A stretch of 64,000 nucleotides of DNA from Magallana gigas. Taxonomy: Eukaryota. A program made the position numbers and the translations under genes. Below, one piece after another: positions 1 to 64,000 of this stretch (its first letter is position 1; the number at the start of each line of letters is the position of its first letter). Under the pieces are notes generated by a model, which was given only the letters and a program-made list of their open reading frames with translations, was not told the origin of the DNA and searched no databases. The stretch spans positions 42,284,001 through 42,348,000 of the forward strand of contig NC_088856.1 of the NCBI RefSeq assembly GCF_963853765.1. Direction: 5' to 3'.

Positions 1-862
1 TGGTGAATGTTTCGAAATACTTCTGAATTAAAGACCTCAATTTAATATAGTACATTGATAGGTTACAAAATTGTTTTAAATGTCTTTTTTCTTCTAAATC
101 TTGCATTACATTAATGTAAACTGCTAATCAGATGAGTTTTCGTAAAACTGAATTTTCAGTGGAAGCTTTGCAAAAAAAAATGGTACCGATGATTGAAATG
201 AAGCAATATTTATCAATGTATTACCTTCAAAATATCAGTTATCAACACAAAACATTCCCTATACAACTTCTTGTTGATCCATTTGTTTGGTTATCTTGCT
301 ATACATTAAAGTATTTTGTAATTCAAATCACCTGTGTAAAACTCAGGTTGAAAAACTAGGATGTTTACATAATATAGAAACATGCAGTGGTGAATGTTTC
401 GAAATACTTCTGAATTAAAGACCTAAATTATATACAGTACATTGATAGGTTACAAAATTGTTTTAAATGTCTTTTTTCTTCTAAATCTTGCATTACATTA
501 ATGTAAACTGCTAATCAGATGAGTTTTCGTAAAACTGAATTTTCAGTGGAAGCTTTGCAAAAAAAATGGTACAGATGATTGAGATGAAGCAATATTTATC
601 AATGTATTACCTTCAAAATATTAGTTATCAACACAAAAATTTCCCTATACAACTTCTTGTTGGTCCATTTGTTTGGTTATCTTGCTATACATTAAAGTAT
701 TTTGTAATTCAAATCACCTGTGTAAAACTCAGGTTGAAAAACTAGGATGTTTACATAATATAGAAACATGCAGTGGTGAATGTTTCGAAATACTTCTGAA
801 TTAAAGACCTCAATTTAATACAGTACACTGATTGGTTACAAAAATTGTTTTAAATGGGTTAT
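1..862. repeat. ~387-bp tandem repeat, ~2.2 copies (truncated by window edge)
   Basis: TGGTGAATGTTTCGAAATACTTCTGAATTAAAGACC recurs at 1, 388 and 774 with near-identical downstream sequence; similarity ends at ~860. Confidence 0.92.
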
Positions 863-1490
863 TTTCTTCTTGCATGACAAATGGGATGCAATGCATGTAT
901 AACAGTAATTTATATTATAAATGGTATTAGTACCCTGTAAATTATTTAATAATATATCAAGCATGAGGGTATTTAGATAAATTAGAACATTTCCCAACAA
1001 CCATCGTATAAAACAATGAAATCCAAAATACATCAACTAAAATAAACAGTTCACAACTACTTATGGGATAAACTGATTATACTGTTACATCATCAGCTAA
1101 TCTTGCATTTTTTTTACTCGAGTGACAATTACAACAATCAAAGACTTACATATCATATTGTGAACATGCAGTTTGTACAAGCATAAAACATTTGGGCATG
1201 TAAAGAGGTCACAAATCACAATCAGTACGAGATGTCCATAAATATGTATCTCTCTCTAGTCAAAGATTAGAATTCCAGTTTACAATAAGATAAGGCAGAG
1301 AGATAGGAGAACCATAACCATGAATACATTGTTATTGTGAATACTAGTCACGTTCACCATTTTTTTTAAATATAAAGAGGTGTTAAAATATTTTTCTTTC
1401 AGAAATCCACTGAAAATTTGAGAAAATTCTAATGTTACGCAAGTCACCGAGTGCGATTTTGTTTACATAAAAATCTACACCGTATGGTCC

Positions 1491-1694
1491 TATAGTGTTT
1501 TTACACCTATATCATATGTGGGTTGCCCCGAACTTTCCGATACATAGCTGATTTGGTCTGTATTGGAATACGGCTTGTTCTCGTTCAGGCAGCAGTCCAA
1601 AGTGATCGGGGTCTTCGCCACGGGCTCCCGCCAGGTGACGTCACAGCCCGTCATCATAGGTAACTCGTCCTTGGAGTAGTCGACAACCACTACA
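1491..1694 (-). repeat. 3' LTR (204 bp)
   Basis: Matches 10347-10550 except one base (AACTTTCCGA vs AACTTACCGA); - strand termini TGTAGTG...CACTATA. Confidence 0.96.
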
Positions 1695-1712
1695 CTCCCC
1701 TCCGTTTTCTTC
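1695..1712 (-). promoter_or_regulatory. Polypurine tract
   Basis: - strand GAAGAAAACGGAGGGGAG abuts the TG of the 3' LTR. Confidence 0.88.
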
Positions 1713-2043
1713 GAAGGGACTCGGCCCAAACTACCAGTGGGCCGGCTCCGTCCACTCCACTAAGCTGGACTTACAACCAACACATCACCAGGGGGCGCGT
1801 AACGCCCATCCCAATCAATACTGGGATCAACATCCCAATCTATACTGGGATCAACAGCCCTCACTTTTACGAGTTCAGAATATGGGCAGATGGGGCCATA
1901 CAAGACATGATGGCCTCCGCCCAATAGAAAACGCCAACTAACCGTCCAGGAAACAGGGTCTGGGGGGGACATAGGAGGGCGCGTACCTACCACTCCTCCA
2001 GGATCAAGATGTGGACCCGGCGGGCTCCAGCATACCTGCGAGG

Positions 2044-2862
2044 TTAGTCTACTGCTATGTACCCTCCTGTCGCAGTCCCAGGTGGCGGGCGGGGGAACTC
2101 CGGAGAGAACTCTACTCCCCTCGCTCTTCCTGCAACCCAGGGGTCCCAGGGCTCCAAGGCGCCCACCAGCTCATCCTCGGACGAGGTCGGGTCTGGGCCA
2201 TAGTCCTCCGGCTCCTCCTCGGGCGGGGTCGCTGCTTCATCTACTTCGGTCTCCTCCCGTCTGAAGCTCTCTCGAGGGGTAGTCGCTTCATCGTCCTCGG
2301 ACTCCTCCTGTCTGAAGCTCTCTGGAGGGGTAGTGGCGTCCTCGTCCTCGGACTCCTCCAGGCAGATGCTCCCCAGGACTGGGGGATCAGGGGCATCCCA
2401 GTCCTCATGGCAAGGAGCCGGGGGCGGGGGTGGCAAGAGCCTAAACATCCCGTACTGCGACAATGGGTGTCCGCTGACTGTCTCGTTGCTCCACAGCTCC
2501 CGGTAGGCCCTCCTTAGGTCCGGGCCCAACCGGGAAACTAGATGTGCCTGTACCCTCCAATGTAACAGGAGAGCGGGATGTAGCCGACCGAACAGGGCAA
2601 ATCGGTGAGGGGGGTCCTCCCCCACAAACCGGCACAGTGCCTCCATGGCCCGATTCAAATCGGTGGGAACACCGGCGGCGGGCTCCTGGAACACTTCGCC
2701 TGTTGGGACGTCCCTCGCCAGGTCCTCTGGAGTGGCTCCTTCCCCCAGCAGGTGGTGAGCCATCCACATAAGAACGCGGTACCGGAGGCTGGCCCCCGCC
2801 TCAGGGGGCACAGACCTCCGGAACACTGGATGTAGGTGGGCCACTGTCACATGAGTTCTCAT
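2044..2862 (-). CDS. Gypsy accessory ORF3, unknown function (272 aa from ATG; frame open back to 2970)
   Basis: Long ORF between pol and the PPT; ATG in ACCATG context overlapping the pol TGA; His/Trp-rich N-half and acidic C-half with 3x17-aa repeats. Confidence 0.6.
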   Translation of the reverse strand: MRTHVTVAHLHPVFRRSVPPEAGASLRYRVLMWMAHHLLGEGATPEDLARDVPTGEVFQEPAAGVPTDLNRAMEALCRFVGEDPPHRFALFGRLHPALLLHWRVQAHLVSRLGPDLRRAYRELWSNETVSGHPLSQYGMFRLLPPPPPAPCHEDWDAPDPPVLGSICLEESEDEDATTPPESFRQEESEDDEATTPRESFRREETEVDEAATPPEEEPEDYGPDPTSSEDELVGALEPWDPWVAGRARGVEFSPEFPRPPPGTATGGYIAVD

Positions 2863-5800
2863 GGTGCGGGTCCGCACCAGGCACCCCAGGAACGGGCAAG
2901 TCGAACTTGGCCCTCTCGAACCTCTCCTCCTCGCGGCCCCCGGTGGTGGGGGGCCTGCGGGGCCTCTTCTTCATCGTAATCATCGTCATCTCTGTAAAAC
3001 AAAAAGACCCTATTAATAGATATTCCCCCCATACACGTCGGACACACAAACTGGTCCATAGTGGTGGCGTCCTCCGGCGAGACTCCCACACACAAGCCGT
3101 GGTACCAGCAGTCGCACTGGTCACACTGGACCATTAGTTTTCCGTCATCAGGACGATGACAGAGGCAATAGAGCTCGGTGTCTGTGGATGTTTCTGGTGA
3201 CTTTTCTGTGGTATCAGAGGATGACTGGCTGGGCCTCGGGGGTCGGTCTCCTCCTCGATAGGGTTCCTCAGGAGTCTTACCCCGCTTCCGAGGACGTCCT
3301 CTGCGGCGAGCGGGTTGAGGCCGACAGTTATCACCCTCAACTGGGCCCTCGATGGCTCTTTTTCCCTGAAAAGTCGAACCTTGCGCCTCGGAATCTTCAT
3401 CAGATCTTACATCACATGGTGAGCCACTCACGAACTTCTCCCGATATCGGGCCAGCCACAAGGGAATATCCCTGTCGTTACACTTTTTAAGGCGGTCGTG
3501 GTTTGCCACCATCACAGCTGTCTTAGTCTTCACACGGTAAAGGTAAGGTGACAGCCTCTTGAGGATGATTCCTGGGCCCTTCCAGGATAGGCTCAACTTC
3601 CGGCACTTGCCCTTAACAGTCGCCGTATCTAGCAGGTATACCAAGTCACCCTCCTCAAAGGGGCGGGTGGCTGCCTTAATGTCAAAATCCCTCTTCATCC
3701 GCTCTTCCGAGGTGTTCAAGCGTCTACGGGCGGTCTCATGCGCCGACTGTATCCTCTCCTCTAGATCTGTCACATAAGTACCAACATTCACCGGATCCTC
3801 TTGAAGGGGAGGCCTGTACATTAAGCTGGCTGGTGTGTTAACTTCCCTGCCCAACATCAGTTTATTGGCGGTGAAACCAGAGTTACGGTTCACTGCAGAG
3901 CGCAGAGCCCCAGCTATCTGTGCAAGATGCTCATCCCAACAATCCTGGGCCTTGTCAATATAGCATCTGACAGCATCCATGAGAGTCCGATTATAACATT
4001 CAACCTGTCCGTTAGCCGACGGGCGATAAGGGGTGGTACGAGCCTTGTGGATCTCCAAGAGTTCACACACCGCCGTGAACAGCTTGCTCTCAAAATTACG
4101 CCCTTGGTCTGTGAAGATCTGGAATGGGCACCCAAACCTAACGAAGAACTCATTTACCGCGGCTGTAGCTGTAACCTCGGCCGTCTGTGAAGGGAGGGGA
4201 ATGCATTCCACCCATTTTGTGAACTGGTCTACCATGACCAAGACATACTCATTTCCCCTCGGAGTCCGTGGAAGTGGTCCTAAGAAGTCCAGGTGCACCC
4301 TCTCCATGGGTGCCCCAGCATGGTACTTAATCATCTCCGCCCTGGCGTGGCGCTGGGGACGTTTGTTTCTACTACAAGGGCCGCAAGTACTGACAAAGTT
4401 CTCAGCCTCTCTCATCATTCTGTACCAAAAGAAGTGCTCCCTCAGCCTGGCTTTAGTTCGTTCGATTCCCTGGTGTCCAGCTGCCGGCACCTCGTGGCAA
4501 AGGCGCAGTACCTCTCGTCTCAGGTCACGGGGCACAATCAAAACTCTTTTCTTCTCTCCCCCCTCCTCTATCTCTTTCCAAAGGACTTTGTCACTATCCA
4601 GATATAACAGATTCCTGTTGATGTAGTAGTGTTTCACAGCCGGGCTGGTCAGAAACAATTCGCCCTCATCTGGTCCCAGTTCTCCCTCCAACCAATCCAA
4701 GATCAAGCCTAACTCTGGGTCATTAGACTGGCTAAGACTCATCTCCCTAGGGGTGAGTCCTACAAGTGACGTCGGGCCTTCGGGGTCCGCCGGAGAGACT
4801 CCCATCACGCAAGCGAACTGAGGGTACCTGCTGATCCGGATATGGGTCCTACAAGGTCCATCCGGGCTACTCTCGCCCTCAGAGTCAATCTCAGGATAGG
4901 GAAAACCGCCAGTCCGTCCCAGAAGTCCTCCAGATACATATCCGAGGGCTATCTCACTGACCGATGGCTGGGCTTCTCCTGATGCACGGCCGTCTACTGT
5001 CCCCTCGAGCTCGTCCTCCGGCAAAGGAGAGTAAATCCAACTTCCTGGCCTAGCAAGCGGGGCTACATCGTCTACCTCATCAGTAAATACATTCCACAAT
5101 TGATGGGCTCTGGTGCACTTACGACATCCACCGCAGGGCAAGTCACTAAGATTCACAGTGAAGTCCACCCCCTGACATCTGGAAGACATGGTTGGTCGAG
5201 AAAGCGCGTCAGCATTCACGTGACGCTTACCGGGCCGATGTTGGATGACCATATTGTACTGGCTGAGCTCCTCCAACCAACGAGCTAGTTGATCCTGGGG
5301 GTACCTAAAGTTCAGCAACCAGATGAGACTATGGTGGTCCGTACGTACAATAAATCTCCGGCCTAGTAGATAATGGCGATACATGCGTGTGAACCGGATG
5401 ACGGCCAGGAGCTCTTTCCGAGTAGTACAGTATTTTTTCTGCTCCGCGGACAAGGTGAGGCTCCCGTAGGCTATGGTTCGCTCCTGCCCCTCTTGAACTT
5501 GGCACAGCTCAGCTCCTATGGCTTCTGCAGACGCATCTGTGTCCAGCACAAACTGATCATTGGCTGTAGGCAGAGCCAGTACCGGGGGTGAAGTGAGGGC
5601 TCTCCGGAGGTTCTCAAAGGCTGTCTGCTGCTCAGGTCCCCAAACAAAGGGTTTCTTGCCAGTGATGTTATACAGCGGATGTGCCATCTGAGCAAAGCCA
5701 GCAATAAACCCTCTATAGTAATTGGCGAAGCCTAGGAACCGCTCCACCTCCTTAACATTAGTGGGAGTCTCCCAATGCTTCACGGCCTCTATGTATTCAT

Positions 5801-7559
5801 CCCCCATCTCTACTCCCGTTCCACTGACCTGCCTTCCCAGAAACTCCACTCGGCGCCGGAACAGCTCACACTTCTTGGGCTTGAACTTCAAGTCATAATC
5901 TCGGAATCGCTGGAACACCTGTCGCAAGTTAGCCAGGTGGTCATCAAAATCACTCCCCAGCACCAGGGCGTCATTCAAGAAGGCCAGAACGATACTCCAG
6001 GTCAGCCCGCGTAACACTAAATTCATTGCCCGGGAGAAGGTAGCAGGGGCATTACAGAGACCAAACCCCATTCTCCGGAACTCAAATAGGCCATACCGGG
6101 TAATGAAGGCAGTTTTCTTTCTGTCCTTGGGGCTGATCATAATTTGATGAAATGCGGAGTTAGCGTCTAGCTTCGAGAACCACACATTTCCCGAGAGGGT
6201 ATCAAGGCACTCATCAATGAGGGGAAGGGGAAAAACATCCTTCCGGGTGACATTGTTCAACCGGCGGTAGTCGAGACACCACCTGACTTGTCCGTCCTTC
6301 TTACGGATGAGGACTGGCGCTGAAGCCCACTCGGACATGGAGGGCTGGATCACTCCAGCGTCAAGCATCTTTTTGAGGTGCGCCTCCTCTTCGCCCGCAA
6401 AGAACACAGGAGTACGCCGCATCCTCTCCTTGACTGGCGGTGCATCTGCAGTGTCAATCTCATGCTCAAGGGCAGTGAAGTTTCCAAAATCAAACTCACT
6501 CCGGGCAAACACATCTTGGAACTCAGACAGCAGGCTAGCAAGTTGGGACCGCTCCTCATCACTCAACTCCGCAGAGGATCGTTCTAGCAGGTCCTGCAAA
6601 TGGGTGGGTACTTCCGGTGGTGTGCCCTCGGGCCCACTCTCAGCCATGCTACGCACCTCCCTCATCAAATAGGGCACCGGCACGTATAGCTCCGCCTCGA
6701 CTGCCTCTCCGATAACACTGCCCTCCTCCAAGGACACATCTTTTCCAGACGCATTAACAAAGCAAGCCAGGGACGCCTCTCCCGCAGCGTGATACGTATG
6801 TGGCATGAGTAAGGCATCCGACAAGTCCTCAATCCTTGGCACAACCAGGTAATCTGACAGTCTTCTCTCTAGCCTAAAAGGGCACATGACTACAGAGCCT
6901 GCAGGAACTCGAACCTTCCTCACCAAAGTCACATTGGCTTCCGTCCGAGCATTCCCCCGTCCATAGGTCATCTGAATTGTCTCACCGCCGAGAATCAGTA
7001 TCCCATGCCTCAGGTCAAGCTGAGCACCGTGGTCTCTCATGATGTCCATCCCCAGTAGCATCTGGTCCTTGAGAGGAGCAACATACAGGTCAACCTTAAG
7101 TGTGCGCTGGCCCACACGAAAATCAAATGGTCCTGCTACAAAACCCTTAAGTCTCGCTCCGTGTCCTGCCTGCAGCAAGGTAACATGCCTTTTAATAGGG
7201 GGCTTTTGTTCTAGCTGGTCATAAAACATCTTCCCTAGGACACTAACCTCTGCCCCGGTGTCCGCCACGGCCTCTATAGATAACCCTTGGATCCTCAATG
7301 GAACCGAGTAACTGGTCTGTGGGCGTACCTGCCCCACCACCACACACAGGTCCTCTACCTCCCCGGCCGTCTCACTGGACTGGGGCATCCAGTCCTCTTC
7401 AATGTCCTCCATGACCTCAACCTCAGTCTCCCTAAACTCGGCAATCTCTACACTGAAATCCGGCACACGCTCAGGACTCGGTTGGAGTTGAGAATCCCCT
7501 CCCCGGAACCACAGGTTCATCATCAGAAAACAGATCGGGTGACTTGGACCGCTCAAATC
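2859..7559 (-). CDS. pol: Pol polyprotein: aspartic protease, RT (FLND variant), RNase H, integrase, AT-hook, PHD finger
   Basis: ADTGA protease; WASAPVLIRKK/CLDYRRLN/KLDANSAFHQI RT motifs; DTDAS...ELLA...TDH...ADALSR RNase H; HHCC plus D(HLDF)-D(TDQG)-E(QVE) integrase; WKGP GPY/F-like motif; frame open from 7559. Confidence 0.95.
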   Translation of the reverse strand, partial: DLSGPSHPICFLMMNLWFRGGDSQLQPSPERVPDFSVEIAEFRETEVEVMEDIEEDWMPQSSETAGEVEDLCVVVGQVRPQTSYSVPLRIQGLSIEAVADTGAEVSVLGKMFYDQLEQKPPIKRHVTLLQAGHGARLKGFVAGPFDFRVGQRTLKVDLYVAPLKDQMLLGMDIMRDHGAQLDLRHGILILGGETIQMTYGRGNARTEANVTLVRKVRVPAGSVVMCPFRLERRLSDYLVVPRIEDLSDALLMPHTYHAAGEASLACFVNASGKDVSLEEGSVIGEAVEAELYVPVPYLMREVRSMAESGPEGTPPEVPTHLQDLLERSSAELSDEERSQLASLLSEFQDVFARSEFDFGNFTALEHEIDTADAPPVKERMRRTPVFFAGEEEAHLKKMLDAGVIQPSMSEWASAPVLIRKKDGQVRWCLDYRRLNNVTRKDVFPLPLIDECLDTLSGNVWFSKLDANSAFHQIMISPKDRKKTAFITRYGLFEFRRMGFGLCNAPATFSRAMNLVLRGLTWSIVLAFLNDALVLGSDFDDHLANLRQVFQRFRDYDLKFKPKKCELFRRRVEFLGRQVSGTGVEMGDEYIEAVKHWETPTNVKEVERFLGFANYYRGFIAGFAQMAHPLYNITGKKPFVWGPEQQTAFENLRRALTSPPVLALPTANDQFVLDTDASAEAIGAELCQVQEGQERTIAYGSLTLSAEQKKYCTTRKELLAVIRFTRMYRHYLLGRRFIVRTDHHSLIWLLNFRYPQDQLARWLEELSQYNMVIQHRPGKRHVNADALSRPTMSSRCQGVDFTVNLSDLPCGGCRKCTRAHQLWNVFTDEVDDVAPLARPGSWIYSPLPEDELEGTVDGRASGEAQPSVSEIALGYVSGGLLGRTGGFPYPEIDSEGESSPDGPCRTHIRISRYPQFACVMGVSPADPEGPTSLVGLTPREMSLSQSNDPELGLILDWLEGELGPDEGELFLTSPAVKHYYINRNLLYLDSDKVLWKEIEEGGEKKRVLIVPRDLRREVLRLCHEVPAAGHQGIERTKARLREHFFWYRMMREAENFVSTCGPCSRNKRPQRHARAEMIKYHAGAPMERVHLDFLGPLPRTPRGNEYVLVMVDQFTKWVECIPLPSQTAEVTATAAVNEFFVRFGCPFQIFTDQGRNFESKLFTAVCELLEIHKARTTPYRPSANGQVECYNRTLMDAVRCYIDKAQDCWDEHLAQIAGALRSAVNRNSGFTANKLMLGREVNTPASLMYRPPLQEDPVNVGTYVTDLEERIQSAHETARRRLNTSEERMKRDFDIKAATRPFEEGDLVYLLDTATVKGKCRKLSLSWKGPGIILKRLSPYLYRVKTKTAVMVANHDRLKKCNDRDIPLWLARYREKFVSGSPCDVRSDEDSEAQGSTFQGKRAIEGPVEGDNCRPQPARRRGRPRKRGKTPEEPYRGGDRPPRPSQSSSDTTEKSPETSTDTELYCLCHRPDDGKLMVQCDQCDCWYHGLCVGVSPEDATTMDQFVCPTCMGGISINRVFLFYRDDDDYDEEEAPQAPHHRGPRGGEVREGQVRLARSWGAWCGPAP
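3033..3170 (-). other. PHD finger (C4HC3) at the Pol/integrase C-terminus
   Basis: YCLCHRPDDGKLMVQCDQCDCWYHGLCVGVSPEDATTMDQFVCPTC. Confidence 0.93.
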
Positions 7560-10038
7560 TCACCTTCAGCCAACTACGTGCCTTCCCGCTCTTCGTGCAA
7601 GAGCGGGCCTCAGCTGCTTGCTGGTCACAACTTGACTTCTCCGTAGGTTGTCCCTGAACTCTATCATCTACGGAGTGCCTTCCTGCCTCCGTACTTCTAT
7701 CCGGGGTCAGCATGCGCACGGCTCCTGAAAGCCGATTCTCACTGGAAGATCTATTCCGGAACCTAGGTCCTCCGCGGTTCCCCTCTGCTGGATTGGCACC
7801 TCGATTGGGTGGGGGGTGTCTCTCTGCCCCACCTACCCCTCCATCTGACCTACGCCTATTATCCAAAGGGCACTCCCGACGGAAGTGTCCTCTTTCACCG
7901 CACCCGTAGCACAAACTTTCCCTGGGACCCCCACTCTTACTCATAGGTGATGGGGTGGCCTCAAGCTTCCCTCCGGCCTCCCTCAGGGCCATCTCCAGTT
8001 GATACACCCGTCCTCTCAAGTCCTGCACCTCTTTACTCTCTGACAAGGCGGGGGTGTCTCTCTTCTCCCTCAGGGCTTCTTCTAGCTTAGATACACGGCT
8101 CGCAATCTCATCATTAGACTTCCTGTCTGCCTCCACTCCCTCTGACCAAGCGGCCTCCTCTGTCAACTCCCTCACTGTCTTATGCCGGTGAGGCTTGCTG
8201 CGGCGCGAGTGTTGGTAATACTGCATTCTGTCCAATGCCTCCTCGACCGTCTTAGGGCTGCCATCCAGCGCATGCAGGCCAGCGTCAACATCTTCCGCAC
8301 CATAGCATAGGCGGGGGATGGCCTGGGTGTGAATGTCTGGCAACTGGGGGAAAGCTCGTGTGGCTAATGTGAGCACACGATCTGCCCATTCTCTCAGGGA
8401 CTCACCGCTGTTCTGCGTTGCAGACTGGAAATTGAGTTGGTGGGTGAGATCCGGAGCCGAGGTACCAAAGCGCTTGTCAAACTTCTTGAGGGTGTCCTTA
8501 AACCGTGGACGGGGACAGACTTCCAGTAGGAGAGTATAATACTCGCTGGCTGCGCCCTCCAGGAAAAAGCAGAACTGGTCATGTTGCTCGGCCTTGGTCC
8601 ATTGCTGGCTGCGCGAGAGCCTCACGAACTTATGAAGGAACGCCTTCCAGCTGGATTTGCCAACATACCGCAGGTCCTTGTACTTCGGCTTGCTACGGGG
8701 CGCAGGTGGCCTATCGCCGTGACTGCGTAATGTGCGGCGCGAGGTAGTGGTAACAGGGTGGGGCAAGGGCTGGGTAGGTAATGCAAAGGGTGGACGATGT
8801 TGCCGGGTCAGCAAACTGGGCGGCCCAGCGGGGGCCTGGGTTCTCCCGTAATCAGGTGAAAGGTCCCTGGGTGGGGGGCCATTGGGTTGCTGTGGGGCAT
8901 GAGCATGTATGCTAGGATTAAGAAAGTGTACCCCGGTCTCCCTGGGAGAGGACTCGTACATTTGTGGGTAAACCTGAGCTACTCTACCTCCCCCCTCCTG
9001 TCTAAAATAATAAGGCTGGGGCGGCACCACAGGTGCAGGGGCAGGGTAACCAAGGCTGCTAGATGGAGGTACGAACAGGCCCCAGGGGGTGCCATCAGGG
9101 CTAACTACAGTTTGATAGCCCGGGAAGGGGTAGGGCGTGGTATGTGCATAGCCTGGGTCGACATGTGACTGGTGTAATTGCCCCGAGGTGGAAGTCCCCC
9201 CACTAGATGTCACTACAATCTGTCCCTGGGTCGTAGAGGTCTGCGTTGTAGAGCCCTGCACTTGCAAATCAGTGAGCTGGGCCGAACTAGGAGCTACATA
9301 ATTGTTCCCCGGAAACGGATTCGTCAGGACTGAGGAGGCCCCCAGGTGACTGGCATGCTGACCCCCCAAGGGCTGGGGTGCGGGGCCTGTGGCCCCAGCA
9401 GGAGAGGGGTGGGGCTGCTGACCAGGGGTGGGTGGGGAATCGAAGACCAAGGCCTGGGGTGCCAGTGCAGGACTGGCTGAAGATACCGGCTGAGGCAAAA
9501 TAACAGGATCCCTGGACTCAAGTGTAGCCTTAGCACTATGGCCTGGCGGGGATTTCCCAGGGGTAGGGGCCACATAAGAACCGCGTGAAATGGGGTCCCC
9601 ATATATAGCACTGGGTGGGACAAAGTCATAATCCCCCACCGGCGAACTGCATCTTATCACAGACCCCTGACTAACACCTGAATGTACTTCACTAGGGACC
9701 TGAAACTGTGCTGGCCTAATATAACTGGCACCCTGGGTACTACCAACCCCCCTCCCCTGACGGTTGGGCAACGCAGTTTCACCCCGAAGGTACCCCGTAC
9801 TACTCACCGGGGGGTGACTTTCTTCCTCGCTGTCTGAAGCAGAGTACATGTGCGCTTTCACCGATGGTCTAGGAGTGTAAAGGTGCTCATCCTCTTCATC
9901 ACTTAGCCTACCATAACTATGCTTGCGAGACGAGCGCCCAATTTGAACAGAAGGTTCCCCCATGGGCGTTATGGTGTCATCGCTATCACTTTCGCTAAGC
10001 CCTAACGCTGCAAAGGCGTTCTCTAAAGAATCGTTCAT
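7471..10038 (-). CDS. gag: Gag (~855 aa from the first ATG): Pro/Ser-rich N-terminus, capsid domain, CCHC knuckle
   Basis: Open frame; capsid-like YVGKSSWKAFLHKF...FLEGAASEYY; knuckle CYGCGERGHFRREC. Confidence 0.9.
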   Translation of the reverse strand: MNDSLENAFAALGLSESDSDDTITPMGEPSVQIGRSSRKHSYGRLSDEEDEHLYTPRPSVKAHMYSASDSEEESHPPVSSTGYLRGETALPNRQGRGVGSTQGASYIRPAQFQVPSEVHSGVSQGSVIRCSSPVGDYDFVPPSAIYGDPISRGSYVAPTPGKSPPGHSAKATLESRDPVILPQPVSSASPALAPQALVFDSPPTPGQQPHPSPAGATGPAPQPLGGQHASHLGASSVLTNPFPGNNYVAPSSAQLTDLQVQGSTTQTSTTQGQIVVTSSGGTSTSGQLHQSHVDPGYAHTTPYPFPGYQTVVSPDGTPWGLFVPPSSSLGYPAPAPVVPPQPYYFRQEGGGRVAQVYPQMYESSPRETGVHFLNPSIHAHAPQQPNGPPPRDLSPDYGRTQAPAGPPSLLTRQHRPPFALPTQPLPHPVTTTSRRTLRSHGDRPPAPRSKPKYKDLRYVGKSSWKAFLHKFVRLSRSQQWTKAEQHDQFCFFLEGAASEYYTLLLEVCPRPRFKDTLKKFDKRFGTSAPDLTHQLNFQSATQNSGESLREWADRVLTLATRAFPQLPDIHTQAIPRLCYGAEDVDAGLHALDGSPKTVEEALDRMQYYQHSRRSKPHRHKTVRELTEEAAWSEGVEADRKSNDEIASRVSKLEEALREKRDTPALSESKEVQDLRGRVYQLEMALREAGGKLEATPSPMSKSGGPRESLCYGCGERGHFRRECPLDNRRRSDGGVGGAERHPPPNRGANPAEGNRGGPRFRNRSSSENRLSGAVRMLTPDRSTEAGRHSVDDRVQGQPTEKSSCDQQAAEARSCTKSGKARSWLKVRFERSKSPDLFSDDEPVVPGRGFSTPTES

Positions 10039-10327
10039 TTTCAAAATGGCGCACACCGGAGCACGTGGCCAAGACAGAAAAAATAGTGCAAAGATAAATG
10101 CAAAATATAAAAGTATGATGCAAAAACAACGTTGCCTAAACAAATAAAAGAATCCTACTCTAAGCTAACAATACTATCATCGAATGCTATAAGTTCAATA
10201 AGTTTAACCACGCGGAGCCCCCAAAAATGGCGGCTACACACGTTTATTTTGAAAAATTTGACTCAAGAAGAAAAAATTCTGACAGACTACGGGAAAAAAA
10301 TTTTCCTTTCGCTAAATCGGAGTTCGG

Positions 10328-10345
10328 GCCTCGAGTTGGGCGCCA
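10328..10345 (-). promoter_or_regulatory. Primer-binding site, tRNA-Lys(CTT)-like
   Basis: - strand TGGCGCCCAACTCGAGGC 1 nt after the LTR; the first 11 nt match the tRNA-Lys1,2 PBS TGGCGCCCAACGTGGGGC. Confidence 0.8.
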
Positions 10346-10346
10346 A

Positions 10347-10550
10347 TATAGTGTTTTTACACCTATATCATATGTGGGTTGCCCCGAACTTACCGATACA
10401 TAGCTGATTTGGTCTGTATTGGAATACGGCTTGTTCTCGTTCAGGCAGCAGTCCAAAGTGATCGGGGTCTTCGCCACGGGCTCCCGCCAGGTGACGTCAC
10501 AGCCCGTCATCATAGGTAACTCGTCCTTGGAGTAGTCGACAACCACTACA
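10347..10550 (-). repeat. 5' LTR (204 bp)
   Basis: Second LTR copy, followed on the - strand by 1 nt and then the PBS. Confidence 0.96.
10492..10499. promoter_or_regulatory. Palindromic CRE/ATF site in the LTR (also 1636-1643)
   Basis: Exact TGACGTCA in both LTRs; function not demonstrated. Confidence 0.4.
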
Positions 10551-10560
10551 GTCCGTAGTT

Positions 10561-10751
10561 CCACAGGAGTCGGCGATTTTATCAATTTGTTGTAAATAAA
10601 TGAGAAACAAGCAAAATCCTACCAGTGAGCTTCGCGAGCGTAGCGAGCGAAGCGACAGGATGGCAACGAGTTTTCTAGAAGCTCACTGGTAAGATTTTTG
10701 CCTGTTTCTCATTTATTTTCCAGAAATTGATAAAATCGCCGACTCCTGTGG
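10561..10751. mobile_element. Foldback/MITE-like element with ~72-bp imperfect inverted arms
   Basis: CCACAGGAGTCGGCGATTTTATCAATTT...CCAGTGAGCTT versus AAGCTCACTGG...AAATTGATAAAATCGCCGACTCCTGTGG; TAGTT direct repeat on both flanks. Confidence 0.75.
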
Positions 10752-11663
10752 TAGTTCATTCATGTTGAGGATAGGTAAAAGCCTTAAAGAGATTATCCCT
10801 AATTATTAAGTCTACACAATTTCAAAATCAAACAGCTATAAATACCTGTGTTTTGAAACAAAACTTCTTTGCGATAGTAGTGTACTGTTTATATTTTTGT
10901 CTGACTTCCCTGTACAAGTGTCGATGGATTCGGTCAAGACTGGTTTAAATTGAATGTCGATCCCGATCAATATATTAACAGAATTACAGACGATCTTGCT
11001 AAAAGGATTTTAACTTGTTTTTTGAGGAACTTTTTTGTTGGAGAGAGGAAGATGCTCGCACGGCAATTCAATTTTCTCCCACAATATTGCACAAAAGTCA
11101 TACTGTATATATAATATATCATCATTTAATTTTTGTTCACAATAATAAAGTCTTTCTACAAATGTATAATTATGTAGTTTAAAAAAAATCAAATGATTAT
11201 GTCCGTCCCGGGACGTATATACTAACGTACCCATATTTACTAAAGTTCGTAGACGTAGACGTAGACGTAACCTTAGACGTAGCGTACGTTTACGTCTAAA
11301 ACGGTATTCACAAAATGACGTAGACGTAAAATTACGTCATAATCGGACGTAAATCTACGTCTGCTCTATAGGTACGCGTATCTTATCAAACATGGCGGCG
11401 ATTTTGTTTACACTTGCGAGAGAGAAGAGTCTGAGACGTCAGAGAGTTTTCCGGGACCGGACTAACCCCTTAGATGTCTTCTGCGACCGAGAACTGATTT
11501 GCCGTTATCGATTCCCGAGGCGGACCATCGTTGATTTCATTCAGCAGGTGGACAGAAGACTTTCACGACCTACTAACAGGTCTCATCCTTTGCCTGTTTC
11601 ATCTATGGTAAGTAATTTCGCTGATATTGAACCCGATGTATTTCTAGTTGCAGTATAATTTTC

Positions 11664-12020
11664 ACCCAAGCATTTCACCCCCCCCCCCCCAAAAAAAAAT
11701 CCGAATATATACATTCATCACCATGATATTGATATGATAAAACACAATGTTAAACATGCTGTCTGGTTGATTAATTACTGACAAACAATGATTAGTGTCT
11801 TGTACAATTATCAATCATGACCCTTCTTCATCCAACAATTTACCAGGAATCCCAAGCATTTCACCCCCCCCCCCCCTTTTACAAAAAATCCGATATATAT
11901 ATAATCATCAGAATGACATTTATGTGATAAAACACAATCTTGATGTTACACATACTTTTACTGATGAACAATGATCAGTGTCTTTTATGAATACCCATTA
12001 TAACCCCCCCCCCCCTTTTG
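11664..12020. repeat. Degenerate ~185-bp tandem duplication with poly-C runs
   Basis: CCCAAGCATTTCACCCCCCCC...AAAAAATCCGA..TATAT...ATAAAACACAAT occurs at ~11665 and ~11851. Confidence 0.65.
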
Positions 12021-12605
12021 GGCATCAATTTTTTCACAACAGTATGCACGGACCCTCAAACGGAGGGATATTCTTGTTTTACGGGTGAAACTGTGTTAGG
12101 GGTTTTGAAACCTATTTTAAAAATATTATTTGAGATATTTCACATTAATTTTTCAACGAGAATATATTTGCAGATAAAGGATATTGGATGAATATATGAA
12201 ATTTCATTGTTATTATCTGTAACATGTTGTAATGCATTATTATAGACGACAAGGTTCAGTATAAAGGGGTACACAGTAGTTCCACATACGTGAACTTATT
12301 AACAGTTCACAGTTTTACTTCCTAACTTTTAGCGATATGCGTGAAGTCTTGAATACTTCTATCTGGACAATGTTGTGTAATTACATATAACAGGTATATT
12401 CAGTCCAACCTGAGCATATGCGACTGCATACAAATGACAATGAAATTCCACCTACACGTATAATTCTTTTATTTATAAACACACAGAAAATTAATTTATA
12501 ATAAGATGTTTGTTATTTGGACCACAATGCAAAATTCAGGACTTTTGATAATTGTTATTCCTTTGTGTCCTCATTAAAATTACACGGGGTATAGAAATTT
12601 ACAGT

Positions 12606-12639
<34 letters not shown>

Positions 12640-13180
12640 CAACACTAGGCAGGATAAAATCGGCTTCGTTGAGTCACAATACAAAATATCTGGACGTGGT
12701 ATAATACATGTAGATTCTATACAAAAAAATCTGTTTCCCCCTGGATATTCTTATATTTACCAGTATAATCAAGTCCCTTTTCTAACACGATTTTATAGTC
12801 GTGTCACATTCAGCATACATGTACATCAAATTCTAAACCCAATAATCATCCAGGGGCCAAAGTTTAAACAATTTTAAAATATATAAAAATGCTATATAAA
12901 TAAGTAAAAGCATATATAATAACATTTCAGTTTTTGTGAATAATTAATTTGTTTTCCTTTGTACAACGGAATCCCCTTTGTGGCCCCACACTACTCCTAA
13001 AGATTGTGATTTGAACAAATTTGAATCTACACTATCTAATATTCTTTCACAAAATTTACAGCTTTTCTAGGCAAATCTTTTTTAAGAAAAAGATTTAAAG
13101 ATATTTCTCTGTATTCCTATGAAAAAAATTGTCCACCCCCCTTTCCCCCCAATAACCCAATCTTACCCCATGGTAATCAT
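12606..13180 (+). mobile_element. Truncated, decayed Helentron/HINE with one degenerate Cg170-like monomer, in nuclease intron 1
   Basis: Starts ACAAGAGGCCCATGGGCCACATCGCTCACCTGAGC like 27106; monomer remnant GTGGCCCCAC...GATTTGAACAAATTTGAATCTACACTATCT. Confidence 0.75.
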
Positions 13181-15599
13181 TAATTGTCCAAACAACTATT
13201 CTATTGTAGACATTCTGTACCAAAGAAAATTCAAAAACATGTATCTATATTCATTGAAACTTTAATTTAAATTTGAATAAGCAATAACATTAACACACGA
13301 GAATTAATTTTTACAGGTTTTGGCAACTCTTCGAGTTCTGTCCAAAGGAGACTTTCAGTCTGAGGCTGCTGACATACATGGTATTTCTCAACCCTCATTC
13401 AGCAGAATGTTTATGGGAGTCGTTGATGCCCTGAATGCCAGCCTTGACAACATCATTTTTCCGATGGGGCAAGAGGAAATTCTTCGGACAAAGGAGGACT
13501 TTTTGAGGGTGGCAAACTTCCCCAACGTAGTTGGTGCCATTGATGGAACTCTGATTCCAATCATGGGAATGACTGGAGACGATGAGCATGTTTTTGTGTG
13601 CAGGAAAGGGTTTCATGCCATAAACATGCAGGGAATCGTGACCGCTGACCTGAGGTAAATAAAAAATTCTATTTTTAAGTGGACAATCAGTGAAATTACT
13701 ATGTTGGGTCTATAAAACTATCAACATTTTTTTAATTTTTTCCTTATGACTGCATTTATATACCAACATCTCATTTCAGATTTACTAACATCGTTTGCAA
13801 GTATGGGGGTGCCACACATGATGCATACATACTTGCAAACTCGAGCATTCCCGAGATAATGGACCAGCTGCCAGGTGGAGGATGGCTTTTAGGGGACAGT
13901 GGCTACCCCCTTCGTCCATGGCTAATGACTCCTTTCCTCACGCCCCAAGCAGGACAACAGGAGAAGTACAATGCCTGTCACATCAAGACAAGAAACTGCG
14001 TTGAGAGGGCTTTTGGTGTCCAGATTTCGGCAAGTATAAAAAAAATAGATTTCATTCAAATATTAGACTTGCAGAACAGACTCCAAACATAAAGCATATA
14101 AGCAAAATTTCTTACCTGGGTAACACTTCTCTTTTATCTTCTCTTTATTTCTTTAATTTAACTTTTTCCCGAGACTGCACTTCCAATGGGACAACATCGC
14201 TCCCCCAACTGATAATGAGCTTACAATACAGAAAAAGGAGAATTAGATACAGAACACCCAAATCATAAAATTATTTCAAATTCATTTTTTTATAAAATTA
14301 TTTTTAAAACATCACTAACCCATTTACAAATGGGCCATACAAATAGTTGCAAAAACATGCAAAATTCTTTGAAAAAATAGAAAATAATGTTTGGGACTTG
14401 ACAATGCATAAATTTATACTTTCCAACAAACGCATGACTAGGTGACGGATCATAATTCATATCCATGTTATTCAACAATAATATTCTGTTACAGATGTCT
14501 GCACAAAACAGGAGGAGCTTTGGCCTACACCCCTTCAAAATGTGTAAGGATCATCGAATGTTGCTGCCGCCTCCACAACAGGGCCATCGAAGACCGCATT
14601 CCAGCACCAGCAACAGGACAAGTACCCATCTTCTCCGATAATGACACTTTCAATGCTGAAACTATTGTCAATGCAAACGCAGTTAACACCAGAAACATCA
14701 TTGTTAGAAGATTTTAATTATTTAGTGGAATTGTCTGTTTATTTGATATATTTGCCTGTCCAATAGTTAGTAATTTTTGATAAGTAATGTGCAACACCCT
14801 GTTAAATGTAGTTTGATATTTTAATTATTCAAATAAGTGATAATTTTTTTTCTGCTTACAGGTCATTATCTTTGAATTGTACAAAAGTTAGTACGTTAAA
14901 TGTGTTCTAAGATTGATGTTTTCCAATTTGTTATCTAAAAAATCATGTTCTACATTGTCAACTCAATTATGGTAAACGATTTGGTTATTGTTTTAGATTT
15001 GTTTTATTTGATATTTTTAAAGAGAGATATCATTTAAAGCTGCCATCTTACTGTAGAATTGTAATATTCCATTTTTGAATTCTCCATCTAACTGGAACAC
15101 ATACAAAGAAACATTTTTTTGTTAATCCACAGTGTCATTTTCAATTTTTTTTTTTGTAAATCAAAAAATTAATACTGTTCAACACATCAAGATAATGCCA
15201 GAGAATGACTTACTGTACTTTTTAATTTACATTTTATATGCATGTATTATTGTTAAAGTTGTCTTCAGGTGGTACTCTTAAAATACATTTATGAAATATA
15301 TTGAGTCCCTTGAAATTTAGCATGTGTTTATTTGTTATTTGATGAATTTAAAAATGATAAAGTCTATTTTCCAAGACAATTCATTCATGTACTTAATGTT
15401 TTCACATTCTTTAAAATATAAACAAAAATATTGTAGTCCATATGGTGGATAATTATAATAAAATTTAATATAACCAGCAAATTAAAAATGCTGCTTCCAT
15501 ACAAGTAATTGTAATTGTAATAATGGTCAGAAAAGGCAGAACAAGATATCTGTGAGCTTAATTTTCACTAGTAATACCCCGCTCTGATGTGAATATGCA

Positions 15600-15835
15600 A
15601 AATGAGCAAAGTTGACAGAAAGCTGATTGGTACAAAAATAAATCCTAACTTCTGGCATGCCTAAACAAATAGTGTGATACAATTTCAAGCATCTGTGATG
15701 AATAGTTGCTGAAAAACTGTGACAGAAATTACCGTTACTGACAGACAGATGAACAAAAGGACAGTCATGAGACAGACAGACACACAAGGGTAAAACAGTA
15801 TAACCCCTTCTCCTTTGGAGCGGAGGTATAAAAAA
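15600..15835 (+). mobile_element. Helentron/pearl-type 3' end remnant
   Basis: ACAGACAGAC microsatellite then GGGTAAAACAGTATAACCCC...GCGGAGGTATAA terminal hairpin; similar tails at 16560-16640 and 17290-17370. Confidence 0.6.
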
Positions 15836-15888
15836 CATTGGTCTCACAGAGGGTGGAAGTTTCAAGCAAGTATAAATGAAATTACTAA

Positions 15889-18800
15889 TTAAAACTCAGA
15901 CAAAAGATTACAAACAGATTGAACATTTGAAGAAGAAAACAAAGCATAAAAGTTCTTCAAAATCTCGAGCCTCTCTTTTTCAATTTCCAGTCTCTGCTTT
16001 TTGATTGAAAGCTTCTCCTCCTCAATTTCAATGAGGCGCCGAGATCCGTAGCTGTACTCATTAAATGTCTGAGCTTTCCGTTTTCCTTATAAACGGAAAA
16101 TAAATCTTATCTCGATATAGAGTAATGCCAGAACATTTTTTTTTATCTTTTTAAAATCTTAATATAAACTAGAAATTTTTCACATATGTAAGGCAAAATA
16201 GAATTGTGTTTCTGTTTTGTGTTTTTCTTGTTTTCATACCTTTAGAAGTAGACGGTTCTGACAAAGAAGATTCTTCTGTGAAGTTAAAGGAAATTTTAAA
16301 GAAAACTAGCAAGAGGTACCTTGAGTTTGCAAACTTACAAATGATACACCCCGTTAAGAAAATATCATAATTCAAGTAAATTAAGAAATAAACATCATTG
16401 AGAAAAGTTCATTGATGATTTTTTCACATTGCTGTATATTACTTATATTAACATTTGAGAATGGCAAATCCATCAGAATCATTAACATAATGATGATCTT
16501 ACATTTTCAATATTGCAACCATCATGTGTGTGCAATACATGCAATCATTGACATGATTGCACAGACAGGGAACACAGGGAAAGACAGACGGACAAGGAGA
16601 TTCCTATTTAACCCCCAATCTTTGTTTGCAAGGGGTATAATCATATTGGCAGTGTGTATAATTATATCAATCTGATTAAAATCAGATCTGCGATCCTCTC
16701 CGACTAATTCGATGTTGCCACACAAGAGATCTTTGTGTAGCGACATTGAATTTGTTGGAGCGGATCGCAGATCTGATTTTAATCAGATTGATAATTATAT
16801 TTGCTTAAACTAACAATTATAAGCATTTTGATAAATTTTGCACTTTTCTTGGGCAGAATGATAAATTTCAGTTAAATACATGTACCAGTATTTCAAAATG
16901 TTGAATTGTTTAAAGAATACTAAACATAGGATATATACTAACCTTCAGATTGAGAGACAACTGGCACATCACTATTAGTGTCTAGATTTTCAAGTTCTTC
17001 AGCTGGAACTAAAACAAATGTTGTTCTTTATTTATTTATTTAGTCATACTTTTAACCAGAAGCCTCTTGGTTACATTTATTGAATTTTTTTTTATTTACA
17101 ATGCAGAAAAAAGACAATAAACCCAACCTTTGCAGTTAATGAACATAGTCATGCAAAGCTCTTTGATGGATAAAACCTTGAATACTCTAAGTCTTGAAAG
17201 AAGTAATAAGTTGTTTTTCTCCTTCATTATAAATCACTTACTCCTATGGTATAATAATGCAACTCCATATCTTAGAAGACTGATCATGTAGAACAGACAG
17301 ACAAAGAGATGAACAGAGTGCTTCCAAAAAGACCCCCCCCTTCCTAAAACTTCATATGTGGGGGTATAACTACTGTAACTATTCATAGTGATAAACCAAC
17401 ATGATCAATGATAGTGAAGTATCATGGCAACTTATAATCTTACCCTCAGTGACAATAAATGGCTGTATCTCAAGGCAACTTGGTTTTTGGGACATCTGAG
17501 GGGAAGACCTGACTTCACTGGTGTCCACCCCATCCTCAATTCCAGATATGGCTGACTGAGGAATCAACTGCAATATCTAAAATTTTCATGGAGTTAAAAG
17601 TACATATTTCCTTACTATAGTCTGACAATTTACAATTCATTCCATAAAGAAAAAGGAGTTAAAAATAAAGCATCTTGTCAGAAGCATTTGAAAAAAAAAT
17701 CATTTTCATTTCATCTTCATTTTCTTGTAAAGCAAATGATTCATAATTAATAACAATTTTATAAACAATATCATTTAGATTTAAATTGGATTGATGTTGG
17801 AGACAAAACAAGGGAGAAATAAAACAGCATGCAAACATAACACTTATATTAGTTGATACTAGAACTTGGAGACCTACCTTAAAACACTACTTGAAAACAT
17901 ATGCAGTAGTGATGGGATTTGAACCCATTATCTCCTAAGTCAGTTATATACATTTAGGGTACATAAAAGGACAGACAAGGACTTACACAGAACAACATAT
18001 GTTCACGAGAGATTGTCAGTGAAGCATCAATACTGGTTAGTTCATACTTACCCACAATGATCTGTCTTCTCGGACATTTACAAATTTCAAGCATTCTTTC
18101 ACTAAATGACAGAACCTTAGCATGTAGCTAAATATTAATTTTATATCATATTGTCAATTATACCCCCAAAACAATACCATTTGGGCTTTTGTAATTGTTA
18201 AATCAATGGACCAGTACACACAAATTGACACAATAACAGCTTGTCTTTGTATGTTACACCATGGATATCTTCAACTTGAAGTTTATCATTTCATTGTTAC
18301 GGACCTACCTTAATTTCCTTGTAAGGATCACATGTAACAAATTAACATATGAATACAACAGTATGAAATACTTCTTGAAGGTTTGGATTGCCTTTTAACA
18401 CTGTAAAGATTGAAATAGAATAATGGCATGTTCAACAAACTTTCTCCTCCCAAGGCTTCAACATGGGGAGCTGTGAAGGCCCTCCTCCAGTTTGCGTCAA
18501 GTTTTTCCTCCGTTGAGCTTCCTTCTTCTTGACGGCAGACTGCATGTCTTGCCACTTTTTTTTTAATTCCACTACCCCTCTTGTGCACTGCAGACTTACG
18601 GCGTTTACTCTACATATGTGCACAATTGCATATGAAAAGAGCACAAACACTCAGTGTACTTGTACAGGTATTTAGATTAGAAGGTGTTAAAGTATCATGG
18701 TAATAAGTATCAATTGAAATTTCTAAACTCGAAAAAATAACAATAATCAGAGAGTAATGATAGCCATCAATCTCTACCTGCTTTTATTCTGACCAATACT

Positions 18801-44848: not shown

Positions 44849-47800
44849 GTCTTTTAAAAGTGCATGCACATGTCCATCTAGTACATCTACATATAGTTGA
44901 TTTCACTTTAACCTTCCATTCTATGAAAACTTTAAAACTTTAAATGTCCATGCCAATTACTACCCCAGAAATACATGTACCGGTATGTATGTGTGTAAGG
45001 ATCTTGAGCTGATAAGGTTCCTGTTTGTCTTGGAAGCAAAAGTGCTTACATGTATAGTTGCACACCTCCACTAACGTGTGTAATGAGTGGGGCCCCACCC
45101 AGTGTAATAATAACTGCAGTGTTGTTGGAGCCACACAGAAGCAGGCGGGTTTTATCAGTAGCAGCAGCTGCCGACCTCATCACCAAATCAGAGAGAGGCT
45201 TAGAGCAGTGCATTCAAGCCTAGATCCCCTGTTGTTGGGTATAAACTCTGAAAGTGTAGGAGGAATGTCCAAAGTTAAAGAGATTCAGGTTGCAGTAGTT
45301 ATGAGGATAACATCAAAAACTCAAGTACTCCTATTATATGCAGTGATTTGCAGAAGTCATGAAGCTGTATAAAATTTACATGTTTGAGGGGTTTTTTTTA
45401 ACCCCCCTCCCACCTCTTTTTCCTTCACCCAACCACAGTGAGTGTCCATTATATGCCATTTTCATAATCATATACAAGTTTTTCCAATTTTAATCAAAAT
45501 TTAATACCTACCCCCACTGCCTCTTTTTGTGTGTCTTTCTTAATAGAAAAAAATTGAATAGCATATTTTTGCTTTGTTTTTTAAAGTACAGGTGCAGACA
45601 GTTTTATGATCAGATTTACATAATCTAGCAGATAGGATTATATAACAGACATGGTTCTCATCATCAGGCAATATGATAACAACAGCAAGCATTGCATGCC
45701 GACCTTGAAACCACAGAACTGTTTGGCAATGTAAAACTGCAACAGGAGCCAGTTCTAGCTATTATTATGTCATTGATAATCCATGTAGGGGGGACTGTTG
45801 TGTATTTTTGGCCAGTTTCGAAAATAATTTCAATGCCAATGTTTTGGGTTCAGACTGGTTTGTTAAGGCCAATTGAATGCCAATCTGGGCTTTTGGCAAT
45901 GTAGACATATATATCAACAGGTCAAAATTTGACATTACATTGAGAAAGATGAATATTTAGGTTTGGTATTTTCTTGTCAAACACAAGATGTTTATTTTGC
46001 CTGGTGTATAATGGGGCTTTGTCTGACATTTAAACAGGTTACTCATTGAATTATGAAATTATACCTACATAAAATGTACATCAACATTGATACTGTTTAT
46101 TTTTTAAACTTTGTGTTCCTATCCATGGTGTATATTGAGGTACGTACAGGGGAAAGCTACATGACTCGATCCATGTGTCAGTGTAGACTGAGGGACCCCA
46201 GTTGTTGATCTGTCTGCATTGACTGTTTTGACTTTTAACATGTAATTCAGCTCGTTCAATGCATGCGTGGAAACGTTCTGTCTAACCGCCATCCAACCAG
46301 TGCAAAAATACGGAAATGGCTGGTAATCATTTTAATTGGACATCACCAAGGTACATGACACACAAACCCCCTCCCCACACAGAGGTTTATTGCAACCATG
46401 TCCTTTGAATATGGGGAAAAACTTGAAACAAAGATAGCAACAATTAACCAATGCATTATAAGTTATGATACGGTAATGAGAGTATATCATATATATATAA
46501 GAATGTAAAATATATATGTGTGCGTTTAATAACTTTTCCTCATGCTCCTTTTTCATCTTCTTGCATTGTTTGAATCTATAAAGGTCTACCAAGATTTATT
46601 CAAAGCGAATGAATACAGATTGTGTACTGTTGGTATTTATTTTGTAGGTGATTTTCCGAGTGCTGCCTCCGTTTATAAGAATCGAGAATCCGTACAATGA
46701 GGAAGTTCAGGACCTTCTGAAGCTGACCAACCTGAGGGTCAACTTCACGGAACTCCACGGGCTAGGTAGGTGTGATACAGGTATCTCGGATAAAGTCTCA
46801 GGTGTACGGTAAATACATGTACATACATGGCGGCGGCCAGGTACCTTGAGAGAGTTAGGTGTGTGGTCTGCATCATATGGACGTCACAGACATACACTCA
46901 TATTTTGATATACAGTATATCCTGGCTGCATGGCCATATTAAATCTATATGTATCTGTGTATTCTATTTAATTTTTTTTTCAGGGAATTATCTTTCACTA
47001 AATATCAAACACTTAATTTCTTCGTTAGCATACATGTATGAAACTATGAATACAGGTTTATAGAAACAGAAATGAGTGAAATCACATCTATTCTGATTTA
47101 ATATTTAGAGATAAATTTCCTCTTAATATTATACATGCACAGCACATGTACAGTGTATATATTGTTAAATTATTTGTGAAGTCCTTTGAATACATTCCAG
47201 GTATCTGATTCATAAATGACCAGTACCGAGGAAATGCAGTGCAATACATATATCTTTACAATTTAGTCTTAATTTAAAAAAACAGCAAGCAGGAATAGTC
47301 TTTGAGAAATGTATAATGGTTCATCTTTAAATAAATTTTTTTAGTCCAAAAAAAAAAGAGCAGGGGAATAAATGGAACAGTACTGTTCTAAAAGAGGACA
47401 TAGACAATATTTGAAAAGGGGAGGGGGGATATGTTCCAACCTGACCATTTTACGATTGTTATGGTCACTGAGGTGTTTGCTCTCTGAGGAATGGTACACT
47501 GTTTATTAAAAGGGTTTTTTGGGGACCCAAACATAATCTGGGAGTGTGTTATTGCATTTTTGTATGGAGATTTTACCTTGTGGCTGGCTGGAAGTTTCCA
47601 GGTATTTATATAACTCTGCTTTCAACTGTGAAATATAATTAATATTAGCTAGTTTTCTTTTGATATGCTTTCAAAGTACATATGTATTAAGATCATAAGA
47701 ATAAATTCACTATCTGTAATAAAGCACTTTATTTGCTCAGACAACAGTTTTTGCTTGAGTTATCAGAAGATATACACCCTTTCTTGGTATGTGCTTGTTC

Positions 47801-50800
47801 AGTTGACACAACACTGTAAAAATTGTCCAGGTCTTGTGCGTAGGTTTTACAAACATGAGCTCTAATTATAAAGGGTCCCTTAACCTGACATACCGGATTT
47901 CGGTCGGTCGGTGAAATGTTGATGTATTGCACCTGATTGGTCGAGAGATCAAAAGTTTGATACACCTGTATTTTCAACGAAAATGCATGTCGTTGACTCG
48001 ATCACTTAACAAGGATAGGTAAATAGCTGTCTGGGTCATCAGAGCATGAAAAATTAAGTCTGCGGTTTTTTTTTTAACATTCATTTCGTTTTTTCAATGA
48101 TTGTTTCAAAATAAGAGAAAGAGAGAGAGCTTATTTGAATGTGTCCATTTTTGATGCTAAACCAACTTTCTGAAAATTAATTTTCTTTAGAAGGATTAAT
48201 ATCATTACTTAAATGTTTACTTAAGGCTCTATTTTTTGGAAGGTCTTAAATGAAAAGAAATATGAAAGTGTTGAAAGGAAGGGGGGGGGGTGAGATTGTT
48301 GAGGATATTCCAGATTCAGATTGTGGGATGGAGGGGGGGACGAGGTTGTTGAAATATTACTGGTATATACATCTATCATGGGAGAGGGTGTTTATAAACC
48401 ATCTATCTTGTATGCCAAGGCCATGGTTTTGATTTTACATATTATCATGATATGCCATATTCAGATTTCTAAATGAGAAGTGTCATGCAGACAGGGAAAT
48501 GTTACATAAAAAAGGTTGCACCATTTATTCCCAAATAGAATTGATACCTATAAAAGGACCTGAAGGGTTGAATATTGGTTACCGTAACTTTGTTGGAATT
48601 TTAAAGAAATTTTTACAAAAACTGATATTTCATATTCCATTTTAAAAGGGAGAAGGGTATTGGTACCCATTTAACCTCAATAAACATATCAAACTACAAC
48701 CAAGGCATTGTATTGCTCAGAAAATTATGTTATAGTTTGTGAAGAGTTTTTATGATATTAAAGACTTACAACAATTGTGATGAATGTTTAAAAATTTTTA
48801 TATCAAAGTTCAAGAATAAAACCTTATTACCATGTTGGCATCACATTAATTAATTGGTCATAAGTTGATCCAACTTAAAAAATTTTCATGACAAATTTTT
48901 ATTGGAGCAATGAAGATACAGAGTTCAGATTTCTGCCATGTTTTGCTGGTTCTTTACCAACTTGAATTTCCTCTGCAGGGGATACGCTGCTGGACAACCG
49001 TCAGGAGATCAAGGACAAGTACTACTACGCAATGTATGACATGACGGTGCGCGGAAGCTGTAGTTGTTACGGACACGCCTCCCGGTGTGAGCCAGTGGAC
49101 GGCTACAACAACAGACCTGACATGGTAAGTATAATTAATTCAGCTGGGACAAGAACTCAATGGTTAACCTCTGCTAGTGAAACGAAGAAGATTTAATAAC
49201 AATGCAAGAAAAAGTTTTATTGAATAAAACATGACATACTGGATTAAGAAGATTGTAAGAAATTTTTCTCAAAACAAAATGATAATTGTTTTATACATGT
49301 ATATCACTGCATGAAAAGGAATCTTTTATTAATCTTTTATACTTGACAGTGCATTGATTTACATATATACATGGAGCATGAAGTTATAGTTAGATTTTTT
49401 TATTGTTAATTTTGTATGGTTTCTATAAGTTTTGGGGTTTTTGTTTTAGGTTCATGGTCAATGTGTTTGTACACACAACACCAAGGGACGTAACTGTGAG
49501 CAGTGCCAGGACTTCTATAATGATCTCCCTTGGCGACCAGCAAGGCAGAATGCCTCTAATGCTTGTAAAAGTAGGTATTAAAACCCCCATGAAAAATATA
49601 TCTTAATTTTTTCAGGCTCATGTATTCTACATGTTTTTTCTTTTTTATTGCAAGAATTGTGAAGGGGAATATTGGTAAATTTTTTTACTTTATTAGAAAA
49701 GTTTAAAACTTGGGTCATATACCCCCTTTTCAATATGGCAATAAAATGAATCCATGCAGCAGCATTTGACCTGATGCATGGGTGCCTGAGAAACAAGGCA
49801 TTAATTGTTGTTGCCCTAATAGAAAAAGTAATATATGTACAGATTAGACACCAGTTATTATTCTCAGATTTACCGTATACATGTATGATTCTATAAAGAA
49901 CCATACGTAAAAAATTAATTTAGGAATATCAAGATGTCCAAAGCTAATTGGTAAATGAAAGATTTCAGATACAGTGTTTTTCTTAAATGAGACAATATGC
50001 CTTACAAGCTGTACTGTATTGTATGAATGACAATTCTTCCCAGAGTGCAACTGCAACGGTCACTCTGACAGGTGTAAGTTTGACCCGGCCGTGTATGAGG
50101 CGAACGGAGGAATCAGTGGAGGGGTGTGTCTGGACTGTCAGCACAACACGATGGGGCGCAACTGTCAGCAGTGTACCGACATGTTCTACCAAGACCCGTA
50201 TCAGGACATCCGCAGCTCAACCATCTGTAAACGTGAGTCTTAGAATAGCTGATTAATCTGTAAGAGAGCTTATGCAATAGAATGAAAATGTGAGGGATAG
50301 TGAAATGATTAAGCTGAAATAAACCTTCATATTAAAGTAACTAACTTAAGAAAAAATTTCAAGACTTAACCATTCGATAAATATAATTTGCAATTCCCAT
50401 CTTTGAAAATCACACAATAGTACACTTAACGGGTACTCTATTATTACTGTAATTTTATATCACTCCCACTAACCAGTGGTGTCCAACTATTTGTAGCTTG
50501 TGACTGTGACCCGTCGGGTTCCCTTTTGGGTGGGCGCTGTGATGATCACTCGGACGAGAGAAACGGACTGGTTGCAGGGAGATGCCACTGTAAGGACCAC
50601 GTGGAGGGCAAGCGCTGTGACACGTGTAAAGATGGTTTCTACAATCTGGATGAGTCTAATCAGCAGGGGTGTGAAGGTATTAAATTAGGTTGATTCTGCT
50701 GTTGTAGGATTAAGTGTGATCATTCTCCATTAAATCCATTCATTACTTTCCAAATGAAAGCTGAATACTATGATGCTAGTATATAACAACACATTTTGTG

Positions 50801-53800
50801 GAATTAGCAACGACACGCTGCAGCTATTTAATATTTGGCATGTTAAATGTACACATAATTATGACATAAAGTTGGATCACAGTTAAAACAATTCTGAAAA
50901 TTTAAACTTTCCGCTGTACGTGTCGTACGTCCTAAATTGGTATTTAACACCTGAGCAATTCTTTATATAGCCTTGCTAATAAACCGGTCCTTAAGATCCA
51001 GGTGACACAAACAGGTATTCAAATGAAAACCTTATATTTCGGGATAAGTAATTCATTATTTTACCAAGTAGAAATTGATTTCTGTCTAATTTGTCCCTGA
51101 AACGAAAGAAATCATATTTCTTTTGTGTATATTTTATAAAATTTTCCCTTGAGAAGTTATTGTGTAATCTTTCCCATGTGAGTGTTGGCTAGGGAATCAG
51201 TGGAAAACACGAGTTGGATGAAAAACATGTATCCTCATAAATAAGAAATTTATCAAACAGGAGGATTATGATAAACAGCTGATGAATATTGATGTATGTC
51301 ATTTCACAATGAGTTTATCATTTTTAGGTTTTGGTCAATGGTATTAATTTGATTGGCGAGCTGTTTGTTACATGAGATTACTGACCGCTTATGTTTGCTG
51401 TAGCCTACGTTTGATTTTCTCTTGACCTGTATTACAGCCTGTGACTGCAGTATGATTGGGACGGTCACTAATTCCTCCTGTGACAAGGACTCGGGAATGT
51501 GTCTGTGTAAACGATACGTCACTGGAGAGAGATGTGACACCTGTTACGTAAGTGGATCTTCTAAAAAACTGATTGAAAAAATATGTATTAACTCCCGCAC
51601 TCCAAACTAAAAATATATACATATCTTTTATTTATGTAAATCTGTTGAACTGATGATATGCAAATGATGCTACAGTTTTGGAAGAGCAACCCTCAGGAAA
51701 TACTGACCCATTATTTTGTGTACATATACCGGTACTGTAAACCAACTTTTATTCGCGGCGACTTTATTTCGCGATTAACTTCCAATAACTGGTTCGCGAC
51801 GGCTAATGTTCGCGACGTAGCCTTATCATGACCCATGTTGTTCTAACAACCATAGGTTAAGGACTGGTTAGCGGCGAGAAATATTCGCGACTACGAGGCT
51901 CTCACCAACCTCGCGGAAATTTCTCGCACGGGAATAAAAGTTGGTTTACAGTATTCACTGACAATTGTTTGAATTTACCGCAGAGTTCCTTTTAAAGCTT
52001 GCCTGTATCTTGTTACTATAGTCTGGAATAGTTATCACATTGATACACAGCTGAAAATATGAAATAGTTAAGGTGTGTGTGCATTTGGTCTTTCAGCATG
52101 GATTTTATGGACTGAGTGACATTGACACTGGTTGTACACCATGTGACTGTGATGTGGGTGGGTCAATCAGTGAGGCGTGTGACCAGACAACGGGGGCATG
52201 TACTTGTAAACCCAACATCATTGGTAAGCAGTGTAACGAGCCCCGCCCAGGATATTACTACGCCATGCTGGATTATCTCCTTTATGAAGCTGAACTTGCC
52301 AAAGGATTTGGGGTAAGTTTGAGAACAAACCTTGTAATTTGTAATAAGTAATATAAAAAAAAAAATAAATTGTTAGATTAAAAAAATGTGGATTTTAGAA
52401 ATAATGGCAATAACTTTAAAAAGCAACCAACTTTTTATTAAAAATGATTTTATTACATGCATTCCCATTCAGTAAAATGACACACTTGTGGGAATTTTAA
52501 AAAAGATTATCTATCAGGCTGAAGAACAGCAAAACATGTACATGTATATTATATATACACCTTAAAGTGATACACGTGCAGGAATAGAACAGATGTGTAT
52601 CATTCATACATTTATATCTAATTTGATCTCATTACTGAATAGATAATCATCAAAAAGCAATGAGTGAAAAAAATCTAAAATATGACTTGAAGTACTATTT
52701 TATTGGTTTAATTTTTTCCCAGCAAGCTCGTCAGTACATCCAGGAGCCCTACGCCGATGGCTACCAGCCCTGGACGGGACCAGGGTACATGCTGGTTAGG
52801 GAGGGGGACAGCCTGGAGTTCAGTATCGACAACATCGAGTTCCCCACCAACTATGACATAGTCATCAGATATGATCTAAGGGTAGGTAACTCTCATTTTA
52901 CAAAATTATAAATGGAAAAAAAAATTATAAAAAAAATGAATCCTGTTGTGACAACTAATAGCAATATTTTGTGTTTTAATTTGCATTCAGAAGTTTTGGT
53001 AAGTACTGGGGTTTTTTTTTAATATAAAAGGGAAACACAGAATGTTATCGTAAAGAGACTTAAGAGCATGCACAGGTGCTAATAGCATGCAATGTATGTT
53101 GAGGCTTTACAGAAGGTCTTGACAATACATTGGGGAATGGTCTTGAAAGGTACAATTAGTTTGATAATGTACTACAGATGCTACATGTACATTTCTTTGA
53201 TAAACAGATGCCAGAAGTGTGGGAGGATGTCAAAGTTACAATTCGGCGGGACAAAATCCCAGATGAAAACGGTCCATGTGCCAACCATTTGCCACGAGAT
53301 GATGATAAAAGCACCACCCTTAACCAAGGTTTGTTACTTGCAGAAAATTAGAACAGGAATCAATATGTTTAAAAAAGTTTCATACTGTTCGGGAAATATG
53401 AATTATTCAATACAAGTATATACTATAAATTTTTATGGCATTTCTGATTTTTTCAATATATTTTAAAAATATGATTTAGGATCGCGATATGTGGAAGTTA
53501 CACCATCAGCCTGTCTCGAACCCAACACTAACTACACCATTCGTCTGGACTTCCGTCGCTACAAGTCGGGGTTATCTACCCCCGATGCCACGGCCTTGAT
53601 TGACTCGGTAGGCTTCTTTTCCTTTTGATAGAGTGACTGTTTAAAATATTTTTGCACAATTACTTATCGTTGGTGAAAGATTTCTCGAGATTGTTGAGAC
53701 ACCTAATATTAAAGGTTTCCATATGTGTGAAACAGCTTAATGGTTTGCTGTACCTCTACTACATGTGCTAAGGTTTGATGAGTAATATATTAAAACAAAT

Positions 53801-56800
53801 CATTTATCAGAGACATATTTGAGAAAAAAATAAATGTCTATGTAGAGTGTTATTCGAAGCAACTGTTATTATATTCCTGGTAAATTTTGACTTTGTCCTT
53901 GAATTTACAAACATTTAACAGGTCGAGACCACTATATTTTGTGACGTCGGCATAAATTTGCATACTAAATTAGGCATCTGTTTACTTTTATCGACAAACC
54001 AATCAGGTGAATGAGTTGCAAGGCATTGTGGGCTACTACAAGTTTCAGTGTATACAAAGCGTATTGAAAATATATACCATTTTGAATTGTCCTTTGGAAA
54101 CTCATTTTAAATGATTTTTCAGAACGCGCGTTGATATTTTCTTCAGGGACAAACTACTTTATGCTGCATATAGCTTGTGCTTCTGCGTTTGTATATTTGT
54201 GCATTTCTACTACCGTGGCTACTAGTATTCACGTATGTTAAAAAATGTACAGTTACCTGTATTTATTTCTAGTGCACAATGATAAAGTCACCAATACACA
54301 ACTGTGATGTTTTTTTTCTTATCAAAACCTGTTTGTACTTGTATGCGTATGTTTGTCAGTCGTTTGATACTGATCATTTTTGAAGCAACAATTAATCAAC
54401 TAAAACAACAGTATTTTTTAATGTGAGCATGGAACAAAGTTAATGGTACGTAATGTTTCCTTTTTTACCTTCTAAAGTAAAAATCAAGATGTACAAACAT
54501 TCCGGCAAGCAATTAAATATTGTGTATAAAACAGACAAATACCACGTGCGTTTGTTGAATCGTGAACACGTTATAGACCGTCATGCATTGCAACTCATTC
54601 ACTGGATTGGAGAATCTGTTTGCCCAAAATACTGTCACGTGTTAAATAATGCTATCAATATAAGGTAGTGTACCCGACCTGTTTAAGGCACTTAAAAATT
54701 GTAAAATTTTTACATGTAACATATGAATCAGTTTGTCTCTTCCTCTTTGTAGATTGTCCTTGTGCCAGCCACAGATAGTATTCCAATCTTCCAAGTTTTT
54801 GGTTACTTGAACTTCATGAAGAATGAATTTCTTCGCTACAGATGTCGTGAGAAACAACTGACCCCGTACCGACCCAATTACCCAGAATTCTGCAAGAAAC
54901 TCACCTTTAGCATCTCAACCAGCATGCTTCACCGCGCCCTGCGTAAGTCCCTATGCTTGGTCTAGATTCAAATGTCCCAAAATTTAAAAGAAGAATTTAT
55001 TTGCCATTTTTGGCAACTTTATAAACAATCTTAAAAGTAATGGATGGATTATAAACTTCAGATAATTCGCTTCCAATGATACATGTTACCCTTTGTAAAT
55101 TTCATGAAAATAATTGATTTGCCATGTGTTTACTTTGTAATAACATTTTACCTGGGATTTGTATGAAATTGTTCTCCCCTTACAGCCTGTGAATGTGACC
55201 CCACTGGGTCATTGAACTCAGAGTGTGAGCCTGCTGGGGGACAGTGTCTGTGTAAACCCAACGTGGTGGGCAGAAAGTGTGACCGCTGTGCCCCAGGGAC
55301 CTACAACTTTGGGCCCGCTGGGTGTTCTGGTAAGTAGATGATAAACATAAATGGTAAATGTTGGTGATATGAATTAGGCATAATGTGTTTGCTAACATTT
55401 CCTATTTGCAGATTCCATTCTAAAACACTAAGAGAGCTAATTGACAGAGACAGTGAATTCTGGTCCAACATAAATATAGAAAAGCTATTTTTGATGATTG
55501 AAGTGACAGATACAGAAATTGAATATAAACAAACTATCTTGAATGTAGTTTTACATTAGGTGAAGGATTAATCTTGCATGTTTTTAATGCTGTAACACAT
55601 ATTGAACTTTAATTTGTTTATGTTGACAGCTTGTAACTGCCATGAGTACGGATCTCGAGACAACCTTTGTGATGCCCAGACTGGTCAGTGTCTGTGTATC
55701 TACAACGTGGGATCTCGTGACTGTAGTCAGTGTGAGGCCGGATACTGGGGATTCCCCCAGTGTCGGGCATGCGACTGTAACGGAAATGCAGAAACCTGTG
55801 ATGACCTGACTGGGAGGTGTATTGCATGCCTTAATAACACTGCAGGAGACCACTGTGAGAGGTTAGAGGAAAATATTTTGAACCTTTCTTCTGTAGAGCA
55901 AGTTATTTGAAAATTAAAACATTTTCACAAGTTTTAATATTCTAGGTTTTGTTCTGTTATGTTATTAACTTGTCATGGAGTGATATTAAATTTCCTGAAT
56001 GTTTTCTCTGCACAGTTGTGGTGCTGGTTATTATGGTGACCCAAGGAGTTATGTCAGGAAGCCCTGTCGCCCCTGTATGTGCCCCGGGGGTCCCACCAGT
56101 CTGACCCAGCATGCTGACGCCTGTTCAGAGGACCCTAGACAGGAGGTCATTATCTGCAACTGTCTGCCAGGATATCAAGGTACAGATAAGTACCTCTTAA
56201 TAACACATGTGCAAAATAAGACAATGCTATTGATATACATTTGACCGGCATTATCATGAATTTTTACAATGTAGATACAGTACTTTAGAATTGTTTACCA
56301 TAAAAGTGACGGTCAGAGATAAATGGCCAATAAAGGTCAAGGTCATTTGTTAAGTTAACAAAAAAGCCCTATTGAAACACTGAAATTTAGATCTTAATCC
56401 GTAATTATTAAGTCAGTAGAAGAAAGTAATGTATATTTGAATGACATAAACTATCATTACAAACCATTTATGTGGTGTGTGCTTGCTTTATTGTAGGACC
56501 TAACTGTGACACATGTGCAGAAAACTACTTTGGGAATCCCTTGGTAGCCAACAGTACATGTGAACCCTGCCTTTGTAACAATAACATTGACCCCAATGTG
56601 GATGGTAGCTGTGACACATCCTCTGGGGAGTGCCTCAAGTGTCTGTTTAACACTGAAGGGTTCAGCTGTGAGAAGTGTAAGCCTGGATACTATGGGGACG
56701 CAACCACCCAGAGCTGTGTCGGTAAGGGAATTTGGGGGTTAATGGCCATAATTATGGGTTTTTTAATGTTTAAACTGAAAGAATAGAAAAAATGTTTTTT

Positions 56801-59800
56801 CTCAGGTTGAAAGTCACTCAGTTTTAAGAGTTTTGCGAATGAAAAAAATTTAGGTTTCTTATCATTCAGACAATTACATTTGTACATGTATTAAATATTA
56901 TATAGATAAGTTTATTTTGAATTCTGGTTAAATTGGTTGAAGATCTGGTTAAATTGAAGACTTTATTAATTTTTTCAGTGTAAAGAGGGACATTTCAAAA
57001 ACAGATTTTGATCCATTATTTTTTTGAGCAGAGTGTGTATGTGACCCCTATGGTACGGACAGGTCAGCTGGGTCATGTGATAGAGAGACAGGGCAGTGCC
57101 CATGTCTCCCGAATGTGACCGGACTAAGGTGTGATGCCTGTCTTGCCGGCTACTGGAACATCACCAGTGGGGAGGGCTGCTCCGCCTGCGGGTGTGACCC
57201 TGAGGGGTCTCTTGGAATTACCTGTAATCAAGTAAGAATTGATTTTCTCCCAAACCCTCTATCAAAAAATAAGAAATAAATTAAGACCCAATATCTACTG
57301 TAGATTCCTTATTTTACACAAATACTTCATCTCGCAATAAGGCTGTTTTCTATCAAATCGTTAGAATCGAGAACGTAGAACTTTTCTCCTCATTTCTTAT
57401 GGTTCTCAACTTTAAAATAATGGTGCGATATAAGAACCTGTGAAGAGTGTTTCTCAAGATTTTTAAACTGAAATTACTTCTTGTGTATATTAGGAATCTA
57501 CAGTATGTAAAAGTGCTAAAAGCAGCCAAAAAAATAGATTTTATGATTTGTATTTGAGTAAATTTTGAGACACTATATGCCATAAATCGCTTGGATTTCA
57601 GTTTGATGGCCAGTGTGACTGTCAGCAGGAGAGGGGTGGCAGGGACTGCAGTCAGTGTGAGGACTTGTACTGGGGCAACCCCAAAGTCCAGTGTACAGGT
57701 GAGAATGAAAATAAGTTATCAAAGGGGAATACCTTGATTTGATGTTTTGTTTTTTTTTTATCTTAGTGGCTATTGGTAGAATGTCTCTATTTTTTAAGGT
57801 TATCCCTGGAGTACTTGAAAAATCTAGCTGTATTTCTGTTTTCAATACTGTTCTTGGATTACGTTTAACAATTAGAATTTGTGTATTTAAGTGTTATTCT
57901 GAGCCAATGTAAATCGTTCATGTTTTGCATTAATTGTTTTTTTTTATCTGTTTCCTCTGTTTCCTCTTCCTTCAGCCTGTGACTGTAATGGCCAGGGGTC
58001 AGCTGATATGCAGTGTGACCGCCGAACTGGACAGTGTGTGTGTCTGACTGGAATCAGTGGTTACAAGTGTGACCGCTGTGACAGAGGCACCACCGGAGAA
58101 CTACCCAACTGTAAACCCTGTGGGGAGTGCTTTGATAACTGGGACAGAGTTATTAGGGATCTCAGAGGTATAGTCCCACCCCAAATCTTAAACATTCAAT
58201 TCATCCTTTATATGATATCAATTTATAAATTGATGAAAGACTGATCGTTTGAAAAAAGGTCGGCTAATTTCTGTTTTACAAAATTTTAAAATGTCATGTC
58301 TTTTTCCAAACAAAGATAAAACCCAGTATTTGGTCAATGAGGCTCTGAAGATCAAGGCTACAGGAGTAGAGAAGGCATTTGAGAAGGAGTTTGCTGAAAT
58401 GGAGAACAACATCCAGGAAATCCGAGACATCATTCGCAATGCAAATGTGTCCTCTAATGACATCAGAGACATTGAGATGAATCTCAAACAACTCAGGTCA
58501 GTATTACTCACTGGTAATACATAAAGCATAAAAATCTAAATTATATGTGTACTGTTAGTGTTTGTCATAGGTATTTACAACAGGAATTTTGAAATTGATT
58601 CAGATCTTCAGATGTAAGATGTTTGATTTTTTATTTGGTTGACAGGGAATCTCTGAATATCAGCTACACAGATTTAGAGAGGACGAAGGAGGAAATAGAT
58701 GTAAGATCCAATAGTATCAGACAGGGCAACAATGACATCAGAGCCCTACAGATGGGTGTTGACAAACTCAAACAGAAAATAGAGAACCTGAAGAGAAATG
58801 CCACCAATGTCCAGGCTCAGGATGTGGAGGGTAAGGTCTTGACCAGGGGAGAGGAGGGGTAGATTTACTTTTTAAATCTTTAGTTGAATAAAATCTTTAC
58901 TGAATTTGCAACTGTATTGAAAAGTTGAATTAAACATCTCCCCTTTTCATTGAGAGATACTATTATGGCTATTATACATATATTACATGTCTTCTCGGTC
59001 GACATACCAGAATATTTGCCCCGAGGTGACAGGAAAGCCCTGGAGTGTTATGTCGCCTGATGCCGAAGGCAGAGGGCAACATAACACTCCAGGGCTTTCC
59101 TGTCACCGAGGGACAAATATTCTGGTATTGTCGCCCGAGAAGACATGTAATATATGTTATATAACATTTTTGAAAATAAAAATCTGTTTAAGAATATATT
59201 TACCTCATTAACATGTGTATTTTTAAGTATTAATGCATCTTCATATGTTACAAATCAATTTTCTTGTAAAATGTCGATCGATGCTTTCAAACAGAACATA
59301 ACTATTCAAATTAAACAATTAAAGTAAGTTTCTCTGAATAGGAGACACTGTCATGACATTTTTATTTTTGAGGAACTGTTAACGTTTGCGTAGCTAAATT
59401 TCGAACCCGACGGAATTAATATGCAGAATGATTGCATGCGAGGATGATATAACAGTTTCGGGAGGGCAATATAACCATATCCTGTGAAATATAACTTTTT
59501 ATGGGAGGGCAATATAACTATTTCCGGTGTTATTCAGCAATTTTCAGGGCATAGTAATAAAATTATCTCATTTGTGACATAACGAAAAAACTTATTCAAA
59601 AATGTTATGTTATATAAATAGTGCCTGTTTGGGAGGGTAACAGTTGAAATTGACACCCCGAGAAAACCATTGTCAACCGACGCGAAGCGGAGGTTGACAA
59701 TGGTTTTCGAGGGGTGTCAATTTCAACTGTTACCCTCCCAAACAGGCACTATTTATTTTGTTATACTGAATGTCTTAATTTTTAAGAAAATTTTACTGCT

Positions 59801-64000: not shown

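Follow-up and report, generated by a model that had tools for sequence, protein, structure and literature searches.

A conserved third gene with a probably spliced message, and an apparently accidental stop-start overlap, in a Ty3/gypsy retrotransposon of Magallana gigas

The minus strand of a 64,000-nucleotide stretch of the Magallana gigas genome (the whole of which is referred to here as the window) carries a third open reading frame, ORF3, whose ATG (2862-2860) overlaps the TGA closing pol (2861-2859) as ACC-ATG-A, and the locus raises the question of how such a gene is expressed and what part, if any, the overlap plays in it. The initial annotation, which had described this overlap correctly, offered stop-restart translation, splicing and a −1 frameshift fusion to Pol as possible routes. 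We consider it probable that ORF3 is a conserved accessory gene with a message spliced from an ATG in the long terminal repeat (LTR) to position 2991, and that the ATGA is a by-product of a frameshift. The host element is a Ty3/gypsy LTR retrotransposon, as its LTRs, target-site duplication, primer-binding site, polypurine tract, gag knuckle and the order protease-RT-RNase H-integrase make plain. Its 204-nt 5′ LTR (10347..10550) has one mismatch against the 3′ LTR (1491..1694) and abuts one copy of the 4-bp target-site duplication GGAC (10554-10551), the second copy lying beyond the 3′ LTR (1490-1487). Between them follow the primer-binding site TGGCGCCCAAC (10335..10345), which we take to be of the tRNA-Lys type and which falls within the predicted intron, gag with a CCHC knuckle (7471..10038), pol (2859..7559) encoding protease, RT, RNase H, integrase and a PHD finger C-terminal to integrase (3033..3167; PF00628, E 5.5e-8), and the polypurine tract (1695..1708). 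Gag and pol occupy separate frames in the window copy and a single frame in L031, L036, L037 and L039.

The reality of the gene is best judged from its sister copies, and their alignment bears out the suggestion of an accessory gene: dN/dS of the ORF3 core is as low as 0.13-0.31 in all 11 pairs compared. Counterpart controls on integrase were excluded for L032 and L033, where ungapped slices ran across frameshifts, and the control against L037 met saturated synonymous sites. ORF3 opens 272 codons from its ATG to a stop at 2046-2044, as annotated, and its frame is also open upstream to 2970, where it reads CPFLGC-x9-H-x4-H. Over the 23 codons 5′ of the ATG, comparison with L033 gave dN/dS of 0.06 when they are read as ORF3 and 1.35 when read as pol, which marks purifying selection on the ORF3 reading. 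These codons contribute to a zinc-finger-like motif C-x4-C-x9-H-x4-H (2836..2898), with an Arg-rich stretch N-terminal to it, the four putative zinc ligands being invariant in alignment A1 and at least 90% conserved over 77 rows. Its description as atypical C2H2-like holds, the spacing being x9 against the classical x12 and no Pfam zf-C2H2 match being obtained at E<=1. The motif is followed by the helical part of the core (2446..2835), by an acidic tail coded by three 51-nt repeats (2218..2370) and, past the stop at 2046-2044, which is premature, by a conserved 19-codon tail (stop and tail together 1987..2046) that is translated elsewhere in families A and B.

The ORF3 core forms an unnamed domain of 601 clusters, modelled with a pLDDT of 93. 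It matched no Pfam family, and Foldseek with the model returned nothing from PDB or BFVD at E<=0.001, a missing match not being equivalent to a new fold; the best VIA comparison reached Z 3.1 (rmsd 3.5, 68 aligned), a PDB sequence search produced a single row at E 0.42, the best ESM Atlas match (0.85) is itself unnamed, and phage records contained no match to the domain. The statement that ORF3 is not an ordinary env was upheld: translations read by eye display an acidic N-terminus, an acidic/proline tail and no long hydrophobic run, signal peptide, furin site or transmembrane anchor, and neither Pfam nor Foldseek (PDB, BFVD, E<=0.001) connected ORF3 with viral fusion proteins. TatD, a predicted nuclease family, accompanies the domain in 50 of 76 scanned homologues. 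Within the same assembly (G000), six gypsy elements (L064-L066, L069, L070 and L075) carry the ORF3 domain together with TatD after pol, the N-terminal part of such ORF3s being homologous to the core (E 5e-42 for L069, 3e-18 for L075 and 4e-12 for L064; only 0.08 for L080), and in one decayed element the core is followed by a segment with the metallo-beta-lactamase fold. A TatD domain was found neither in ORF3 of the window nor in any of families A-D. The distribution hints that, among bivalve gene models, many “TatD-like” ones containing the ORF3 domain are transposon genes. Our search of open-literature listings found no description of TatD or of the ORF3 core domain in LTR retrotransposons, and the main text of a mollusc LTR survey has zero mentions of ORF, PHD, TatD or nuclease (PMC6238403). 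The core is probably an undescribed domain, although the families might sit in Repbase or subscription journals.

The position of the pol stop is a matter of reading frame. Where copies of families A and B are undamaged, PHD and ORF3 are not separated by a stop. The acceptor described below and the zinc motif share one frame in five of the eight acceptor-holding family-A copies of G000 (L054-L058), in the family-B copies L008, L013 and L015 and in the Logan proteins P0003, P0177, P0179, P0181 and P0185, among which P0003 shares 99% identity with ORF3 of the window and yet is in frame; a 1972-aa protein of Crassostrea angulata spans everything from protease through the ORF3 tail. The zinc motif is out of the acceptor frame in 15 of 23 loci, namely L001-L003, L010, L011 and ten decayed copies among L017-L030. 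In the window copy, as in L002 and L003, the frame is lost in a C-rich run (2945..2957), and it is because of this frameshift that a pol stop overlapping the ATG exists at all. Judged by these alignments, it was a frameshift in a damaged copy that left the ATGA as a by-product, and the overlap is not a recoding signal. The copy bears three further lesions, non-homopolymer ones among them; its RT active-site motif has lost one of two aspartates, both of which are kept in 8 of 8 other copies. The same shift could be an artefact of the G000 assembly, a consensus error in the homopolymer, with the genomic copies in frame. Contigs of all four runs indeed differ from the window by an indel at the C-run and lack the stop at 2044, and L001-L003, the closest G000 copies to the window, have three C-runs of unequal length, each off by the same register. 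Such an error nevertheless appears unlikely, for L058 from the same assembly has a long C-run but is in frame, the non-homopolymer lesions are independent of it, and two public proteins, P0178 and P0183, are annotated as starting at the internal ATG of ORF3, which hints that shifted copies exist elsewhere. An error of this kind would alter only the cause of the overlap and would leave the expression model as it is.

How an in-frame product could be started is suggested by the splice signals. The 3′ splice site proposed earlier is present: a branch-like TATTAAT (3018-3012) is followed by TTTTACAG|, with the acceptor AG at 2993-2992 and the exon beginning at 2991, which relative to the PHD frame is phase 2. 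Ranked by an ad hoc pyrimidine score, this acceptor is joint first among the element's 322 YAG sites, and its AG is retained in 22 of 23 loci examined, from two families with ORF3 cores about 57-60% identical. It is more than a chance occurrence and, as far as sequence conservation can tell, likely functional. Its counterpart, which like the conserved tail past the premature stop and the TatD link had escaped the initial annotation, resides in the LTR (10388..10401), where an ATG (10401-10399) and five bases precede the donor GTAAGT (GT 10393-10392), also in phase 2, so that the donor phase matches that of the acceptor leading to ORF3; this donor dinucleotide, altered in the 3′ LTR, is the sole difference between the two LTRs of the element. 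The ATG stands at −8 relative to the donor GT in 27 of 29 LTR hits holding the motif ATG-NNN-NN|GT, a number that counts the two LTRs of one element separately, takes in near-identical copies and corresponds to approximately four or five independent types. The five intervening bases vary (TATCG, AATCG, TATAG, TACAG, TTCAG, TATAT), and the ATG-donor segment is the only LTR stretch alignable between families A and B. Other ORF3 families have a GTAAG-like LTR donor without ATG at −8 (7 of 7 LTRs) and an ATG within 56 nt after the acceptor (6 of 6 acceptors tested). The upstream LTR ATGs at 10513 and 10510 are in another phase and would terminate just past the junction. Two further candidates were rejected: a second acceptor at 10135, which in the window copy would let the LTR ATG add a hydrophobic extension to the N-terminus of Gag, differs in phase in L085 and L087, and a third-frame ORF past the acceptor (MTMITMKKRPRR...) has no Pfam match and is not conserved in family B. 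An LTR donor, for its part, might be kept for poly(A) control instead of splicing (PMC3694450).

Expression of ORF3 by splicing, as the initial annotation had envisaged, is supported as to its conserved and compatible donor and acceptor; as to junction reads at 2991 none were seen in shallow data. The 10394-2991 joint was not encountered in four raw-read RNA runs X21-X24 (covering roughly 1 in 100 of every run, with 33 to 192 reads per run and a depth near 1 at the acceptor), nor among the joints listed for contigs of X15, X17 and X19. On the strength of the signals themselves, splicing of the ORF3 message is likely. In the proposed course of events the ATG-NNN-NN|GT observed in the LTR and the phase-matched acceptor observed after the PHD finger would be joined, excising the primer-binding site, gag and pol, and the product would read M-Y-R, acidic linker, Arg-rich stretch, zinc motif, helical domain and acidic tail. 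In families A and B, with no stop between PHD and ORF3 in their undamaged copies, the module would also end the Pol polyprotein. In the window copy, where the frame breaks in the C-run, the predicted spliced product stops after 46 residues at the TGA overlapping the internal Met.

The module might instead exist only as the C-terminal end of Gag-Pol (integrase-PHD-module), serving chromatin or DNA targeting, with the splice signals left over or engaged in poly(A) control. An open pol-through-ORF3 frame in L037, P0181 and P0188 agrees with this arrangement, as do the lack of junction reads in the shallow data and the suppression of 5′ polyadenylation by the LTR donor of foamy viruses (PMC3694450). 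We nonetheless hold it to be quite improbable, since it leaves unexplained both the ATG fixed at −8 in the acceptor-matching phase and the T-rich acceptor retained within coding sequence in both families, and since families C and D and the TatD families have a pol stop ahead of ORF3.

Stop-restart at the ATGA, following either Pol or the 46-residue spliced peptide and selected in a young sub-clade, agrees with the shifted register shared by L001-L003, the only copies having ATGA at 2862-2859 as a stop/start pair, with the calling of P0178 and P0183 from the internal ATG and with A at −3; the last is the part of the supposedly good Kozak context that stands, position +4 being A instead of G. 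Against it, the +1-frame TGA occurs in 27 of 28 copies but the ATG itself in just 8, so that the overlap is not kept in relatives. Because any NTG-A codon pair yields a +1-frame TGA, the overlap is, on these counts, no more than expected by chance. The ATG is moreover an internal Met of the conserved motif, located between its Cys and His ligands and splitting it in half (family B has Leu or Ile there), and a protein started from it would be without the two cysteines of this motif, which hundreds of clusters conserve. The overlap is seen only in frameshifted copies, copies 99% identical are in frame, and the window copy has its additional lesions. TGGGA, presumably the TURBS-type motif complementary to 18S rRNA, is absent from the sense strand within about 220 nt upstream of the ATGA. 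Reinitiation thus appears highly improbable, and equally so does programmed −1 frameshifting or transcriptional slippage at the C-run as a means of setting the module level, which would suit the varying C-run length among copies and the shifted register common to three of them, but for which the window copy has no canonical X XXY YYZ heptamer and only unremarkable downstream folding (z −0.94), while family B is in frame with no C-run at all.

Returning to the spliced accessory gene, what its product does can be considered only tentatively. The module could be a nuclear zinc-dependent nucleic-acid-binding unit, once a partner of TatD, acting on the element's own RNA or DNA, a reading to which we accord somewhat less than even chances. 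By analogy it would most likely be a CERV/Rev-like helper for unspliced genomic RNA, whose pool strong splice sites would otherwise drain; the fold searches returned no match in favour of such a role. With a similar degree of reserve, we can imagine a large, undescribed invertebrate Ty3/gypsy clade in which an LTR donor yields a message devoid of the primer-binding site for a zinc-helical carrier of new fold with swappable cargo (TatD, metallo-beta-lactamase fold, CIDE-N-like tails, or none), the window's lineage having gained a start codon in its LTR; the host range of the domain is here taken from protein names only. Were this so, the sequence of the window's lineage would encode both a free regulator and an integrase-PHD tail.

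Comparison with known systems places the oyster element among several partial analogues. In the Drosophila errantivirus gypsy, the env/ORF3 message is spliced and the junction builds an ATG from a gag-region AT and a G (PMC2585583); a third gene after pol, an acceptor at the pol end and a splice-supplied start codon (predicted for the oyster) are common to both, whereas in the oyster element a complete ATG sits with the donor in the LTR, before the primer-binding site is reached, and its ORF3, which does not look like an envelope protein, lies also in the Pol frame in families A and B. The bdelloid Juno and Vesta have enzymatic ORF3s (DEDDy exonuclease, GDSL esterase), ORF3s of this kind being typically spliced (PMC5408684), and resemble the oyster families in being gypsy-like elements with a non-env ORF3, nuclease cargo and family-specific gain and loss (PMC5408684). 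The oyster cargo, unlike theirs, is TatD (once a metallo-beta-lactamase-fold segment) mounted on a constant unnamed zinc-helical core, which the window's family retains without the nuclease. CERV of Caenorhabditis elegans Cer1 is an accessory protein made from a spliced mRNA, with RNA export demonstrated (PMC10309623); the likeness, by description, extends to a gypsy-type element, a spliced mRNA (predicted for the oyster), a candidate NLS, a Cys-rich region that may be a zinc finger, and domains that match nothing in PDB, but CERV has exons in common with gag and contains domains H, M and G (PMC10309623), and for oyster ORF3 RNA export is proposed by analogy only. As in foamy viruses (PMC3694450), the donor lies in the LTR and hence is doubled in both LTRs, although, unlike the foamy-virus major donor, it has a conserved coding ATG in front of it. 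The AUGA of the window copy recalls termination-reinitiation of the calicivirus (TURBS) or SART1 type (PMC10275272) but is unconserved, intradomain and confined to frameshifted copies; where an internal Met-Arg pair is present, a single frameshift before it can create such a stop-start overlap, which is a trap for single-copy reading. To the few known accessory genes of LTR retrotransposons the oyster element adds an apparently non-envelope third gene with a confidently modelled, unnamed domain.

The 3′-terminal part of a minus-strand Ty3/gypsy LTR retrotransposon contains the ORF3 site; the element is flanked by the target-site duplication GGAC and extends from a 5′ LTR (10550-10347) and PBS (10345) to PPT (1708-1695) and a 3′ LTR (1694-1491), all on that strand, the two LTRs having one difference. 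Gag contains a CCHC knuckle, while pol encodes protease, RT, RNase H, integrase and a PHD finger. Near-identical public proteins carry the name Magallana gigas and oyster metagenomes are among the matching sequencing runs, which makes an oyster the host. All sequence facts of the initial annotation were verified on the window sequence, and the copy is a damaged one: its gag and pol occupy different frames (a single one in L031, L036, L037 and L039, other copies of our assembly G000), its RT motif is minus one aspartate kept in 8/8 other copies, its ORF3 stops ahead of a conserved 19-codon tail and its 3′ LTR deviates at the donor. This tail (2043-1987) is near-invariant between the window's own family A and sister family B, the preceding acidic region being variable. 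The palindrome TGACGTCA, presumably CRE-like, occurs in the window LTRs (10499-10492 and 1643-1636) and in those of family B. Directly beside the 5′ LTR a MITE-like inverted repeat (10561-10751; 56-nt arms, 93%) is found, where many reads stop. Elsewhere, the window contains a tandem repeat (1-853; unit about 387 bp, copies 95-98% identical), split frames at 11353-14092 possibly resembling a Harbinger-type transposase, a 596-codon frame (20672-22462, plus strand), presumably B-box/NHL-like, and an exon (41010-41741, plus strand) assumed to be laminin N-terminal-like.

Restart of translation at the ATGA formed by the ORF3 ATG (2862-2860) and the pol TGA (2861-2859), as initially proposed, disagrees with the comparison of copies. 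Among 55 matches of a genome search with ORF3, many start at query positions 2-5, i.e., upstream of the ATG, which is spanned on both sides by the motif C-x4-C-x9-H-x4-H, its four ligands being invariant in 14 alignment rows and at least 90% conserved in 77. The codon at this site, sought in 31 loci and readable in 28 copies, is ATG in only 8/28 and CTG, TTG or ATA in 20/28, so that the overlap itself is not conserved; the +1-frame TGA is present in 27/28 copies because NTG followed by A spells TGA. Conservation of ORF3 was borne out, dN/dS of the core (its zinc-helical domain) being 0.13-0.31 in 11/11 pairs. For 23 codons upstream of the ATG, compared with copy L033, dN/dS is 0.06 in the ORF3 frame vs 1.35 in the pol frame, and selection therefore acts on these codons as part of ORF3 rather than of the Pol C-terminus. 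Judged by these comparisons, the internal ATG is not the start of ORF3.

A candidate start codon resides in the LTR, whose positions 154-192, the only stretch for which families A and B gave an alignment, read in the window ATG TAT CG followed at the putative donor by GTAAGT (ATG 10401, GT 10393). Out of 39 LTR matches 30 were retrieved and 29 possess the motif, with ATG at -8 relative to GT in 27/29 and five variable intervening bases; neither the window's own 3′ LTR nor L100 has this arrangement. Both the donor and the acceptor (exon start 2991) are in phase 2, and the predicted spliced N-terminus is M-Y-R (or M-N-R, M-F-R, M-Y-I) and then an acidic linker; in the window copy the predicted product stops after 46 residues. 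By an ad hoc score the acceptor is tied first among 322 YAG sites and the donor tied fourth among 534 GT sites, and the acceptor AG is retained in 22/23 loci. In other ORF3 families pol ends before ORF3, a GTAAG-like donor without ATG at -8 is found in 7/7 LTRs and an ATG at most 56 nt past the acceptor in 6/6; in L064 the first such ATG begins a frame of 4 codons, after which comes the ATG of ORF3. Junction reads ending at 2991 were absent from raw RNA runs (33 to 192 reads placed per run), as was the donor-acceptor joint from the joints listed for RNA contigs; since the junction was not observed, we infer from comparative evidence that ORF3 is made by splicing from the LTR ATG. The spliced message, devoid of the PBS, would give ORF3 as a free protein; in undamaged A/B copies, the unspliced RNA would additionally give it as a Pol tail.

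As to the stop-start overlap, it appears to come from a frameshift in the C-run of the damaged window copy. The acceptor-entry frame continues into the zinc motif in L004, L008, L012-L015 and L056-L058, and the window copy, L002 and L003 depart from it in the C-run, at about 2957-2945. PHD and ORF3 are joined in a single chain in P0003 and four more members of its cluster (99% identical to the window ORF3), and a Crassostrea angulata protein of 1972 aa spans protease to the ORF3 tail. Contigs of 4/4 runs have an indel difference at the C-run and lack the stop at 2044; one additional contig, of run X17, stops at the C-run and is uninformative for the indel. Several observations speak against this reading: the shifted register is common to those three copies in G000 that are nearest to the window, 15/23 loci compared are out of frame (ten of these a decayed subfamily), and the public proteins P0178 and P0183 have the internal ATG as their predicted start. 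The shift may be caused by real slippage or by assembly error.

No Pfam family matches the 160-residue core. Its predicted model (pLDDT 93), in which a small zinc-motif region with two strands precedes seven more helices, has no match at E<=0.001 in PDB or BFVD. Homologues number 601 representatives at E<=0.001 among 50%-identity clusters, the named ones being bivalve proteins (Saccostrea, Ostrea, Crassostrea, Pinctada, Mytilus), and TatD is present in 50 of the 76 scanned, mostly the longer ones of the 150 listed. A weak CIDE-N-like tail follows the core in P0067, P0139 and P0173, the last from Mytilus coruscus (E 0.002-0.009, below the curated cut-off). In G000, core and TatD follow pol in gypsy elements L064-L066, L069, L070 and L075, and L080 also carries TatD, but its match to the core is weak; the TatD pattern HxH, E, H, H, D is legible in L046 and L069, and L046 matches solved TatD/YcfH structures. 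L064-L066 (G000 C3, C4, C2), with 100% identical LTR pairs, open gag and pol and an open 531-codon ORF3 of diverged core plus TatD, are a very young TatD-carrying family. L046 (2943-6451) and L074 (2772-9304), with a core-TatD ORF between LTR-like repeats and no pol match, are apparently non-autonomous elements keeping only ORF3. The decayed element of L078 (976-1407, minus strand) and L079 has after the core, in place of TatD, a metallo-beta-lactamase-fold segment (PF00753, E 1.3e-8), which we take to be MBLAC1-like. L045 (2836-6366, minus strand), an intronless 1177-codon frame of two core domains and diverged TatD with no pol nearby, is possibly a domesticated copy; similar long proteins are P0021 of Saccostrea and P0020 of an 89-member cluster. 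In the RT/RNase H tree (20 rows) the nuclease-less families form two supported groups, A+B and C+D, among TatD-bearing lineages; as the tree is unrooted and the branch separating the groups is not starred (93/93), repeated loss of the nuclease is only suggested.

Anatomy, selection, frame and conservation of both splice signals are plain observations; as to role, we tentatively favor, as the likeliest single option, a CERV/Rev-like module of the nucleus that would bind nucleic acids in a zinc-dependent manner and act on RNA or DNA of its own element; chromatin targeting via the integrase-PHD fusion and anti-silencing are the alternatives. Among the papers listed in literature searches, which did not extend to Repbase, none describes TatD or the core domain in LTR elements. 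Compared with known systems, ORF3 would work in the manner of gypsy env, a spliced ORF3 (PMC2585583), and of the ORF3s with nuclease cargo in bdelloid elements (PMC5408684). It does not look like an env, and the ATGA does not resemble a reinitiation signal (PMC10275272). CERV (PMC10309623) offers a functional analogy to ORF3 and the foamy-virus LTR donor (PMC3694450) to the LTR donor; the window adds a constant core domain, nuclease-less forms of it and an LTR-borne start codon.

What the first reader, a model, noticed from the sequence alone, without database searches (positions are those of the whole stretch)
3033..3314. Gypsy integrase ends in an AT-hook plus a BPTF-like PHD finger instead of a chromodomain
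Seen: in frame after the integrase core and WKGP motif, Pol carries PARRRGRPRKRGK (AT-hook core RGRP, ~3279-3314) and a complete C4HC3 PHD finger, LYCLCHRPDDGKLMVQCDQCDCWYHGLCVGVSPEDATTMDQFVCPTC. Established: chromoviruses place a chromodomain at this position to bias integration, and H3K4me3-reading PHDs (BPTF PHD2, DIDO, CFP1) use the Y..M..W cage residues retained here. Inference: this element may tether its intasome to H3K4me3-marked, AT-rich chromatin. That would be a PHD-guided targeting strategy aimed at active promoters rather than heterochromatin.
Basis: partly seen in the sequence, partly recalled or inferred. Interest (0 to 1): 0.85.

Follow-up and report, generated by a model that had tools for sequence, protein, structure and literature searches.

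The report
Oyster Gypsy retrotransposon with PHD-tailed integrase
A young oyster Gypsy-type retrotransposon really does carry a BPTF-like, H3K4me3-reader-type PHD finger (plus an AT-hook motif) behind its integrase. The PHD is inherited by a whole old clade of such elements, but that it steers integration to active promoters is still only an inference, and PHD–retrotransposon fusions have already been catalogued.

Summary
On the minus strand lies a 9,060-bp Ty3/Gypsy element (1491-10550). Its two 204-bp LTRs differ at one base, and it has a 4-bp target duplication, a PBS, a PPT, gag and a 1,565-aa pol. After the integrase GPY/F module, pol carries an RGRP AT-hook motif (3276-3314) and a complete C4HC3 PHD finger (3033-3173).

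The PHD passes the Pfam threshold. Its best solved relative is BPTF PHD2 (E 5e-16), followed by Spp1, PHF2, CFP1, DIDO1 and PHF8, all of them H3K4me3 readers. A confident model (pLDDT 92) superposes on BPTF bound to H3K4me3 at about 1.2 Å.

It is not a one-off capture. At least six diverged subfamilies in this genome, and 17 of the 150 nearest public integrases, carry the same C-terminal PHD. They form one supported clade. The eight zinc ligands and the cage Trp are invariant, the cage Met is nearly so, and dN/dS is about 0.1-0.2.

Three corrections apply:
- The lineage is not a chromovirus.
- The AT-hook occurs only in two subfamilies.
- In this subfamily a further conserved coding region follows the PHD.

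Targeting of H3K4me3 chromatin was not tested. The idea is already in the literature (Grau-Bové et al.). This scan noted PHD-integrase Gypsy elements twice before on other DNA of this genome.

The parts
1487..1490 (.). Target-site duplication GGAC (3' side of the minus-strand element)
   Evidence: The same 4 bases flank the element at 10551-10554. The two sister copies have their own 4-bp duplications, CATA and AAAT.
1491..1694 (-). 3' LTR, 204 bp, TGTAG...CTATA
   Evidence: Direct repeat of 10347-10550 with one mismatch in 204.
1695..1712 (-). Polypurine tract next to the 3' LTR
   Evidence: Purine run GAAGAAAACGGAGGGGAG read directly. It is conserved in the sister copies.
2044..2967 (-). ORF3-like conserved coding region in the -1 frame relative to pol (C2H2-like knuckle plus helical region plus acidic repeats). 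In relatives it is fused in frame to Pol or is a separate third ORF.
   Evidence: Substitutions between copies concentrate at third codon positions of this frame. Homologues follow the PHD in subfamily B (45% identity) and weakly in C, D and E. It is in frame with Pol in L022 and L020. RNA-library contigs carry one extra G at 2947 that joins the two frames. It resembles the N-terminal part of the TatD-bearing third gene of relatives. No Pfam family matches.
2859..7556 (-). pol ORF, 1,565 aa: PR 7035-7304, RT 5829-6308, RNase H 5256-5642, H2C2 4359-4535, rve 4020-4313, GPY/F 3483-3584
   Evidence: Translation and Pfam hits. RT motif C reads FLND here and FLDD in sister copies and relatives.
3033..3173 (-). 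PHD finger (C4HC3), BPTF/Spp1/DIDO type, with cage positions Y, M, W
3276..3314 (-). AT-hook-like basic motif (RGRP core at 3291-3302). It could also act as a nuclear localisation signal.
   Evidence: Read directly. Conserved in subfamily A copies and present twice in subfamily B. No Pfam hit for this short motif.
7471..10143 (-). gag ORF (first Met at 10038) with a CCHC zinc knuckle. It overlaps pol by 86 nt, and pol lies in the +1 frame.
   Evidence: The frame relation was computed from the coordinates.
10335..10345 (-). Primer-binding site TGGCGCCCAAC, one base after the 5' LTR
   Evidence: Read directly. Identical in the sister copies.
10347..10550 (-). 5' LTR, 204 bp
10551..10554 (.). Target-site duplication GGAC (5' side)

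Best explanation
This is a recently inserted member of an old, non-chromoviral Ty3/Gypsy clade. Its integrase carries, as an inherited and selectively maintained feature, a C-terminal PHD finger of the H3K4me3/me2-reader type (BPTF, Spp1/CFP1, DIDO1, PHF2/PHF8). The most likely function is that the PHD docks the integrase-cDNA complex on nucleosomes whose H3 tail is methylated at K4. That would bias integration towards active, promoter-proximal chromatin. It would be the euchromatic counterpart of chromodomain tethering in chromoviruses and of LEDGF or BET tethering in retroviruses. In subfamilies A and B an expanded basic linker with one or two RGRP AT-hook motifs probably adds minor-groove DNA affinity or nuclear import. 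Shown here: the domain identity, the fold, the conservation of ligands and cage residues, clade-wide inheritance, purifying selection, and real integrase-made insertions. Inferred: the histone ligand and any effect on target choice.
For: The PHD passes the Pfam cut-off. The nearest solved relatives by sequence, for this copy and for the clade profile, are all H3K4me3/2 readers. The confident model superposes on H3K4me3-bound BPTF, PHF2, DIDO and Spp1. In 13 in-genome copies from six subfamilies the 8 Zn ligands, the cage Met and the cage Trp are invariant, and the first cage position is always Tyr or Phe. With 16 public relatives added, Trp and the ligands stay invariant and Met is kept in at least 90%. 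dN/dS of the PHD core is 0.09-0.18 where dS is unsaturated, and synonymous sites are saturated between subfamilies. Of the 30 best PHD matches in the genome, 26 have a related Gypsy integrase just upstream on the same strand. In subfamilies C, D and E, and in most public relatives, the stop codon follows the PHD within a few residues, so the PHD is physically the integrase C-terminus. On an integrase tree the PHD carriers form one clade (SH-aLRT 97) with one stray row. The three full-length copies have distinct 4-bp target duplications, so integration was real. Long contigs from RNA libraries cover integrase-AT-hook-PHD without a joint. As proof of principle from the literature, an H3K4me3-binding PHD fused to the LEDGF integrase-binding domain redirects HIV-1 integration towards TSSs (Ferris et al. 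2010, as reviewed in PMC8149907).
Against: There are no binding data and no integration-site statistics. This subfamily has only three full-length copies. This copy lies 620 bp from a 386-bp tandem repeat and about 5 kb from the nearest gene noted, which is not obviously a promoter. One of BPTF's four cage aromatics (Y17) has no counterpart. Related PHDs can bind other ligands: PHF2 binds a VRK1 peptide, and EBS/SHL bind H3K27me3 (titles). RNA-library contigs do not prove transcription. In this subfamily the PHD may sit inside a longer Pol-ORF3 polyprotein whose processing is unknown.
Confidence: 0.5

Rival explanations
1. The PHD is a chromatin or protein tether, but for another ligand. Candidates are unmodified or differently modified H3, or a host protein with an H3-like N-terminus. 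Any targeting would then not be directed at H3K4me3 promoters.
For: Only three of BPTF's four cage positions are matched. Structural neighbours include PHF2 bound to a VRK1 peptide and EBS/SHL bound to H3K27me3.
Against: The Y/F-M-W constellation is the one shared with Spp1 in the alignment, and it is kept across the clade. All the closest solved relatives are H3K4me2/3 readers.
Confidence: 0.2
2. The PHD acts at a step other than target choice. It could retain Pol or the pre-integration complex in the nucleus or on mitotic chromatin. It could help the new copy escape silencing. It could also compete with host H3K4me3 readers. The AT-hook-like run would then be mainly a nuclear localisation signal.
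For: The basic run is NLS-like and gave no AT_hook HMM hit. The insertions seen are few and not obviously promoter-proximal.
Against: The position directly on the integrase C-terminus, with a stop right after it in most clade members, is where every characterised targeting module of LTR elements sits (chromoviruses; established knowledge).
Confidence: 0.17
3. The PHD belongs functionally to the downstream ORF3 module, which in relatives ends in a TatD nuclease, rather than to the integrase.
For: In subfamily B, in L020 and in the RNA-library contigs, the PHD frame runs straight into the ORF3-like region. Clade relatives carry a TatD third gene.
Against: In subfamilies C, D and E, and in most public relatives, a stop separates the PHD from ORF3. 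The three young copies here also have the two in different frames.
Confidence: 0.08
4. Accidental, non-functional capture of a host PHD exon, or an assembly chimera.
For: None found.
Against: The PHD is present in at least six diverged subfamilies and 17 public relatives, is monophyletic on the integrase tree, is under purifying selection, and is in frame. The same stretch occurs in 20 independent sequencing runs from 10 studies.
Confidence: 0.02

Closest known systems
Chromoviruses (Ty3/Gypsy elements with a chromodomain at the integrase C-terminus, e.g. MAGGY, Tf1)
   Same: An LTR retrotransposon with a small histone-methyl-lysine reader fused behind the GPY/F module of the integrase. The presumed logic is the same: tether the intasome to a chromatin mark.
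   Different: The predicted mark is H3K4me3/2 (active chromatin), not H3K9me (heterochromatin). The nearest PHD-less relatives have no chromodomain either, so this is an independent acquisition in a non-chromoviral lineage.
PHD-retrotransposon fusions catalogued by Grau-Bové et al. 2022 (bioRxiv 10.1101/2021.11.30.470311), including PYGO-like PHDs in cnidarian retrotransposons
   Same: PHD readers co-occur with RT and integrase domains, and an H3K4me-reading PHD is explicitly suggested.
   Different: The PHD here is the BPTF/DIDO/CFP1/PHF2 type, not PYGO-like, and the host is a bivalve. The main text of that paper mentions neither BPTF nor molluscs; its supplement was not read. Here the fusion is shown to define a deep clade with invariant ligands and cage Trp, a near-invariant cage Met, and low dN/dS.
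BPTF PHD2 and its subgroup (Spp1/CFP1, DIDO1, PHF2, PHF8, KIAA1718, PPS, TAF3)
   Same: Closest sequence (E 5e-16) and structure (TM 0.81, rmsd about 1.2 Å). The C4HC3 ligands and cage Y, M and W are at the homologous positions.
   Different: Fused to a retroelement integrase rather than a chromatin regulator. It lacks a counterpart of BPTF Y17. Binding has not been measured.
Other TE-borne PHD fingers: CR1-like non-LTR elements (Kapitonov & Jurka 2003), Chlamydomonas REM1 (Pérez-Alegre 2005), Chlamys Penelope-like elements, Rehavkus
   Same: A PHD as an accessory domain of a transposable element.
   Different: Different element classes and different positions in the protein. None is a metazoan Gypsy integrase tail of this type, as far as the papers read here state.
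Engineered LEDGF-IBD/ING2-PHD tether (Ferris et al. 2010, reviewed in PMC8149907)
   Same: An H3K4me3-binding PHD linked to an integrase redirects integration towards TSSs. This is the mechanism proposed here.
   Different: It is artificial, acts in trans through LEDGF, and concerns HIV-1. Here the PHD is natural and covalently part of Pol.
TatD-nuclease-bearing oyster Gypsy lineage noted earlier in this scan (s1-364085)
   Same: Same genome and the same PHD-integrase clade. Subfamily E here has a 683-aa third ORF ending in TatD, and a public relative has the same layout.
   Different: The window's subfamily keeps only the N-terminal, non-nuclease part of that third gene and adds the AT-hook linker.

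Membership tests
PHD finger (Pfam PF00628) | C4HC3 zinc-ligand pattern with canonical spacing | tested here: met
   All eight ligands are present and invariant in 28 aligned clade members.
PHD finger (Pfam PF00628) | Profile score above the curated cut-off | tested here: met
   33.2 and 37.8 bits against a cut-off of 24.
PHD finger (Pfam PF00628) | Cross-braced PHD fold | tested here: met
   AF2 pLDDT 91.9. Foldseek probability 1.00 to many PHD structures, TM about 0.8.
H3K4me3/me2-reading PHD subgroup (BPTF, Spp1/CFP1, DIDO1, PHF2/8, TAF3) | Cage residues at the K4me3 pocket (BPTF Y10, Y17, Y23, W32; Met replaces Y23 in the Spp1-type fingers) | tested here: met
   Y, M and W sit at the Y10, Y23 and W32 positions, and there is no Y17 counterpart. 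The Spp1 segment aligned shares the L-M-V and W. W is invariant, M nearly so, and the first position is always Y or F across the clade.
H3K4me3/me2-reading PHD subgroup (BPTF, Spp1/CFP1, DIDO1, PHF2/8, TAF3) | Closest relatives by sequence and structure are members of the subgroup | tested here: met
H3K4me3/me2-reading PHD subgroup (BPTF, Spp1/CFP1, DIDO1, PHF2/8, TAF3) | Selective binding of H3K4me3/me2 peptide | not testable with these tools
   Needs peptide array, ITC or NMR.
Ty3/Gypsy LTR retrotransposon | LTRs, target-site duplication, PBS and PPT | tested here: met
   204-bp LTRs with 1 mismatch, 4-bp TSD, PBS TGGCGCCCAAC and a purine tract.
Ty3/Gypsy LTR retrotransposon | Domain order PR-RT-RNaseH-IN, and gag with a CCHC knuckle | tested here: met
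Chromovirus | Chromodomain at the integrase C-terminus | tested here: not met
   No Chromo hit in Pol or in seven near relatives.
Chromovirus | Placement within the chromovirus clade on an RT/IN phylogeny with reference elements | not tested
AT-hook | G-R-P core flanked by Arg/Lys | tested here: met
   RRRGRPRKRGK read directly. Conserved in subfamily A copies and duplicated in subfamily B.
AT-hook | Profile match (Pfam AT_hook), or demonstrated minor-groove binding to AT-rich DNA | tested here: inconclusive
   hmmscan at E up to 10 returned nothing for the 38-aa segment. Such short motifs rarely score. DNA binding is not testable here.

The most novel reading that the evidence does not exclude
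A deep clade of marine-invertebrate Gypsy retrotransposons uses a natural, covalently attached H3K4me3-reading PHD finger to direct integration to active promoters. It would be the first natural 'euchromatin-tethered' integrase, the mirror image of chromoviruses. The AT-hook linker and the ORF3/TatD module would be later add-ons.
Probability: 0.4. Interest if true: 0.7.

Novelty: new member of a known kind. Interest (0 to 1): 0.45.

Why it matters
If the PHD does tether the intasome to H3K4me3, this clade would be a natural experiment in promoter-directed retrotransposition in animals. It would complement chromodomain-directed heterochromatin targeting. It would also offer a compact natural module of about 50 aa whose targeting logic has so far only been shown with engineered tethers. 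For oyster genomics it flags a Gypsy clade whose insertions may preferentially alter gene regulation.

Tried and rejected
- The search for homologous proteins on Pol residues 1400-1520 found nothing. This is uninformative, since the search depends on shared words and a length window.
- Single-sequence AlphaFold of the 116-aa tail was poor (pLDDT 49). It was replaced by the alignment-based model.
- The Pfam scan returned no AT_hook hit.
- Pfam and the ESM-Atlas feature search gave nothing usable for the ORF3-like region (best score 0.84, below the level of evidence).
- The one-off capture and chimera readings were rejected on the copy comparison.
- The reading 'chromovirus with a swapped domain' was rejected, because the PHD-less sister elements lack chromodomains.
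- The integration-site preference test was considered and dropped. This subfamily has only three full-length copies, and the session has no gene annotation or chromatin data.
- Flank AT content is 55-68% against a window background of about 60-69% AT outside the element, so it shows nothing.
- The organisms of the public relatives could not be named. They come from unlabelled ENA, Logan and JGI assemblies.
- Complex prediction was not used. No histone sequence is admissible, and a 15-residue peptide is below its size limit.
Full report
**1. What is at the coordinates**

The finding lies on the minus strand, inside a 1,565-aa ORF (2859-7556).

- Pfam finds, in order: aspartyl protease, RVT_1, RNase H, Integrase_H2C2, rve, a weak Integrase_p58_C (GPY/F) match, and PHD (PF00628). 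PHD scores 33.2 bits against a cut-off of 24. On the tail alone it scores 37.8 bits.
The basic motif with the RGRP core is at aa 1415-1427 (nt 3276-3314). The PHD finger is at aa 1462-1508 (nt 3033-3173).
- Upstream lies a gag ORF with a CCHC knuckle (7471-10143). It overlaps pol by 86 nt, and pol is in the +1 frame.

**2. The element**

- Two 204-bp LTRs (1491-1694 and 10347-10550) differ at one base.
- They are flanked by a 4-bp duplication, GGAC.
- A PBS (TGGCGCCCAAC) starts one base inside the 5' LTR. A purine tract abuts the 3' LTR.
- The element is 55-58% G+C in a host background of about 35%.
- The genome holds two more full-length copies of this subfamily, on C1 at 39.06 Mb and 40.32 Mb. 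Each has its own 4-bp duplication (CATA, AAAT). There are also a few diverged or solo LTRs. So this is a real, recently mobile, low-copy Ty3/Gypsy family.
- The host is an oyster. The assembly has ten large pieces and 564 Mb. The stretch occurs in runs labelled 'oyster metagenome'.

**3.

Yes.

- phmmer against all PDB chains puts BPTF PHD2 first (E 5.1e-16). Next come Spp1, PHF2, CFP1, DIDO1, PHF8 and TAF3. All of these were solved with, or are known for, H3K4me3/2.
- In the printed alignment, BPTF Y10, Y23 and W32 align with Y, M and W. Y17 falls in a one-residue gap or Asp.
- A single-sequence model was useless. With a 28-row alignment AlphaFold2 gives pLDDT 91.9.
- Foldseek then ranks H3K4me3-bound BPTF first (TM 0.81, rmsd 1.1-1.5 Å, 46% identity). 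PPS, KIAA1718, PHF2, DIDO, PHF8 and Spp1 follow.
- A profile of the whole clade hits the same set at E about 1e-20.

**4. One-off capture or family trait?**

It is a family trait.

- The tail DNA recurs at 95, 93, 89, 85 and 82% identity elsewhere in the genome.
- A protein search with the tail gives 63 matches. Of the 30 best, 26 have a related Gypsy integrase (47-100% identity) immediately upstream on the same strand.
- They fall into at least six subfamilies.
- In 13 copies spanning these subfamilies, the eight zinc ligands, the cage Met, the cage Trp and a Gln are invariant. The first cage position is always Tyr or Phe.
- dN/dS of the PHD core is 0.09-0.18 for pairs with unsaturated dS (0.16-0.74). 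Between subfamilies the synonymous sites are saturated while the domain is kept.

The same holds outside this genome.

- An exhaustive HMMER search with integrase plus tail finds that 17 of the 150 best cluster representatives carry the same C-terminal PHD. Usually the protein ends 1-7 residues after the last Cys.
- Two of them were looked up on their contigs. They show RVT_1...rve+PHD in independently called genes.
- On a maximum-likelihood tree of the integrase region (114 rows), the PHD carriers form one clade: SH-aLRT 97, with 17 PHD rows plus 2 truncated rows. One stray row sits in the unresolved sister group. Two changes of state suffice.
- The sister rows examined have neither PHD nor chromodomain.

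**5.

(a) *Not a chromovirus.* The PHD occupies the position of a chromodomain, but in an independent lineage.

(b) *The AT-hook is narrower than the PHD.* The motif exists only in subfamilies A (this one) and B, which has two. In C, D and E the PHD follows the GPY/F module after a short linker. The motif fits the consensus by eye and is conserved in an otherwise fast-evolving linker. The Pfam scan returned no AT_hook hit, and the run could equally be a nuclear localisation signal.

(c) *Pol does not simply end in the PHD in this subfamily.*
- The 834-nt ORF at 2044-2877 is open back to about 2967 and lies in the -1 frame relative to pol. It shows a strong third-codon-position excess of substitutions between copies, for example 4/3/32, 9/12/53 and 23/16/71.
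- It has homologues behind the PHD in subfamily B (45% identity) and weak ones in C, D and E.
- In subfamily B (L022) and in L020 it is in frame with Pol.
- In contigs of three RNA-library runs from two studies, one extra G in the G-run at 2948-2953 joins the frames.
- All three young genomic copies have the two frames apart.
- The region resembles the N-terminal part of a third gene that ends in a TatD nuclease in subfamily E and in a public relative. This links the element to the TatD-bearing oyster Gypsy lineage that the scan noted earlier.
- It has no Pfam family, and the Atlas search gave no usable hit for the subfamily B homologue.

(d) *This copy's RT motif C reads FLND.* The sister copies and all relatives checked read F-x-D-D. 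The sister copies in turn have pol split over several frames. I only describe these states.

**6. Expression**

Contigs of 4.9 and 6.8 kb from metatranscriptomic libraries lie on 2000-6608 and 2000-7400 at about 99% identity, with no joint in the tail. The tool itself warns that DNA can be present in such libraries. This is therefore compatible with transcription but does not prove it.

**7. Mechanism**

*Shown:* a bona fide PHD of the H3K4me3/2-reader subgroup, physically at the integrase C-terminus. It is inherited across a deep clade and held under purifying selection, with the ligands and cage Trp invariant and the cage Met nearly so.

*Inferred:* that it binds H3K4me3/2 and biases integration to active chromatin. 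The inference rests on homology, on the chromovirus precedent (Gao et al. 2008, cited), and on the engineered ING2-PHD/LEDGF tether that moves HIV-1 integration to TSSs.

It could not be tested here:
- This subfamily has only three copies.
- The session has no annotation or chromatin maps.
- The flank composition is uninformative.
- This copy sits next to a 386-bp tandem repeat, not at an evident promoter.

I put the targeting explanation at about 0.5. The rivals are:
- another ligand (0.2);
- a role other than targeting (0.17);
- a function tied to ORF3 (0.08);
- a non-functional capture (0.02).

**8. Novelty**

- TE-borne PHD fingers have been known since 2003-2005.
- Grau-Bové et al. catalogued 823 gene models that fuse chromatin domains with TE domains, mostly PHD and Chromo. 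They mention cnidarian retrotransposons with PYGO-like, H3K4me-reading PHDs.
- Their main text mentions neither BPTF nor molluscs. My searches found no paper describing a BPTF/DIDO-type PHD on a Gypsy integrase. The library is incomplete, and Repbase and GyDB could not be searched.
- This scan had already noted PHD-integrase Gypsy elements twice on other DNA of this genome.

I therefore file the finding as a new member of a known kind. It is well supported as an observation, moderately interesting, and has a testable hypothesis attached.

Noticed in passing
window 2044-2967 (-): A conserved ORF3-like coding region lies behind the PHD, in the -1 frame relative to pol. It has a C2H2-like CPFxxC...H...H knuckle and acidic repeats. 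It is fused in frame to Pol in subfamily B and in RNA-library contigs, and it is homologous to the N-terminal part of a TatD-nuclease third gene in relatives. Its function is unknown.
   Followed up: partly
window 2947-2953: A G-run length difference: 6 G in the assembly, 7 in contigs of three RNA-library runs. It decides whether Pol stops 57 aa after the PHD or runs on about 300 aa. It could be a real polymorphism, a frameshifting site or a homopolymer assembly error.
   Followed up: partly
window 5970-5981 (-): RT motif C reads FLND in this copy. The two sister copies, subfamily B and eight public relatives read F/Y-x-D-D. The sister copies have pol split over several frames.
   Followed up: partly
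window 7471-7556 (-): gag and pol overlap by 86 nt with pol in the +1 frame, which is unusual for animal Gypsy elements (Ty1/Ty3-like). RNA-library contigs show several small indels at 7477-7483, right at this junction.
   Followed up: no
window 1-870: A 386-bp tandem repeat, 2.2 copies at 95% identity and AT-rich. It is cut by the window edge and lies 620 bp from the element's 3' LTR.
   Followed up: no
L060:2715-4763 (-) = G000:C10, downstream of the PHD at 1496627: PHD subfamily E carries a 683-aa third ORF ending in a TatD DNase domain (E 9.5e-35). The public contig L057 (ERZ24900295) has the same rve+PHD followed by a TatD gene.
   Followed up: partly
G000:C1:4854961-4869287 (L007-L010, L019, L024, L043): A cluster of several partial, degraded PHD-tail fragments within about 15 kb on chromosome piece C1. 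It suggests a nested or tandemly rearranged graveyard of this family.
   Followed up: no
window 2001-10000 vs the rest: The element is 53-58% G+C in a host background of about 31-39%. This is a very sharp compositional contrast for a resident retrotransposon.
   Followed up: no
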